This document shows, piece after piece, positions 1 through 64,000 of a DNA stretch of 64,000 nucleotides. The translations under genes were made by a program, and so were the position numbers. Location: the IMG/VR virus record IMGVR_UViG_3300010403_000705, positions 186,001 to 250,000 of that record. One strand, 5' to 3'. How positions within the stretch are numbered: position 1 is the stretch's first letter; each line of letters starts with the position of its first letter. Under the pieces are notes generated by a model. The model saw only the letters and a program-made list of their open reading frames with translations. It ran no database searches and was not told where the DNA came from.

Positions 1-1004
1 ATGGTACAACTTTATTTAAAGCAGAAGATGTAATTTTTACAGTTACTAATACTGGTCTAAAATTAAATATCACTGAAGCAGTTAGAAAAGTTCTTGGTAT
101 TTCTTCTGCAATTTCCATACCTAATAACATAAAAATTGTTAGAGTTACTAAAATGGAAAAAGTAGTAACAGTCAGCGCAAGTAATGATGAAGTACTACAA
201 GTGTTAACAGTGTATGATTTAAAAAATGCGATAGTGCAAAATAATTTATTATATCCAAATGAATTATTAGCAAATCCTACATTATCAAACTTAGATATTA
301 TATTGCCTAGTACCACAAATAATATGTTGAATAATAATACACATAATTTACCTACTTTAGGTGATAAAATTAAAATAACTTTTTATTATATTATTGAAAA
401 TGATTCGGAAAATTTGTCATATACCAGAAATGGCACACTATATACTAATAAAAAATTCGCTTTTATCAATAAAACTTATATATCTAGCGGTTTCAAATCT
501 TCTCAATCTACTAAATTTACCGCTACCTCTTTTACTCAGCCTAGTTTGGGATCTCGATATAAAACATTCTATGATTATTTAGCTCCAAAACCAAACGAAA
601 GAATCGTGGTTCGTTATAACTATAATAAAATAATCTCCGATGTTACTTTTAATTTAGAAAATACAAGACCCATTAATGCAGATGTTATTGCTCGTGAAGC
701 AAAACAAGTGCTTATAGATTTAACTATGAATGTAGTAATAAACGAAACTGCACAATCGTCTACAACAACAATTTTGCAAAACTTACGAGATCAATTAATT
801 TCTGCCATGACTACTACTAAATTAGGAGATATAGTTGATACATTTAGTTTGATTAATGTGGCTCAAGCTGTAAAAGGTATCGCTCGTGCTAGAATACTTT
901 ATTTTAATAAGAGTGGCAAATTAGGGCAAGTATTAAATGTTCAAGCCCAACAAGACGAATATCTAACACCTAATAATGTGATTATTAATACAGAGACCAG
1001 ATAA
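1..1004 (+). CDS. Baseplate J-like (wedge) protein, 5'-truncated
   Basis: Frame is open from position 3, so the gene starts before the window. C-terminus (LENTRPINADVIAREAKQVLIDLTMNVVI...SLINVAQAVKGIARARILYFN) resembles baseplate J C-terminal domains. Sits directly upstream of tail megaproteins. Confidence 0.6.
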   Translation, partial: GTTLFKAEDVIFTVTNTGLKLNITEAVRKVLGISSAISIPNNIKIVRVTKMEKVVTVSASNDEVLQVLTVYDLKNAIVQNNLLYPNELLANPTLSNLDIILPSTTNNMLNNNTHNLPTLGDKIKITFYYIIENDSENLSYTRNGTLYTNKKFAFINKTYISSGFKSSQSTKFTATSFTQPSLGSRYKTFYDYLAPKPNERIVVRYNYNKIISDVTFNLENTRPINADVIAREAKQVLIDLTMNVVINETAQSSTTTILQNLRDQLISAMTTTKLGDIVDTFSLINVAQAVKGIARARILYFNKSGKLGQVLNVQAQQDEYLTPNNVIINTETR

Positions 1005-1007
1005 ATC

Positions 1008-4000
1008 ATGCAAAATTTAAGAATCATTAATGTACAAGTAAACAATAGTTCAAATATTGATGTTATTTTTACAGACAACTTAACTAGTAATCTTACAACA
1101 TCAAATGTAGTTATTATAACAGATACGCCAGACGTACCTTCTTCTGAGGTGTTAGAAATAAAAGTAATAGGTAATACGCTAAGCATTATTTGTCAACCAT
1201 TAACTCCATTAGCCGCTTATTTTGTTAAATTTGAATCTACAACTTTACACCCATTTATTTCTTTAAATGGAGAAGCTAAAATATCTGAAGATGGCGTTTC
1301 AAATAAATATTTAATACTTGGACCATTAGCTCCAGATAATGCTGTCAAAAATTATTTTCTTTCTTATTTTAAAGATAATGTTTATGATATTAACGATGAT
1401 AATGCTCTTGTCACAAAATATATAAACTCTTTATCTATAGCTTTATCTAGAGCCTTATATGATATTGGTCAATTGAAAAATGAAAATTATCTTTCTTTTA
1501 CTGTTACTGATGAACAAAAAACAAGAGGTGAAGGACCATTTGATAGATTAAATGAAGAGGGAGCATATGATATCATTAGAGTAGGCAGAAATGTAAGTAC
1601 TGCTAATGCAAAAATGATATTTTCTATAGATAATTTTCCTACTTTCCCGATTACCTTACAACAACAGAGTAATATAGAATATTTAAAGACTAATTCTATA
1701 GACGAGGCGGGTTATTTTAACATCAATAATCTAATTTTAAATTTAAATACTTCTCCCATAACAAAAATTAAAAGTATCATTTTTACGTTAACTACTAACA
1801 ATCCAATTTACGTATATGATATAGAAAAATTAGGTTATCAGATAAGAAATTCTAGATATGATCAAGAGTTCGCTTTTGATTATATTTTGTTAAATGATAA
1901 TCAGGTGAAAATTAGTGATAAAATTTTAGAGGATGCTAATTTTTCTTTAAATAATATTTTTAACATAGAAGTTAATTATGAATCAAAGGATTTAGGTAGA
2001 ATTATAGAGGATAATAGTTTAACAATAACAACTGTAAAAACCTCTATTCGAGAAGTGTTACCCCCAATAATTAATATTTTTAATCTAAAGCACGCTCCTA
2101 TTGTAGATGTTAATGGTAATACTAATCAACTTAATGGTATAATTTTTACCGACCCTAATACCACTACTGGGTCTAAACATCCGGCTTTTATAACAGAATT
2201 ACCATTTCGATTAAATGGATTACCTTTTAGTCCTGGACAATATAGTATAGATTATTCTACTGGAACTGTTTATGTGTATGGTGCTGATTTGTCTAATGAT
2301 GGTACAGGTCCTTTTCCACCATTAGCTACTTATAATTATTTGTTAGTATATAAACAAGAACAAGACTACATTTTTGATTCAGATTTATCTGATTTAGTTG
2401 CTTTACCTCATGGTAATTTAATTTCCTCACAAGGTAATATTAGTTTTAATTATGAAGAAGTTTTAATTCCGGGCACAGATTATATAGCAGGTTTACATAG
2501 AGAAGCTTTGGCAGAAAGAATTAATAATAATCTAGTAGCTGCAAATACTATTAAAACATTACATTCACCTATTACAAATGTTTTTAGAATTTATAATGAA
2601 ACCTCGGGTGAAATTTATACTCTAGATAGATGGAATAATAATAAAATATATTTTAGATACAATAATCCACCTGCCGTAAAACAAATAACTAATGAAAGAG
2701 TAACGTTTAATTCGGTTATAAATGAGTTATTATTTATTAATACTTATTTTGTAAATTCTAATAACATTAATATTATTAAAATATTGCTTAAAAATAATTC
2801 CATAATCTCTAGCACAGAAGACAGTTTGGCGACTTCTTTTAATAGTAGTTTAAGATTTGCAAATACTAATATTTTCCTTAATGAAAAATGGTTTGATAGG
2901 CAGTCCGAAGAAACATTTAATACGAATAGACTATTTAATATAGGTGAATACATGGTGGATTACATAAATGGTATTATATATTGTGCCGTTACTGATCCAC
3001 AAAATTTTAACATTGGTACAGCGTCATATAAAAATAAAGCTATTACTACATTATTCCCACATCTTATTAGCGTAGAAGATATTTATTATCAAACTGATAT
3101 TCTAGGTAAAAGAAATAAAAAATTTTCTTATTTATCATTTGGTGATAAGACAATAGTTCCAGATATTTTAGATTTTGCAGATGAGTTATCATTAAACAAC
3201 AATGCTGTTTCAATTTATCAAGTGAATAATAATACCGTAGGTGTTTTTGTTGATAATGTGGTGTTTGTTCCTGGCGTTACTAATCAAATTAAATTTGTTC
3301 GTGGTATATTTGAATATAATGATTTACTTTATAATACTCATCCATTAAATTTTGCCAATTTCAGTTTGAGTGATGGCTTTGATATTCATATTAGCCCAAT
3401 ATCAGGGCAAGTATTTGAAAATGTACAATTTGATGGAATGAATTATTATGTTTTGATTAATCAAAACATAACATATTTATCAAGTAGTATAACATATACT
3501 TTTAATATTACTAGATTATCTGATTCGATAACACTTTGGGATACTGCTGGTATAATTATTCCAGGTAATCCAACTAAATTAATTTTATCTGGTATAGGTT
3601 CTCCTATAGAAGGAGATTTAGTCAGTATTAATTTTTCGTTTAATATAAATAATCTATCACGAGTAGTAGTAGATTATAATAAAGGAGAATATTATATTGA
3701 TTACACATACATAGCGGATGAAATTATCATTAGTTATGAATATGGAGATAATGTAATAGATTTTAGGCAAAACAAAAATCTGCCTGCTAATACTTCTTAT
3801 TATGTGACTTACAAAGCGGGAGCACTAAGAGATGCTTTGTTGAGAAATTTTGGTACATTAGTTGATATACCTGAATTATCTAATTTTGATATCGATTTTG
3901 ACCGAGAAAGATATCGTGATGCTTTGACAGCCGCTTTAACATCTTTTATACAAGGACCAACCTTATCAGCTATTAAAAATATTGGAAAAACTATTTCTCA

Positions 4001-7000
4001 TATTACACCAGAAGTTATAGAGTCTGTTTTTCAAAATTGGTCATTAGGAAATACTTTATTAAGTCAGGAACAAATTAAGACTACTGGTAATTTTCAATTG
4101 CTACCAGCCAAATTTGATAACGGAGTATTAATTAATTCACCTGATCAAATTATAAAATTTCCTATTAATTCTAATGTTAGATTTGAAGAAGGTACGTTTG
4201 AAACTTGGATAAATCCGTTGTGGAACGGTTTAGATAATGATGCTACACTAGTTTTCAATATATTACAAGATGGATATGTCATAGATCCTAGTAAAGTATT
4301 TATTGGGATAGCAGAGTATCATCCTATCATAAATAATGGTATATTTTCTATTTCTAAATTAACTAACGTATCGGGTATTCCAAACAAAAACAAAGATGGA
4401 ATTTTTATATATTATGACCAAGATATTTCTGGAAATTTTCAAAGATGGTATGTAGAAATAATAGATGGATATGTGGCTGCTGATAGTTCTAATTATAAAA
4501 TCAAAATTACATCTACAGGTGGTTTTTATGATACAAAGAGTTTGAATACGCCAAAACCATCCAATCTTAATATTTTTACAGGAACCAGCAGTATTAATTT
4601 AAGCATCAACGGAACAGCACCTATAGATGAAGGAATTACGTTTGTTTCTGATGTGGATCATTACATTTTGGACACCGGGCAAGAAAAAAATAAAAATAGA
4701 CTATCTATTTATAAGGATATTAGTGGTTATCTTAATTTTAGAGTATACGATAATAATAGAGTACCTTATACATTGAGTGCAGATATTTCTGGATGGAAGG
4801 CTGGTGATTTACACCATATGGCTACCTCATGGAAATTAAACACTATAAATAATAGAGACGAGATGCATTTATTTATAGATGGTTTTGAAGTGCCCAATAT
4901 TATTAAGTATGGACAAAAATTGAAACCTTACTTACATGAGAAATTTAGGACAGTTGATCCTGAAGAAATTATTGGTTTAGTTGATAGAGATATATTATCA
5001 TCTACTGATCTGCAAACCACTACTGGTAGCGTAGCCGTCACTTCTAGCATTAATTTTAGTACATATAACATTTTTGTAGGTGACACAATTCATATAGATG
5101 AAATAGGTTTTGCTAATCCTGGATATACTATTTTATCTATTAATGGGCAAAATTTGATCTTATCTGCTCCTATGCCGCAGACATTAAGCAACGGTAGATT
5201 CTCTATTAATAGAACCCAATTTACGGTAATTTCAAATATTGATGTTTCGCCCAATATTTCAGTGTCTACTATACATGCATTGATATCTGGTACAGATATC
5301 AATGCATTAGCTGGATCTAACTTAGTAACTTCCTCAAGCATAAATTTTTCTACCTTAAATGTACAACCAGGTTATACAATAAGAATTGATAATTTACTTT
5401 TAAGGACAGTCTATACTATTTTGCAAGTAATAGGTAATTCACTCATCATTGATGATACATTGCCTGTTAATATTACAAACACAGATTTTAAAATATATAG
5501 TCATGTAGAAAATGAAATTCCGGGTATTCGCGCTTTGTATCCAGCATATCATATTTCTAAAGATACTAATTTTAATAACGTATTAACGATTTCGGACAAA
5601 GCAGTAGCAGGAGATTTAATACTCATCAGGACTTTAGGATTAAATCATAGAAAAATAAAAAAAGAGTATTATGTATGGAGTGATAATACGGAAAATATAT
5701 TAATGACTAATTTGCCAGCTCCTATTTCATTAGATGAGGTAAGAATTACCAAAATAATTTTGCCCAAAACCTCTATTGACCTAACTAATTCAACACTATT
5801 AGGTGGCATTCTAACATCAAATAATTTAGTAACCGCCCAACCATCATCATTACAAGGTGGAAGAAGTTTAAGCATAACTCTAAGTGGGACTAATGTAGAT
5901 TTTTCGACTCCAGTACAGGTACTAATAAATGGTATTAGTGAGACTGGTCTTACTAATGAAACCATTATATTTAATGAATATGGTACATTAGATTTTATAA
6001 ATTTGTACTCGTTAGTTAATTATATTAATATTATTGTAAAACCTATTAATATTAATAGGGCGGCAGCTGTGGTAACTGTAAAAGAAAAATATTCTATTAC
6101 ACATCCAGAATCTGATGGATATTATCCTATTGTTAGAGTTAGTTATCCAATAGCATATGGATATACTCTTTATCAAAGTGGAGTAAATACAGTAACAGAT
6201 GATAATAATTTGTTTAGTAATTTAGATATTAATAATTATTTGTTAATTACTACACCAGAAAATGTAGTTGGATTTTATAAAATTATTGGAGTATCCAGTG
6301 ACAGAAAAACTTTGCTTGTAGATGCATCACTCGGACCTTTTACCAATGGTACGTATCAAATTTTGAATGTTAGTACATATAGAAGTGGTTTACAGAACGG
6401 TTTTTTTACATTTGAAAATAGTGTTCTATTTGGTCAACCATACTTTTTAAATAAAGGGTTTTATGAATTTGAATATTTTACTTATACCAAGATTAAATTA
6501 GATCCAATGAATACAAAGGTATTTTTAGGAACGGATTTTCAAGGAACACATCAATTATATGGTATAATGGATCAAGTAAAAATATATTCAACTATGTTAA
6601 CAGATACACGTACTGGTGAAAATATTCCTAATAATCAAAGATCTATCACTAAAGATTTTAATTCTTTAAAATCTTTAAAAAAAGATAACAATACCCTTAT
6701 GTTAATCGATTTCAATAAATTTCCATTTATTAATTCAGCAGATTTTTATACCTCTTTGGGTTCAATTAAAAAACATTTTAACTCTTCTGTAGTAGTCAAT
6801 GAAAATTTTGAGAATAGTTTAGTATTATTAGATGATCCAATTATTTTATCTAATGATGGTATTTTAGATGCTAGAAAAGAAGGCACCATAGAATTTTGGA
6901 TGAACCCATTATTTGATACCTATAATGATCCTAATAAAAGATTTTATTTTGATGCATTTGGAGCAATTGAAGAAGAAGCAATTAGTACAGATAATGTTTC

Positions 7001-8126
7001 TGTAAAATTATCCAATTCTGCTAGTACTATTTTAAGTGTTAAGTTAAAAAGCGGAGATTCGCGTATAGATTATTTTGCAGGTGGAAGAATAGAGATTGAT
7101 ACTCAAAATGCCATATCAGAAGAAGGTATTAGTTTAACTAATAACTCTATAATTGTTTCAAAACCAGCCTTGCAAATAATTAGTGTAAAAATAATTGGCG
7201 ATCTAACTAATACGGATTATTTTACTAATGGTAGTATTAGTACTGATATGAAAACTATATATTTAGGTAAGTTATTACCAGCAAATAACTTACCTTTATC
7301 TATTGTATATCAAACAACAGAAAATAATAACCGTACTATTAACACTCAAATCATAAGATTAAATAAAAAATTACCTTATCAAAAATCACATGTACTAGTA
7401 AATTATATACCTAAAGGTATGCAAGGAGACCGTATAGCTATTTTTAAAGATGAAGTCGGACATATAAATTTTGCTCTTACTGCATCTCATAAAGATTATA
7501 TTATAAGAGCACCGATATTTTGGTCCAAAAACACTTGGCATAGAATTAAAGCTAGTTATAAAGTTAATAGTAAAAATAATACTGATGAAATGAGACTATT
7601 TTTAGATGGTTATCAGTATAATAATATTTTAGTTGGCAGTAATATTATTTTTGGTAATTTACCTATCATTGTAGGTGAAGTTACGCTAGGTGATGGTTAT
7701 GGATCTTTGGGAAATGTCAGATTTAAAGATTCCATTAATGAGTTATTTATAGGAACACAATATAATAAAGAGTTTCCTATCTTTGCTTTACTAGATAATT
7801 TAAGAATTAGTAGTAATGCTAGACCTATTTATGCGCCTTATGGCGAACCAATTGACGTTAATTATACTTCTAATCTAGATATGGTGTTTCCAGTAACAGA
7901 AGATTTATTTACAACTTATCTCTTAAATTCCGATATTATTTCTGTTATAAATGATGATTTTGCTGTATTAAAAAATAGAGAAACAGGTCTATTCGATTTT
8001 TCTGTTAATATAATTGATTCTTTGGGTATAGTTAGTAATAGTATAAAGTCTAGAGAGGCTTTAGAAAAATTGATAAAAGTTCTCAAACCTGCTAACTCTA
8101 GGGTATTTATACAGTATATTAAATGA
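1008..8126 (+). CDS. Baseplate/tail megaprotein (2372 aa): wedge-like segment, two interrupted LamG-like domains, internal ~60-aa repeats
   Basis: RERYRDALTAALTSFIQGPTLSAIK resembles baseplate wedge/tail-I proteins. LamG-like motifs GTFETWINP / HHMATSW / EMHLFIDG / GIMDQVKIYS occur, then again as GTIEFWMNP / WHRIKASY / EMRLFLDG / LLDNLRIS. Confidence 0.6.
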   Translation: MQNLRIINVQVNNSSNIDVIFTDNLTSNLTTSNVVIITDTPDVPSSEVLEIKVIGNTLSIICQPLTPLAAYFVKFESTTLHPFISLNGEAKISEDGVSNKYLILGPLAPDNAVKNYFLSYFKDNVYDINDDNALVTKYINSLSIALSRALYDIGQLKNENYLSFTVTDEQKTRGEGPFDRLNEEGAYDIIRVGRNVSTANAKMIFSIDNFPTFPITLQQQSNIEYLKTNSIDEAGYFNINNLILNLNTSPITKIKSIIFTLTTNNPIYVYDIEKLGYQIRNSRYDQEFAFDYILLNDNQVKISDKILEDANFSLNNIFNIEVNYESKDLGRIIEDNSLTITTVKTSIREVLPPIINIFNLKHAPIVDVNGNTNQLNGIIFTDPNTTTGSKHPAFITELPFRLNGLPFSPGQYSIDYSTGTVYVYGADLSNDGTGPFPPLATYNYLLVYKQEQDYIFDSDLSDLVALPHGNLISSQGNISFNYEEVLIPGTDYIAGLHREALAERINNNLVAANTIKTLHSPITNVFRIYNETSGEIYTLDRWNNNKIYFRYNNPPAVKQITNERVTFNSVINELLFINTYFVNSNNINIIKILLKNNSIISSTEDSLATSFNSSLRFANTNIFLNEKWFDRQSEETFNTNRLFNIGEYMVDYINGIIYCAVTDPQNFNIGTASYKNKAITTLFPHLISVEDIYYQTDILGKRNKKFSYLSFGDKTIVPDILDFADELSLNNNAVSIYQVNNNTVGVFVDNVVFVPGVTNQIKFVRGIFEYNDLLYNTHPLNFANFSLSDGFDIHISPISGQVFENVQFDGMNYYVLINQNITYLSSSITYTFNITRLSDSITLWDTAGIIIPGNPTKLILSGIGSPIEGDLVSINFSFNINNLSRVVVDYNKGEYYIDYTYIADEIIISYEYGDNVIDFRQNKNLPANTSYYVTYKAGALRDALLRNFGTLVDIPELSNFDIDFDRERYRDALTAALTSFIQGPTLSAIKNIGKTISHITPEVIESVFQNWSLGNTLLSQEQIKTTGNFQLLPAKFDNGVLINSPDQIIKFPINSNVRFEEGTFETWINPLWNGLDNDATLVFNILQDGYVIDPSKVFIGIAEYHPIINNGIFSISKLTNVSGIPNKNKDGIFIYYDQDISGNFQRWYVEIIDGYVAADSSNYKIKITSTGGFYDTKSLNTPKPSNLNIFTGTSSINLSINGTAPIDEGITFVSDVDHYILDTGQEKNKNRLSIYKDISGYLNFRVYDNNRVPYTLSADISGWKAGDLHHMATSWKLNTINNRDEMHLFIDGFEVPNIIKYGQKLKPYLHEKFRTVDPEEIIGLVDRDILSSTDLQTTTGSVAVTSSINFSTYNIFVGDTIHIDEIGFANPGYTILSINGQNLILSAPMPQTLSNGRFSINRTQFTVISNIDVSPNISVSTIHALISGTDINALAGSNLVTSSSINFSTLNVQPGYTIRIDNLLLRTVYTILQVIGNSLIIDDTLPVNITNTDFKIYSHVENEIPGIRALYPAYHISKDTNFNNVLTISDKAVAGDLILIRTLGLNHRKIKKEYYVWSDNTENILMTNLPAPISLDEVRITKIILPKTSIDLTNSTLLGGILTSNNLVTAQPSSLQGGRSLSITLSGTNVDFSTPVQVLINGISETGLTNETIIFNEYGTLDFINLYSLVNYINIIVKPININRAAAVVTVKEKYSITHPESDGYYPIVRVSYPIAYGYTLYQSGVNTVTDDNNLFSNLDINNYLLITTPENVVGFYKIIGVSSDRKTLLVDASLGPFTNGTYQILNVSTYRSGLQNGFFTFENSVLFGQPYFLNKGFYEFEYFTYTKIKLDPMNTKVFLGTDFQGTHQLYGIMDQVKIYSTMLTDTRTGENIPNNQRSITKDFNSLKSLKKDNNTLMLIDFNKFPFINSADFYTSLGSIKKHFNSSVVVNENFENSLVLLDDPIILSNDGILDARKEGTIEFWMNPLFDTYNDPNKRFYFDAFGAIEEEAISTDNVSVKLSNSASTILSVKLKSGDSRIDYFAGGRIEIDTQNAISEEGISLTNNSIIVSKPALQIISVKIIGDLTNTDYFTNGSISTDMKTIYLGKLLPANNLPLSIVYQTTENNNRTINTQIIRLNKKLPYQKSHVLVNYIPKGMQGDRIAIFKDEVGHINFALTASHKDYIIRAPIFWSKNTWHRIKASYKVNSKNNTDEMRLFLDGYQYNNILVGSNIIFGNLPIIVGEVTLGDGYGSLGNVRFKDSINELFIGTQYNKEFPIFALLDNLRISSNARPIYAPYGEPIDVNYTSNLDMVFPVTEDLFTTYLLNSDIISVINDDFAVLKNRETGLFDFSVNIIDSLGIVSNSIKSREALEKLIKVLKPANSRVFIQYIK

Positions 8127-8130
8127 GAAA

Positions 8131-11100
8131 ATGATGACAAAAAGAAATCCCGTATCTGCTCTACAAAATATTTGGTTTGATTCTCAACAAGTTGATGATA
8201 CTGATTTAACTTTGGAACAAGATTATAATAATATTATCAATTCTGGCGTGATCAACAATCATATAGGTTCTGGCGCATTATCAGAAGTGTTAGAGCAAAA
8301 TGTTTTATTTGACTCTACGCTTATAACAGGTTTTTTGGATGGTGCCATAATACAAACGCAGCAACAACCTGCTGATAAAAATTTTGGCAATCAATTAGAA
8401 ATAGAATTATCACAATCTACAGTTGCTGGTAAGAAAGCTATTAAGATATGCGTTATTGGTTTAGATTTTCAAAGTAATTTAATATATGAAACATTTTATT
8501 TTAAAACTAATGAAATTCAAATTAGTTATAGACATTTTACAAATATATTACTTATATTATTTAATGATTTCATTGGAGACTCATCATTATCATTAAATTT
8601 AGGTGGTAGAATATTTATTAGAGAAGCTCAACCATTAACTTTGTCAAGAAACCCTATCATGGTGGCACAAAATGTACAGCCTAACCTGTTTTTTAGAGAT
8701 TTCTTTCTAGAAGGTTTTATATCTTTACAAAACCTTTTGACAAATGCATTACCTTTATATAATATAGATAGTTTAAACATATTTACGACACCACTGGATA
8801 ATAAAATACTTTTAAGTAATGATGTTACTACCCAAATAGGACAAAAATTTACAGCAACCACTAATAATATACAAAAAGTTACTTTTTTATTATCAGTCCA
8901 AAATACTGAGACCGGCAATGAGACAGATTTAGTATGGAATGGTGATTTGGTAATTAGTATTTATCCTTTACAATCTACTGTAGATTGCTCTTCTGATATC
9001 GCGCCTAATTTAGCTATAGATTTTTCTCCATCTAATATTCCAGTGGGACAGATCAGTGTAAATTATGCTACGTTACAAGCAGCTGGTATTATATTAGACT
9101 CAGTTCCGCAGCCCGTAGATTTTGTTTTTAGTAATAGTCCTATAGCCTCTGGTAATGTGTTAACTGTGGGAAACTATTATGCTGTTACCATAAAAAGATC
9201 AGGATCTGCTAATAAATGTAACATTTTAATTGCAGTAGGATCTAACAGAACTATTGATTCTAGAATAACCACTTTCACTGGAACTTTATGGGTAGATATA
9301 CCAGAACAAGACTTATGGTTTGAAATATGGACAGATTCTGCTAAAATATCTGATGGTCAAGCTTATGAAAATGGTTATGGAATAATCTTACCTAAAATTA
9401 AAGAAAATATTAATACTTCATCCAATATTGATTACTGCTTAACTAATTTGCAATTTACAGGGAATGAAGTATTTCGCGCAGTAGTTGCAGCCGTAACTGA
9501 AGAATCTGTTGCTATTCCAGATCAACGTACCGGGAATCCAATTTTGTCCAGACAGCAATTGATTCCTGATATTAAATTATTAAATACTATAGATATTACT
9601 AATTTAGAAAAGGCTTCTGAACCATTAATTATTGGTGCTATTGCAGATAAGAATAGAAAATTTTTTGATTCTATTTCTTCAATTATAAATTGTAAATTAT
9701 ATAGTGCCGCTATGGTACATGACGAATTAATAATTAAAATAGTGGATGATCCAACTGATACAATCAGATTCGACACATCTGTTAATAGTTTAATTACTAA
9801 TCTATTAAATGGTGATCTAGCTGATGCACAGATATACCCTAATTCTAATAATACGAATGTTTTTTTTAGAATTGCTTCAGCAAAATTAGCTTCATCAATT
9901 TTAGGCGATGTTAATGGTGATGGTATTATAGATGTTGAAGATCTAGATCTATTAAATACTTATCTAGATTATAATTTAAATATTGGATTACCTGTTAATA
10001 CTTCAATAACCACAGATGGTTATACAACTATTTTTACTAATGGTTATACTACTTATACACTTCCATTTAGTAATTTGTTTGGTATCAATTTTCAATTGGT
10101 AGATGTTATCAATGGAACTGTTGTTGCTAGTGGGAATGATGGTGTGTTGGTTGCTAATCCAGTAAATAATAGGTTAGCTCAATTCACTAGTGCTAGTGTC
10201 GCTTTTAACGTTATTGTTGGGCTAAGTTCTTTTAAACTTATTATTTTATCTCCACTTAATCAAGAGAATCATGGTGGATTTGAAATAGTTTCTATTGATT
10301 CTTTAACTGATGTTATCACCATAAGAAAAATTTTCTTAACTGGTGATGTTATCATGGAAATGTTAAGAGCAGATATTGATGGAGATTTTCATGTTACTTA
10401 TAATGATGGATATTTGTTACAAAATTATATAGATAGAGCTGAATTGAGTTTTTCGCCTGTTAATACATATCCTGGTCCAGCTACTAATCCATTTACTAAA
10501 ATTGGAACTAGGTTTAATACAATAAGATTAAGATTAGAAAAATTTGTTGATAGAAATGATGATTATTCGCCAGTTATTTTAGATAGGGCTAGCGTTGTAC
10601 ATACTTCTCCTGATATTTTTATGTCAGATGGATATTTTGAAGAACATAATTTTTATGCGGGACCTGTTTCAGTATCTATACAAAAACAGTTAACTTGGGA
10701 TGAGTCACTTATTGTTTCAAATAGCAAGTCTAGATTAGTTCCTACAATTTTTACTAATATATTTGGTTCTAATGAAAAGAGTTGTCAGATAAATGGGGTA
10801 AATATTAATATTTATGGATCAAAACCAGATTTTGATCCAGGTCGTGTTGATGTATTTGTTCCAGATAATCTGATCATAGGAAAAGGTGGTGAATTACACA
10901 GACCAGATGGTAATTTTTACAAAGTAGATTTTGAAGTAGGTACTATAGTACTAGAAATACCTGATGGCTTATTTGGTTCTGAAAGAACTATCAATATCCT
11001 AGATGATTTTATAGCTGATTATACTGGGGACGGAAGAACTCGTTTGGGTTTTCCATCTATGAAGTTCGCAGACTGCTCATTAGTGACAGCAGACGCTCTG

Positions 11101-12129
11101 ACAAAAGATCAATTAAGATTTTCTGTTGCTGTACAATCATTTTCTCCTAATACGAATGGATTTGGAGACGGATACAATGATTCATTTGTTGATGGTAAAA
11201 TAGGAGTAGCGATAGATTACCAAACAGGTTTACTTACACTTAATTTTACTAATTTGTTTCAAGATGCTGTACTGCAAACTCTTAGCACAAAAATACAGAT
11301 TCATGTATTCTTAAAAAAAGGTGGATTTAATAATCAAACATTATTTGTTGATGCTGTAAAAATGCAAAATATGTTAAAATTAATTAGCGTTTTCAGTGGA
11401 GCGGTTGATGGCGGACCTTCTGCTTTGGTTGATCTACAAAGTGATGTGACGGGCATTTTACCTATTATACATGGTGGGACAGGATTGAATGGTGTAGGCG
11501 CATTTGGAACAGTATTAACTAGTAACGGTAGTGGTTTAAGTTATCAATTTGTGTCAGACATGGGAAACGTAATAGCTTTTTCTACCGGAATAGCGGATGC
11601 AGATAAAGTACCTAAAACTGATGGATATGGATTTTTAGATCCTAGTTTTATGTATAAAAATCCTGTATATATTTATGGTACGGCGGGTGTATTTTCTAAT
11701 GATAGTGCTACTCCTGCTATTATCGGAGCTTTTCCATTTAGATTCGACAAATATATTTTACAAAGTTTACAGAGTATAAAATTAGAAGTAATTCTAGAAA
11801 CTACAAATACTATAAATACCGCTCGAATACAATTATTTAATACAACAACAAATACTTATATAAATATTAATGGTGTTAGTCCGATATTAGCGACTACTAG
11901 TAATTCTCCAACATTATTAACTTCAAGTGACATTAAAAATTTATTATCAGAAGGGGCTTCAGATTTTATTTATGAGATTCATTTAAGTTTATCTCCTTCT
12001 AGTGCTCTAGAAACAGCTATTTGTAAAATGGCTAGAATAGTATTGACATATGCTAATCCGTTAGTCACACCCCCTCTTGCGCATAGTTCAAATTTTGTGC
12101 CTTTCTTACCTTCACCAATTTCAGTATGA
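8131..12129 (+). CDS. Virion structural/tail-associated protein (1332 aa) with dockerin-like Ca-binding repeats and a tail-fibre-type GGTG segment
   Basis: LGDVNGDGIIDVEDLDLLNTYL and ADIDGDFHVTYNDGYLLQNYI repeats; TGILPIIHGGTGLNGVGAFGTVLTSNG segment; structural operon context. Confidence 0.55.
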   Translation: MMTKRNPVSALQNIWFDSQQVDDTDLTLEQDYNNIINSGVINNHIGSGALSEVLEQNVLFDSTLITGFLDGAIIQTQQQPADKNFGNQLEIELSQSTVAGKKAIKICVIGLDFQSNLIYETFYFKTNEIQISYRHFTNILLILFNDFIGDSSLSLNLGGRIFIREAQPLTLSRNPIMVAQNVQPNLFFRDFFLEGFISLQNLLTNALPLYNIDSLNIFTTPLDNKILLSNDVTTQIGQKFTATTNNIQKVTFLLSVQNTETGNETDLVWNGDLVISIYPLQSTVDCSSDIAPNLAIDFSPSNIPVGQISVNYATLQAAGIILDSVPQPVDFVFSNSPIASGNVLTVGNYYAVTIKRSGSANKCNILIAVGSNRTIDSRITTFTGTLWVDIPEQDLWFEIWTDSAKISDGQAYENGYGIILPKIKENINTSSNIDYCLTNLQFTGNEVFRAVVAAVTEESVAIPDQRTGNPILSRQQLIPDIKLLNTIDITNLEKASEPLIIGAIADKNRKFFDSISSIINCKLYSAAMVHDELIIKIVDDPTDTIRFDTSVNSLITNLLNGDLADAQIYPNSNNTNVFFRIASAKLASSILGDVNGDGIIDVEDLDLLNTYLDYNLNIGLPVNTSITTDGYTTIFTNGYTTYTLPFSNLFGINFQLVDVINGTVVASGNDGVLVANPVNNRLAQFTSASVAFNVIVGLSSFKLIILSPLNQENHGGFEIVSIDSLTDVITIRKIFLTGDVIMEMLRADIDGDFHVTYNDGYLLQNYIDRAELSFSPVNTYPGPATNPFTKIGTRFNTIRLRLEKFVDRNDDYSPVILDRASVVHTSPDIFMSDGYFEEHNFYAGPVSVSIQKQLTWDESLIVSNSKSRLVPTIFTNIFGSNEKSCQINGVNINIYGSKPDFDPGRVDVFVPDNLIIGKGGELHRPDGNFYKVDFEVGTIVLEIPDGLFGSERTINILDDFIADYTGDGRTRLGFPSMKFADCSLVTADALTKDQLRFSVAVQSFSPNTNGFGDGYNDSFVDGKIGVAIDYQTGLLTLNFTNLFQDAVLQTLSTKIQIHVFLKKGGFNNQTLFVDAVKMQNMLKLISVFSGAVDGGPSALVDLQSDVTGILPIIHGGTGLNGVGAFGTVLTSNGSGLSYQFVSDMGNVIAFSTGIADADKVPKTDGYGFLDPSFMYKNPVYIYGTAGVFSNDSATPAIIGAFPFRFDKYILQSLQSIKLEVILETTNTINTARIQLFNTTTNTYININGVSPILATTSNSPTLLTSSDIKNLLSEGASDFIYEIHLSLSPSSALETAICKMARIVLTYANPLVTPPLAHSSNFVPFLPSPISV

Positions 12130-12220
12130 TTATTTTAAATATGAAAATAAAAGTATTATGAAAATGACTTTTCGAAGGCGTCAAATTTACTGATTTTTAC
12201 ATGACGATATAGATACCATC

Positions 12221-13357
12221 ATGAAAATATGTTGGTTCGGATTTTTATCAAGAAATCACTCTTGGAGTATTGTAGCACAGAATATTTCTAGAGAATTAAT
12301 TAGAATGGGACATCAAGTAGATTTATTTTCTACTAATGGTATAGAACATTTTCCAGAAGATTTGAAACCTTATCTTAAAGGTTTTATTGAGGAAAATTTA
12401 CAGGTTGATAATACTAATTATATAAAATTAATAGGATCAAAACTAGACAAGAATTATGATATGCAGCTATCATATACTGCATTGAAAAATTTTCCTCATT
12501 ATTTTATTAGAGGGTCTTTAAATAGGTTTGGCATTTGGAATTATGAGACTACTGTCTTGCCTAAAACTTTTGCTAAACAACATAAATATGTAGATAAATT
12601 ATTACCTTCTTCTAATTTTTCTAAAAATATTTTTATGAATAATGGTATTCCTGAAGAAAAACAAATGGTAGTTCCTCATGGTATACATCTTGAAAAGTTT
12701 TTAAAGACAGAAAGATTTCCATTAAAAAGTAAGAAAAAATATAAGATACTAGCTAATATTGCACAACCACATCTAAGAAAAAATATTCCTGCATTATTAA
12801 AAACTTTTGGGAAAGCATTTACCAAGGATGATGATGTATGTTTAGTTTTAAAAATTTCTAAGAGAAATACTGGTTCTGCTTTTGAGGTTAATTTTGACCA
12901 ATTATATAAGGAATTTAAAAGTAATTTCAGAAATCATGGTGACATTGAAATTATAGATAAGTTCATTATTGATATTGAATCTTTATATAATGCATGTGAT
13001 GTTGTAATCACAATGGCACATAGTGAATGTTTCTGGATGCCTGGTATAGAAGGTTTTGCAGCTAATAAAATTGTTATTGCGCCAAGATATGGTGGACAAT
13101 TAGACTACATGAATGATAGTAATTCTATTTTAATTGGTGGAAAAGAAATTCGTGCAGATATGAAAATGCAGTATTGGGAACCTTCTCCATATGCTAAAGT
13201 ATTTGATCCAGATATAAATGAATGTGTACATAAGTTAAAAGATGTTATATCTAATTATGATGATTATCTGAAAAAATTCAGCCCTAAAATGCAAGAGATA
13301 TTACCTCACTATACCTGGACTAATGTCTCAAAAAAAATAATAAGTTTTTGTAAATAA
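12221..13357 (+). CDS. Glycosyltransferase, GT-B fold (GT4-like)
   Basis: VVPHGIHLEKF, RKNIPALLKTF, LYNACDVVITMAHSECFWMPGIEGFA (ExF...E motif). Confidence 0.85.
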   Translation: MKICWFGFLSRNHSWSIVAQNISRELIRMGHQVDLFSTNGIEHFPEDLKPYLKGFIEENLQVDNTNYIKLIGSKLDKNYDMQLSYTALKNFPHYFIRGSLNRFGIWNYETTVLPKTFAKQHKYVDKLLPSSNFSKNIFMNNGIPEEKQMVVPHGIHLEKFLKTERFPLKSKKKYKILANIAQPHLRKNIPALLKTFGKAFTKDDDVCLVLKISKRNTGSAFEVNFDQLYKEFKSNFRNHGDIEIIDKFIIDIESLYNACDVVITMAHSECFWMPGIEGFAANKIVIAPRYGGQLDYMNDSNSILIGGKEIRADMKMQYWEPSPYAKVFDPDINECVHKLKDVISNYDDYLKKFSPKMQEILPHYTWTNVSKKIISFCK

Positions 13358-13362
13358 ATAAT

Positions 13363-13593
13363 ATGAATATACCATATACTTCAGTAAGACAAAATATAGT
13401 AGTTTTGCCGGCTGATGCGCCCATAAACTCGATAGGCATTCACGATTGGAATATTATTAATGCTCACGGTAAATTTCTTCATAAAAGTAGACGCTTGATT
13501 CTTGGATGGACAATGAAAGAAAATATAGGAGTAGGTGTAGCAAACATTAAAGGTATTAAAAAATTCACATTAATTAATAAGTCAAGAAAATAA
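13363..13593 (+). CDS. Hypothetical protein
   Basis: 76-aa ORF tightly packed between co-oriented genes. Confidence 0.6.
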   Translation: MNIPYTSVRQNIVVLPADAPINSIGIHDWNIINAHGKFLHKSRRLILGWTMKENIGVGVANIKGIKKFTLINKSRK

Positions 13594-13606
13594 CTCTGGA
13601 AAAATA

Positions 13607-14314
13607 ATGAATAAAATATTAAGTATTGTTATACCAGTTTTTAATAAATATAACTTTACTAAATCTTGTTTAAATGATTTAGTAAAGTTACCATCTGATC
13701 ACGAAATAATTATTATTGATAATGGTAGTTCTGATGAAACTCAATCATCATTAGAATTTTCTAAAGAGATAACCTATCATAGAAATAAATATAATCAGGG
13801 TTTTGCTAAAGCTTGTAACATTGGATATTCTATATCTCAGTCATCTAATGTGCTATTTTTAAATAACGACATTAGAGTTAAATCTAATCATAGTGCTTGG
13901 ACACAAATACTAATAGATCATTGCAACACATCACTAGTAGGTCCCACCATGGGGCAACTAGATAACGAATTTAATTTTATTCAAGAAGCTAATCATATAT
14001 TACCTGGTAAATCTTATATGTCAGGTTGGTGCGTGGCTTCATCTAAAGAAATTTGGAAAAAACTAGAAATTCCTTGTGGACCTTTATCATTAAATGATTA
14101 TACTGTACATCAAATTTTTTCTGAGGAATTTGGTTTAGCCTATTTTGAAGATACGGATTTAGGATTCAGAGCTAGAAAATTAAATATTCCAATGAAAGTA
14201 GTACAAATCCCTGTAGTACATTTTGGACAACAGACTAGTAAACAATTGAATACCAGACAATTATATAAAACGGCTAGAGAAATTTTTGTTAAAAAATGGA
14301 AAAATACTAAATGA
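13607..14314 (+). CDS. Glycosyltransferase family 2
   Basis: LSIVIPVFNK, IIIIDNGSSDET, NQGFAKACNIG, VLFLNND, YFEDTDLGFRA. Confidence 0.9.
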   Translation: MNKILSIVIPVFNKYNFTKSCLNDLVKLPSDHEIIIIDNGSSDETQSSLEFSKEITYHRNKYNQGFAKACNIGYSISQSSNVLFLNNDIRVKSNHSAWTQILIDHCNTSLVGPTMGQLDNEFNFIQEANHILPGKSYMSGWCVASSKEIWKKLEIPCGPLSLNDYTVHQIFSEEFGLAYFEDTDLGFRARKLNIPMKVVQIPVVHFGQQTSKQLNTRQLYKTAREIFVKKWKNTK

Positions 14315-14667
14315 TAACTGCCAATAATTTATATATAAGAGATGGTTATTTTGTATTTTTGCCATGGAATAGAAACAATATTAGTAAATCTTGGAGTCGA
14401 AATATAACCTCATCTGGACATATTCCAATAGATCAAATAGTAGTAGTACCTCCTACTGCAGTTAATGTCAATGGTTTTTCTAAAACATTCAATACTATGG
14501 GAGTGGTTAGATTTCCGTATTCTCCTAAATTAAAATATATCGAATACTTCTATAAAAATTTTTATGCTTTACAATACCAATGTTGGACAGAAAAGCATGT
14601 TGAGAACATAAAAAATCTTTTAGATATGATAATAGTTAGATTTGAGAAGTTAATGATTTTTACTTAA
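14311..14667 (+). CDS. Hypothetical protein with shared C-terminal tag (RFEKLMIFT)
   Basis: ATGA overlap with the upstream gene; C-terminus fits the window-wide tag. Confidence 0.7.
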   Translation: MITANNLYIRDGYFVFLPWNRNNISKSWSRNITSSGHIPIDQIVVVPPTAVNVNGFSKTFNTMGVVRFPYSPKLKYIEYFYKNFYALQYQCWTEKHVENIKNLLDMIIVRFEKLMIFT

Positions 14668-14773
14668 ATTTATATAATTGCCTTGCTATATTTTACATCA
14701 TTCTAGCCAATTGACAAACTGCGTAAGTATGTCTAAATTACCAGAAGCTAATTTTATAGAAAGGATGTGTCCC

Positions 14774-15640
14774 ATTCCTGAAGGTGTCGAGGTGCGCATT
14801 AGCGCAGAATTAATTAAGCCATTGGTTATTAATAAAATAGTTGATAAAATTTATGTGGGTAATAACAGTAGATATGTTAATAACCCACCAGAAGGATATA
14901 ACGAATTTAATAAATGTATTAAAAAAATAGAAGATATTGGAAGCACAAAAAGTCATGTGAAAATTTCAGATATAAAAACAAAGGGAAAATTTACATATTG
15001 GACTTTTAATAATAATTGGTATATGTTCTCTACATTTGGAATGACAGGGCAATGGTCACCTAATGAGGGAAAGCATGTTTGTTTTTGTTTTAGATTATAT
15101 GATGAGAAGAATGATATATTTAATTATATATATTTCAATGATCCTAGACATTTTGGAACTATCAGATTTGTGTATTCTGATAAAGAATTAAAAAATAAAC
15201 TTAATGAACTAGGTTGGGATCCGCTTAGTAGTTCTGGATTGAATGATGCTTGGTTAAATTGGATTCATAGCGAATTAATGAAATTAAATAAACCTATTGG
15301 ACAAGCTCTTTTAGACCAAACTATTTTTGCAGGAGTAGGAAACTATATAAGAGCAGAAGCTTTATATCTTGCTAAACTATCTCCCTGGAGAATTTCTAAT
15401 ACCTTATCTAAAAATGAAATAAAACACTTATCACAAGCCATCATAGATGTAATGCAAGAATCTTATAAACATCAAGGAGCTACCTTATTAACATATAAAG
15501 ATTCGTATGGTAATGAAGGAAAGTATTCCTCTTGTTTTAAAGTTTATGGTAGGCATACTGATACATTAGGTAATACAATAAAAACAGAATTGACTCCTGA
15601 AGGAAGAACTATTCATTGGTGCCCTAATATTCAAAAATAA
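14774..15640 (+). CDS. mutM: Fpg/Nei-family DNA glycosylase, proposed ATT start
   Basis: PEGVEVR N-terminal motif, TKGKFTYW, FGMTGQW, FNDPRHFG, H2TH motif LLDQTIFAGVGNYIRAEALY, GRTIHWCPNIQ. AAGGA at 14761-14765 lies 8 nt before ATT-CCT-GAA. Confidence 0.85.
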   Translation: MPEGVEVRISAELIKPLVINKIVDKIYVGNNSRYVNNPPEGYNEFNKCIKKIEDIGSTKSHVKISDIKTKGKFTYWTFNNNWYMFSTFGMTGQWSPNEGKHVCFCFRLYDEKNDIFNYIYFNDPRHFGTIRFVYSDKELKNKLNELGWDPLSSSGLNDAWLNWIHSELMKLNKPIGQALLDQTIFAGVGNYIRAEALYLAKLSPWRISNTLSKNEIKHLSQAIIDVMQESYKHQGATLLTYKDSYGNEGKYSSCFKVYGRHTDTLGNTIKTELTPEGRTIHWCPNIQK

Positions 15641-15659
15641 AAATTGTAGAGGAAATATA

Positions 15660-16022
15660 ATGAATAAATATATCGGTTTGATTTTATTATCTTTGTCTTG
15701 TAGTTGTTCATCATCTAGTCATGATAGGGCAATTATTTCTGCCAATGAAATTCATGAAATAGCAATTTCAGAGGCTAGAATTATTAATACATATTGTGTT
15801 TCAAAATACGAATCATCTAAAACTAAAGAAGATATTGTAGCTGTCGACAAAATTTGTTTACCGGCACAAAAATCTTATCATGCTGTTAAATCAGCTTGGG
15901 AAACTTTAGTATTAGTTATTAAAAATCCTGAGCAAAATAATGTTTCACAAATAGAAAAATCGGTACTAAATTTGTCTAGGTCTTTATTAGAGTTAGAGCA
16001 AATAACAGATGAAATGAGATAA
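15660..16022 (+). CDS. Putative lipoprotein
   Basis: MNKYIGLILLSLSC: short signal peptide with lipobox-like Cys; GAGGA upstream. Confidence 0.6.
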   Translation: MNKYIGLILLSLSCSCSSSSHDRAIISANEIHEIAISEARIINTYCVSKYESSKTKEDIVAVDKICLPAQKSYHAVKSAWETLVLVIKNPEQNNVSQIEKSVLNLSRSLLELEQITDEMR

Positions 16023-16023
16023 C

Positions 16024-16197
16024 ATGAAGCCTGCAGAAATTATAACACTATTAACATTCCTTGATGAACTTTTTAATTTAGGAGGAAAATTAATTATCGC
16101 TGCTATTCAAAAAAATCCAGAATTGCAAGTTGAACCTTTGCCAGAATTGCAAATTGATTTAGCTAGAGCACAGGCTATCGCAAAGATAGAAAAATAA
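16024..16197 (+). CDS. Small hypothetical protein (57 aa, not in ORF track)
   Basis: Translated by hand: MKPAEIITLLTFLDELFNLGGKLIIAAIQKNPELQVEPLPELQIDLARAQAIAKIEK; starts 1 nt after the upstream stop. Confidence 0.6.
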   Translation: MKPAEIITLLTFLDELFNLGGKLIIAAIQKNPELQVEPLPELQIDLARAQAIAKIEK

Positions 16198-16255
16198 TTG
16201 TGGGTAGCTAACATCAATATAATAAAAAAGAATAATTGAAAGGACATAATTTTAA

Positions 16256-17083
16256 ATGAGTCATGTTTGGATATTTACATTAACATGGAATGGCATCGAC
16301 AAACTATCTAAACTTAAAGAGTCTTTGATTCCGGCTTTGCAAGGAATAAATTATACTTGGTTGATTAAAGATAATGCTTCTAAAGATGATACTGTAGAAA
16401 AAGCTTTACAATGGGGAGATAAAGTTAAAATTATTCCTTATAAAAACAATTTACAGAATTTTTCAGCTGGTATGAATTACCTATTTAATGAAGCTTCACC
16501 GGCAGATAAAGATTTAATAATATTACTCAACAATGACATCATTGTTAATGATAAAAAATCCATTAAGAATATGATAGATTTAATGATGGCAGATGATGAT
16601 GTTGGTGTTGTAGGAGCAAGATTGTTATATACAGAAACAGATCGATTACAGCATGCAGGCGTAGTATTTTCTAATAGATTCAAATTACCGTTACATTTTA
16701 GATTGAATGAACAAACAGATAAAAATGCTGAAAAAAATAGAATTTTTCAAGTAGTTACTGGCGCAATATTGTTGACCAAAGCTGAATATTTTAAAAATGT
16801 TTGTACCAGTAACATTTCTGGAATAAATGGTATGGATGAAAATTATCATTGGGCATTTGATGATGTGGATTTGTGTTTATCTATTCATCACAATATGAAA
16901 AAGAAGATTGTATATTGCGGTAATACTAATATTTTTCATGAAGAAAGTGCGACTTTAAAAAAGAATCCTACTAATAAATTATTTTTGCCACACAATACCG
17001 GTTATTTAAAACAAAAATGGGAAAAAAGATATGTATTAGATCAAGATACATATATAAAAGATGCAAAATATAATCTTTATTAA
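16256..17083 (+). CDS. Glycosyltransferase family 2
   Basis: LIKDNASKDDT, NFSAGMN, ILLNNDI, VGVVGARLLY, LQHAG, VTGAILL, FDDVDLCL. Confidence 0.9.
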   Translation: MSHVWIFTLTWNGIDKLSKLKESLIPALQGINYTWLIKDNASKDDTVEKALQWGDKVKIIPYKNNLQNFSAGMNYLFNEASPADKDLIILLNNDIIVNDKKSIKNMIDLMMADDDVGVVGARLLYTETDRLQHAGVVFSNRFKLPLHFRLNEQTDKNAEKNRIFQVVTGAILLTKAEYFKNVCTSNISGINGMDENYHWAFDDVDLCLSIHHNMKKKIVYCGNTNIFHEESATLKKNPTNKLFLPHNTGYLKQKWEKRYVLDQDTYIKDAKYNLY

Positions 17084-17091
17084 GAGAAAAT

Positions 17092-18054
17092 ATGAATAAG
17101 AAAAAAGTATTGATAACAGGTTCTTGTGGATTTATATTTGGAAATTTTATTAGAAAAGCCATTTATGAAAAACAACCATATCAATTTGTAAGTTTGGATA
17201 GAGTGACCGCTAATGCTGTTAATTCAATGTATTGGAATAAAAATCATGTTTTCCATATAGCTGATATAAGGGACCAACATACTATAGACGTAATTTTTCA
17301 ATTTGAAAAACCAGATATTGTTATTCATGGAGCTGCAGAAACTTTTGTTGATTATTCTTTAGAAGATCCTAATTCTTTTATTACATCTAATGTTTTAGGG
17401 ACGCAAGTTATTATAAACGCTTGCCTTAAACATAAAGTAGAAAAATTAATTTATATATCTACTGATGAAGTATATGGACAATTAACAGATGAGTCATCTA
17501 AGTCTTGGACAGAATCTTCTGCATTAAATCCAAGAAATCCATATGCTGCTGCCAAAGCTGCGGGAGAGTTATTAGTGAAAGCAGCGTCTGATTCTCATGG
17601 ATTAATTTATAACATTACTAGAAGCTCAAATAATTATGGACCTCGCCAGACACCAGAAAAATTAATTCCAAAGGTTATAAAATGCATTTTGCATAACGAA
17701 AAAATACCTGTCTATGGTCAAGGCTTGCAGATCAGAGATTGGACACATGTATTTGACAATTGTGCAGCTATATTAACTATCTTAAATAAAGGTGAATCTA
17801 ATCAGATATATAATATTTCTGCTAATCAGGAATTTTCAAATATCGAAGTTGTGCAGAAAATATGTAACTATATGTCTCGGGGACACGAACTTATTACATT
17901 TATTCAAGACCCACGAAAATCACATGATTTTAGATATAGTATAAATTGTGATAAGATAAGGACACTAGGGTGGGAGCCAAAAATAAAATTTAAAGATGGT
18001 GTAGGAGACCAATGTATATTATGGTATTTAAACAATCAATGGTGGTTTAAATAA
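17092..18054 (+). CDS. rmlB: dTDP-glucose 4,6-dehydratase-like extended SDR
   Basis: VLITGSCGFI, HGAAETFVD, ISTDEVYG, YAAAK (YxxxK), SSNNYGPRQTPEKLIP, GLQIRDW, HDFRY. Confidence 0.85.
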   Translation: MNKKKVLITGSCGFIFGNFIRKAIYEKQPYQFVSLDRVTANAVNSMYWNKNHVFHIADIRDQHTIDVIFQFEKPDIVIHGAAETFVDYSLEDPNSFITSNVLGTQVIINACLKHKVEKLIYISTDEVYGQLTDESSKSWTESSALNPRNPYAAAKAAGELLVKAASDSHGLIYNITRSSNNYGPRQTPEKLIPKVIKCILHNEKIPVYGQGLQIRDWTHVFDNCAAILTILNKGESNQIYNISANQEFSNIEVVQKICNYMSRGHELITFIQDPRKSHDFRYSINCDKIRTLGWEPKIKFKDGVGDQCILWYLNNQWWFK

Positions 18055-18093
18055 TTAAATATTCATAAGATATAATAATAGTGAGTAATATTT

Positions 18094-18351
18094 ATGTCAT
18101 TGAAATATGCCTTAGATTTGTTAAAAGCAGCACATAGTATTATCGAGATAAAAGACGGACCTTTTAGTAAAGGTAAACACGCCTTGACACTCGAAAAAGA
18201 CTATTTAATGTTAAGTATTAATACGGGTTTGGAATTTAAAAATTTTATTCTTGATGATAGGGATTTGAATAAAGACCCTCAAGATCTTATTTTAGAGATA
18301 TTGGGATATTTAGAAACATATCCTACACTAGATTTAAAAGGAATGAATTAA
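18094..18351 (+). CDS. Hypothetical protein
   Basis: 85-aa ORF abutting the tubulin gene. Confidence 0.65.
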   Translation: MSLKYALDLLKAAHSIIEIKDGPFSKGKHALTLEKDYLMLSINTGLEFKNFILDDRDLNKDPQDLILEILGYLETYPTLDLKGMN

Positions 18352-19752
18352 ATGCCAGTAATACATTCAATACAACACGATAAACCAGAGGAAGTGATTG
18401 ACGATATGAGTGACAATAAAGATAAATTAATTAATGAAACAAATAATGAAGAATTGAATAAAAAAGAACAAGAAAAATTAGCAGCTCTAAAAGCAAAAAA
18501 TCAAGCAAAACAACAAGAAAATCAAACAAAACAGGAGAGTAAATTGGCATCCAAAATTGTTGCAAAAAAAGAGAGAAGTCTGTCACTAGGCGTTTTAGGA
18601 TCTGGGCAGGCAGGATCTAGAATTGCTGAGGCATTTTATAAACTTGGTTACGACACTATAGTAGTTAATACAGCAATGCAAGATTTAAAATTTATTGATA
18701 TTCCAGATTCTAATAAATTGTTACTTGAATACGGTTTGGGAGGCGCAGCTAAAGAAATTGAAATTGGTAGATCTGCCGCTGAAGCTCATCGTGGAGAAGT
18801 TTTGCAATTAGTTAATGATAAATTATCTAATTCTCAAGTCAATGTATTATGTTTAAGTTTAGGTGGTGGATCCGGAGCAGGATCCTGTGAAACTTTAGTA
18901 GATCTTTTATCAGAACTAGGTAAACCTTTAATAGTAATTACAGTATTACCAATGGATACTGAAGATGCACAAACTAAAAGTAATGCACTAGAAACTTTAT
19001 CTAAATTAGCTAGGTTAACTCAAAATAAAAAAGTTAACAATTTGATTGTCGTAGATAATGCAAAAATTGAAGCCATATATCATCATATTAATCAAGTAGA
19101 TTTTTATAACGTAGCCAACAAGGCTATTGTAGATCCAATTGATGTTTTTAATACATTATCTTCTATGCCTTCCTCTACTAAAGCATTAGATCCTATGGAG
19201 TGGTCTAAATTATTTATAGATGGTGAGGGTCTTAGTGTATATGGAGAATTTTCAGTCGATAATTATCAAGAAGACACTGCTATAGCAGAAGCAGTTATTA
19301 ACAATCTTGCCGGAAATCTGTTAGCAGAAGGTTTTGATCTAAAACAATCAAAATATGTAGGTTTTATTATCGCCGCAAATAAAGAAGTTTGGTCCAAAAT
19401 TCCAGCTTCTAGTGTTAATTATGCTAGTAGTATGATTAATGATTTATGTGGAAATCCAAAAGGCGTGTTTAAGGGTATGTATATCATAGATTCTCCGGAA
19501 AATAATGTGAAAGTATTTTCGATGTTTTCTGGTCTAGGTTTGCCTACGGTAAGAGTTGAACAGCTAAAAGCTGAAACTAAAGAATTGCAGAGTAAGGTAA
19601 AGAATAAGGATGAATCAAGAAACTTAACCTTACAATTAGACACTGGAACAAATGAAACGGTATCAGCCGCTCAAAAAATTAAAGAAAAGATCGCTCAAAA
19701 ATCTTCGGCTTTTGGCAAATTAATGGGCGGGGTTGTAGATAGGAGAAAATAA
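18352..19752 (+). CDS. Tubulin/FtsZ-family GTPase (PhuZ/TubZ-like)
   Basis: GVLGSGQAGSRIA, VVNTAMQDL, GLGGAAK, signature LGGGSGAG, IVVDN, DPMEW; charged N-terminal extension. True start may be 18406. Confidence 0.85.
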   Translation: MPVIHSIQHDKPEEVIDDMSDNKDKLINETNNEELNKKEQEKLAALKAKNQAKQQENQTKQESKLASKIVAKKERSLSLGVLGSGQAGSRIAEAFYKLGYDTIVVNTAMQDLKFIDIPDSNKLLLEYGLGGAAKEIEIGRSAAEAHRGEVLQLVNDKLSNSQVNVLCLSLGGGSGAGSCETLVDLLSELGKPLIVITVLPMDTEDAQTKSNALETLSKLARLTQNKKVNNLIVVDNAKIEAIYHHINQVDFYNVANKAIVDPIDVFNTLSSMPSSTKALDPMEWSKLFIDGEGLSVYGEFSVDNYQEDTAIAEAVINNLAGNLLAEGFDLKQSKYVGFIIAANKEVWSKIPASSVNYASSMINDLCGNPKGVFKGMYIIDSPENNVKVFSMFSGLGLPTVRVEQLKAETKELQSKVKNKDESRNLTLQLDTGTNETVSAAQKIKEKIAQKSSAFGKLMGGVVDRRK

Positions 19753-19955
19753 TGACACAAACATTTAGTAATTATCTAGATTCGGTAGTAGGGCAGGATT
19801 TTAATTTTTGGCTCAATAGCCCAGTCCTCAATGGCAGATATGAAGTGCCAGGTAAGATATTGCTTTCAGAAGATGATTATATAGTAGTATTAGTAGATTC
19901 AAATATAAAAATGTATATCAAAAAAAATGCCATATCAGCTTTAACATATCTTTAA
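19752..19955 (+). CDS. Small protein, possible Sm/LSm-like beta fold
   Basis: 67 aa; short helix, then beta pattern GKILLSEDDYIVVL...MYIKKNAISAL. Confidence 0.45.
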   Translation: MTQTFSNYLDSVVGQDFNFWLNSPVLNGRYEVPGKILLSEDDYIVVLVDSNIKMYIKKNAISALTYL

Positions 19956-19967
19956 TAGAGGTAAAAG

Positions 19968-20180
19968 ATGACAATCCTCACTATAGGAGATATAGTTACT
20001 TCATTAATTAATAAAGAAGTGGTAGTGTTTGGAAATAACACTATTCGAATTCGAGGCATACTTATAGATTTTAATGGCTATGTTTTACATGTACAAAATA
20101 ATAAAAAAAACTATTACATAAAAATTGAAAGTTTAGATGCTATAAAAACTGCAGAAGAGGTGAAAATTATTAGTCAGTAA
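19968..20180 (+). CDS. Small protein, possible Sm/LSm-like beta fold
   Basis: 70 aa; LINKEVVVF...IRGILIDFNGYVLHV...YYIKIESLDAI. Confidence 0.5.
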   Translation: MTILTIGDIVTSLINKEVVVFGNNTIRIRGILIDFNGYVLHVQNNKKNYYIKIESLDAIKTAEEVKIISQ

Positions 20181-20222
20181 TTATGGATTTTATAAAAGGT
20201 ATATTACAGATATATATGATTT

Positions 20223-21695
20223 ATGCCTTTTAATACAAAAATCACGATATTAAACAACAAAAAATGCCAGATTATTTCGGACGATGTAGCTATGTTAAAA
20301 AAGCTACATCGTCATTTATCATTTAAGATTGCTGGCGCTGAGTATTCCGCAGCTTATCAAAATGGTTGGAGCGGTATTACCTACTTACTAAGTAAAAATG
20401 GAAAATTTGATTTGGGATTATTAGAGAAAGTCAAAATATTTCTAGATAAATCTTTTATTAGTTATTCTATAGAAGATACAAGAAAACCTAAAATTATAAA
20501 CGAAGAATTAGATATTTCTAATAATTTGAAAAAATACGATTTAATTCCAAGAGAACATCAATTACGAATTAAAGAAATTACATCAACTTATGATCGTGGT
20601 ATTATAAGAGCGGCTACTGGAGCAGGTAAGACTTTATGCGCTGCTCTTATAACTGCAAAAATAAATAAGCCTACAATCATTTATGTAATTGGATTAGATT
20701 TGCTGGATCAGTTTTATAAATTATTCAGTAAACTTTTTGATGAGGAAATTGGGTATATTGGTAACGGTGTTTGTAACCCTGCTAGGATTACTATTGCATC
20801 TATTTGGACTATTGGTAGAGCGTTAAATTTAGATAAAAATACTATTACTGATGATGAAATAGAACTGTCAGAAAAAGATATAGATGAAAATAATAGCGCT
20901 AAAATCATCAGTTTATTAAAACAAACTAAGCTACATATTTTTGATGAAAGTCATGTTGTAACAACAAGTACAATCACTGAAATATATAAAAACATAGATC
21001 CAGAATACATTTACGGATTCAGTGGAACTCCATTTAGAGATGATGGTTCTGATTTACAGATTAATGGCATTTTAGGCGAACAAATTATTAATGTACCTGC
21101 TTCGGAATTAATAGAAAAAGGTCTGTTAGCTAAACCTATTATAAAGTTTGTTACAGTACCCAAGATGTTAACCTTAGGTACACAATACTTATCAGTATAC
21201 AAAGATTACATAGTTGAAAATGAAGTGCGTAATGATATTATAATTAATAATATTAAAGACTTGCTAAAAAAGAAATATACTCCACTTGTTTTATTTAAAC
21301 AAATCAAACATGGTAATATCATTTTTGAAAAAATGGTAGCACAAGGTATTAAATGTGGAATGTTGTATGGTAATGATTCTTTAGAAAAAAGGAATGAAGT
21401 AAAATATATGCTTTTATCCAAAGAGATAGAAGTAATATTAGCGAGTACTATTTTTGATTTAGGTTTAGATTTACCAGAATTAAGTGGTTTAGTTTTGTGT
21501 GGTGGTGGCAAAAGTAGTATCAGAGCCTTGCAAAGAATCGGTAGAGTACTACGCATGATTCCAGGCAAAAAAATCGCCGCAGTTGTAGACTTTTATGATC
21601 AAGCTAAGTTTCTTAAAAAACATTCACATATAAGACAGAAAGTATATGAATCTGAGCCGGGATTTAAAATTATTAAATCTAAAGAAATGAAATAA
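20223..21695 (+). CDS. Superfamily 2 helicase (UvsW-like)
   Basis: ATGAGKT, DESH, GFSGTPFRDD, STIFDLGLDLPEL, QRIGRVLR. Confidence 0.9.
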   Translation: MPFNTKITILNNKKCQIISDDVAMLKKLHRHLSFKIAGAEYSAAYQNGWSGITYLLSKNGKFDLGLLEKVKIFLDKSFISYSIEDTRKPKIINEELDISNNLKKYDLIPREHQLRIKEITSTYDRGIIRAATGAGKTLCAALITAKINKPTIIYVIGLDLLDQFYKLFSKLFDEEIGYIGNGVCNPARITIASIWTIGRALNLDKNTITDDEIELSEKDIDENNSAKIISLLKQTKLHIFDESHVVTTSTITEIYKNIDPEYIYGFSGTPFRDDGSDLQINGILGEQIINVPASELIEKGLLAKPIIKFVTVPKMLTLGTQYLSVYKDYIVENEVRNDIIINNIKDLLKKKYTPLVLFKQIKHGNIIFEKMVAQGIKCGMLYGNDSLEKRNEVKYMLLSKEIEVILASTIFDLGLDLPELSGLVLCGGGKSSIRALQRIGRVLRMIPGKKIAAVVDFYDQAKFLKKHSHIRQKVYESEPGFKIIKSKEMK

Positions 21696-21697
21696 AT

Positions 21698-21726
21698 TTG
21701 ACATAGTTAATGTACATGATTATACT
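21698..21726 (+). promoter_or_regulatory. Sigma70-type promoter
   Basis: TTGACA (21698-21703), 17 nt, TATACT (21721-21726), upstream of the replication operon. Confidence 0.75.
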
Positions 21727-21750
21727 ATAACATATTTAAGCATTTTAAAA

Positions 21751-22080
21751 ATGAAAAATAAAATTATTAAGACATCATATACTATGGGTGCTAGTGTATT
21801 TATAATTAAAGTGTTTCCAGAACTTGAGATAATACAACTCCCTGATATATATGCTAATTCTTCAGATATAACACATAGATTATATAGTAAAAACATAAAT
21901 TTCTTCTTTCTAACAACATTATCAAAACAAGAATTACAACGAGCTTTCTATTCGTTTAATAGTAATATGTTGGCATTGAAATTTCCTAGTTCTTATTTGA
22001 TTATGCCTCTTAATATGATAGATTTATTAGAAATTCTTAAAGAGATAGAGAGATTAAAAAATTTGAAAGCATTTTGGTAA
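21751..22080 (+). CDS. Hypothetical protein with C-terminal tag (RLKNLKAFW)
   Basis: First ORF after the promoter; tag at the stop. Confidence 0.75.
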   Translation: MKNKIIKTSYTMGASVFIIKVFPELEIIQLPDIYANSSDITHRLYSKNINFFFLTTLSKQELQRAFYSFNSNMLALKFPSSYLIMPLNMIDLLEILKEIERLKNLKAFW

Positions 22081-22084
22081 ATTT

Positions 22085-22690
22085 ATGATTAATAAAAACT
22101 CAGAATTAACGGGCGGAGAATTATATGATCCGCCTAATGAATATTACAGAAATTTCTTTAAAAAATTCGAAGAAATTGAAACATTAGAAGTACATAAATG
22201 GAAGCCTGTTCATATCTTATCTTACTTCTGTAAGAAGTATAAAGATCATTATAATGTTAATTATCAATTCAAGTTTAATACCTCATCGCCATCAAAATGT
22301 TTTGAAATTTTTCAGATAAAAAAATTGGCAATGCATTTAACAGCCAGTCCTGTTTTGTTGAAAGAATATATAGATTGGATATTTATTGATAAAATAATAA
22401 AAGCAAAAAGAAAATTTACATCCATTTCTTTTATAACTAATGAAACAACAGTCAAAGAATATAAATTTAATGTTTTATTATCAGATAAGAAAAATGCTAA
22501 TATTAACAGGTCAACTTTGTTATCCAATGAATATAAAACAGTATTTGCCCAACTAAACTTCCCAGCTAATACATATGGTGATTTGGCTTTTATATCACAA
22601 ATGCCTGATATGCCTATTGAATTAGTTAAAGCATTTACAATGCTAGAAAGCATGGGATTTGATAAAAATATATTAAAAAAAATAGTATGA
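22085..22690 (+). CDS. Hypothetical protein, possibly replication-associated
   Basis: 201 aa, upstream of DnaC/DnaB-like genes; no motif recognised. Confidence 0.6.
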   Translation: MINKNSELTGGELYDPPNEYYRNFFKKFEEIETLEVHKWKPVHILSYFCKKYKDHYNVNYQFKFNTSSPSKCFEIFQIKKLAMHLTASPVLLKEYIDWIFIDKIIKAKRKFTSISFITNETTVKEYKFNVLLSDKKNANINRSTLLSNEYKTVFAQLNFPANTYGDLAFISQMPDMPIELVKAFTMLESMGFDKNILKKIV

Positions 22691-23067
22691 TGTTATTTAA
22701 AGTTGATAAAAAGATGATGGATGATTTTAATGGAATATCACCCAATAAATTGTTAGATATAATAGGGATTCCATGGACTATGATGTCTGCTGAACCCAAC
22801 TCAATTGAAAAGGATATCATTTCAATACTGAAATTTCAATATAACCATCTGATAATAGTAAAGGGAGGACAAATCCAATATGCTAAAACAACATCAATAG
22901 ATTTTAGTAGAGAGATCGAAACAGATAAGTTAGTAGGTTTCTATATCGACAATTATGATTTGAACCAAACGAACTATTTGTGTTGCATTGTTTTATCATA
23001 CATAAATGATTATGACGAATTAATCAAAACAATGATACGACACGCAAATATGAAAGCATTTTTATGA
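22687..23067 (+). CDS. Hypothetical protein with C-terminal tag (RHANMKAFL)
   Basis: ATGA overlaps at both ends. Confidence 0.75.
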   Translation: MMLFKVDKKMMDDFNGISPNKLLDIIGIPWTMMSAEPNSIEKDIISILKFQYNHLIIVKGGQIQYAKTTSIDFSREIETDKLVGFYIDNYDLNQTNYLCCIVLSYINDYDELIKTMIRHANMKAFL

Positions 23068-23336
23068 GAATTATGAAAAATTATTTTAATAATTTGATAA
23101 ATTTAATATTAAAAAATGAGCCTATTGATATTGAAATTAAGCATGTTAAAAAAGCCTTGAAGAGATATAAAAATGAACTAATTGATATAGAAATAAGCTG
23201 GGACAATTCTGATCAAATTTGTTGTATCGATTGCATGTTCCCGGAAAGAGTTGATTTATTAAAAAAGATTGAGCGAGTTGAATTTCAATTAAATCGTTTG
23301 ATTTATAAAAAAAATAAGCGTAAACAAAATCTATGA
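23064..23336 (+). CDS. Hypothetical protein
   Basis: 90 aa, overlapping start/stop with neighbours. Confidence 0.65.
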   Translation: MRIMKNYFNNLINLILKNEPIDIEIKHVKKALKRYKNELIDIEISWDNSDQICCIDCMFPERVDLLKKIERVEFQLNRLIYKKNKRKQNL

Positions 23337-23725
23337 ATCAGTATATAGAGTTGGAAACTTCTAATATTTTTTTGGGAATTGAACATAAAATAGATATGGC
23401 TTTAATTAAAGAAGGATGCCGTATTTTTAATATACCATATATAGGTGGCGGAATATTTTTCGTACCACAAGAAAAATTATCCTCCATTATTGTATCTACA
23501 ATTGATCTACAAATTAAAAATATCTCAAACACTAAAGATGAGATAGATGCTTTTAAGCAACAAATAGAAAAACAACTTTATGGTAGAGATCATCTTATTA
23601 TATATACTAGACTTAATAAGTATCACCCAAGATATGTATATTATAATGCTGTTGCTATCGCCTCTTCCAACGTTAATGACTTCAAAAAAGTAATGAGAAT
23701 TCACAAAATGAAAGCGTTTTTATGA
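23333..23725 (+). CDS. Hypothetical protein with C-terminal tag (RIHKMKAFL)
   Basis: ATGA overlaps at both ends. Confidence 0.75.
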   Translation: MNQYIELETSNIFLGIEHKIDMALIKEGCRIFNIPYIGGGIFFVPQEKLSSIIVSTIDLQIKNISNTKDEIDAFKQQIEKQLYGRDHLIIYTRLNKYHPRYVYYNAVAIASSNVNDFKKVMRIHKMKAFL

Positions 23726-24123
23726 TACCACAAAAAGGACAACATATTAAATGTATAATGCGAAATAACTTGATTATTGATGGAATTGTTGAATCTTGGT
23801 CTGGTGCTCAATCCGTATTACGATCTATAGATAATACTGGATTCTCTATCATTCAACATACCGATCAAGATATAGTAGCAATAAAAATAATTATAAAGGA
23901 TTCGGTAAAAATAAAAAATGAGTTAGAAGAAAAATTTGAAGAAGTCCATCAACTGCCTAGTAGTAATGAATTAAGAATTAAAAATATGGCAGAGTTGAAA
24001 ACTATGATGGCAGAACAAGAAAAACAAATTATTTCAGAAAAAATTAAAAACCATCATATTAAAGATATTAAAAGGGTAATATATGAGCAACCTAGATTTT
24101 TCCAGAAGTCGCGCACTAAATAA
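23722..24123 (+). CDS. Hypothetical protein (Sm-like N-terminus plus coiled coil)
   Basis: GQHIKCIMRNNLIIDGIVESW...IVAIKII followed by a heptad-rich helix. Confidence 0.6.
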   Translation: MIPQKGQHIKCIMRNNLIIDGIVESWSGAQSVLRSIDNTGFSIIQHTDQDIVAIKIIIKDSVKIKNELEEKFEEVHQLPSSNELRIKNMAELKTMMAEQEKQIISEKIKNHHIKDIKRVIYEQPRFFQKSRTK

Positions 24124-24787
24124 CATTCCACAAAAAAAATTGGAAGAGAAATTATCCTCTATTATTGCATCTACGAATGATCTACAAATTAAAAATATAA
24201 AATTAATTGCTATTAATAGGTATGCAGAAAGTAATATTCCAATAGAGTATTGGGATTTGAAAATGGAAAAAGATTTTCATGGTGATTTGAGATTATTAAA
24301 TAAGTATAAAGAATATATAAATGACTTAAAAAAATCTTATATTGAAGGAGTTTCCATTTGTTTTGCTGGTGCACATGGACTGGGCAAAACAATGACTGTT
24401 TCTTGTATTTTAAAAAAAGCCTGTAATAAAAATTTTAGTTGTTTATACACCACCCTAAGTGATATTGTAACTGTATTAACTCAATCTTCTGGAGAAGACA
24501 AATATTTATCCAAGAGAGAATTATCTTTAGTTGATTTTTTGGTAATTGATGAATTTGATTCTAGGTTTATGTCTTCTGACAATGCGGCTGATCTATATGC
24601 TAGAAGTTTAGAGGGAGTATTTAGAACACGAAGTCAAAACAAGTTACCTACATTAATGTGTACTAATAGTCCTAATATCATAGAGTCTTTTAATGGATCA
24701 TTAAAGGTATCTCTTGATAGTTTGATGAAAGGTTATTTAAAGACTTTTCCCGTGTTTGGAGAGGATTTTAGAAAGAAAAAAATATGA
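24083..24787 (+). CDS. DnaC/IstB-like AAA+ helicase loader
   Basis: Walker A GAHGLGKT, Walker B FLVIDE, TLMCTN; immediately before DnaB. Confidence 0.85.
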   Translation: MSNLDFSRSRALNNIPQKKLEEKLSSIIASTNDLQIKNIKLIAINRYAESNIPIEYWDLKMEKDFHGDLRLLNKYKEYINDLKKSYIEGVSICFAGAHGLGKTMTVSCILKKACNKNFSCLYTTLSDIVTVLTQSSGEDKYLSKRELSLVDFLVIDEFDSRFMSSDNAADLYARSLEGVFRTRSQNKLPTLMCTNSPNIIESFNGSLKVSLDSLMKGYLKTFPVFGEDFRKKKI

Positions 24788-26196
24788 GTTATAATTTAGA
24801 TTTAGTTATATTGAAAACTTTAATTAGCAATAAAAAATATGCTTTAGATTTTGCTAATGAATGTGATACTAAATTATTTGCACCAGAAGTATGGAATTTT
24901 GCCAACATAGTTGTTGGCTATGTTAGAACTTATAAAGATATTCCAACTATAAGAGTTATAGTTGAAAAATTAAATAAAGGTAATAATGATAAGTTAATTG
25001 AAAGCATTAATAAAACTTGGGAACAACTAGATGGTATCGAATACAACGACAAAGAATATAAACATGACTTAGAAAAAATAAAGAAAAGATTTGCAGAAAA
25101 GCAAATTACATCGATAAAAGAAAAATTATCTTGTATAGAGTCTGGGTCCGACATTGATGTTAATAAAACTGTAATTGAACTACAAAAAACAGTTCAATCT
25201 ATTAAAAGTTTAAATCAAACCAAAGCTTACGAAAGGAAAACTTTAAAAGAAGCCGTTCCAATTTTTAGGGATGAATATAATGCAAAAATGGATGATCCTC
25301 ATTTTGATAGGGGTGTCAAAACTGGTTACTCATATTTTGACAATGTAACTGATGGTTTAAGACCTGGAGAATTAATTCTTATTGGAGGTGAATCTGGTGG
25401 CGGTAAGTCTATGTTGCTAATGAACATGGCAGTTCAGTTGTGGATGCAAGAGAATTCTATCTATACGGAAGAAAACCAATTTACCTCTGGACATGGTGTA
25501 TTGTATTTTTCATTAGAAATGCCATTCAAACCGTGCTTGAATCGTGTTTTATCTAGGATGTCTAATACTCCATCTAAATTAATTAGAAACGCTAAACTAA
25601 ATCCAGAAGAAGCTATTAAATTAAAAAAAGCATTAAAATTTATCACTAAGTATCCTCACCAATTTGAAATAGTAGATATTCCTAGAGGTGCTACTATGGA
25701 AAGTTTAGAATTGATATATGAGGATGCCAAAGCTAATTATGATCCCAAGATTGTAGTAATTGATTATCTCGGATTGATGGATTATTCTGGCTCAGAAATG
25801 GACGATTGGTTAAAACTTGGTAAGATAGCAGAAAGGATTCATGAATTTGCTAGGGTGCATAATCTTATTGTTTTAAGTGCTGTTCAGTTAAACCGTTCTA
25901 AAGGTGGAAAAGAGATAGAAGATAAAATTGGACTGCATAGAATTGGTCGATCAGCCTTGATAATGCAAAATGCAAACATTGCCATCCAAATAGAAACTCG
26001 AGGCAATGAAAAGCAGTATCCGGATATGTATTATCATCTAATCAAAAATCGAGACGGTGAATTAGGCAAAGGAAAATTAATAAAAAATTTAGCATGCGGC
26101 ACATTACTAGATGATAAAATTGAAGAGGATAATACAGAATTTTACGATAGAGATCCAGATGATATTTCAGAAAAATTAGATTTATTAGATATATAA
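24784..26196 (+). CDS. dnaB: DnaB-like replicative helicase
   Basis: GVKTGYSYFD, GLRPGELILIGGESGGGKS, YFSLEM, VVIDYLGLM, AVQLNR, IKNRDG. Confidence 0.92.
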   Translation: MSYNLDLVILKTLISNKKYALDFANECDTKLFAPEVWNFANIVVGYVRTYKDIPTIRVIVEKLNKGNNDKLIESINKTWEQLDGIEYNDKEYKHDLEKIKKRFAEKQITSIKEKLSCIESGSDIDVNKTVIELQKTVQSIKSLNQTKAYERKTLKEAVPIFRDEYNAKMDDPHFDRGVKTGYSYFDNVTDGLRPGELILIGGESGGGKSMLLMNMAVQLWMQENSIYTEENQFTSGHGVLYFSLEMPFKPCLNRVLSRMSNTPSKLIRNAKLNPEEAIKLKKALKFITKYPHQFEIVDIPRGATMESLELIYEDAKANYDPKIVVIDYLGLMDYSGSEMDDWLKLGKIAERIHEFARVHNLIVLSAVQLNRSKGGKEIEDKIGLHRIGRSALIMQNANIAIQIETRGNEKQYPDMYYHLIKNRDGELGKGKLIKNLACGTLLDDKIEEDNTEFYDRDPDDISEKLDLLDI

Positions 26197-26229
26197 AAAT
26201 TACCAAATTAAAAACATATTGGCAAAAAT

Positions 26230-26421
26230 ATGAAATCAGATGAAGAAGTTATTGCTGAAGCAAGCAGAATAGAATACGAAGAAAAAACTGGTAAGTTGTT
26301 TATTGTTTTTGAGGTGATTAATGAAAAATTAAAACAAGACATCAAAAAAAATTGGACAAAAGATATTGAATATAAAATAATAGACAAATGTTTAGTTTTA
26401 AATTTAAATGAAGATGAATGA
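26230..26421 (+). CDS. Hypothetical protein
   Basis: 63-aa ORF in operon. Confidence 0.6.
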   Translation: MKSDEEVIAEASRIEYEEKTGKLFIVFEVINEKLKQDIKKNWTKDIEYKIIDKCLVLNLNEDE

Positions 26422-26758
26422 AAACATATTTGACAATATTAAAGCAATTTGCGCTAATTATCCTAATATTTCTCTATCCATTCAAGATTGGTGCTCTATA
26501 ATGAAAGATAAAAATTCTCTTTGGAAAATGGTAGATATAGTAACAACCAAAGATCTTCTAATGAATGGAAACTATGGTATTTTATTTGGATGTAGAATAA
26601 TTGTTAGCAGGGTTATTCCAGAGGGAAATTTTAGAGTATCAATGAAAATAGATCCTATTAATCCAAGCAAGAAATTAGAAGATTGGTCTCCACAAATGAA
26701 TCTAAAAATCAATTTACATGATATAGAAAGATATCTAAAATTAGTAGCATTTTGGTGA
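26408..26758 (+). CDS. Hypothetical protein with C-terminal tag (RYLKLVAFW)
   Basis: Tag at the stop. Confidence 0.7.
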   Translation: MKMNENIFDNIKAICANYPNISLSIQDWCSIMKDKNSLWKMVDIVTTKDLLMNGNYGILFGCRIIVSRVIPEGNFRVSMKIDPINPSKKLEDWSPQMNLKINLHDIERYLKLVAFW

Positions 26759-26761
26759 AAA

Positions 26762-26950
26762 ATGAATACGACTGTCAATGAATTACCACATTTTATAAAT
26801 GATAAGTTACATAGGCAAGATGGTCCAGCTCTAGTAAATTATCTTTGTCGCAAGGGAGTAAATTATTGGTTTTTTAATGGACTGATAATACCAAACTGTT
26901 CAACACAGGAATATTTTAATAAAGCAATTAAGTTATTAGTTTTCTTGTAA
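26762..26950 (+). CDS. Single LHRxDGPA-repeat protein with C-terminal tag (KAIKLLVFL)
   Basis: DKLHRQDGPALV...YWFFNG, a repeat unit common in large phages and giant viruses. Confidence 0.7.
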   Translation: MNTTVNELPHFINDKLHRQDGPALVNYLCRKGVNYWFFNGLIIPNCSTQEYFNKAIKLLVFL

Positions 26951-26997
26951 AATAACTTAATTAATACCACAAATAAATTTAACAATAAGGGAAAACA

Positions 26998-27315
26998 ATG
27001 CCTACATATTTATATAAATGTCCGATCCATAATGAATTTGAAGAAGAACACTCAATAAAAATTAAACTAGATTTTTGTCCTAAGTGCAAAGAAGAAGGTA
27101 AGGATGAGATTAAAATCGAAAGATTAATTAATTGTATGACAATAGGAGTAGTAGAACTTACAGGACAAGATTTAGTAAATAAAATTAAACAAGACGCCAA
27201 AAATTTGAAAGAAGATGCATCAAAAAACGAGAAGATTTATGCTAATCTGTTAGGAGAGGACAAATATCAAAATCTTCAATCGCAAATGGATCGAAGGAAG
27301 TATAACCGTAAATAA
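26998..27315 (+). CDS. FmdB-family zinc-ribbon protein
   Basis: MPTYLYKCPIHNEFE...CPKC...IERLI; AAGGGA upstream. Confidence 0.8.
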   Translation: MPTYLYKCPIHNEFEEEHSIKIKLDFCPKCKEEGKDEIKIERLINCMTIGVVELTGQDLVNKIKQDAKNLKEDASKNEKIYANLLGEDKYQNLQSQMDRRKYNRK

Positions 27316-27445
27316 CTATTGTAAAAAATATATATTTTTTACTTCTATAAAACAAAAAAAATCTGGCAATTGACATTCCAAAAAAAGAATTTAACTTATC
27401 TCTACAGTAGTTAATATCTTAATAAAAATTTTGGAGATGCTTATT

Positions 27446-27634
27446 ATGCCCACATACTTATATAAATGTGAAAAACATAGTGAATTTGAATATGAACATT
27501 CAATAAAAGAAAAAATAGAATTTTGCCCTAAATGTAAAGAAGAAGGGCAAACAAAGGAAGTAACTAGATTAATTTGCCCTGGTATTGGATTTATTTTAAG
27601 TGGTTCGGGTTGGGCTAAGGATAATTATAGTTAA
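27446..27634 (+). CDS. FmdB-family zinc-ribbon protein (paralog)
   Basis: MPTYLYKCEKHSEFE...CPKC...VTRLI...GFILSGSGW; GGAG upstream. Confidence 0.85.
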   Translation: MPTYLYKCEKHSEFEYEHSIKEKIEFCPKCKEEGQTKEVTRLICPGIGFILSGSGWAKDNYS

Positions 27635-27693
27635 ACTAACTGTATCAATAATTAAGTATAACAATACTTCCATTTCATAGCGAGAATTTACTA

Positions 27694-28314
27694 ATGTTAA
27701 CAGAACAAGAAGCGCAAGATTTGATGATTAAATTAATTGATCTTAGATCAAAATCCGATAATCCAAACAATTTAAATGAATTAAAAAAACATGAACAGGT
27801 TTGTATTGAAAAGTTTAAATATCTAGTGACAATGAAAACTGGTCGATATAAAGCTTTTAGTAATTATGATGATTTAAATCAAGAAGGTTTTGAGGCTTTA
27901 ATTAAGGCTATGAATAATTATAACCCTAAGAGAGGCTCTTTTTTTTGGTGGGCACATAAATATATCGACACGCGAATTTCTAGAAGTGCTAATTTACATA
28001 CTACCATTAGATATCCTTTAAAGGTTGCAAAAAATAACACGCCACATAAAGAGACAATAATGCCAACTCTAATTGAAGAAAGACATTGCCCAGATAAAGA
28101 ATTGGAAAATTCTCAATTAGATCATGCAATACAGGGTGTGTTTACACTATTAACCACTGAACAAAAACAAGTAATTAATTTAGCATATGGTTTTGATGGA
28201 GATAAACCAATGTCTATCAATAAGATATGTAAAAAATTAAACATGTCTCGATTAAACTGTATTAAAACTATTAACAATGCTCTTTCATTAATGAAAGAGA
28301 ATATTAAAATATAA
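27694..28314 (+). CDS. Sigma70-family RNA polymerase sigma factor
   Basis: Region 2 DDLNQEGFEALIKAMNNYNPKRGSFFWWAHKYI; region 4 LTTEQKQVINLAYG...MSINKICKKLNMSR. Confidence 0.85.
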   Translation: MLTEQEAQDLMIKLIDLRSKSDNPNNLNELKKHEQVCIEKFKYLVTMKTGRYKAFSNYDDLNQEGFEALIKAMNNYNPKRGSFFWWAHKYIDTRISRSANLHTTIRYPLKVAKNNTPHKETIMPTLIEERHCPDKELENSQLDHAIQGVFTLLTTEQKQVINLAYGFDGDKPMSINKICKKLNMSRLNCIKTINNALSLMKENIKI

Positions 28315-28344
28315 TAATTACAAATAAGGTTTTCGTAGGTTAAT

Positions 28345-29319
28345 ATGAGTTTATTTACGCCGAGACCCACTTATGCACCTTTTGAGTATCCGAAGGCTTA
28401 TAATTACTGGGAACTACAACAGCAATCCCACTGGTTGCATACAGAAATTTCCATGGCATCAGATATCAATGATTGGAAATTGAATCTTAATGAAACTGAA
28501 AAAAATGTTATTGGGCATATCTTAAAAGGTTTTACACAATCTGAAGTTTTTATACAAGAGTATTGGGGGCAAATGGTTGGGAAGTGGTTTAAGAAGCCAG
28601 AAATTCAGATGATGGCAGCCACCTTTTCTGCTTTTGAATCTATACATGCAGTATCTTACGCATACCTCAACCAATCTCTAGGATTAGAAGATTTTGATTC
28701 ATTTCTTCATGAACCTACAGCAAAAGCAAAAATTGATAGATTAATTAATACAAAAGGTAAATCGAAAGAAGAAATTGCTAAGAGTTTAGCAATATTTTCT
28801 GCTTTTAATGAAGGAGTAAATCTTTTTTCTTCATTTGCGGTGTTATTGAATTTTTCTAGATTCAACAAATTAAAAGGGGTTGGGCAAATAATAGCTTTTT
28901 CTATCAAAGATGAATCTTTACATTCTGAAGCAGGTTGCTGGTTATTTAGAGTTCTAGTGGAAGAGTTTCCAGAAATTTTTAATGATATTTTAAAAAAAGA
29001 AATTTATGATGCCGCTCGATTAACAGTTGAGCTTGAAGATAATTTTATCAATAAAGCTTTTGAACTAGGACCAATAGAAGGTATTGACTCTCATGATTTA
29101 AAGACTTTTATTAGATTTAGAGCAAATACTAAGTTAAATGATTTAGGTTTGAAAAAAATCTGGAAGAATTTAGATAAACAAGCACTCGAAAGAATGTCAT
29201 GGTTTGACATTATGAGTGCGGGTGTTTCACACGCAGACTTTTTTGCATCGAGAGTTTCTGATTATGCTAAAGGTGCAATAGACTTTTCTAATATTTGGGA
29301 TGACAATACCGATGAGTAA
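28345..29319 (+). CDS. nrdB: Ribonucleotide reductase class Ia beta subunit
   Basis: ESIHAVSY (ExxH plus radical Tyr), EGVNLFSSF, DESLH (ExxH), DFFASRV. Confidence 0.93.
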   Translation: MSLFTPRPTYAPFEYPKAYNYWELQQQSHWLHTEISMASDINDWKLNLNETEKNVIGHILKGFTQSEVFIQEYWGQMVGKWFKKPEIQMMAATFSAFESIHAVSYAYLNQSLGLEDFDSFLHEPTAKAKIDRLINTKGKSKEEIAKSLAIFSAFNEGVNLFSSFAVLLNFSRFNKLKGVGQIIAFSIKDESLHSEAGCWLFRVLVEEFPEIFNDILKKEIYDAARLTVELEDNFINKAFELGPIEGIDSHDLKTFIRFRANTKLNDLGLKKIWKNLDKQALERMSWFDIMSAGVSHADFFASRVSDYAKGAIDFSNIWDDNTDE

Positions 29320-31009
29320 ATTGGACGAACTTAAAAGTAATAATGATGCACCAGAGTGGATGAACGAAGAAGGATTTAAGACGTTAAATTCTGGTTATCT
29401 ATTAAATAATGAAACACCACGTGAAATGTATATACGTATATCTAAAGCTGCTGCTAGTTATTATTTAGATAGTGAAGAATATGAAAAGAAGTTTTTTCAT
29501 ATTCTTTGGAAAAACTGGCTATGTCCAGCCTCGCCTATATTAAGTAATTTAGGTACTAACAGAGGTTTGCCTATCTCTTGTAATACAATTCATGTAGATG
29601 ACAGCCTAGATTCTATTTTTATGAAAAATTACGAATTTGCCACACTATCTAAAAATGGTGCAGGTGTAGGTATTTACTTTGGAGATATTAGAGGTCGTGG
29701 AGTGCCTATTAAAGGCAATGGATATTCTGAAGGTATTATTCCTTGGGCTAGGGTATTTGACATAACAACTCTATCAGTTAATCAAGGATCTACTAGACGT
29801 GGAGCCTCCGCTATTTATCTACCTATTGACCATCCAGATATTCAAGAATTTATTAATATAAGAAGACCTACTGGAGATGTTAACCGTAGATGTTTAAATA
29901 TCAATCATGGCGTCTGCATCAGCGATTCATGGATGAAAACCATGCTTAAAGGAGATAAAGAAAAAAGAAAATTATGGACAGAAATATTAAAAGCTAGGGT
30001 AGAAACTGGCGAACCTTATATGTTTTTTACAGATAATGTAAATGTAAATAATCCAGAATGTTATATAAAAAATGGTTTAACTGTCAAGAGCTCTAATATT
30101 TGCAGTGAAATAGCATTATATACAGATCCGGACCATAGTTTTGTATGCTGTTTATCTTCTTTAAATTTAGTTCGTTGGCATGAATGGAAAAACACAGATA
30201 CTGTTAATCTAGCCGTGAGGTTCTTAGATGCTGTATTATCAGAATATATTGAAAAAGCTGGCGTAATGAAAGGTATGGAAGCTTCTAGAAGATCGGCTTT
30301 AAAAGGTAGAGCCATCGGTATTGGTGTATTAGGTTGGCATTCTTTTCTTCAAGAAGAAAAAATATCTTTTGATAGCTTTGATGCTATGAATTTAAATGCT
30401 GAAATTTTTAAGACAATAAATAAAAAAGCCAATGAAGAAACTGCCATTCTAGCGCAAGAATTAGGAGAACCAGAATGGTGTAGAGGTTTTAACAGACGTA
30501 ATACACATTTGATTGCTATTGCGCCTACAGTAAGTAATTCAACTATTTCTGGCGGTTATAGTGCTGGTATAGAACCAATTTCAGCTAATGTATTCTCTCA
30601 AAAATCTGCTAAAGGTACCTTTATACGCAAAAATACTGTATTAGAAAAATTATTAAAAGATAAAGAACAAAACACTCCAGAAGTATGGAAATCTATAAAT
30701 GAACAAAATGGAAGTGTACAACATTTAGATTGTTTAAGTAAAGAAGAGAAAGAAATATTCTTAACAGCCAGAGAAATAAACCAACATACAATAGTTAAGC
30801 TAGCCGTTCAAAGGCAGAAATGGGTTGATCAAGCACAATCTGTTAATTTATTTTTTGCTACGAACTCATTGCCCAAATATATTCATGATGTACATGTTCA
30901 AGCATGGAAAAATGGATTAAAAACATTATATTATTTGCGTAGCGATGGAGTAATAAAAAGTGATTTGGCTTTTAGAAATAAAGATGAATGCAAAGCTTGT
31001 GAAGGTTAA
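29312..31009 (+). CDS. nrdA: Ribonucleotide reductase class Ia alpha subunit, short, no ATP cone seen
   Basis: PISC, SNICSEI, CCLSSLNL, RAIGIG, IAPTVSNS, LKTLYY, C-terminal CKAC. Confidence 0.93.
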   Translation: MSKLDELKSNNDAPEWMNEEGFKTLNSGYLLNNETPREMYIRISKAAASYYLDSEEYEKKFFHILWKNWLCPASPILSNLGTNRGLPISCNTIHVDDSLDSIFMKNYEFATLSKNGAGVGIYFGDIRGRGVPIKGNGYSEGIIPWARVFDITTLSVNQGSTRRGASAIYLPIDHPDIQEFINIRRPTGDVNRRCLNINHGVCISDSWMKTMLKGDKEKRKLWTEILKARVETGEPYMFFTDNVNVNNPECYIKNGLTVKSSNICSEIALYTDPDHSFVCCLSSLNLVRWHEWKNTDTVNLAVRFLDAVLSEYIEKAGVMKGMEASRRSALKGRAIGIGVLGWHSFLQEEKISFDSFDAMNLNAEIFKTINKKANEETAILAQELGEPEWCRGFNRRNTHLIAIAPTVSNSTISGGYSAGIEPISANVFSQKSAKGTFIRKNTVLEKLLKDKEQNTPEVWKSINEQNGSVQHLDCLSKEEKEIFLTAREINQHTIVKLAVQRQKWVDQAQSVNLFFATNSLPKYIHDVHVQAWKNGLKTLYYLRSDGVIKSDLAFRNKDECKACEG

Positions 31010-31071
31010 TTTTCTTACGAATGTATCAGATCAAATATCTAAAAATATTTTTTAATGTGAGTATTATATAA

Positions 31072-31455
31072 ATGCAAGGAACAATTCTTCTCAATTACAA
31101 TGAGAATATACATAAAGTAGAAGAAGAAGAAAAAAATAGATTTCTGAAGGGATTGCTTGACCAAATGGGTATTCCTATTAGTGAATTTTGGTCAGATGAT
31201 CAACCATTATCAATAGATCAAAAAATAAAATTAAGGAATTTGCTCATTACTTATTCTATTCAAGTTATAGATGATTTAGATGGACATTTGACGATATATG
31301 TCGAAGGTGAATTAGTAGGAGAATGGAAAAAATCTACTTATAAATTGAAAAGAGATTTAAGCCAAATTGATCCAAAAAAGCAATTGTATTTAGAGATGGA
31401 AATTAATTGTTGGTCTTTATTTGAAGACTCAGGAACAGGAAATTATGATTTATAA
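31072..31455 (+). CDS. Hypothetical protein
   Basis: 127-aa ORF. Confidence 0.7.
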   Translation: MQGTILLNYNENIHKVEEEEKNRFLKGLLDQMGIPISEFWSDDQPLSIDQKIKLRNLLITYSIQVIDDLDGHLTIYVEGELVGEWKKSTYKLKRDLSQIDPKKQLYLEMEINCWSLFEDSGTGNYDL

Positions 31456-31579
31456 ATCGATAACTGAAGCCAGTAAAATATTAGCCATTGCTGGCACTAA
31501 TATTTCCAAGGTATGTAAAGGTAAAAAAACAGCTGGTGGATATTTTTGGAAATACAATGAGGTAAAATTAGATGCGTAA
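31445..31579 (+). CDS. Stand-alone NUMOD1/IENR1-like HTH (44 aa, not in ORF track)
   Basis: Translated by hand: MIYKSITEASKILAIAGTNISKVCKGKKTAGGYFWKYNEVKLDA; overlaps both neighbours. Confidence 0.7.
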   Translation: MIYKSITEASKILAIAGTNISKVCKGKKTAGGYFWKYNEVKLDA

Positions 31580-32885
31580 AACTTATATTCTTGATACATC
31601 AGTCTTAATTCAAGATCCTGGGGCTTATAAATATTTTAATCATAGTGATGTAGTAATCCCAATTGCTGTCATAACTGAATTAGATAAATTAAAAAAGCAA
31701 CTCAATGAAGTAGGTAAAAATGCTAGAGTAGCAATAAGATTATTGGATGAGATATCTAATATTGGGGATATTAGTACAGGTATATTATTAGAAAATGATA
31801 TTCTTTTAAAAATTGACGCATCTTATTATGATTTGAACAATCCTATTTTTCTAGGATTCGGTGATCATAATTATGGCGATACACAAATCTTAGCTTGCAT
31901 GTATATTACTTGGAAAGAACATCCATATAATGATGTAATTTTGGTAAGTAATGATTTTAATTTAAGATTAAAAGTCAAAGGTAGAGGCATGAGTGCCCAG
32001 GCTCACGAGAATGTGAAGTATTCATTAAATGAATTATATACTGGCATGCAAACTATTGTAAACGAAGAAGCAGGATATCAACTACAGCAACATAATTATA
32101 TTGATCCAGTTACGTTTGGATTTGATTTGAAACCTAATGAATGTGTATTATTCCAAAATGATTCTGGCGATGGCATTGCAATGGGTCGTCAAATTAATTA
32201 TAATAAGATTAAGTTATTAAAAAAACATTTTCCTTGGGGTGTATCTAGTAGGAATAAAGAACAATCTTTTGCTATTGATTTATTAATGGATAAGAATATA
32301 GATCTTGTAACCTTAATTGGAAGAGCGGGCACAGGAAAAAGTTTAATAGTATTAGCTAGTGCTCTCGAATTAGTTTTAAATAGAAAAGAATACAGTAAAT
32401 TTATTATATATAGACCAATCCAACCTGTTGGAAATGATATAGGTTATTTACCTGGGACAATGGAAGAAAAATTAGCACCATGGTTTCAAGCTATTATGGA
32501 CAATTTCGAATTTCTATTTTCTTCAAAAAATGGTAATACTGATTGGAAAAGAAATCTGGAAATGTATCAAAAAAAAGGTTCCATAGAAATGGAAGCCATT
32601 ACATACATTCGTGGTAGAAGTATTCCTAATTCAATAATTTTAATAGATGAGTGTCAGAATTTATCCAAAGAGGATGTAAAGACTATATTGACGCGTGCAG
32701 GAGAAGGTACAAAAATAATTTTAACAGGTGATATAGAGCAAATCGACAATTCTTCATTAGATGCAACCAGTAATGGTTTAGCTCATGTAATTGAAAAGTT
32801 TAAAGATTCCGAACTAGCTGGACATGTGACATTTATTCAAGGTGAAAGAAGTAAATTAGCATCTAAAGCTGCTGATATTTTATGA
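31572..32885 (+). CDS. phoH: PIN-PhoH (PhoH2-type) protein
   Basis: PIN: YILDTSVL, ITELD, GDTQI, LVSND. PhoH: GRAGTGKS, GYLPG, YIRGRS, IDECQN, TGDIEQID. Confidence 0.92.
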   Translation: MRKTYILDTSVLIQDPGAYKYFNHSDVVIPIAVITELDKLKKQLNEVGKNARVAIRLLDEISNIGDISTGILLENDILLKIDASYYDLNNPIFLGFGDHNYGDTQILACMYITWKEHPYNDVILVSNDFNLRLKVKGRGMSAQAHENVKYSLNELYTGMQTIVNEEAGYQLQQHNYIDPVTFGFDLKPNECVLFQNDSGDGIAMGRQINYNKIKLLKKHFPWGVSSRNKEQSFAIDLLMDKNIDLVTLIGRAGTGKSLIVLASALELVLNRKEYSKFIIYRPIQPVGNDIGYLPGTMEEKLAPWFQAIMDNFEFLFSSKNGNTDWKRNLEMYQKKGSIEMEAITYIRGRSIPNSIILIDECQNLSKEDVKTILTRAGEGTKIILTGDIEQIDNSSLDATSNGLAHVIEKFKDSELAGHVTFIQGERSKLASKAADIL

Positions 32886-32895
32886 AAGGTATATT

Positions 32896-33168
32896 ATGAG
32901 TTTAGAAAAAAATAATGAGCCTGTAGAAGTAGAAACAAAACCAAAATTACAAGAAGTAGATAGATTAGTGTTAGAGGTGGCTAAAGCAAATAAAAAAACT
33001 GCTTTAGCTTATGCAGAAAAAGCTTTGGCTCAAAATGAAACTGCTGAATTGGCATATAAATATGTTGTTATACAATTATATATGAAATATAATCTAACAG
33101 AAGCTGATGCTATTAATGAATTTGGAGAAATCATTAAAAATGGCGCTTTATTAAAAGGTCAACAATAA
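32896..33168 (+). CDS. Hypothetical helical protein
   Basis: 90 aa, GAAAGG upstream. Confidence 0.7.
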   Translation: MSLEKNNEPVEVETKPKLQEVDRLVLEVAKANKKTALAYAEKALAQNETAELAYKYVVIQLYMKYNLTEADAINEFGEIIKNGALLKGQQ

Positions 33169-33414
33169 ATGGATTTAAAAGAATTAACAGATTTAATTGC
33201 TGTTAGACAATATGTTATTAATACAACAGGTAACATGAGCATAGATAGAGCAACAGTTAATGAACTTAATGGCATACTTATCTTACTAGATAAAAAAATA
33301 ATTAGTATTTTGAAAGATACTGAATTTAAAAATTACATAGGGTATCAAAATGTCAAGCAAGCAATACAAGATGTAGCTCGCATAACTAATATAAAATCTG
33401 GATTAAAAAAGTAA
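33169..33414 (+). CDS. Hypothetical protein
   Basis: 81 aa, abuts the upstream stop. Confidence 0.7.
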   Translation: MDLKELTDLIAVRQYVINTTGNMSIDRATVNELNGILILLDKKIISILKDTEFKNYIGYQNVKQAIQDVARITNIKSGLKK

Positions 33415-33437
33415 TTTTTGTTTAAGGTATATTCAAA

Positions 33438-34244
33438 ATGAGATTATCGTCAAACGAAGCATTTGCTTCAAATAATTTTATTACTCTAAAAAACCAAGAT
33501 TGGTTAGAAAAACAAAGAGTTGCTGGTAGAGTAGTTGCTGATGTTCTTTCGTTATTAGAAGCACAGGTAAAGAATAACACTAATTTATCATTAAATGAAT
33601 TAAATAAAATTGCTGAAGAATTTATTTTGGATAATAGATGCCAACTTACATTTAAAGGATACAAAGGTTTTCCAGCTGGAGTCTGTATTTCTGTTAATAA
33701 ACAATTGGTACATGGAATACCGTCTGATTATCATTTACAATCAGGGGATATAGTTAGTTTTGATTTAGGAGCTACTTTTGAAGGAGCAATTGCTGATGCA
33801 GCTATAACATGTATATATGGAAAACCTAAATCAGATATGCATATTATGTTAATAGAAGCTACTAAAGATTGTTTAATGAATGGCATTAATACTATCAAGA
33901 TTGGTAAAAAATTAGGATGTATTGGAGATGCTATTAGTAAATGTAATAAGAAATATGGTTTTGGATTAATAACTAAATATGGTGGTCATGGTTTAGATTG
34001 GAATAAACCCCACGCCCCACCATTTGTAGAAAATAAATCAAGTAGTGAGCAGGGTATAAGAATTCAATCCGGATTAACTATTGCTATAGAACCAATGTTG
34101 ATAATAGGTGACACTTATACTTATGTAGACAAAGATGGTTGGACAGTTTATGGTTCTGGTATTAGTGCTCATTTCGAACATTCAATTTTTATTCATGAAA
34201 ACAAAGTAGAGATACTTACACAAAGGAATTGTGACATCTACTAA
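33438..34244 (+). CDS. map: Methionine aminopeptidase type I
   Basis: CISVNKQLVHGIP, DIVSFDLG, IADAAIT, GGHG, AIEPM, SAHFEHS. Confidence 0.92.
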   Translation: MRLSSNEAFASNNFITLKNQDWLEKQRVAGRVVADVLSLLEAQVKNNTNLSLNELNKIAEEFILDNRCQLTFKGYKGFPAGVCISVNKQLVHGIPSDYHLQSGDIVSFDLGATFEGAIADAAITCIYGKPKSDMHIMLIEATKDCLMNGINTIKIGKKLGCIGDAISKCNKKYGFGLITKYGGHGLDWNKPHAPPFVENKSSSEQGIRIQSGLTIAIEPMLIIGDTYTYVDKDGWTVYGSGISAHFEHSIFIHENKVEILTQRNCDIY

Positions 34245-34578
34245 TTTAGTATTTATTTCAAAAAATACCAATAAAGGTATAAAGCTCTTTAGATGTCTAT
34301 ATTGTAATGATAATATAAAAGCTCATTTTTTATCAGAAACTAGATGTTATTTTTACTGTAAAATCTGTAAATGTCAGTTCATAAACCAACACGATATTTT
34401 AGTTGAAATAGATATTAAAACAAAAATTAATAGCAAATTTTATACTGTGAAATTAGATCTAGCAAAGAATCGAACTAATTTAGTTTCAGGTCACATAATA
34501 TATTCATGTGATGAGTGTGTATTGGTTACCCCTCAAAATATAAACAATAAAATACGCATGTGGTTATTAATGCAGTAA
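34231..34578 (+). CDS. Zinc-ribbon protein with C-terminal tag (KIRMWLLMQ); outlier of the 55.7-61.2 kb family
   Basis: CLYC...CKIC, TPQNINNKIRMWLLMQ. Confidence 0.65.
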   Translation: MTSTNLVFISKNTNKGIKLFRCLYCNDNIKAHFLSETRCYFYCKICKCQFINQHDILVEIDIKTKINSKFYTVKLDLAKNRTNLVSGHIIYSCDECVLVTPQNINNKIRMWLLMQ

Positions 34579-34591
34579 AATGGAGAATAGA

Positions 34592-35104
34592 ATGAAAAAA
34601 TACTTATCAATGTTAATATTTTTATTTATTGGGTGTACGACTAGCGAAACAAACGTAAATGCACCTAATGATGAAGATGCTGGGTCTGTGCCTCCATGTA
34701 TTTCTGATATTGTAGAATGTCAACCACATCAATGTGGTGAGATACTAGATAACTGTGGAAATATTTTCAACTGTTATTGTGATTCGTTAAAATATGATAG
34801 AGAATGTGGTTCACAAGGTTTTGATCTTAATGGAGAGATAGTATCTATGGATAAAAATGTCTGTGGATTTGGATGTTTTTCTTTACCGTTAAATAGTGAA
34901 GATATTAATTGTGAAGATTTAATTTTTCCTAATAGTTCTCATGCTGATAATATTTACAAATGGTGGTGTCCAGATGATAAAAGTGGACATGTGTTTAGTC
35001 CCAACAATTACACTTCTAAATCTGGAACTTCTTGTAGCAGTGATGGTACCATCACTAGTCATTTTGGGTTACTGGGCAATGTTTTTTGCTGTAACAACAA
35101 ATAA
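34592..35104 (+). CDS. Cysteine-rich lipoprotein
   Basis: MKKYLSMLIFLFIGC lipobox; CQPHQCGEILDNCGNIFNCYC and further Cys pairs. Confidence 0.7.
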   Translation: MKKYLSMLIFLFIGCTTSETNVNAPNDEDAGSVPPCISDIVECQPHQCGEILDNCGNIFNCYCDSLKYDRECGSQGFDLNGEIVSMDKNVCGFGCFSLPLNSEDINCEDLIFPNSSHADNIYKWWCPDDKSGHVFSPNNYTSKSGTSCSSDGTITSHFGLLGNVFCCNNK

Positions 35105-35109
35105 AATAT

Positions 35110-35430
35110 ATGTGTAATAAAAATGATAACCAACAACATCAAAATAATATATTGATAAATGAAGAATTATCTAAACATTCATGGAGAACTATAAGGAAAT
35201 TTGAAGAATTATTTCCGTGTTTAAATCCATTACATATTATTGAAGTGCAGAATAAAGAGTATCTTGATGAACAAAAAATTATTTCTTTAAAAATGAAGCT
35301 AGCTAAGAATCAAGGAACAGAATATAAAAAAATTCCTGAAACATTTACGACAGAACATATTCGTTACGAATCTGTCGAAGAATTTTGGCAAAGATGGAAT
35401 CGTTTCAAAAAAGTAAAATCATTTATATAA
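35110..35430 (+). CDS. Hypothetical protein with C-terminal tag (RFKKVKSFI)
   Basis: Tag at the stop. Confidence 0.7.
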   Translation: MCNKNDNQQHQNNILINEELSKHSWRTIRKFEELFPCLNPLHIIEVQNKEYLDEQKIISLKMKLAKNQGTEYKKIPETFTTEHIRYESVEEFWQRWNRFKKVKSFI

Positions 35431-35498
35431 AAATAAGATGTTGTATTGCTTACTATTACACGCATATTTTTTAAATATATTACAAAATTAAAGTTTTT

Positions 35499-35669
35499 AT
35501 GAAAATACAATTTGATGATAAATCTTATATAGAATGTCGTAAGTTAAATGACAAAATAATTGTTATAGTTTCAGCCAAAGATTACAATAATCCGCTAAAA
35601 AAAATTACTAACTCTGTAGAATTAAATATTGAAGAATTCAGAAAATTAATTTCAGATGTCCAGACGTAA
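35499..35669 (+). CDS. Small hypothetical protein (56 aa, not in ORF track)
   Basis: MKIQFDDKSYIECRKLNDKIIVIVSAKDYNNPLKKITNSVELNIEEFRKLISDVQT; overlaps the next start. Confidence 0.6.
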   Translation: MKIQFDDKSYIECRKLNDKIIVIVSAKDYNNPLKKITNSVELNIEEFRKLISDVQT

Positions 35670-36141
35670 GTTATTTTTACATAATGACGAGCTAATTAAT
35701 CAAAAAGCTGAAGAAAGAGCGGAAGAACTATGGAATAAATTAATTATTGATTATCCTTTAAAAGAATCTTCTTTATTAAATAATCTGTTTAAAAATATTA
35801 AACATATTACATATGCTTATATTGCTGGATTTACAGATTTCCACAAAAAATTTGATGAAAATTTTTGTATAACTGCTATTCATAAAACACAAAATAGCTG
35901 GGCAGCCTCATTAGATATTAATCAATGTTTGAATAAAAGAAGCTGGCTATTAAATAATGCATGTAATAATAAGTGGCGCAGTAAATTTACTATTTATTAT
36001 ATTGATCATCAGTTTGATATAGATTATCCATGTCCTCATGGTGATGATTATAAGGATGTATATTTAATGTTTTTTACTGAAGACGAAAAACAAACCGCTC
36101 AAATGTTAGAAAAATTTAATAGATTAAAGGCATTTGTATGA
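35656..36141 (+). CDS. Hypothetical protein with C-terminal tag (KFNRLKAFV)
   Basis: ATGA overlap with the next gene. Confidence 0.72.
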   Translation: MSRRKLFLHNDELINQKAEERAEELWNKLIIDYPLKESSLLNNLFKNIKHITYAYIAGFTDFHKKFDENFCITAIHKTQNSWAASLDINQCLNKRSWLLNNACNNKWRSKFTIYYIDHQFDIDYPCPHGDDYKDVYLMFFTEDEKQTAQMLEKFNRLKAFV

Positions 36142-36689
36142 AGATTTATTTTATTGGGTCACATTCAACAGGAAAAACTACATGTGCAAGATACGTTTCT
36201 GAGACGTATAAAATACCTATGATTACTGAAGTGGCACGCATGATTTTATCAGAAAAAGAATTACATTTAGATTCTTTGCGTACTAATTTGGATATAGTAG
36301 ATGACTATCAATCAAAAATATTTAATAGACAGATTGAACAAGAAAGTAAATATAATAGTTTTGTATCTGATAGAAGTTTTGATTGTCTGGCTTATGCTGC
36401 GCAGCATGCTAGAATTTTGCCATCTCTCTTAAAATCAGCTGAGTTAAAAAATTATATAGATAATTTAAAATCATATGACTCTTTCATTTTTTTTATTAGA
36501 CCATCGAAGGCAACTTTAAAAGATGATGGCATAAGAGAGAATTTAACCTGGGAGGGTATAATTTCTATAGATGCTCAAGTTAAATTCTTATGTGAAATGT
36601 TTGAATTAAGATATTTTCAAATTAACACTGATAATATGCAAGAAAGAGTTAAATTAGTAAATTCAGTATTATCACTATATAGAATATAA
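36138..36689 (+). CDS. P-loop NTPase (AAA_28/NadR-like, possible nucleotide kinase)
   Basis: IYFIGSHSTGKTT, ITEVAR, FVSDRSFDCLAY. Confidence 0.75.
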   Translation: MKIYFIGSHSTGKTTCARYVSETYKIPMITEVARMILSEKELHLDSLRTNLDIVDDYQSKIFNRQIEQESKYNSFVSDRSFDCLAYAAQHARILPSLLKSAELKNYIDNLKSYDSFIFFIRPSKATLKDDGIRENLTWEGIISIDAQVKFLCEMFELRYFQINTDNMQERVKLVNSVLSLYRI

Positions 36690-36737
36690 TCTCTACTAAA
36701 CTTATGACATTCTCTTGAATATAATGAGAGGGATTGC

Positions 36738-38054
36738 ATGACTAATATTTTAAAACCTGGCTATCTTAGGTGGGATGGTTTAAAATTCGTTTTAGACCCT
36801 GACATAGAAGTAACGGGGGCAGTAGGACCACAAGGTGCTCCAGGTCCGATCGGACCTGGACTTGGTATAGTAGGAGCTAACGAACAACCAGTTTGGTATA
36901 TTGATTCTATTAATGGGGATAATGATAGAGATGGAGCAACACCCAATACTTCTATTAACTCTATCGCTGAGTTTACCAAAAGAATTGGAGCACAAGTTAT
37001 AAATTCAGGGGTGACTGTAAATATCTTACAATCAGACGCGTCATTTTGGGATATAGATATCAATGTTGGAATCACTGGAGTGGTTACTTTTGTAGGACAA
37101 AAAAACATAGTAATTTCTAGTACGCTTAGCGTAGTAAACGTTTGGAATCCCAACACTCAAACTATTGGTTCTTATCAATTATCTGGTAATCCCGACATTT
37201 CTACTTTTTGCAAAAATTCTTTTATACAAACTGTAGGAGGAAATAAATTTAGTCCTATTGGTAAGAGCCTTGGGGCGGGTGCATTTAATGGTGTATGGAG
37301 AGATACAGGAGATAATTCTACAGAACCATCAGTGTCTGATGCCATAGAAATTTATCAAATTAATTCGGTAAATTTAATAAATATTTCAGCTCAAGGTTCT
37401 GGTACAATAAATTTTGTAAATATAGAAATAGATCAATTATTGAATAGAGGTCTAACTAATATTTCATTGCGTGGTTGTAAAATAAATGTTTTAACTAATT
37501 TCTCCACACCTAATTCTCTATTTATTTCTAGTTCTCATGTGGGCAGTTTAACTCTGGCAAATACTATTGGAGATTGTTTTCTCAGTGGTAACGTAGTTTT
37601 ACAATCAAGTATTTTTTATAGATTTACTGCTTTTGGTTTTGGCAATATTACTATAGTAGGACCAGTAATTATTCAAAATACCACCTTAAATCTTGACGGC
37701 AACACAAATGCTTTTAGTTTTAGTGGTCCTGTTAGTTTATGTATAACACCTTTTGGAATGCTTGCAATAAATGATTATGATGATACTGGAATTGGTATTG
37801 AAATAGGCGCCAATAGTTTATTACGTGTTGAGTCGTATTTATTTATAGTTGCTGATAATGCAGAAAATACTGGTATACATATCAAATCTGGTGGTTATTT
37901 ATTTTTTAAATCTGGATTCTTGCCTGTTGTTGCTGCAGTACAACCTTCCGCACCGTGGAACATAGGTGGTATTTCAAAAACGCAATTAGATATTGCTCTT
38001 GGTAATGGTTTCGTAAACTCTACTAATTTGGCTTGTGTAGCCATAGAAGCATAA
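36738..38054 (+). CDS. Tail fibre/spike-like protein (short Gly-X-Y stretch plus probable beta-helix)
   Basis: GAVGPQGAPGPIGPG; WYIDSINGDNDRDG...SINSIAE; repetitive beta pattern. Confidence 0.6.
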   Translation: MTNILKPGYLRWDGLKFVLDPDIEVTGAVGPQGAPGPIGPGLGIVGANEQPVWYIDSINGDNDRDGATPNTSINSIAEFTKRIGAQVINSGVTVNILQSDASFWDIDINVGITGVVTFVGQKNIVISSTLSVVNVWNPNTQTIGSYQLSGNPDISTFCKNSFIQTVGGNKFSPIGKSLGAGAFNGVWRDTGDNSTEPSVSDAIEIYQINSVNLINISAQGSGTINFVNIEIDQLLNRGLTNISLRGCKINVLTNFSTPNSLFISSSHVGSLTLANTIGDCFLSGNVVLQSSIFYRFTAFGFGNITIVGPVIIQNTTLNLDGNTNAFSFSGPVSLCITPFGMLAINDYDDTGIGIEIGANSLLRVESYLFIVADNAENTGIHIKSGGYLFFKSGFLPVVAAVQPSAPWNIGGISKTQLDIALGNGFVNSTNLACVAIEA

Positions 38055-38056
38055 AT

Positions 38057-39283
38057 ATGACAATACAATATTACATGAGAGCGTTCAAAACAACTGTTCC
38101 AACTGGTTATGTTGATTGGATAGTTAATGATCAACCAGACAATACTGGTATTTATTCTGGATATCCAATAAATTCTTTAATTAATATTATTGTAACTAAA
38201 ACAGTCTCATCTAAAATAGAAAATTTTCTCAAAGCACAAAATCCCTCAGACGGGTATTTTTTTCATATTAATAGTTATGATTGGTTACACCCTAACGCTC
38301 CTATTACAATACCCACAAAAAATACAGGTATCGCTATCGTGCGAGGTTCAGTAGATGGAATCACGCCTAGAGATTACGCGACTATTTTATGGAATGAAAA
38401 TACTCAACAATGGAAATTTGCGTACAATATAAATGGAGACGGATATACTATTGGAAATTCTTTACCTATAGCAGTAGGAGATTTGCAACTTGATGGATAC
38501 ATAACCATAGGTAATAACTCAGCACAATCTGGTATTATTAGAATACCCAACCAAAATTTTATTAATTCTAGAAATGTTTTAAATAATGCTGATATTACAC
38601 TTATTGGTACAGATAACTTAAATAGAGTCCAAATAGGTTCTCTTTCATCGACCATTCATATACTTAATAATTTAACCAGTGATGGTTATATTGTTATAGG
38701 AAATAATCCTTCGCAATCTGGTTTATTAAGAACAAGTAGTTCTACCACTATTATCACATCTAGAAATTCAAGCAATAGTGCTGATTTAACGTTATTATCT
38801 ACGGATGCTTCTAATAGAATTTTGTTAGGAAGTACATCGCTAGCGGGACATATTTTTAATACATCTAGTTCATCATTATATGATTTTCAAATTAATTCTT
38901 CCTCTCAACTTCAAATTGGATCTCAATTTATTAGATATGGTGTTAATCCGGCTACAACAGGTTTTTTACGAGCACCTAATAATTCAATTGGGGCAGCAGC
39001 TAGAAATGCTGCTAATAATGATGATGTACTTATTTGGTCTGTAGATAATTTTGATATCTTACAGCTAGGAACAAACAACAATAGAGTTTCCATAAATGCA
39101 AATAATATATCATTGATGTCTGCTATTGGATCATTTGCCAATGGTAATAAGGTTATATTTATAATCAATGCTACTAGTATTCCTGACACTTTTCCTAGTG
39201 GAGGAGGTGTTTTATATGTAGATAATGGGGCACTAAAATATGTAGGATCTAATGGTACAATTACTACTATTGCTAGTGCATGA
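38057..39283 (+). CDS. Tail fibre-like protein with three internal repeats
   Basis: Repeat IG.N.AQSG..R.PN...I.SRN..N.ADI.L...D..NR..IG occurs three times; C-terminal GGGVLYVDNGALKY.GSNGTITTIA. Confidence 0.6.
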   Translation: MTIQYYMRAFKTTVPTGYVDWIVNDQPDNTGIYSGYPINSLINIIVTKTVSSKIENFLKAQNPSDGYFFHINSYDWLHPNAPITIPTKNTGIAIVRGSVDGITPRDYATILWNENTQQWKFAYNINGDGYTIGNSLPIAVGDLQLDGYITIGNNSAQSGIIRIPNQNFINSRNVLNNADITLIGTDNLNRVQIGSLSSTIHILNNLTSDGYIVIGNNPSQSGLLRTSSSTTIITSRNSSNSADLTLLSTDASNRILLGSTSLAGHIFNTSSSSLYDFQINSSSQLQIGSQFIRYGVNPATTGFLRAPNNSIGAAARNAANNDDVLIWSVDNFDILQLGTNNNRVSINANNISLMSAIGSFANGNKVIFIINATSIPDTFPSGGGVLYVDNGALKYVGSNGTITTIASA

Positions 39284-39300
39284 TATAAGGACAAAAAATT

Positions 39301-39699
39301 ATGGCAGGTATCGTATTAATTAATGATATTGTAGAAGGTTCGATATTAAGTAGCGCCAGTTCAACTGATATATTATTATATGATACCGCAGTTGGACTAA
39401 GAGGTAATGTACTAAACAGTGCTACCTTTTCCATGACATCTACTATAGTAGGTTATGATAGTATTAACAAATTAGGTGCTGGTGGAAGGATAACTAGTTT
39501 TTTTAGAATTAATGAAGGAATAGTGCAAATAGGAGCTACTCACATAGATGTTCCTGTAACAGCAGATCTATTAGTTCCTTCTGTTACTTTTTCACATGTT
39601 ATATCTAGCTTATCTGTAATTCTAAGAGTTTCTGGTTCTGAAGGCGGACAAACAGTATTATGGCGCGGCAGATCAGAAATTACTGTTATAAAATCTTAA
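39301..39699 (+). CDS. Hypothetical beta-rich protein, probably structural
   Basis: Follows the fibre genes; AAGGA upstream. Confidence 0.6.
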   Translation: MAGIVLINDIVEGSILSSASSTDILLYDTAVGLRGNVLNSATFSMTSTIVGYDSINKLGAGGRITSFFRINEGIVQIGATHIDVPVTADLLVPSVTFSHVISSLSVILRVSGSEGGQTVLWRGRSEITVIKS

Positions 39700-39744
39700 T
39701 GAAATTATGTTAAATAACATAATGCCATTTTTACTATAAATAAT

Positions 39745-40239
39745 ATGAAAACAAATATAATTTTTAAATTAGCCGATAAATTTATATATAAATTACAAAA
39801 ACATGCACAAAGCAGTGAGGTAGACAATTCATCAGTGATTTTAGCAGTTAGACCAACTGTTAATAGTATATTAACAAAAATAAATTTTAATTCACTTATA
39901 TCCAAGACTTTGCAAGATGTAGTAAACAAAATAAGTGAAGCAAATCAAGAAATACACGGAGATATAAAAATAGATATTTTTGTAACTAATGCAACTGGCG
40001 GAATTGGAAAATGGCGAATTGATCATGCTACCAGTGGTTTAAAATTTACTGGATCTTTGGTAAATGACAAAACTGTAGGACCAGTTTTTAAACAACTTAT
40101 CTCTAAAGCAAATAGTTTAATTTTCCCATCCTTGGAAAAAGAGTTTAATAGAATATCACAAGTTGATAAACAAGGTTGGGCGGGCGACAAAATTACAAAT
40201 CATGAGACCAATATTAATGAAGTTAATTTAAATGTTTGA
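39745..40239 (+). CDS. Hypothetical protein with N-terminal KLADKF...HAQ motif
   Basis: 164 aa; motif shared with 53699 and 55065. Confidence 0.65.
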   Translation: MKTNIIFKLADKFIYKLQKHAQSSEVDNSSVILAVRPTVNSILTKINFNSLISKTLQDVVNKISEANQEIHGDIKIDIFVTNATGGIGKWRIDHATSGLKFTGSLVNDKTVGPVFKQLISKANSLIFPSLEKEFNRISQVDKQGWAGDKITNHETNINEVNLNV

Positions 40240-40308
40240 GTAATCAAATTTTCTAGTGAATTTATACGTCTATTGATATAATACGATTGTCTAGTCATTA
40301 GGATACAC

Positions 40309-41517
40309 ATGAATATTTTTGATGTTGGAATTATTGGCGCAGGAGTTGCAGGTGCTTTTGCTACCTTAAAAATAGCTAAAGATTACAAAAATATAAAAAC
40401 TATAGTCTTTGACGTAGGGCGTCCGCCAATGAAAAGAAGAAGACAATTAGAAGGTTGGTTAGGATGTTTACCAAATAGTGATGGCAAATTATATGCAAAC
40501 GATATTAATAAAGTATCTGCAATAGTAGGTAACAAAAAAGGTAAATCTTCTAATACTTGGTTCAATAATATTATATCTAATGTTAATGATTTTAGCATTA
40601 TAAAAGATAAATCTCCATCAACATCTATGGATAAAAAATTGAGGAAAATTGGATATGATATTTCTTTAAATGATTATATTCAAATATATCCTAAAGATAT
40701 ACATGCTTTATCTAAATATATGGCAGAAGCTATAGAATATTGTGATAACATAAATTTTAGTTTTGATAACGAAGTAAAAAATGTTTTTAAACAAAAAAAC
40801 ATTTTCATAGTAGTAACAGAAAAAGAAGAATATAAGTGTAAAAATATTATAATTGCGACTGGTAGAAGTGGATGGCGTTGGACACAAGAGTTATATTCTA
40901 AATTAGGAATTATAAAAGATAATAGTGTATCAAAATATGGAATAAGAATAGAATTAAATACATCTTATATGAAGGATTTTAATAAATCTAACTGCACTTT
41001 AACAAAAAATGACATTGAAATTGGTCCATTTAATTGGTTTGGTACTGTAATACCTGAAGATCATATAGATTTAGCTATTTCTTCTTTTAGATCAAATGAA
41101 AATAGATGGAAAACTGATAAAGTTTCCTTTACATTATTTGGTAATAGAATATTTCCTAATAAGGGTTTTGAACAAACAGACAGAATTGGTAAACTAACTT
41201 TTGTTTTAGCTAATGATAGAATTATTAAAGAAAAAGTATCAATGATTTTAAATAACAAAAGTAAAATATCTATTATTCCGGAATATGATTGGATGAAAGC
41301 AGTTCTAACTGAATTATCTATAGCAGTACCAGAAATTACTACTAAAGCGTATTTTCATGTACCTACAATTTTACCTAGCATCCCTAAAATAATTATTAAA
41401 CCTAATCTAGAAACAGAAGTAGATGGCATGTTTGTTGTAGGAGAAAGTGCAGGAATTAATGGTATATTATCAGCAGCTACTATGGGAATTATTGCAGCTG
41501 ATAATATATGTAAATAA
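40309..41517 (+). CDS. FAD-dependent oxidoreductase (COG2509-like, divergent)
   Basis: DVGIIGAGVAG, NSDGKL, IIATGRSG, FVVGESAGINGILSAATMG. Confidence 0.8.
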   Translation: MNIFDVGIIGAGVAGAFATLKIAKDYKNIKTIVFDVGRPPMKRRRQLEGWLGCLPNSDGKLYANDINKVSAIVGNKKGKSSNTWFNNIISNVNDFSIIKDKSPSTSMDKKLRKIGYDISLNDYIQIYPKDIHALSKYMAEAIEYCDNINFSFDNEVKNVFKQKNIFIVVTEKEEYKCKNIIIATGRSGWRWTQELYSKLGIIKDNSVSKYGIRIELNTSYMKDFNKSNCTLTKNDIEIGPFNWFGTVIPEDHIDLAISSFRSNENRWKTDKVSFTLFGNRIFPNKGFEQTDRIGKLTFVLANDRIIKEKVSMILNNKSKISIIPEYDWMKAVLTELSIAVPEITTKAYFHVPTILPSIPKIIIKPNLETEVDGMFVVGESAGINGILSAATMGIIAADNICK

Positions 41518-41526
41518 GGAATGTAA

Positions 41527-41880
41527 ATGAAAACTACTGCTAGTCACACCACCTCAGAACAATCATCAAACTCGGAAGATTTTAAAGATCAGAATCTTAA
41601 ATATAGTTTAAGTAAATTTGAATATGATTTATATCATGACGAAGATAATAAATTAGAAAAAATAATAAGAGTAAAAAGATTTGCTAACTCTAAAGAAGAA
41701 AAATGGAAAATATTTGAAGATAATAAAATTATTTTAACTGTTGAGGGTTCTAAATTAAATAATAAAGAAAAAGAATTTTTAAGAACACCAGAGGGAGTTA
41801 ATTTTTTAATTTTACAATACAAAAATGGAATCGAATCTTTTAGTATCATAAAAAACGAAATAAAGAAAAAACTAAAATAA
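41527..41880 (+). CDS. Hypothetical protein
   Basis: 117 aa, AAGGA upstream. Confidence 0.7.
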   Translation: MKTTASHTTSEQSSNSEDFKDQNLKYSLSKFEYDLYHDEDNKLEKIIRVKRFANSKEEKWKIFEDNKIILTVEGSKLNNKEKEFLRTPEGVNFLILQYKNGIESFSIIKNEIKKKLK

Positions 41881-41942
41881 TATGCGTCTTGACTTTCATA
41901 TTATCATGTTTATTATATAAGATAATAAATGAGGTAATTATA

Positions 41943-42533
41943 ATGGAATATATAATATATTTAGCTGATACAGAGACCACAGGGTTAGATAGCCATAATA
42001 ATGATATTATTGAATTATCATTTTATAGGTTGAATGATGGTATACAAAAAACCTGGTTTCTAAAACCACTAAACTATTCTACAATTGATTCTGCTGCATT
42101 GAGAGTAAATGGTCATAAATTAGAAGATTTGAGATTAGAAACAAAATATGGAAAAGAAACATATCAAGATCCTTCAAAAGTTATTGTAGAAGTAGAGAAC
42201 TGGATTGCTGAAGATGGATTGCCAACGGATAATCGTGTTCTTTGTGGGCATAATGTACATTTTGATAAAAATATGTTAGAACAGTTATGGATAAAATGTG
42301 AATCTGCAGATTCTTACCCTCTAAGTAAAAAACGTACTTTGGATACTATGCAAATAGAATTTTTTCTAGATTGGTGCAAAGGTTCCATGGCAGAAGGATA
42401 TAGCTTAGCCAATTTAGTTAAAAAGTATGGTGTAAAGAATGAAAAAGCACATTCTGCCGCTGCTGACACTAAAGCTACTAAAGAAGTTTTTGAGAGGCAG
42501 GTAGAAATATTTAGAAAAATTTTAAATGCTTAA
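41943..42533 (+). CDS. DEDDh 3'-5' exonuclease (DnaQ-like)
   Basis: DTETTG, GHNVHFD, DTMQI, HSAAADT; GAGGT upstream of ATG 41943. Confidence 0.88.
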   Translation: MEYIIYLADTETTGLDSHNNDIIELSFYRLNDGIQKTWFLKPLNYSTIDSAALRVNGHKLEDLRLETKYGKETYQDPSKVIVEVENWIAEDGLPTDNRVLCGHNVHFDKNMLEQLWIKCESADSYPLSKKRTLDTMQIEFFLDWCKGSMAEGYSLANLVKKYGVKNEKAHSAAADTKATKEVFERQVEIFRKILNA

Positions 42534-43515
42534 AATTTTATATGCAGCTAATAATAGTTATGATGCGAGAATCTCTTTACAGAGGTTTTTGTTTTATGTC
42601 AAAGATAAACCTTATACTATTAAAATAGCTGCATATAAAAAATCTAGCCCTCCAGTGAATATTGATTGGACTTTAGATTCTTTATTAAACATTTATAATC
42701 CTAACCATGTTTCTTTAGAAGACAATGATAATCTATTAACATATTATGAGCAAATAAAATATTATTCTCCAGACCTTATAATTAGTGATTTAGAATATTT
42801 TACTTCTTACATAGCTAACTTACTAAATGTTAATTTATGGCAATGCAGCCCTTTATTAATCAACTATGCCATTAATAAAGAAGAAAAATATAATTTGGGT
42901 TTATTTAAAAAATATTCATATCTCCTCAATAGAAACCCAACTATAAACCAAAGAAATATTAACATTATTGATAACTCCAATAAAAATTTTATCTATTCCC
43001 ATTTTGGAGATTTATCACACCCCCCAACAATAAAAAAAAATTATGAATGGATTAGACCATATCATAAAATTGGCAAGGTTTCTAAACCTTGCCAACATAA
43101 TATCGTTGTTGGTTCCCTAAACAATAATAAAGATATTTTTTCTTTTCTAAAAAATAATTCTGACTGCATAAATTTTAGCCATTTTTTAGGAGAAAAATAT
43201 GATAATATAAGTATAAAAAATTATGATAATCAAGAAGAATATTTTTGTAATTTACGTAATTGCAGACTATTTGTGTGTGAGGGACAAATAAATTTTCTTG
43301 CTGATGCTTTCTATAACAAAAAATATACTGTAGTTGTATTAAATTTTAATAATTTAGATGGCATAATTAATAGTGCTTTTTCAGAAAAGTTTAAGTTATC
43401 AGTTTGTATTTATGACAAAAATAAAAATTTAGATTTAATAGAAATTCCAAAGATAGATTATCAATATAATAATAAAATACATTATCTTCATGAAAAAATA
43501 GAAACACTAATATAA
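42526..43515 (+). CDS. Divergent glycosyltransferase-like protein (MJ1255-like)
   Basis: LKILYAA, PDLIISDLEYFT, CRLFVCEG...LADAFY. Confidence 0.5.
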   Translation: MLKILYAANNSYDARISLQRFLFYVKDKPYTIKIAAYKKSSPPVNIDWTLDSLLNIYNPNHVSLEDNDNLLTYYEQIKYYSPDLIISDLEYFTSYIANLLNVNLWQCSPLLINYAINKEEKYNLGLFKKYSYLLNRNPTINQRNINIIDNSNKNFIYSHFGDLSHPPTIKKNYEWIRPYHKIGKVSKPCQHNIVVGSLNNNKDIFSFLKNNSDCINFSHFLGEKYDNISIKNYDNQEEYFCNLRNCRLFVCEGQINFLADAFYNKKYTVVVLNFNNLDGIINSAFSEKFKLSVCIYDKNKNLDLIEIPKIDYQYNNKIHYLHEKIETLI

Positions 43516-43559
43516 ACTTGATATATCTAGAATTGTCAGATCAATTAACAAGGATTATC

Positions 43560-44048
43560 ATGAATAAACAGGAAGAAAAATTAGATAATAGATTTAAACC
43601 TCAAGGCAAGATGAAAATAATTAAAGGTAGTATCTTAGCTCCTGAAAATGCCGGATTGAGATTCGTACTATCAGTAAATAATATGTTAGGAAAAACTGAT
43701 GGTTCATGGTTAAAGATCTTTGATAAGAAGTGGAAGAAAGTTAGAGAAGAAACAAAAGGCTGGTATAATACTAGAACTGGAGCTTACAAACTAGGTGCTG
43801 TTAATACTACAGCTGTACAAAGTGATACCTGGGTAATTCATCTCTTGTGCCAAGATGAAAAAATGAATACTGATTTAAAAAGTCTTGGAGATTGTTTAAA
43901 AAAAGTGTGTAATATGGCTAAATATGAAAAAGCTACTGTGCACGTTTCTAGTCTAATTACTGAAAGTATACCAGAATTAACTGAATTAGTAGCGCAACAC
44001 TTAGTATCTAATGGTGTAAGTGTATATTTTTACGATGAACCTAAATAA
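43560..44048 (+). CDS. Macro-domain-like protein (divergent)
   Basis: KIIKGSILAP, VNNMLG, KKW, KLGAV, VIHLLCQ, ATVH, VYFY follow the macro-domain layout. Confidence 0.6.
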   Translation: MNKQEEKLDNRFKPQGKMKIIKGSILAPENAGLRFVLSVNNMLGKTDGSWLKIFDKKWKKVREETKGWYNTRTGAYKLGAVNTTAVQSDTWVIHLLCQDEKMNTDLKSLGDCLKKVCNMAKYEKATVHVSSLITESIPELTELVAQHLVSNGVSVYFYDEPK

Positions 44049-44072
44049 AATATTTACGAATAATTAAATAAT

Positions 44073-44114
44073 AGAATCCAATTCAGGAAATTTCCTGAAT
44101 TGGATTCTTTTTTT
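44073..44114 (+). terminator. 36-bp perfect palindrome plus T tract
   Basis: AGAATCCAATTCAGGAAA|TTTCCTGAATTGGATTCT, then a T run; intergenic. Confidence 0.7.
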
Positions 44115-44140
44115 AATAGGTTATAATTGGATATTCAAAT

Positions 44141-44833
44141 ATGAATTTAGATAATTTATTAAACGATGCTATTAAAAATCTATTTGGCATAAACCCTTCC
44201 TTATCTGTAAAAAAAGTCAATCCAAAGAACTTATTAAATACTTCCATAAATGAACATGGCGAGGGAACTAGTTCTTTCGGTAGTAAAGTATTATCTAAAG
44301 CTAGGTCAGACATAGGAGTACATGAAGACTTAGGTAAGAATGATGGTAAAAGAATAAGAGAGTATTTTAAATATTTTAAAATGGGTGGAGGACAGGATTG
44401 GTGTGCGGCGGCAGTATCTGCATGGTTAATAGAAGCTGGCGGCGGACCAATTTCTGGAGCTGTTGGTGCCAGAAATGTTGGCGCTCAATTTGCACAAGCA
44501 GGAAGGTGGGTAGCAAGAGATAAAATATCTGCAAATCACATGATTCCAGGTAATATAGTCGTCTGGAGTCGAGGAGGTCCGGATTCTTGGAAAGGTCATA
44601 TAGGTGTTATAGAATCTTTTGATGGTCGTAATTCTTTCACATCTATCGAAGGAAACTCTGGACCACGCTCTGATGCAGTGGTTGTAAATACTCATTCCAT
44701 TAAAGACGCTAATTTATTAGGAGTAGGAATATTGTCTGATTATGTTCCAAGCTTTTCTAAAAAAAGTTTTGATAAAATTGATAAAATGGCGAATATATAT
44801 TACCAAAAAGCTTTTAAACTTATTAATTTTTGA
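44141..44833 (+). CDS. CHAP-domain peptidoglycan hydrolase
   Basis: QDWCAAAVSAW (Cys), PGNIVVW, GHIGVI (His), SIEGNSG. Confidence 0.8.
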   Translation: MNLDNLLNDAIKNLFGINPSLSVKKVNPKNLLNTSINEHGEGTSSFGSKVLSKARSDIGVHEDLGKNDGKRIREYFKYFKMGGGQDWCAAAVSAWLIEAGGGPISGAVGARNVGAQFAQAGRWVARDKISANHMIPGNIVVWSRGGPDSWKGHIGVIESFDGRNSFTSIEGNSGPRSDAVVVNTHSIKDANLLGVGILSDYVPSFSKKSFDKIDKMANIYYQKAFKLINF

Positions 44834-45303
44834 CAATGATTTGTAAATTCTGTATGACAGCGTTTTCCTTTAATTTTAGGTTGAACACACAATCCTATAG
44901 ATAGTAAATCATTTCTATTATATATCTTCAAATATTTTTTAAAAACAAAAATATTGAAAGGTTCGTTACCATAAGTTACAACAGCAGTCTCTAGTAATGG
45001 ATTTAATTGTTCTTTAATATGATCAATATAATATTCTTTAGAAATAACCCAACTAGGACAATGATAAACATTTATTTGATGTCCACAGGTAACAATACCT
45101 GTCCCAAAACTACAAAGTGTAATATTATTTGATGTTACTATATTATTTAAATGTATCTCTGTCCATTGTTTAGTTTGTCCATCATACATTGAATTTTCAC
45201 GTATATATGGAAATTCAGGATTACTACAAAGAGTTAGAATACCATTTCTATTATAAAAAGAAAAATCTTGATAATTTTTAGCTACTGTTTCATATACCTT
45301 CAT
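44800..45303 (-). CDS. Hypothetical protein with C-terminal tag (KLISLKAFW)
   Basis: Likely start MKVYETV at 45303; 3' end overlaps the CHAP gene antisense. Confidence 0.7.
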   Translation of the reverse strand: MKVYETVAKNYQDFSFYNRNGILTLCSNPEFPYIRENSMYDGQTKQWTEIHLNNIVTSNNITLCSFGTGIVTCGHQINVYHCPSWVISKEYYIDHIKEQLNPLLETAVVTYGNEPFNIFVFKKYLKIYNRNDLLSIGLCVQPKIKGKRCHTEFTNHCQKLISLKAFW

Positions 45304-45940
45304 AAATTTTCTCTTTCGTCCAACCAAAAGCTGATAAGGATAAATTGAATTTTTCAGTTTCATACACTTTTTGTAACATGTTTTTAGCTATTTTACGAAC
45401 TTCTAATTGGGCATGTGTGCTATTCCTTAGTCCTTGAAAATGCATAAAAGATCGAAAATTAAACATAATATCTGCTGTTAGTTGATTAGCATATGGAAGA
45501 TAAAATCTAGCACTCTCTTTAGCACGTTTTTTAGAAATACCAGAATTAATAAGCCTACTTAAACATTCATGATATTTTTTTAAAGATTCTTCGCAATGAT
45601 GAATCAATAGTAATTGCTCATCTTTTTCCCAATCAGAAGGTATATAATATTTATCATCTTTTAATTCTTTATATCTTGGTGATTCAGAATTAAAAGAAAC
45701 TCCAATCCTGTGTTTTAGAATATGTATATGTGTAGCCATATCTGTTGTAATTAAAAAATGCAAACTAGATTTTTCAAAAGGTGTATGATGACCCTCTTCT
45801 CCCAACATATTTAATAATTTATCTACTCTATTTCTTTTTTCCTCATTTATTTCTCTTTTAGTTGATGTCCATGCAGATAGCGCGTGCGTTTCATCTGATC
45901 CGTAAAAACCTACTAATTCTATTTTATTTTCATGTTTCAT
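45290..45940 (-). CDS. thyX: Flavin-dependent thymidylate synthase
   Basis: HHTPFE, KHRIGVSFNSESPRY (RHRx7S-type motif), ESARFYLP, NFRSFMHF..LR, HAQLEVR. Confidence 0.92.
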   Translation of the reverse strand: MKHENKIELVGFYGSDETHALSAWTSTKREINEEKRNRVDKLLNMLGEEGHHTPFEKSSLHFLITTDMATHIHILKHRIGVSFNSESPRYKELKDDKYYIPSDWEKDEQLLLIHHCEESLKKYHECLSRLINSGISKKRAKESARFYLPYANQLTADIMFNFRSFMHFQGLRNSTHAQLEVRKIAKNMLQKVYETEKFNLSLSAFGWTKEKIYEGI

Positions 45941-45957
45941 TGTTATTTCCTTAATAA

Positions 45958-47010
45958 TTATTTTATGATTACATCATGAGGGTGTGACTCACGTAGTCCC
46001 GATGTAGTAATTTTAATAAATACTGGATTATCTTTGAGTTTCATTACATGATTTACCCCTTGATATGAACATCCAGATTGTATTCCTTCTAACATTTTAG
46101 TAAGAATATTTTTAAAACTACCTTTGGAGGGAACTATAGCCGCTACTCCTTCTATATGATTTGCTTTATGAGTAGAACTTCCTACATATTCTTTGTATGA
46201 TCTTCCGTCGATAGTTAAAATTTCTCCTGGTGTCTCTTCGCAGCCGGCAAATACATTACCAACCATAACCATATCAGATAAACATAAAGCTTTTACAGTA
46301 TCACCCGCATTTTTAATACCACCATCAGATATTATTAATCTTTGTTTGGAAGAGTGATGAGAAGATGCTTCTATTTTTTTTAGAGATTGACTAGCTTCCA
46401 TTAAAGCTGATAACTGAGGTACTCCGTTACCAGTTTCTATTCTTGTTGTACATAAAGATCCTGGTCCTACACCTACTTTAACAATATCTGCCCCAGCTGC
46501 CCATAAACTATAGGCACCATTATAAGTTGCCACGTTCCCAGCAATTAATAATACATGTGGATACATATTTGAAATATATTCACACATGTCTATACATAAT
46601 TTTGAATGACCATGAGCCACATCAATGCATAATATTTTAGCACCTCGTGCTACTAAATAATCTACTTCCAAATTATCTTCACTTTTTACACCCACAGAAA
46701 AACCTAGAAAAGACCAAACACTTTCATTAAATTCCTCTTGCAATTTATGCAAAATATTTAATTGCTCATCTACAGATATAAACCTATGCAATAAACCTAA
46801 TCCACCAGAAAGGTAGACAGCTCTTGCCATTTGATATCCTATAATGGTTTTCATATTAGCAGGAATTATAGGATGCTTCATTGTTTTATTTAATTTATCA
46901 ATTTTCACTGATAAATCTATTAATGAACGAGTTTTAATTTCTGAATATCGAGGCTCCAATAAAACATCATCAAATGTTAATCCATCTTTAATCATTTCTA
47001 GTTTCTCCAT
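45958..47010 (-). CDS. IMP dehydrogenase / GMP reductase family, no CBS domains
   Basis: [47 protein letters not shown]. Confidence 0.9.
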
Positions 47011-47119
47011 ATTTAAGCATAGTTATAGAATATAATACTGCATGACTTACATTTAAACATATAAATATAAAATTAAATGTCAAGTGATTAATATAAGATA
47101 AAATTATCAAGGGGAATTT

Positions 47120-47839
47120 ATGGATATCAAATCTTGGATAAACTCTTTACCAAATAACCCATGTTTAGAAAGAGATCGGGCAATTTTAAAAGCGGTGGAA
47201 AATAATATAATAAGTTATAAATGGGTATCCATAACATCTAAAATCAAAAATCATACTGCTATTTTTCAAGTATGTGATGATGCTATTCGTGTGGAAATAG
47301 AAGATGGAACTAGGTTTAGGTTTCAGGTATCAGCTACTTTAGCACAACAATGTGCGGATGCGATGGATGCTTCTTTTATTACGGCTAAGATTAGTGATTT
47401 ATCTTATCAACAAGCAGAAATAATTGTAGATGCATCTATATTATATCCTACTCCAGACATGGTTACAATCAACAGATCTAAAGATTGGAACAGGATGGTA
47501 GAAAAAAAACGTGCTGGCAGAATAGGTTTATTTAGAGATTGTGGTAAATCATGGATACTCAGCAACAGATTATCGACTACTAATGGTGCTATTAATTATG
47601 GATTCTACGATCATACTGCTCCTTATGTAGGACCAGGAGGATTAAATATGTGGCAAACTGTTGGTACTAGGCATGATAGGTTACATACTGATTATAGTCA
47701 AACTTTGCTTTTAATGAATAAAAAATGTCAAGTAGATGGAAAATCTACGAATGTAGTTGAAGTAATGAAAAATCCAGAATTAGCTTCTCTTTTAAGTTAT
47801 GAAGGCGTATTACACCACACTAGACAACCAGGAGTTTAA
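47120..47839 (+). CDS. Uncharacterised conserved-looking protein (paralog of 47842)
   Basis: AQQCADAMDASFITAKISDLSY...HTDYSQTLLL; aligns with the next gene. Confidence 0.75.
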   Translation: MDIKSWINSLPNNPCLERDRAILKAVENNIISYKWVSITSKIKNHTAIFQVCDDAIRVEIEDGTRFRFQVSATLAQQCADAMDASFITAKISDLSYQQAEIIVDASILYPTPDMVTINRSKDWNRMVEKKRAGRIGLFRDCGKSWILSNRLSTTNGAINYGFYDHTAPYVGPGGLNMWQTVGTRHDRLHTDYSQTLLLMNKKCQVDGKSTNVVEVMKNPELASLLSYEGVLHHTRQPGV

Positions 47840-47841
47840 AT

Positions 47842-48759
47842 ATGAGTTTTAAAGATGAATTTCTAAGAACTCCTTCAGGTCCAATAAGGGAAGCTTTGAT
47901 TTATCAGGCGGCTATTAAGCAGGGTCCACCTAAAAATTTAGTACCAGTTACTGTGCCTGGACCTAACGGAACTAAAATAACTTATAAAGTTATGGCTGAT
48001 TATATGATGATTGATGGTATAAGAGTTCCTATGACACCTTTAACTGCACAAAAAATAGCTAATTATTTTGGCATGTCATTACCAACAGATAAAATGTCTA
48101 AACAGATTTATAATGCTGCTGATACGAAAGTCAGAGCCGCCCCACTTTCGGGAAGCGGTTACGTTAGTCCATTAACTGGAAAAAAATATTCACCTCAGGA
48201 AGTAGTGAAGAATAGAATAGGCGAATCGGATGCCGCTGTTTATTATAGCAAATTAACTGATGAAGCAATAGCTAAATCAAAAGGTGATAACAAGCCTGTT
48301 CTTATTGGGGGTCATGGGAAAGAAATTACTGAACCAACATCTAGCGCCAGTGTAAATGATGTTAGTTTTGGAGGATGGCAAGGGGCACAAGGCGATGCAT
48401 TACAGCCATATACTTATGCTCATAAGGGACAAGCTGCTGCGCATACAGAATATGCATTAAACACACGATTAATAGATGGAAATGTAACGATAACCTTACC
48501 AAATGGAAAAACCATATCTACTACCATGGATAAATTAAGATCTAATCCAAATCTATCTAGCGCAATAGCTAACACTACTGTGGTAAGGCAATATGGTTCT
48601 AAAAACAAAGAGTCGCCATCTACTACTAAAATAGAACAAAAAATGACGACTCATCCTGTTAAGCAAATAACAGAAAACTACAATCCTAATAAACCACAAT
48701 CGGGCAGATTAACTCTACTGCAAAGAATTGATAGTTTGCTGAATCAATTTGGAAAATAA
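47842..48759 (+). CDS. Uncharacterised conserved-looking protein (paralog of 47120)
   Basis: RVPMTPLTAQKIANYFGMSLPTDKMSKQIY...GGHGK...HTEY. Confidence 0.75.
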   Translation: MSFKDEFLRTPSGPIREALIYQAAIKQGPPKNLVPVTVPGPNGTKITYKVMADYMMIDGIRVPMTPLTAQKIANYFGMSLPTDKMSKQIYNAADTKVRAAPLSGSGYVSPLTGKKYSPQEVVKNRIGESDAAVYYSKLTDEAIAKSKGDNKPVLIGGHGKEITEPTSSASVNDVSFGGWQGAQGDALQPYTYAHKGQAAAHTEYALNTRLIDGNVTITLPNGKTISTTMDKLRSNPNLSSAIANTTVVRQYGSKNKESPSTTKIEQKMTTHPVKQITENYNPNKPQSGRLTLLQRIDSLLNQFGK

Positions 48760-48764
48760 ATTGA

Positions 48765-49004
48765 TTACCAAAAAGTCTTCATTTTTAGCATCCTTACAAA
48801 TTCATCTTCTCGGTAGCCTTTATTATCAAAAGATATCAAATATTCCGTTAGATTATTTGATGTTGTTATGAAGAATATGGTTAACTTAGGGGTCTTAAAA
48901 GTAAAAGATTTTACACTTCCCACTTCATGAATACTTTTTATATTACTTTCGGATAAATCACCAATGAATTTTTTTATGTCTGTATGAATGTCATTAATTT
49001 CCAT
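48765..49004 (-). CDS. Hypothetical protein with C-terminal tag (RMLKMKTFW)
   Basis: Abuts the IF-1 stop. Confidence 0.7.
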   Translation of the reverse strand: MEINDIHTDIKKFIGDLSESNIKSIHEVGSVKSFTFKTPKLTIFFITTSNNLTEYLISFDNKGYREDEFVRMLKMKTFW

Positions 49005-49223
49005 CTATATTTTATGTCTGTATGTTATGCGTCCCTGAGATGTATCATATTCTGACACTTCAACAGTTACCTTATCACCTATTAAAATCTTTACTGAATT
49101 AACCCTTATTTTACCACTCAGGGTGCAAAGCACAATTAAGGAATCATTAACTTTAACTTTAAATTTTCCTTTGTTAGCATCTACTACTTCGCCTTGTAAT
49201 TCTAATCTATCTCTGTTAGACAT
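49005..49223 (-). CDS. infA: Translation initiation factor IF-1
   Basis: LELQGEVVD...FKVK...LCTLSGKIR...ILIGDKVTVEVSEYDTSQGRITYR. Confidence 0.93.
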   Translation of the reverse strand: MSNRDRLELQGEVVDANKGKFKVKVNDSLIVLCTLSGKIRVNSVKILIGDKVTVEVSEYDTSQGRITYRHKI

Positions 49224-49899
49224 ATTTTTTGTCTTCTAATCCTTTTGAAATAAAAATTGAAAAATCAACATCATGCCGCTTTTTCAAAATGTTTAAAAAA
49301 TTCTCTGTAAGAGGTAGACAACATATCCACTCAGTTACCGAGTTGCAAGGTGTCATAAAATTTTCTTTATTTGATAATTCATGAAAATATTTAATATTTA
49401 AATAATTATAGATGCGTTTTAACCTTTTTAATCCTAAAAGTAAAGGAGAGTTGTTGTTCCATTTAGAATCATCATATATATAAGATCTTAAATAATTATC
49501 CACACCCAAAAAAGTTACCATAATATACGTTTTTTTTGTATCTTCATTAATTCCAATAATAAAATGTGCTATTTTGCTAAAACTAAGTATCTTATCTATA
49601 GATAATCCAAAATACAAATCAGTTGATGTAAGTATGCCATTATTACGTATTTTTAAATCATTATATATAATTTTAATTCTCTTATTTTTTACAATATTTA
49701 ATGAATTACCAAATTCATCAAACCATTCTTTATATAATTTAAGATTATATTTTTTTCTTTGTTCACCAAATAATTCTAAGGGTTTTAATCTACAAGATTT
49801 AATAATAAAAACTAGTTCTGGTATCTCAGTAAAAGCAGCTGCCAAAACTATTGCTTTGTGTATTTGTAAATAAAATTTTTCTAGAGATGGTGTTTTCAT
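49216..49899 (-). CDS. Hypothetical protein
   Basis: 227-aa ORF in the minus-strand operon. Confidence 0.7.
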   Translation of the reverse strand: MKTPSLEKFYLQIHKAIVLAAAFTEIPELVFIIKSCRLKPLELFGEQRKKYNLKLYKEWFDEFGNSLNIVKNKRIKIIYNDLKIRNNGILTSTDLYFGLSIDKILSFSKIAHFIIGINEDTKKTYIMVTFLGVDNYLRSYIYDDSKWNNNSPLLLGLKRLKRIYNYLNIKYFHELSNKENFMTPCNSVTEWICCLPLTENFLNILKKRHDVDFSIFISKGLEDKKYV

Positions 49900-50538
49900 T
49901 TAATCATCTAATAAAGACAAATCTAATCCCTCATAATCATTTTCAGATGAAGATATAGTATGTACTGCGGTTTTTATAAAAGGTAAATAATCTATACCTT
50001 TTTCTTCTACCAAGTTTCTATGTAGTAAATAACAATTTCTGCTATCAACTTTAGCATTATGCGCTTCTGATATTTTTTTTACACCAACAATATCACAAGC
50101 GGCGTGTAAATTAACCTTTGGTTTTATTATTCCATTTTTTTTTGCATATTCTTTGGTAAGAGAAATAGTGTCTAGCCATAAATGTGCTGGAAAAATATTA
50201 TTTTCACTTTCCCATAAAGCATGTAAAAACCTTCTATCAAAAGCAGCGTTGTGCGCAACTATTACTCTGTGCGCAGATGTCACCCCATCTTCTGCAAAGA
50301 ATTTATTACATTCCGATACTACAACAGATTTATCATAACCTTTATCTAAATCAGCTAATGTTTTTTTTGTAATAGTTAAAGCGTCGAAACTAGCACGCTC
50401 TGGATAAATACATTTTATACATCTATGTAATTGTACACGATCTTTTACTCTGATTATTCCTATTTCTGTCATTTCATGGAAATTAACTTTTAATCCTGTT
50501 GTTTCTGTATCAATTACATAATATTGGAGCCCTAACAT
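49900..50538 (-). CDS. DEDDh 3'-5' exonuclease (second copy)
   Basis: VIDTETTG, AHNAAFD, DTISL, HNAKVD. Confidence 0.88.
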   Translation of the reverse strand: MLGLQYYVIDTETTGLKVNFHEMTEIGIIRVKDRVQLHRCIKCIYPERASFDALTITKKTLADLDKGYDKSVVVSECNKFFAEDGVTSAHRVIVAHNAAFDRRFLHALWESENNIFPAHLWLDTISLTKEYAKKNGIIKPKVNLHAACDIVGVKKISEAHNAKVDSRNCYLLHRNLVEEKGIDYLPFIKTAVHTISSSENDYEGLDLSLLDD

Positions 50539-50542
50539 ATTT

Positions 50543-50824
50543 TCACCAAAATGCTTTCATCTTTTTTATTTTTTCTATTAGTAGTTTCATTTCATCCAAA
50601 TGGCTTGTTATTTTACGTTTATCCTCCATTTCTTCTATTATCGAAAGATCTGAATTTTTTAATTGTTCTATAAGAATACAAAATTCTTGATAATCCTCAA
50701 TTATATTCGTAATGTCATTGGGTGTTCCTACAACTAATTTTTTCTTAGCCATCTCATGAAATGACACTACAACATTTAGTATATGTTTATACGGATTCTT
50801 GATTATTTTTGTCTTTTTTGTCAT
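50543..50824 (-). CDS. Hypothetical protein with C-terminal tag (KIKKMKAFW)
   Basis: Tag at the stop. Confidence 0.72.
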   Translation of the reverse strand: MTKKTKIIKNPYKHILNVVVSFHEMAKKKLVVGTPNDITNIIEDYQEFCILIEQLKNSDLSIIEEMEDKRKITSHLDEMKLLIEKIKKMKAFW

Positions 50825-51297
50825 TTAAACATTTTCTCTTTTATAAACAAAGGTAGCATATTTTTTTTGTTAAAATATTCTAGTGTTTTTTGAGGAACAT
50901 ATTGTAAACCACTAATAATTTTTCTACAATTTATAGATCCACACTTACATTCCATTTGCCATTCGTCTAAGTTATCAGTTGAACTAGTAGAATAATCAAA
51001 AGTGATTTCTGTATTTTCTAGAATTACATACAGAGAATAAAGTATAGCTCTATTTCCAACTATATGTAGATAACAATTAGGATCACAACTATGATTAATT
51101 TCATCATCTATTCCGCCAGAGGGACCAATAAATAAGTTTGGAGCTACCTGTAACATAGCTGGATGTTGCGGTAAATTTTCCCCATTAAACAAATCTCCAG
51201 TTATTTCCATTATAGGAATGTTAGAGGGTATTTTTATTGTCGTAAACACTCCCTTTCCGATCTTGTTTGGAATAACTTTTAAATACTGATTATACAT
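50821..51297 (-). CDS. SET-domain protein with post-SET cysteines
   Basis: GKGVF, INHSCDPNC, EITFDY, CKCGSINCR. Confidence 0.9.
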   Translation of the reverse strand: MYNQYLKVIPNKIGKGVFTTIKIPSNIPIMEITGDLFNGENLPQHPAMLQVAPNLFIGPSGGIDDEINHSCDPNCYLHIVGNRAILYSLYVILENTEITFDYSTSSTDNLDEWQMECKCGSINCRKIISGLQYVPQKTLEYFNKKNMLPLFIKEKMFK

Positions 51298-51507
51298 TTA
51301 CCAAAATGCTTTCATATTAAAAAAAGAACTGATTTCCTTGCCTACAAAAATTGCACCATCTTTTTCTATAGAAATTAAATTATTTTTTTCAAAATTAAAC
51401 ATAATGCCACCACTTGTTATAGCAAGGGTATTTTTTTGTTTATTTTCTGCTATATCAAAATCAGAATCACATAAATTGACATATTTTATTAACTCACTCA
51501 ATATCAT
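51298..51507 (-). CDS. Hypothetical protein with C-terminal tag (FFNMKAFW)
   Basis: Stop abuts the SET start. Confidence 0.7.
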   Translation of the reverse strand: MILSELIKYVNLCDSDFDIAENKQKNTLAITSGGIMFNFEKNNLISIEKDGAIFVGKEISSFFNMKAFW

Positions 51508-51743
51508 ATCAAATTCCTAAAAAACTTAATCATATTACTTCCTGCATCATAAACTGTAATTTTTAGTTCTTTACGACCAATTAAACGATGTCTTACTCCA
51601 TTAGGAGATTGATTTTTGATTAAAGTCGTAGCTTGTTGAGGATCTTCTGCTAGAACACGATAAGTTAAAGTAGCCGGTAACAGACACTCTATTTTTACAT
51701 CATAATAGAATTTAGGTTTTTGTTCGGGATTGTTCATAAACAT
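51504..51743 (-). CDS. Hypothetical protein
   Basis: 79 aa in operon. Confidence 0.7.
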   Translation of the reverse strand: MFMNNPEQKPKFYYDVKIECLLPATLTYRVLAEDPQQATTLIKNQSPNGVRHRLIGRKELKITVYDAGSNMIKFFRNLI

Positions 51744-51758
51744 ATTTATATCAATGAT

Positions 51759-52469
51759 CTATAAGATCATAGAATCTACTAAGAAATAATATTTCACATC
51801 TGCTGGAGATAATGGAGATATTTTGAAAGGGGTCGGCTCTTTATTAAACCAATCAGTTCTTTTACAATTTAAGATATCTCTTCCTTCAGTGGCTAACAAT
51901 AACTTATCAGCCAATTTAACTGACTCTGGTTCTTCCTTGGGAAGGGAAAATCTAATACAAATTGCCGCCATTAATTTAGCTTCAACTTCTCTATAATTTT
52001 CAAATTTACCTGAATATTTTAATGGTCTACTGAAATCACTAATGTAAGCTTCACCTGCGTCATGCAACAATCCCCATAAACGATCTTTCCAATCACACAG
52101 ATAACTTACTAAAACAGAGTGCTGAGCTACACTATAAAATTCTTTCACATGCCCATTAAATCGACACTGCATAGATAGTGCCCTTGCTATATCTTGTATA
52201 ACAATAGTTTCAGGTTTAGGATTTAACGGAGTAAATCTTTGTCCAGAATAAGTCTGAATCCACGGCTCGTTAGGATCAAAAACACCTGAGCTGAACTCGT
52301 ATTTATTGATTTTATCAAGTTGATCTTTATTTTTTAATTCTGGATGTTCAGCGAAAAATTTCTCTATGACTAATTTTTCTTCTTCAGAGATTAGAGGTAG
52401 AAGATTGATATTCGACTTCTTATCCATTACTTCAATATTGGTTATTCCGCGATACTCTATTGTATTCAT
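51759..52469 (-). CDS. HD-domain phosphohydrolase (YfbR-like 5'-deoxynucleotidase family)
   Basis: DIARALSMQCRFNGH, YSVAQHS, LLHDAGEAYISD, KLADKLLLATE; possible 1-nt frameshift near the 3' end. Confidence 0.85.
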   Translation of the reverse strand: MNTIEYRGITNIEVMDKKSNINLLPLISEEEKLVIEKFFAEHPELKNKDQLDKINKYEFSSGVFDPNEPWIQTYSGQRFTPLNPKPETIVIQDIARALSMQCRFNGHVKEFYSVAQHSVLVSYLCDWKDRLWGLLHDAGEAYISDFSRPLKYSGKFENYREVEAKLMAAICIRFSLPKEEPESVKLADKLLLATEGRDILNCKRTDWFNKEPTPFKISPLSPADVKYYFLVDSMIL

Positions 52470-52494
52470 TTATTTATTCTTTCTTTCCTTCCTA

Positions 52495-53058
52495 TTATTT
52501 CTCATCGGTAGATCCAAAACCACCTTTTCTAAACGATTCCCTTTTTCTACATAAATCATCAAAATCCTCATTTGATATTTTATTGATATTCATCTCTATT
52601 CTTTTAAAGGGAATTATTTGGGCTATTGGTTCTCCAAATCTTATCGTCAATATATTTTTCCGCCAGTATCTTTGGCACGGTAAACCAATCGGATCATAAT
52701 CCGTAGCCATTTTCTCTTCTTCCTCGGGTAGATATTGTCCAGCAATTAATAATTCATTATTATAATGTTCGTCTATAATTCCTATTAGATTATGTATATA
52801 CTTTTTTGCAAAGGTTGAGCTTCTAGGATGCAGTTGAAACCACCAATGTTTTTCAGGAAACACTCTAAATCCTAGAGGTATTCTAAAATATTGTTTCGGT
52901 TGTAAAACAATATCTTTTCTATCAGTAGGTGCTGCTTTTACATCCCACCCTGTAGAATAAGGCTCTCCTTTTTGTGGTAAGAATAGATCGCCCGTGTCCT
53001 TCAAATCTTCTCTGATAGCAAACTTAAAAATTGGAATATTATCCATGTATCTCTCCAT
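52495..53058 (-). CDS. dut: Trimeric dUTPase with an insertion
   Basis: Motifs STGWDV, PRSS, GIIDEHY, IAQII, RKGGFGSTD. Confidence 0.85.
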   Translation of the reverse strand: MERYMDNIPIFKFAIREDLKDTGDLFLPQKGEPYSTGWDVKAAPTDRKDIVLQPKQYFRIPLGFRVFPEKHWWFQLHPRSSTFAKKYIHNLIGIIDEHYNNELLIAGQYLPEEEEKMATDYDPIGLPCQRYWRKNILTIRFGEPIAQIIPFKRIEMNINKISNEDFDDLCRKRESFRKGGFGSTDEK

Positions 53059-53120
53059 ATCTGAAAAAAATTTTAATCATAAAGTCAAAATTGTCAAGGG
53101 TATAAAATATCATATAGTTT

Positions 53121-53639
53121 ATGAAAATACCTTCTGCAATTATTTTTATTAACGCCGATTTATCAGATATTACTAAAAATAACTTAAAAACTCAACTAGA
53201 TATTACTGAAATTATGAATGATGTAGAATTTGATGCCCGAGTAAGAGCAGATCCAAACTACCCAATTTTTGTTCATTTAAATAATCAAAGAATACTAGTT
53301 ATTCGTCAGACTTTGCGGGATTATACAAATCGACAACTTGCGGATGTCGTATTATTTGTCAAGCAAGGTCTAGCTACAGTTTTACAAAATAATTTTGGAC
53401 CGCCCACACTCTCCTTACCTATAGATCGTATAAATATTTTTAATTTATTGGAAGGTATTAAAAATATTTATAGAACATTTATTTGTCGTAAATGTAAATG
53501 CTGCTGTAGGTGTTGTTGCTTTAAGCACTTACCAGTCCAATTACAACAAATGTTAATTAATCCATTTGATGCTAGTGGGGTACATGACGCTAATTGTGAC
53601 AATGAATATAATAATATAGATTTTATAAATAGGAAATAA
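53121..53639 (+). CDS. Hypothetical protein with Cys cluster
   Basis: CRKCKCCCRCCC near the C-terminus. Confidence 0.7.
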   Translation: MKIPSAIIFINADLSDITKNNLKTQLDITEIMNDVEFDARVRADPNYPIFVHLNNQRILVIRQTLRDYTNRQLADVVLFVKQGLATVLQNNFGPPTLSLPIDRINIFNLLEGIKNIYRTFICRKCKCCCRCCCFKHLPVQLQQMLINPFDASGVHDANCDNEYNNIDFINRK

Positions 53640-53698
53640 TGTTATAATATAACATCATAATAATAGAACAGTGTATTTATACAAGAAGGTAATTAGCA

Positions 53699-54409
53699 AT
53701 GACTGATACAAAATCTTTACTCAAAAAAGCAGAAGTATTCGAAAGGTTAGCAATCTATGGTAGTAGAAGAGCATTTCTTAATTCCATAGCGCAAAATTCT
53801 GATATGCCTAATCAACAATTTAGTAATGCTAGGAAATACTTGCAAATGGCTAAAGATACCGTAAGAGACGACGTATTATCTCAACTTAATGGTAATATAT
53901 CTTCTGCATTTTCCTCTGTACAATCAGCCCCATCAGACATACCAGCATTAGAGAAACAATTTAATACTTTAAATTCTATTAGAAATGCAATATATAGAAA
54001 AAGTAAAGATGATATTTCGGGAACTTCCAATCAAGTTGCTTTGACTATGGGAAAATATTTAGGTCTAGTTTCTGATTTACTCAAATCACTAAAAGAATCA
54101 AATTTAGAAGAGAATTTGTTGAATTCTTCAGTACAACCAGAACCACCTACTGAGGATGTTAAATCTGATGCCTGGCTGGGTAAAACACCTAGCAAAATTG
54201 ACCCTAAAGTTCAATCTTCATTAAATGAATTATTAGGAATTAAGCTCAAAACTGACGGATGGATAGGCGCACAAACAGCCGCCGCTTTACAAATGTATAA
54301 AAATAAATATAATAATACCAAACATGTATTTGACCCTTCTTTATATCAAGATGTCATCAATAGTGCCAATGATAAAAAATCTGGATTAATTAGAAATACG
54401 CCTTTCTAA
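53699..54409 (+). CDS. Protein with C-terminal peptidoglycan-binding-like domain and N-terminal KKAEVF...IAQ motif
   Basis: VQSSLNELLGIKLKTDGWIGAQTAAALQMYK matches the PG_binding_1 pattern (DG..G..T..A). Confidence 0.65.
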   Translation: MTDTKSLLKKAEVFERLAIYGSRRAFLNSIAQNSDMPNQQFSNARKYLQMAKDTVRDDVLSQLNGNISSAFSSVQSAPSDIPALEKQFNTLNSIRNAIYRKSKDDISGTSNQVALTMGKYLGLVSDLLKSLKESNLEENLLNSSVQPEPPTEDVKSDAWLGKTPSKIDPKVQSSLNELLGIKLKTDGWIGAQTAAALQMYKNKYNNTKHVFDPSLYQDVINSANDKKSGLIRNTPF

Positions 54410-54500
54410 TTAAATAAAATATATTTAAGTAACTCTCGACAAAAAGTTGGGGACTATATAATAGGGGAAGTAGTTACTATAATATATAAGAAATAATTTC

Positions 54501-55019
54501 TTATATAAATGCAGTCAATTTTCTTATTGCTTGTAACCATCTGACGATATCTATTAAGACGTCTATAGTAATAGAATTTCCATATTTGAATTGATTAAAA
54601 TATGAATTCCAATTACATTTACTAAATCTAGAATCTTTAGTAGAATCTAATTTATAAAGCATTTTACAATTTCCTCCAGCTTGTGTATGTGTTTTTTCTT
54701 CATAGATACACATGTTCATTTTTAAATCGGACATGTCCGATTTAGTATAATCTGACTTGGTGATTTTAATCAAAAAATCACCAACTTTGATTGTGTTAGA
54801 TTTTAGAATGAAATCTTTTATCTTGTCTTTTTTGACGTCTGTTAAATCAACCATACCTTTATCTTTTGATTTAATTTTCTGTTTAATTTCAGATTCTGCT
54901 GGAATCCATGTCTCTTGATATACATCATCCGATGATGTATCATGATACTGTTGATCGACTAGACTCTTAATTAAATTATAGTATTCTTCAGTAGTAAAAG
55001 ATGTAGATCGTTTTATCAT
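54501..55019 (-). CDS. Hypothetical protein with C-terminal tag (AIRKLTAFI)
   Basis: Tag at the stop. Confidence 0.7.
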   Translation of the reverse strand: MIKRSTSFTTEEYYNLIKSLVDQQYHDTSSDDVYQETWIPAESEIKQKIKSKDKGMVDLTDVKKDKIKDFILKSNTIKVGDFLIKITKSDYTKSDMSDLKMNMCIYEEKTHTQAGGNCKMLYKLDSTKDSRFSKCNWNSYFNQFKYGNSITIDVLIDIVRWLQAIRKLTAFI

Positions 55020-55064
55020 AATATATTAAATATAACTTAGTATTAATAACTTGGTATTATTGCT

Positions 55065-55718
55065 ATGAATTTGATAAAAATAGTTAGAATGGCTGATTTA
55101 TATTATGTATTAGCTACTAATAAATCAGAAAAACTTCCAGAGAATAGTAACTCTTTATCTATTATATTAAAAAATATAGAAAATTTAGATACCTACCAAG
55201 CCAGAAAAAAATATGCAGAAAAAAATTTAAAACATTTATCTTCAGGATCATCAAGGATTGTATACGAATCACCAGAAGGTACCATAATTAAAATAGCAAA
55301 AAATGATAAGGGTATTGCACAAAATGAAGCAGAGTCTAACCCACAAATGAAATCTGATTTCTTAAATAAAATTATTAAACACGCCAAAAATTTTTCATGG
55401 ATCGAGACTTTTTATTTGGATAAAATAACAGAAGAAGATTTTAAGGATATGACTAAGTTGAAATTTTCGGATTTTGGCGATTCAATTAGTTATGGTTTGC
55501 GAGAAGTATCAAAATCTTCTTCAAAAGATAAACCTAAAAATTTTGATGAGGTCTGCAAATCAAAAATCTACAAAGAAATGAAAAGAATTGGTGAAAAGTT
55601 TAAATTGATGCCTGGAGATATAGCTAGAATATCTTCTTGGGGCACTAAAAATAATAAACCAATTTTAATAGATGCTGGATTAACAAAAGATATTTTTGAT
55701 AAATTTTATGAAGATTAA
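55065..55718 (+). CDS. Protein-kinase-like fold protein
   Basis: LSSGSSRIVY (Gly loop), IIKIA, QNEAE, GDIARISSWG, ILIDAG. Confidence 0.6.
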   Translation: MNLIKIVRMADLYYVLATNKSEKLPENSNSLSIILKNIENLDTYQARKKYAEKNLKHLSSGSSRIVYESPEGTIIKIAKNDKGIAQNEAESNPQMKSDFLNKIIKHAKNFSWIETFYLDKITEEDFKDMTKLKFSDFGDSISYGLREVSKSSSKDKPKNFDEVCKSKIYKEMKRIGEKFKLMPGDIARISSWGTKNNKPILIDAGLTKDIFDKFYED

Positions 55719-55780
55719 GATTTTTGCGATTATGGGTGATTGTGCATAATATATCAAAATTTAATAAACTTATTGACTTT

Positions 55781-56314
55781 ATGAAGATCAATACAAATTG
55801 TGTATTTTGTGGTAATAAAACACCCTTTCTTTTTAAAGAATATATGCACGAAAATGATGAACATCTTACTTATAAGTTAGATAAAGATAATAATGTAAAT
55901 CTACAAATTAGTCAATCTACTTTAAGAAATTTACAAGCTGAAAAATCTGCTTTTGTTGGCGAAGATTTTCCTAATTATTTTGTGAATTGTAATTCACAAA
56001 ATAATAGTTACTCGATCAGTTTACGCACAGATCCTATGAAAACTTGTCCGTTATTTTTTAGTGATTCTGGAACTATTGCTCCTTTTGAATTTGATTTTTT
56101 AAGATTTGAAATAATAAAAAATCAAAATGATTCTACTATTATTGTGATTAATAATTATTTTCATAGAAAAACTTTTTTAATTGACATATCCACAAGCGAG
56201 ACTCATTCTTCCATGAGACGCAGTGATTTTGTTGAGTTACCATTAATAGATTTTGATTTTACTAATAAAGAAAAAATATCACAAAAAATTAAAACTTTAA
56301 TCACATTTTTATAA
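55781..56314 (+). CDS. Zinc-ribbon array member 1 (CVFC; ends KIKTLITFL)
   Basis: Likely start MKINTNC at 55781. Confidence 0.75.
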   Translation: MKINTNCVFCGNKTPFLFKEYMHENDEHLTYKLDKDNNVNLQISQSTLRNLQAEKSAFVGEDFPNYFVNCNSQNNSYSISLRTDPMKTCPLFFSDSGTIAPFEFDFLRFEIIKNQNDSTIIVINNYFHRKTFLIDISTSETHSSMRRSDFVELPLIDFDFTNKEKISQKIKTLITFL

Positions 56315-56895
56315 TGTTTTATAAAATACAAGACTTACTAGAGTATAAAAAATATTGTTCTATTTGTGATTACCCACTTTTGGCTATATTAAAAGATCGT
56401 AGTAGTGGAATACCAAATATAAATGTGAAGTTAAACAAAAATATATTCAAATTCAGATTACAATATACTTCAGCAAGTGATTACTTAAATGAAATTTGCA
56501 TTTTAAATGTAGATACTAATGAGTTAAGCATTCTCAACAAGGATAATGATTTATTAATCATACCGGTGGTAGAAAGAATTTTTGGATATGCTTGTGTGGC
56601 AGTAGAACTGCATTGCGTAAATAATAAATGCAAATATAATTATTACGTATGTACCACTTTCTTAAAACCAATTGCAAATAAGGATATTATAATTATTAAT
56701 CCAATTCTTATTGATATAGATTGCTATAATATCTCACATTTTTGGATTCAAAATGATTATTTAAATAAAATTACTAATATTTTTTCTACCTCTAAGCCGC
56801 AAAATAAACCCATTTCGGTTCCTTTATTGGAAATCGACCCCAATAACAAAAATAAAATTTTTAATAGAATTAAAACGATTGTTAATTTTTCTTGA
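56314..56895 (+). CDS. Zinc-ribbon array member 2 (CSIC; ends RIKTIVNFS)
   Basis: TAATG overlap with the upstream gene. Confidence 0.78.
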   Translation: MFYKIQDLLEYKKYCSICDYPLLAILKDRSSGIPNINVKLNKNIFKFRLQYTSASDYLNEICILNVDTNELSILNKDNDLLIIPVVERIFGYACVAVELHCVNNKCKYNYYVCTTFLKPIANKDIIIINPILIDIDCYNISHFWIQNDYLNKITNIFSTSKPQNKPISVPLLEIDPNNKNKIFNRIKTIVNFS

Positions 56896-57641
56896 AAAGA
56901 AAGATACCTGTCATGCAAGATTTTTTATTGTCTAATAAAGTATGTCCTATTTGTCAGAATCCATTAACCTTATTCATGAAATGGTCTAGCCATGATCTGG
57001 TTATTAATAAACTTTTTAAAGGATATGAAACAAAAGATAATACATATCAATTTAAAGAATACATTGCAGCTGCGCCAATTGCGGAAAATAATTTTCATTC
57101 TTCAGATGAAATGTTGAGAAATGTGAAAGTTCTGATGATTCTAAAATTTATTAATAATGAATGCAATTTTCAATTTAATTCTCTAATAGCAGAGAAAATG
57201 GCTAAAGAACAGGAAGAATTATTTTTTTATTATATATGTAATCCTGCCGGTATTAAACCAGATAATATGATTAATATTTATGAAGCGTGTTATTATAGAG
57301 CCACTCCTCTTATGAAATTTATTGAGGGAGATTCTAGTTTATTGAAAATAAAACAATTAGACGAAAAATATAATGTCATTAATAGTTTAGAGTCTTTTAC
57401 TATAAAAGACGAAACTACTGATTCTGAATTAAAAAAGATATATATAGTTTATTTAAATTATCTTGATGAAAAACTTTCTTTTTATTACTACACGGCTACT
57501 GCTGAACAAGAAGCGTCAGAACATTATAATCCTAATATTTTTGTGGGTGAAATTCCTATTCCCAAAAATGGATTAAATCTTGATTTAAACGCCAGAGATA
57601 AATTAATTTCTAGAATGGATTCTTGGATTCTTATGTCATAA
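56892..57641 (+). CDS. Zinc-ribbon array member 3 (CPIC; ends RMDSWILMS)
   Basis: TTGA overlap; start could be 56913. Confidence 0.75.
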   Translation: MKRKIPVMQDFLLSNKVCPICQNPLTLFMKWSSHDLVINKLFKGYETKDNTYQFKEYIAAAPIAENNFHSSDEMLRNVKVLMILKFINNECNFQFNSLIAEKMAKEQEELFFYYICNPAGIKPDNMINIYEACYYRATPLMKFIEGDSSLLKIKQLDEKYNVINSLESFTIKDETTDSELKKIYIVYLNYLDEKLSFYYYTATAEQEASEHYNPNIFVGEIPIPKNGLNLDLNARDKLISRMDSWILMS

Positions 57642-57714
57642 TAGACACTATTACCCATCCAGCATAGAAACCTAGAAAATTGACATCTTTCTATCGGAAT
57701 AAAAAAAAATTTAT

Positions 57715-58800
57715 ATGCAAACAATAAATCAACTATTAGAATCTTGTAAAAATAAATTGGTATTTCTGCAAAATATGATACCTATCACGCAAAATCAAAA
57801 TAGGTTAAAAGAAATAGATGATTTGGTAAGTAATAGTAATATCTGGGCTTCTCCTAAAGAAGCCGCTTCTCTAATGAAAGAACGTCAAAAAGTTTCTGAC
57901 ATATTAAAGAAATTGTCTTCTTATCAAGATCAGATTAATTTTTACATAGAGTGTCAACAGTATATGCCAGAAGAATTAATAAAAATTTCTTCACAGGTAG
58001 AAGATTTGCATAAAGATATTTCTTTGTTTGAATTTAAACAGATGATGAATGATCCTATAGATGATAGTCCAGCTATTCTTACTATTAATGCTGGTGCTGG
58101 CGGATTAGAAGCTGCCAATTGGACCAGTATGTTATTGCGTATGTATTCTAGATATGCAGATTCAAATAAGTTTAAACTAGAAATGCTAGATATGAAACCC
58201 TCAGAAGAACATGCAAGTATTTGTACTGACTGTGTTTCTATAAGAGTGGAAGGTCCGTACGCATATGGATTTTTAAAAGGTGAGGCGGGAGTTCATAGAT
58301 TAATAAGAAATTCTCCGTTCAATTCAGGAGATGCTAGGCATACTTCTTTTGCTGCCGTGGCTGTTTTACCAGATATTGAAGACAAATTATCAATTGATAT
58401 TCAAATAAATGAGAAAGATATAGAAATTACTACTATGCGCGCCTCTGGTGCAGGTGGACAAAATGTTAATAAAGTAGAAAGTGCTGTTAGATTAAAACAC
58501 ATTCCAACAGGAATTGTAATTAATTCTCGTTCTGAAAGAGATCAGCATACCAATAGAAAAATAGCTATGAAGATTCTGAAAGCAAAACTTTATGAAATAG
58601 AAATGCAAAAACAGAATAAAGAGAAAGAAAAATATTTCTCCAGCATGCAAGATAATTCTTTTGGTCATCAAATAAGGTCTTATATTTTATTTCCAACTCA
58701 GATGGTCAAAGATCATCGAACAAATTTTGAAGTAAGAGATGCGGAAAAAGTCTTAGATGGAGATATTGAAGAATTCATTATGGCTTATTTACATTCTTAA
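57715..58800 (+). CDS. prfB: Peptide chain release factor 2, no programmed frameshift
   Basis: [14 protein letters not shown] (SPF), [17 protein letters not shown] (GGQ), QIRSY. Confidence 0.93.
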
Positions 58801-58805
58801 TCAAA

Positions 58806-59381
58806 ATGATAAGTAATTTTACCATCAAAGATTTTATTAATTATAATAATCCATGTTTTTGCTGCGGAAATTCAGTTTCACTAAAAATGTTTTCTAGCGC
58901 AGATGAAATTATGGGCAGTGGAATAGTCCTAATTCCTGCCGTATATCAAAATGCACTAGAAGTGGATTTGGAAATTACCTATCTTTCAACTTTAAAATTA
59001 AAAATTTATCCAAAAACTAATAAATTTATTTCTTCGAGTCATGATAGCTTGACAAAATACTTACAAGGACGTAAACTGTCTTTGATAAGCAGATGTGATG
59101 GTTGTAGTACATTCGTTAAAAGTTTGAGTTTGGAATTTAATTTGGATAGAGAATTTATAAAACCTCTTTCTATTGAAGAAGAAATGTTGTTTTTATACGA
59201 TAAAGATTTTTTATTTAGGGTTAGATCTTTATTTAAAAATAATTACAGCGAATTGCTTATTATTAAATATAAAAAACCTTCCGAAACGTTCAAATTAACA
59301 ATGCCTCTTCAGCCAAGAAGTAAATTTAAAAATACACAACAGCTTCTAAAAAAAATAAAAACTTTAATGCTTTTCTCTTAA
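58806..59381 (+). CDS. Zinc-ribbon array member 4 (CFCC...CDGC; ends KIKTLMLFS)
   Basis: N-terminus IKDFINYNNPC resembles member 2 (IQDLLEYKKYC). Confidence 0.78.
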   Translation: MISNFTIKDFINYNNPCFCCGNSVSLKMFSSADEIMGSGIVLIPAVYQNALEVDLEITYLSTLKLKIYPKTNKFISSSHDSLTKYLQGRKLSLISRCDGCSTFVKSLSLEFNLDREFIKPLSIEEEMLFLYDKDFLFRVRSLFKNNYSELLIIKYKKPSETFKLTMPLQPRSKFKNTQQLLKKIKTLMLFS

Positions 59382-59425
59382 ATACATTGCTTATCATAAT
59401 GGTGTCCTTGCAGAAGGAATAAATT

Positions 59426-59767
59426 ATGAATAGTTCACACAATTGTCCGATTTGTAAAACTCTTATGATGGAAGATAAATATACTTTTCCAATCCCAGAA
59501 TCAACTGATTTGATCTGTCGTCAAGATAATCATTTTTTTGTAAAAAGAATTAGCCCAGTTACCAATCAAGTTTCGGAATTGAAAATTAAACTTCAGTGCG
59601 GAGAAGAAGAGCTGTATCTTAAAATAAATTATAATAGAAATTACACTGATGTATGGGCGACCGCAAATAATTCAAAACATATTAGAATTCCATATATCTT
59701 GATGTCAGATTTTGAAGATTTTAATAAAATTAAACATAAAATAAAAACTTGCCTTCTTTTTTCTTAA
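59426..59767 (+). CDS. Zinc-ribbon array member 5 (CPIC...C..DNH; ends KIKTCLLFS)
   Basis: AAGGA upstream. Confidence 0.78.
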   Translation: MNSSHNCPICKTLMMEDKYTFPIPESTDLICRQDNHFFVKRISPVTNQVSELKIKLQCGEEELYLKINYNRNYTDVWATANNSKHIRIPYILMSDFEDFNKIKHKIKTCLLFS

Positions 59768-59769
59768 TT

Positions 59770-60111
59770 ATGCAAATGCCAATTAAATGCCCAATCTGTT
59801 CCGGACCCATGAATAATGATTTTCTTCCATCTTCCGGCGGAAAAGAATATCTAAGGAAGTGTTGCGAAGTAAAACTAAATCATAAAATTATTTATACTTC
59901 TTCCATAAATCATGATGAGGTGCAGCAGTTTGATCTAATATTATCACTTGATAAGTTATCAGTAGCAAGATTTGTTTGGTCACCAAATCATAAAATACTT
60001 AATGTATATAAAAATAACACTCATACAACCAATATTCCATATTTTGAACCGCAATTAAATAACTTAAAAGCTCTAAAAGACAAGTTAAAATTGTATTTAT
60101 TATTCTTATAG
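59770..60111 (+). CDS. Zinc-ribbon array member 6 (CPIC...CC...NH; ends KLKLYLLFL)
   Basis: Likely start MQMPIKC at 59770. Confidence 0.75.
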   Translation: MQMPIKCPICSGPMNNDFLPSSGGKEYLRKCCEVKLNHKIIYTSSINHDEVQQFDLILSLDKLSVARFVWSPNHKILNVYKNNTHTTNIPYFEPQLNNLKALKDKLKLYLLFL

Positions 60112-60131
60112 CTGATGTTATATGAAATGCC

Positions 60132-60455
60132 ATGAAAGAGTTTTCCTATTGCCCAATTTGTGCGAATAAATTAAAAAGCCGACTGTTTAAGGATAACATT
60201 AAACTTCTTTCTTGCCAGGAAGGAGTGGCACATTACATTTCTTTTAAATTGCAAGACCAACAAATGTCAAACATGACATTATACTTAGATAATTATTCGT
60301 ACTTGGAAATGGATTTTTTAAAACAAATATCTACCTATTACTATGATCCTTTAAATGGGATGGCTAAGCTGGTGATTCCTAAAATTATAGAACCGGATTT
60401 TCCGCAACTCAAAAATTTAAAAGAAAAACTATTAAAGTATGTGTTGTTTACATAA
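60132..60455 (+). CDS. Zinc-ribbon array member 7 (CPIC...C...AH; ends KLLKYVLFT)
   Basis: Same layout as neighbours. Confidence 0.78.
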   Translation: MKEFSYCPICANKLKSRLFKDNIKLLSCQEGVAHYISFKLQDQQMSNMTLYLDNYSYLEMDFLKQISTYYYDPLNGMAKLVIPKIIEPDFPQLKNLKEKLLKYVLFT

Positions 60456-60497
60456 TCTTTTGGTAATTTACCAGTCTCTTGCATCTGTTGTTTTTAT

Positions 60498-60860
60498 ATG
60501 AAATGTGTGTTTTGTGATAATGATTGTGTCATACAAGCCAGAAGTAATTCCGCTTGTGAAAAGTATATGAAATTTGCGATGTTTTATCCTATTTGTAAAA
60601 TATGTCAAATATCCTATAAAGTCAACTGGTCAAAAAGAGAATATATATCTGCGATTGTTTTTATGATCAAAGATCAAGAAACTTGTCCAACTATTGTTAC
60701 TAATCATCTGATTATAGACGTACAAGAAAATTCTACCAAACTATTCGGTCGTGCCAATTTTGATAAACCTATTATTGATCTTTCTTATGCGATGGACATT
60801 CATCCAAATAATTTGTATGAACGTTTAACAAAATTAAAGAAATTAATTTTATTCTCATAA
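60498..60860 (+). CDS. Zinc-ribbon array member 8 (CVFC...CKIC; ends KLKKLILFS)
   Basis: Same layout as neighbours. Confidence 0.78.
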   Translation: MKCVFCDNDCVIQARSNSACEKYMKFAMFYPICKICQISYKVNWSKREYISAIVFMIKDQETCPTIVTNHLIIDVQENSTKLFGRANFDKPIIDLSYAMDIHPNNLYERLTKLKKLILFS

Positions 60861-60861
60861 T

Positions 60862-61194
60862 ATGAATTGTTATTACTGTAAACAAAATATTGATGTTATG
60901 TCATTGTGGTCTTATAGTAAAAATACTGTATTTTGTGAAAAATGTAAAGCTTATCAGAGTTATCACCAAGGATATTTATATAATATTTGTTTTATGTTCG
61001 ATGAAAATAAATCAGTCTCTGATCAGTCTACGAAAAAAGGTTACTGGATCGTAATCAATGTTGTGAGAAATCAATTCTCATTAGAGTTAAATAACTCAAT
61101 AATTATTAAGGATCTGCCCGAAGCTGATAAAATCACTCCTGCTAATGTACAAGAAACACTGTATAGACTATTGAGGTTAAAAGCGTATCTTTAA
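60862..61194 (+). CDS. Zinc-ribbon array member 9 (CYYC...CEKC; ends RLLRLKAYL)
   Basis: Zinc-ribbon body carrying the KAF-type tag variant. Confidence 0.78.
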   Translation: MNCYYCKQNIDVMSLWSYSKNTVFCEKCKAYQSYHQGYLYNICFMFDENKSVSDQSTKKGYWIVINVVRNQFSLELNNSIIIKDLPEADKITPANVQETLYRLLRLKAYL

Positions 61195-61199
61195 GTTAG

Positions 61200-61480
61200 A
61201 GAGTGTGAGGTGTGTTATTAAAAGATAATGCTATAAGATGCTTAAATAAAGATTAAGAGATAAAAATCGATTATTGGAGATATGGTTGGTAATTTGAGAA
61301 GGTTTGAGGGTGAGTAGAAGCTGAGATATGATAATACTGAGAGTAAAATGCAGTTAAATTATTACTTAACCCTCATTTGGGGGGCAAGGATCGTGCCCGC
61401 TCGACCCATCGCCAACCTTTCCATCGCTCACTGTATTGCCCTGTGGCGCGTTCTGTCTCTAAGACCTTACCCATCCTTTA
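61200..61480. other. Non-coding junction with GC-skew inversion and GC-content step
   Basis: Hand count: about 42 G vs 5 C in 61201-61350, about 15 G vs 35 C in 61391-61480; GGGGGG at 61379-61384. Confidence 0.65.
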
Positions 61481-61565
61481 TATGATGTATAATAATAAAT
61501 TTATCTTGTAGATAATGATCTTATTATTAATCATCTCCCATCATTGATCATATTAATAATTAATT

Positions 61566-61757
61566 ATGCAAACCAGACCCGTTATCGTGGTTTCCATTCA
61601 AACTAGCCTCAGATCATTCGAGATTCGGGCTTATCATGGGTCACCCATCGGCAAAAAGCGTTCGGCAGTCGATGCTATGCAAGCCGCACAACGTGGTAAG
61701 ACCGTGGTGTGGAGCAATGACGGGCGGGAACCCATCACCTTCAATGCCAGAGGCTAG
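61566..61757 (+). CDS. Small hypothetical protein
   Basis: 63 aa, first ORF after an AT-rich spacer. Confidence 0.55.
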   Translation: MQTRPVIVVSIQTSLRSFEIRAYHGSPIGKKRSAVDAMQAAQRGKTVVWSNDGREPITFNARG

Positions 61758-61761
61758 GGAT

Positions 61762-61902
61762 ATGGATCCTGTCATCATGATTCTGGTTTGGATCGGCGGG
61801 GCTTTCGGCTTTCAAGAGCGTTGGCACTGGAAGGGAACCGTAGGGTATCTGATTACTACGATGGTCTTGCAGTTCATCATCAGTTACTCACCCATCATCT
61901 AA
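61762..61902 (+). CDS. Small membrane protein (46 aa)
   Basis: MDPVIMILVWIGGAFG...KGTVGYLITTMVLQFII; GAGG/GGGA upstream. Confidence 0.55.
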   Translation: MDPVIMILVWIGGAFGFQERWHWKGTVGYLITTMVLQFIISYSPII

Positions 61903-61920
61903 TGGTCTCTGAGAGATATC

Positions 61921-62202
61921 ATGGAACTCCTTCTCACCAGCGTCCTGTTCATTGTCTGCTGTTTCATTGGCAAAGGCAAAGGAGTTGCAGCATACCTGAT
62001 TGGTACAGTGGCTATCATAGTGATGAGCAATCACCAAGCTGATATGTTGCAACTGTATAACAACCATCAGTTGCCGTTGCTTATCGGGGCTTCCATCATT
62101 CCCATCATCTCTATTATGATTAGCCGGTGGTGGGGACTATTCTTCTATCTGTTCGCTTCTATAGCAGTCACGGCTCTTGTCATAGCTACTGTCGTGGTCT
62201 AA
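61921..62202 (+). CDS. Multi-pass membrane protein (family A)
   Basis: GKGVAAYLIGT...YNNHQ...ISRWWGLFFY; GAGAG upstream. Confidence 0.75.
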   Translation: MELLLTSVLFIVCCFIGKGKGVAAYLIGTVAIIVMSNHQADMLQLYNNHQLPLLIGASIIPIISIMISRWWGLFFYLFASIAVTALVIATVVV

Positions 62203-62205
62203 TGA

Positions 62206-62234
62206 AGAGGGGGACTAGCGCCCCCTCTGTTGTT
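62206..62234 (+). terminator. Hairpin terminator-like
   Basis: AGAGGGGG-7 nt-CCCCCTCT, then GTTGTT, just after the stop. Confidence 0.65.
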
Positions 62235-62246
62235 AGAGTTGTGACT

Positions 62247-62281
62247 TGGTACATCACTTGCAGATTGCATATTCAATGCCA
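62247..62281. promoter_or_regulatory. 35-bp dyad of sigma54-like arms (copy 1)
   Basis: TGGTACATCACTTGCA-gat-TGCATATTCAATGCCA. Confidence 0.7.
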
Positions 62282-62334
62282 AGTGATGTAGATGATTGTT
62301 AGAGACCCATCAAGTAATCAATCTGAAATTAACT

Positions 62335-62637
62335 ATGCTCCTCATCTCGATCCTCTCCTTGGTTCTGTCAATCACCTCGATCTTCGTGGGTGGTGGCAAA
62401 GGAATTGCTATGTGGGTGATTGGCACGATTGCCTTAATCATCGCTGGCAACTTTCTGGGGAATGTGATTCAGATGTACAGCAATCATCAGGGACCCATCC
62501 TCCTGGCAACTGCGGGGATTCAGGTAGTGGCGATTCTCATCTCGCGGTGGTGGGGTTTGGTTTTTTACTTCGTTGCTTCGGTGGGTCTTACCCTGGTTCT
62601 TTTCCTCGGTGCCCTGGCTACCATGACGGTTGGTTGA
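62335..62637 (+). CDS. Multi-pass membrane protein (family A paralog)
   Basis: GKGIAMWVIGT...YSNHQ...ISRWWGLVFY. Confidence 0.75.
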   Translation: MLLISILSLVLSITSIFVGGGKGIAMWVIGTIALIIAGNFLGNVIQMYSNHQGPILLATAGIQVVAILISRWWGLVFYFVASVGLTLVLFLGALATMTVG

Positions 62638-62671
62638 TAGACCCATCTACTTGTTGCTCGGAGAGATAGCA

Positions 62672-62815
62672 ATGCTAACCATCTTTTGGCTGATTGGTCT
62701 GCTTTACTGTTGCATTAAGTCCGGTTCGGAAGGAGTAGCTTTTTACCTGCTGGCAACCTTCCTGTTTTTTCTTCTGTTAGGTCGTGTCAATTACAGCTTG
62801 CATAGTGGGTTCTAA
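62672..62815 (+). CDS. Small membrane protein (family A, short)
   Basis: CCIKSGSEGVAFYLLAT; GGAGA upstream. Confidence 0.6.
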   Translation: MLTIFWLIGLLYCCIKSGSEGVAFYLLATFLFFLLLGRVNYSLHSGF

Positions 62816-62835
62816 CCAATCTGTTGTATGCTGGT

Positions 62836-62870
62836 AGTCCTGGATCCTCCTAAAATAAGGATCCAGGACT
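62836..62870 (+). terminator. 13-bp stem hairpin
   Basis: AGTCCTGGATCCT-9 nt-AGGATCCAGGACT. Confidence 0.65.
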
Positions 62871-62890
62871 TACCTGTCATCTATTCTTGT

Positions 62891-62925
62891 TGGCATATCA
62901 ATTGCAATATACAGTATCTATACCA
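62891..62925. promoter_or_regulatory. 35-bp dyad of sigma54-like arms (copy 2)
   Basis: TGGCATATCAATTGCA-ata-TACAGTATCTATACCA. Confidence 0.7.
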
Positions 62926-62978
62926 AGGTGCAAAAAAGACTACTGCAAACCCATCCATTATTGATCTTGCTCTAAGTT

Positions 62979-63134
62979 ATGAAGAACCTCTTTTGGTACG
63001 GTGTGGTCTTCGTGGGCGGTTTGTTCGTTGGGACGCAGTACATCTCTCCCATCCTGCCGCAGTTGAATCATACTGTGACGGCGATTTCGGATGGCGCCAG
63101 TAGCGTCAAGTCGTCTCTTCCCAAGGTCAAGTAA
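62979..63134 (+). CDS. Small N-anchored membrane protein (family B, 51 aa, not in ORF track)
   Basis: MKNLFWYGVVFVGGLFVGTQYISPILPQLNHTVTAISDGASSVKSSLPKVK; paralog of 63170. Confidence 0.7.
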   Translation: MKNLFWYGVVFVGGLFVGTQYISPILPQLNHTVTAISDGASSVKSSLPKVK

Positions 63135-63169
63135 GTCCTGCGCCGACTCTTACATTACGATAAGCGACA

Positions 63170-63358
63170 ATGAAGACCATCTTTCTGACTTTGACTCTGG
63201 TTGTTGGTGGAATGTATGTGGGCGTCAAGTATGTGGCACCTATTGTGCCGCAAGCTCACATTCCGACGGCGGTAGAGTTCAAGGATGCTTTGCATAAGCT
63301 GCATCAGGAAGTCTCTTGTCCGGTCGGACCCAATCAGAGTAAGTGTCGCAAGATGTAA
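63170..63358 (+). CDS. Small N-anchored membrane protein (family B)
   Basis: MKTIFLTLTLVVGGMYVGVKYVAPIVPQ. Confidence 0.7.
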   Translation: MKTIFLTLTLVVGGMYVGVKYVAPIVPQAHIPTAVEFKDALHKLHQEVSCPVGPNQSKCRKM

Positions 63359-63388
63359 CCCATCACGATCGAAAGGATACTCAATATC

Positions 63389-63589
63389 ATGAATTATTCT
63401 CCGCAGAAGCGTGCTGCCCGTACTCGTGAGCTGAACCGGCTGATTGACGCGCAGCTCAAAGATGACGACGCTCGACCCGCCCGCGTCAAGCGTCTTCGGG
63501 CTCCCATCGACGACACCGATCTGCTGCCTGATCTCTACCGCTCTCCACGCGGTCGGCGTAAGCAGAAGCCGCACCATACCCACGACTGA
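63389..63589 (+). CDS. Small basic protein
   Basis: Arg-rich 66 aa, GAAAGGA upstream, GC-rich codons. Confidence 0.7.
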   Translation: MNYSPQKRAARTRELNRLIDAQLKDDDARPARVKRLRAPIDDTDLLPDLYRSPRGRRKQKPHHTHD

Positions 63590-63596
63590 ACCAACT

Positions 63597-63626
63597 ATGC
63601 CTGGCACCTTTTAGGTTGCCAGGCAT
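63597..63626 (+). terminator. Hairpin terminator-like
   Basis: ATGCCTGGCA-CC-TTTT-AGG-T-TGCCAGGCAT, then TATTATTT. Confidence 0.7.
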
Positions 63627-63646
63627 TATTATTTAAACTAGTTGTT

Positions 63647-63785
63647 TGGCATATGAGTTGCAATTAGCACAAGCTGTACCAAGGGCAAATTTAATAAGCC
63701 TGCACTTATGGCACGGAAGTTGTAATTAGCATAAGCTGTTCCAAGTCTTATGGCACGCTAGTTGCTAACTACAAGTCTTGTACCA
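63647..63785. promoter_or_regulatory. Three tandem 35-bp sigma54-like dyads (63647-63681, 63709-63743, 63751-63785)
   Basis: TGGCATATGAGTTGCA-att-AGCACAAGCTGTACCA; TGGCACGGAAGTTGTA-att-AGCATAAGCTGTTCCA; TGGCACGCTAGTTGCT-aac-TACAAGTCTTGTACCA. Confidence 0.75.
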
Positions 63786-63978
63786 AGCTCTGTGATGTCT
63801 TAGAAGACACCCATCAATTACTATGATGTTGCTTAGACACCGGTTGACGCTAAGCAAAGCGCGAAACCGAAGCGGTGGCGAATAGCTGCTGCGCCCCTTA
63901 CGGTGGTTTCTCTCTCCCATCCCGTAAAGGGGTGATCCAATAAGAGAGACAGATTCCAGCAACCAAAAGGAGCGCATC

Positions 63979-64000
63979 ATGAATTCTCGCACCGACCACA
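63979..64000 (+). CDS. Start of a CDS running off the window
   Basis: AAGGAG at 63967-63972, ATG at 63979 (MNSRTDH...). Confidence 0.55.

Follow-up and report, generated by a model that had tools for sequence, protein, structure and literature searches.

Putative mirror-paired sigma54-type promoters in a giant phage and in other uncultured phage contigs

Organization of the GC-rich end of the window

The window analysed here is a 64,000-nucleotide stretch (positions 186,001 to 250,000) of the IMG/VR virus record IMGVR_UViG_3300010403_000705, a phage contig of roughly 447 kb (447,633 bp). Most of the window is AT-rich, and its last part belongs to an 18.9-kb GC-rich stretch of the parent contig. 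At this end, short plus-strand gene cassettes are separated by terminator-like hairpins, each of which is followed by one or several 35-bp dyads made of two sigma54-type (-24/-12) arms on opposite strands. The arms were scored out of 12 against the consensus TGGCAYR-N4-TTGCW. The features are as follows.

61383-61398, minus strand: degenerate leftward half-site (10/12), exactly at the AT/GC junction
62207-62227, plus strand: terminator-like hairpin plus T-rich tail ending the 93-aa gene, 19 nt before dyad 1, also called on the minus strand
62247-62281, no strand assigned: dyad 1, forward arm 62247-62262 (TGGTAC-N5-TTGCA, 11/12) and reverse arm 62266-62281 (10/12)
62305-62311, plus strand: ACCCATC box, 24 nt after dyad 1, its CCCATC core starting 29 nt before the ATG at 62335
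62335-62815, plus strand: cassette after dyad 1, with a 100-aa membrane protein (62335-62637) and a 47-aa membrane protein (62672-62815)
62837-62869, plus strand: hairpin with a 12-bp stem after the 47-aa gene, 21 nt before dyad 2
62891-62925, no strand assigned: dyad 2, forward arm 12/12, reverse arm 9/12
62949-62955, plus strand: ACCCATC box, 24 nt after dyad 2, its CCCATC core starting 29 nt before the ATG at 62979
62979-63589, plus strand: cassette after dyad 2, with 51-aa and 62-aa paralogs and a basic 66-aa protein
63597-63626, plus strand: hairpin plus T-rich tail after the 66-aa gene, 20 nt before dyad 3
63647-63681, no strand assigned: dyad 3, first of a tandem trio, forward arm 12/12, reverse arm 10/12
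63709-63743, no strand assigned: dyad 4, 62 bp after dyad 3, forward arm 11/12, reverse arm 10/12
63751-63785, no strand assigned: dyad 5, 42 bp after dyad 4, forward arm 12/12, reverse arm 10/12
63809-63815, plus strand: ACCCATC box, 24 nt after dyad 5, at the start of the 194-nt leader of the 459-aa gene
63979-64000, plus strand: start of the 459-aa gene (60% GC), which is preceded by the dyad trio and runs off the window

The preliminary description of this region, made from the sequence alone, had reported five 35-bp dyads reading TGG-N10-G(C/T)W-N3-W(G/A)C-N10-CCA, each placed after a hairpin, and this observation was confirmed. The pattern matched at all five positions, and the left arm at 63751, described as a perfect consensus, indeed scored 12 of 12. 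A sixth match, at 36388 in the AT-rich part, had no sigma54-like arms and looks like a chance occurrence. Shuffles of the whole window gave no match. In the 18.9-kb GC-rich stretch of the parent contig, nine matches were found, against a mean of 0.017 in 300 dinucleotide shuffles. The claim that no dyad lies in the AT-rich part also held, since only two isolated 11/12 half-sites were found in 61 kb, about the number expected by chance. In contrast, the claim that the dyads are followed by AG held for these five dyads but not for the four beyond the window (CCAAT, CCAAC, CCATC and CCAAC), and across phages only the A is favored, at 52%. The distance of 54 nt separating the first two dyads from the ATGs at 62335 and 62979 was exact. 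However, this fixed distance comes from a second signal, the ACCCATC box, whose spacing of 24 nt is fixed in four of the nine dyads.

The standard genetic code covered 85% of the window, so that stop-codon recoding is not needed. An assembly chimera at the GC jump was rejected, because a separate Logan assembly of run SRR6185436, which may not be independent of the JGI sample, spans the junction and because three relatives share it. A search with Rfam found nothing at the dyads or in the leaders, and only a tRNA-Leu further on. The 459-aa protein is an orphan, apart from an ortholog of 475 aa (35% identical) in a relative, hereafter L336.

Occurrence in other viral contigs and in cellular genomes

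The element is not a local oddity. A scan of viral contigs returned at least 120 stretches, and at least 116 other viral contigs carry the dyad. These contigs range from 4 to 480 kb and from 31 to 62% GC. By comparison, a composition-matched, letter-permuted control pattern found a single stretch. The same consensus occurs in unrelated phage groups, with three terminase types and several jumbo contigs. The preliminary description had proposed that the sigma54 reading would fail if the GG and GC positions were no more conserved than the N positions across more copies. In 195 site sequences from other phages (both orientations being counted where both matched), GG/GC and the neighboring consensus positions were far more conserved than the N positions, and this test did not refute the reading. 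Moreover, the positions left free in the search pattern followed the sigma54 logo in mirror image, down to graded, weakly conserved positions (position 7 R 91%, 24 A 74%, 29 Y 89%, 30 R 91%, 31 T 92%, 32 G 87%). The free positions of the second arm thus reproduced C(-23), A(-22), Y(-21), R(-20), T(-14) and W(-11) of the sigma54 consensus (PMC12316311).

The paired form was at chance level in cellular genomes. Indeed, 54 of 152 viral sites matched on both strands, against 2 of 120 in cellular genomes, where the hits were ordinary single sites with chance-like second arms. Hence, the possibility of a host element copied into phages was rejected. In 1.1 Mb of the dyad-bearing loci, 773 half-sites of at least 11/12 were found against 32 expected, with up to about 25 in 13.5 kb, and the dominant arm offset was 19 bp. 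About 310 of these half-sites stand alone, so an arm is an autonomous unit. In the phage studied here, however, no arm occurs outside a dyad.

A DNA search with the GC-rich end and 21 kb of the AT-rich part against isolated phage genomes found nothing. The closest isolates by terminase, Caulobacter phage RW and MW202545, lack dyads in the parts examined (20000-62362 and 10000-57457, respectively), and further protein searches found no close isolate. Host inference from RF2 homologs returned only more huge-phage contigs.

Position of the dyads relative to genes

In small phages, dyads lie mostly between divergent gene blocks (39 cases, against 15-17 for each other class), often beside the terminase genes. 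In the megaphage clade to which this phage belongs, they follow terminators and precede same-strand cassettes, and in this window all flanking genes are on the plus strand. The terminator-then-dyad order is the rule in the clade, as illustrated by a mean folding energy of -15.3 for the 50 nt upstream of the dyads, -7.1 downstream and -10.0 in random windows. In the 13 dyads of this phage and L336, the forward, gene-facing arm was at least as good as the reverse arm in all cases, strictly better in 10 and equal in 3. The reverse arm nevertheless stays far above chance in this phage, although no leftward gene needs it.

An orthologous dyad trio lies upstream of the 475-aa gene in L336, where the N positions are fully turned over while the key positions are kept. 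The half-site at the AT/GC junction, degenerate here, is intact (TGGCACG-N4-TTGCC) in three relatives, L336, L340 and L009. In L336 and L340, a leftward protease gene lies about 300-370 nt further left, whereas no such gene follows here. In several loci, tandem single arms point at the adjacent genes. In another relative, L072, several strong single arms point antisense, just before terminators. Across all loci, single arms were only mildly sense-biased, although the ORF calls used for this count were crude. A simple sigma70 consensus scan placed nothing consistent at the dyads, and no plus-strand site at a dyad or in the gap between a dyad and its gene.

Search for sigma54, activators and linked regulators

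No GAFTGA-type activator and no RpoN-box protein was found in about 1.2 Mb around dyads, a sample which leaves out most of the 447-kb contig. Only four viral contigs had an rpoN-like gene, in a search that found only close relatives, and none of them carries a dyad. Among 242 viral loci encoding such activators, the 80 retained (669 kb, together with the four rpoN-like loci) hold no dyad. A search with E. coli RpoN returned only E. coli copies, and the alignment for a second degenerate scan for sigma54 gave the same peptide pattern as before. No protein family co-occurs with the dyads across the phage groups. An OmpR-type winged-helix-only gene lies just after dyad 9 (locus L002, 16453-16698), but it has no homolog in any other dyad locus.

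Interpretation

From these results, each dyad could be considered as a compact, mirror-symmetric pair of sigma54-type promoters marking the start of a transcription unit in the GC-rich compartment of the phage. We regard this reading as somewhat more likely than not. The analysis itself establishes that the two arms are TGGCAYR-N4-TTGCW on opposite strands, that their GC doublets flank a 5-bp A/T-rich center, that the element follows an intrinsic-terminator hairpin by 5-20 nt and precedes same-strand genes, and that the gene-facing arm is the better match. Binding, transcription and the identity of the reader are inferred from sequence alone. In this view, a sigma54-type RNA polymerase holoenzyme, most simply that of the host, would bind the forward arm, start about 12 nt past its GC, at dyad position about 27, and transcribe through ACCCATC into the cassette. 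The reverse arm would start at about position 9 and go left, driving the other block where the neighboring genes are divergent, as in many small phages. In this window the reverse arm would be a weaker twin, whose short leftward transcript would run straight into the adjacent hairpin. The two footprints overlap, so that only one orientation could be occupied at a time. Opening of the complex would need an activator, probably a phage factor or a host enhancer-binding protein acting from solution. Some observations do not fit easily with this reading, namely the lack of a recognizable activator around the dyads, the lack of dyads in the 669 kb of viral loci that do encode such activators, the obligatory dyad form and the retained reverse arm in this phage, the antisense single arms of L072 and the only mild sense bias of single arms across all loci. 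Besides, T at the fourth position (TGGTAY) is common in this clade, while it is expected to be uncommon in bacterial sigma54 promoters.

The interpretation given in the preliminary description, that the early/accessory region runs on host sigma54, is only partly supported. The arms are sigma54-type elements, they sit where operon promoters sit, between a terminator and the next genes, and they are confined to the GC-rich compartment of the window, but their reading by host sigma54 remains an inference. The face-to-face arms had been described as convergent, whereas the predicted starts lie past the center, about 17 bp apart, and point outwards. The dyad is thus geometrically a symmetric bidirectional promoter. 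The proposal that the second arm is a sigma54 decoy remains possible, and that of a mutual-exclusion switch is plausible on footprint geometry alone.

The main alternative, which we consider unlikely, is that the dyad is an operator for a phage-encoded multimeric DNA-binding protein and not a promoter. Each arm can be read as two direct TKGCA pentamers 11 bp apart, and the dyad as two such pairs in mirror image, a layout that would suit tandem winged-helix dimers or a tetramer. Such a protein would switch the ACCCATC-type signal 24 nt downstream on or off. This is in line with the obligatory dyad form and the reverse arm retained without a leftward gene in this phage, the tandem dyads at 42-43 bp (about four helical turns) in several phages, the arrays of 3-5 dyads, the fixed spacing to ACCCATC in four of nine dyads, the winged-helix gene near dyad 9 and the antisense single arms in L072. 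However, an operator sequence would be expected to differ between unrelated phages, whereas the consensus is the same in phages of 31-62% GC, which points to one conserved reader rather than co-evolving phage regulators. The lack of a co-occurring protein family across phage groups and of homologs of the winged-helix gene in other dyad loci, the match to graded positions of the sigma54 logo and the abundance of single arms, pointing in several loci at the adjacent genes, also argue against it.

Still less likely, the dyads may bind sigma54 holoenzyme without being used mainly to make RNA. Sigma54 holoenzyme forms stable, silent closed complexes, which next to each terminator would insulate cassettes from read-through, or the many copies on replicating phage DNA would titrate sigma54 away from host stress and defence regulons. 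The very high density of sites, the lack of an activator around the dyads, their position beside terminators and the arrays found in non-coding control regions are compatible with such sinks or roadblocks. Against this, the gene-facing arm is systematically the better one, single arms point at the adjacent genes in several loci, the junction arm decays where its target gene is missing, and the elements sit where the only plausible operon promoters must be, with no plus-strand sigma70 site placed there by the consensus scan. Finally, dyads acting as recombination sites that shuffle cassettes are very improbable: this phage does have, relative to L336, two extra mini-cassettes bounded by a terminator plus dyad and holding paralogous genes, but these are tandem paralogs, which fits ordinary duplication, no recombinase family is listed among the called genes of the 20-kb locus, the gene-content difference between the strain variants L002 and L003 is not bounded by dyads, and the arms carry a promoter consensus rather than a crossover core.

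Sigma54 promoters are the one bacterial promoter class that stays silent until an ATPase opens the complex, and phages are hardly known to use them. If the dyads are read by sigma54, a large set of uncultured phages, including a clade of roughly 450-kb phages, would time its genes with this tightly gated system, in a symmetric two-way form not described for sigma54 and with no recognizable activator, which raises the question of what opens the complex. A more speculative possibility, which we consider doubtful, is that many unrelated uncultured phages, from about 15-kb genomes to 450-kb megaphages, drive their genes from such promoters without any conventional enhancer-binding ATPase. Either an unknown phage factor would open the holoenzyme, or the shared A/T center between two opposed -12 elements would lower the barrier to opening. 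This would be a new route of sigma54 activation and a new form of host-polymerase takeover. The element is also a simple sequence marker, which could flag such phages and limit their possible hosts to bacteria that have rpoN, and as a short, tight, bidirectional promoter it may be useful as a genetic part.

Comparison with known systems

Literature searches found no description of paired sigma54 sites in phages. As in bacterial sigma54-dependent promoters, each arm has GG and GC doublets at the fixed spacing, shows the graded conservation of the logo and lies upstream of genes. Here, however, two putative promoters are interleaved in mirror image with a shared A/T center, no upstream activator sites or enhancer-binding protein gene were found, and the paired form is at chance level in cellular genomes. 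With palindromic phage operators of the lambda and P22 type, the dyads share their symmetry, their tandem copies and their position in control regions. They differ in that the site is 35 bp with four contact blocks, that the same sequence occurs in unrelated phages and that no linked regulator gene was found.

The one phage precedent found is Pseudomonas phage YuA (NC_010116; PMC10914365), a phage without its own RNA polymerase that is reported to use sigma54-type promoters in its structural region. Its record annotates three promoters with a -24/-12 consensus and measured activity. These sites are single and weak matches, and YuA has no dyad and no half-site of at least 11/12 in those regions. 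Lastly, symmetric bidirectional sigma70 promoters (bioRxiv 10.1101/2020.01.31.928960; PMC12825309) also have promoter elements coinciding on opposite strands, and are described as pseudo-symmetric promoters that drive divergent transcription, one polymerase binding event preventing the other. For the dyads, the divergent starts a short fixed distance apart are a geometric prediction, and the position between divergent genes is found in small phages but not in this window. Those promoters rest on the symmetry of the -10 hexamer, whereas here whole putative -24/-12 promoters cross each other, so that the -24 box of each lies in the other's predicted transcribed side.

Genomic setting of the GC-rich compartment

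The window corresponds to bases 186,003-250,002 of a 447,633-bp metagenomic phage contig (JGI Ga0134123_10000001, also IMGVR_UViG_3300010403_000705). Bases 1-61,380 of the window have about 29% GC and carry jumbo-phage genes, namely a TubZ-like tubulin, UvsW and DnaB helicases, ribonucleotide reductase, PhoH and a release factor 2 homolog. At about 61,380 the GC content jumps to 48-60% and stays there for at least 19 kb. This jump is not an assembly artefact, as it is spanned by a separate Logan assembly of sequencing run SRR6185436 (a run that may or may not be independent of the JGI sample) and as related phages show the same junction. One phage genome holds two compartments of very different composition, the difference being even steeper in the relative L336, where GC content rises from 27% to 60-70%. 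The boundary is sharp and conserved, and it starts with a small hairpin and a leftward sigma54-like half-site. By contrast, relatives of the P0137 lineage show no GC-rich part and no dyads within the 10 kb examined on either side of release factor 2. The features of the window and its relatives that bear on this setting are the following (L-numbers other than L002 designate loci of other phages).

Window 18352-19752: tubulin/FtsZ-family gene of the TubZ type, as in phages that position their DNA with a tubulin spindle.
Window 57715-58800: release factor 2 homolog.
Window 60133-61195: three tandem paralogous Cys-rich genes of about 107-120 aa, just before the junction.
Window about 61380, L336 about 6110, end of L340, and L009 about 200: AT/GC junction.
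Window 61921-63358: tandemly duplicated mini-cassettes of small membrane proteins.
Window about 63905-63935 and L336 about 7465-7495: hairpin in the long leader of the 459-aa gene.
L002 (locus of the same contig extending beyond the window) 14913-15000: tRNA-Leu(CAA), in the GC-rich compartment.
L002 16453-16698: 81-aa OmpR-type winged-helix-only protein, just after dyad 9.

Homologs of the release factor at 62-84% identity lie on contigs of up to 491 kb, about a dozen of them of 255-491 kb, which points to a clade of huge phages. TAG ends only 1 of 49 ORFs of at least 150 aa. At the position of the three Cys-rich genes, the relatives L333 (12239-18251) and L339 hold arrays of up to 15 genes which resemble them in size, the comparison resting on size alone.

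Verification and anatomy of the dyads

The pattern proposed in the preliminary description was found at all five of its positions, together with one unrelated, chance-like match, while shuffles of the window gave no match. The additional match, at 36388-36422, is the only one in the AT-rich part; it lies inside a short GC-rich palindrome (GCTGCGCAGC), has no sigma54-like arms and is probably due to chance. Beyond the window, the same contig has dyads at L002 7882, 8806, 9579 and 15981, and one more about 89 kb further on. This makes nine dyads in 18.9 kb, against 0.017 per dinucleotide shuffle of that GC-rich stretch. The observation was confirmed, including the three hairpins, the two exact 54-nt distances to the next ATG and the absence of dyads from the AT-rich part, although the claim that dyads are followed by AG holds only locally, within the window.

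Each dyad reads TGGYAY-N5-TTGCW, then 3 bp, then the mirror image, positions 16-20 between the two GC doublets being A/T-rich. The cassettes follow a regular order, in which a GC-rich hairpin with a T-run is followed after 5-20 nt by the dyad, then after 24 nt (in 4 of 9 dyads) by the motif ACCCATC, and finally by the ATG, about 29 nt after the start of the CCCATC core and without any obvious Shine-Dalgarno sequence. The distance of 54 nt noted initially results from this fixed arrangement. The two leaders share no other sequence. In seven loci of the megaphage clade, 38 dyads were found, for which the 50 nt upstream fold at a mean of -15.3 kcal/mol, against -7.1 downstream and -10.0 for random windows. 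Most of the exceptions are second or third members of tandem sets.

The related motif WCCCATC (window 61404-63815; L002 1470-20342) occurs 88 times on the plus strand and once on the minus strand in 18.9 kb. It lies 29-33 nt before 11 start codons that lack an obvious ribosome-binding site, but it is also common inside genes where, in several cases read by eye, it falls in frame as Pro-Ile codons. Relatives share this motif, whereas other jumbo contigs carry different one-strand motifs (CTCCCATTCAC, CACCTACAT). It could be a per-gene expression or processing signal. In the long leader of the 459-aa gene, CCCATC is followed by a CCCC-GTAA-GGGG hairpin that is conserved in L336 and has no match in Rfam.

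Distribution in viral and cellular genomes

A scan of the viral contig collection with a dyad pattern specifying 14 bases returned at least 120 stretches, on contigs ranging from 4 to 480 kb and from 31% to 62% GC, while a control pattern with the same letters permuted inside each block found a single stretch. Of 152 viral sites, 54 match on both strands, and the right-arm positions left free in the pattern follow the sigma54 logo in mirror image. The same scan of 596 Gb of bacterial and archaeal genomes also returned at least 120 stretches. However, only 2 of 120 sites were symmetric, the second arms looked like chance, and the taxa were scattered and included archaea. These cellular sites are best explained as ordinary single promoters plus a chance second half. 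The paired form is therefore a phage feature.

Nature of the arms and predicted geometry

The arm consensus T-TGGCAY-R-N4-TTGCW equals the published sigma54 promoter consensus (PMC12316311), including its weaker positions. In the 1.1 Mb of dyad-bearing loci there are 773 half-sites scoring at least 11 of 12, against 32 expected by chance, and about 310 of them stand alone. In several loci, runs of single arms point towards the adjacent genes. An arm is therefore an autonomous unit, and the dyad is its commonest paired arrangement, with an arm offset that is mostly 19 bp and sometimes 18-21.

Sigma54-dependent transcription usually starts about 12 nt past the GC doublet. On this basis, the forward arm is predicted to start at dyad position about 27, going right, and the reverse arm at about position 9, going left. 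The predicted transcripts therefore diverge and do not collide, contrary to the convergent second arm of the preliminary description. Each -24 box lies on the transcribed side of the other promoter, and the A/T centre is -11 to -7 for both. The footprints must overlap, so that the two orientations should exclude each other. While the sequence of the arms, their mirror arrangement and their position relative to hairpins and genes are directly established by the sequence analysis, the start points, the exclusion of one orientation by the other, the binding of a sigma54-type polymerase and promoter activity itself are inferred. The initial interpretation in terms of sigma54 is only partly supported.

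Genomic context

In small phages the dyad lies mostly between divergent gene blocks, with 39 cases against 15-17 for each other arrangement according to crude ORF calls. In 22 loci it lies within a few kb of the large-terminase gene, often at the head of that gene block. One group of small phages (L040 5380-6420; L069 3330-4300; L068 3300-4300) has a roughly 900-bp control region between divergent modules, which holds two or three tandem dyads (some with a 5-bp centre), one or more single arms, three iterons, a 25-30-nt poly-T run and CTGAACACC repeats, next to a terminase gene split by an endonuclease VII insert.

In the megaphage clade, instead, all neighbouring genes run the same way. The gene-facing arm is at least as good as the other in 13 of 13 dyads of this phage and L336, and strictly better in 10. 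L336, whose release factor 2 is 78% identical and whose 475-aa protein is 35% identical, keeps a dyad trio before the orthologous gene, in which the N positions are completely different and the key positions are kept. The duplicated mini-cassettes comprise 93-aa and 100-aa paralogs and 51-aa and 62-aa paralogs; the 100-aa and the 51/62-aa cassettes each follow their own terminator and dyad and are missing from L336. At the AT/GC junction, the relatives L336, L340 and L009 have an intact leftward single arm which, in L336 and L340, lies about 300-370 nt upstream of a leftward protease gene. In the present phage that gene is absent and the arm is degenerate. These patterns are what promoters would show.

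Search for sigma54 and activators

No rpoN-like gene and no GAFTGA-type activator was found in about 1.2 Mb around dyads, most of the 447-kb contig lying outside the sequence examined. Only four viral contigs were found to carry an rpoN-like gene, and none of them has a dyad. Another 242 viral loci encode enhancer-binding proteins; the 80 of them that were examined, many of which lie at contig ends, together with the four rpoN-like loci (669 kb in all), hold no dyad. Moreover, in the relative L072, strong single arms point antisense just before terminators. The reading of the dyads by sigma54 is therefore only inferred from sequence, and any way of opening the complex is hypothetical.

Alternative explanations

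The main alternative is that the dyad is an operator for a phage protein. This is favoured by the obligatory pairing in this phage, by the 42-43-bp spacing of tandem dyads and by the nearby OmpR-type winged-helix gene. It is weakened by the identical consensus in unrelated phages and by the lack of any co-occurring protein family. A sigma54 sink or roadblock is also possible, whereas a recombination site is unlikely.

Comparison with known systems

Literature searches revealed no description of paired sigma54 sites in phages, and phage YuA is the only reported phage found to have active -24/-12 promoters. YuA has no dyads. From their predicted geometry, the dyads are the sigma54 counterpart of the symmetric sigma70 bidirectional promoters described recently. 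The promoter type to which the arms are assigned is already known, and what is new is its symmetric, phage-specific arrangement.
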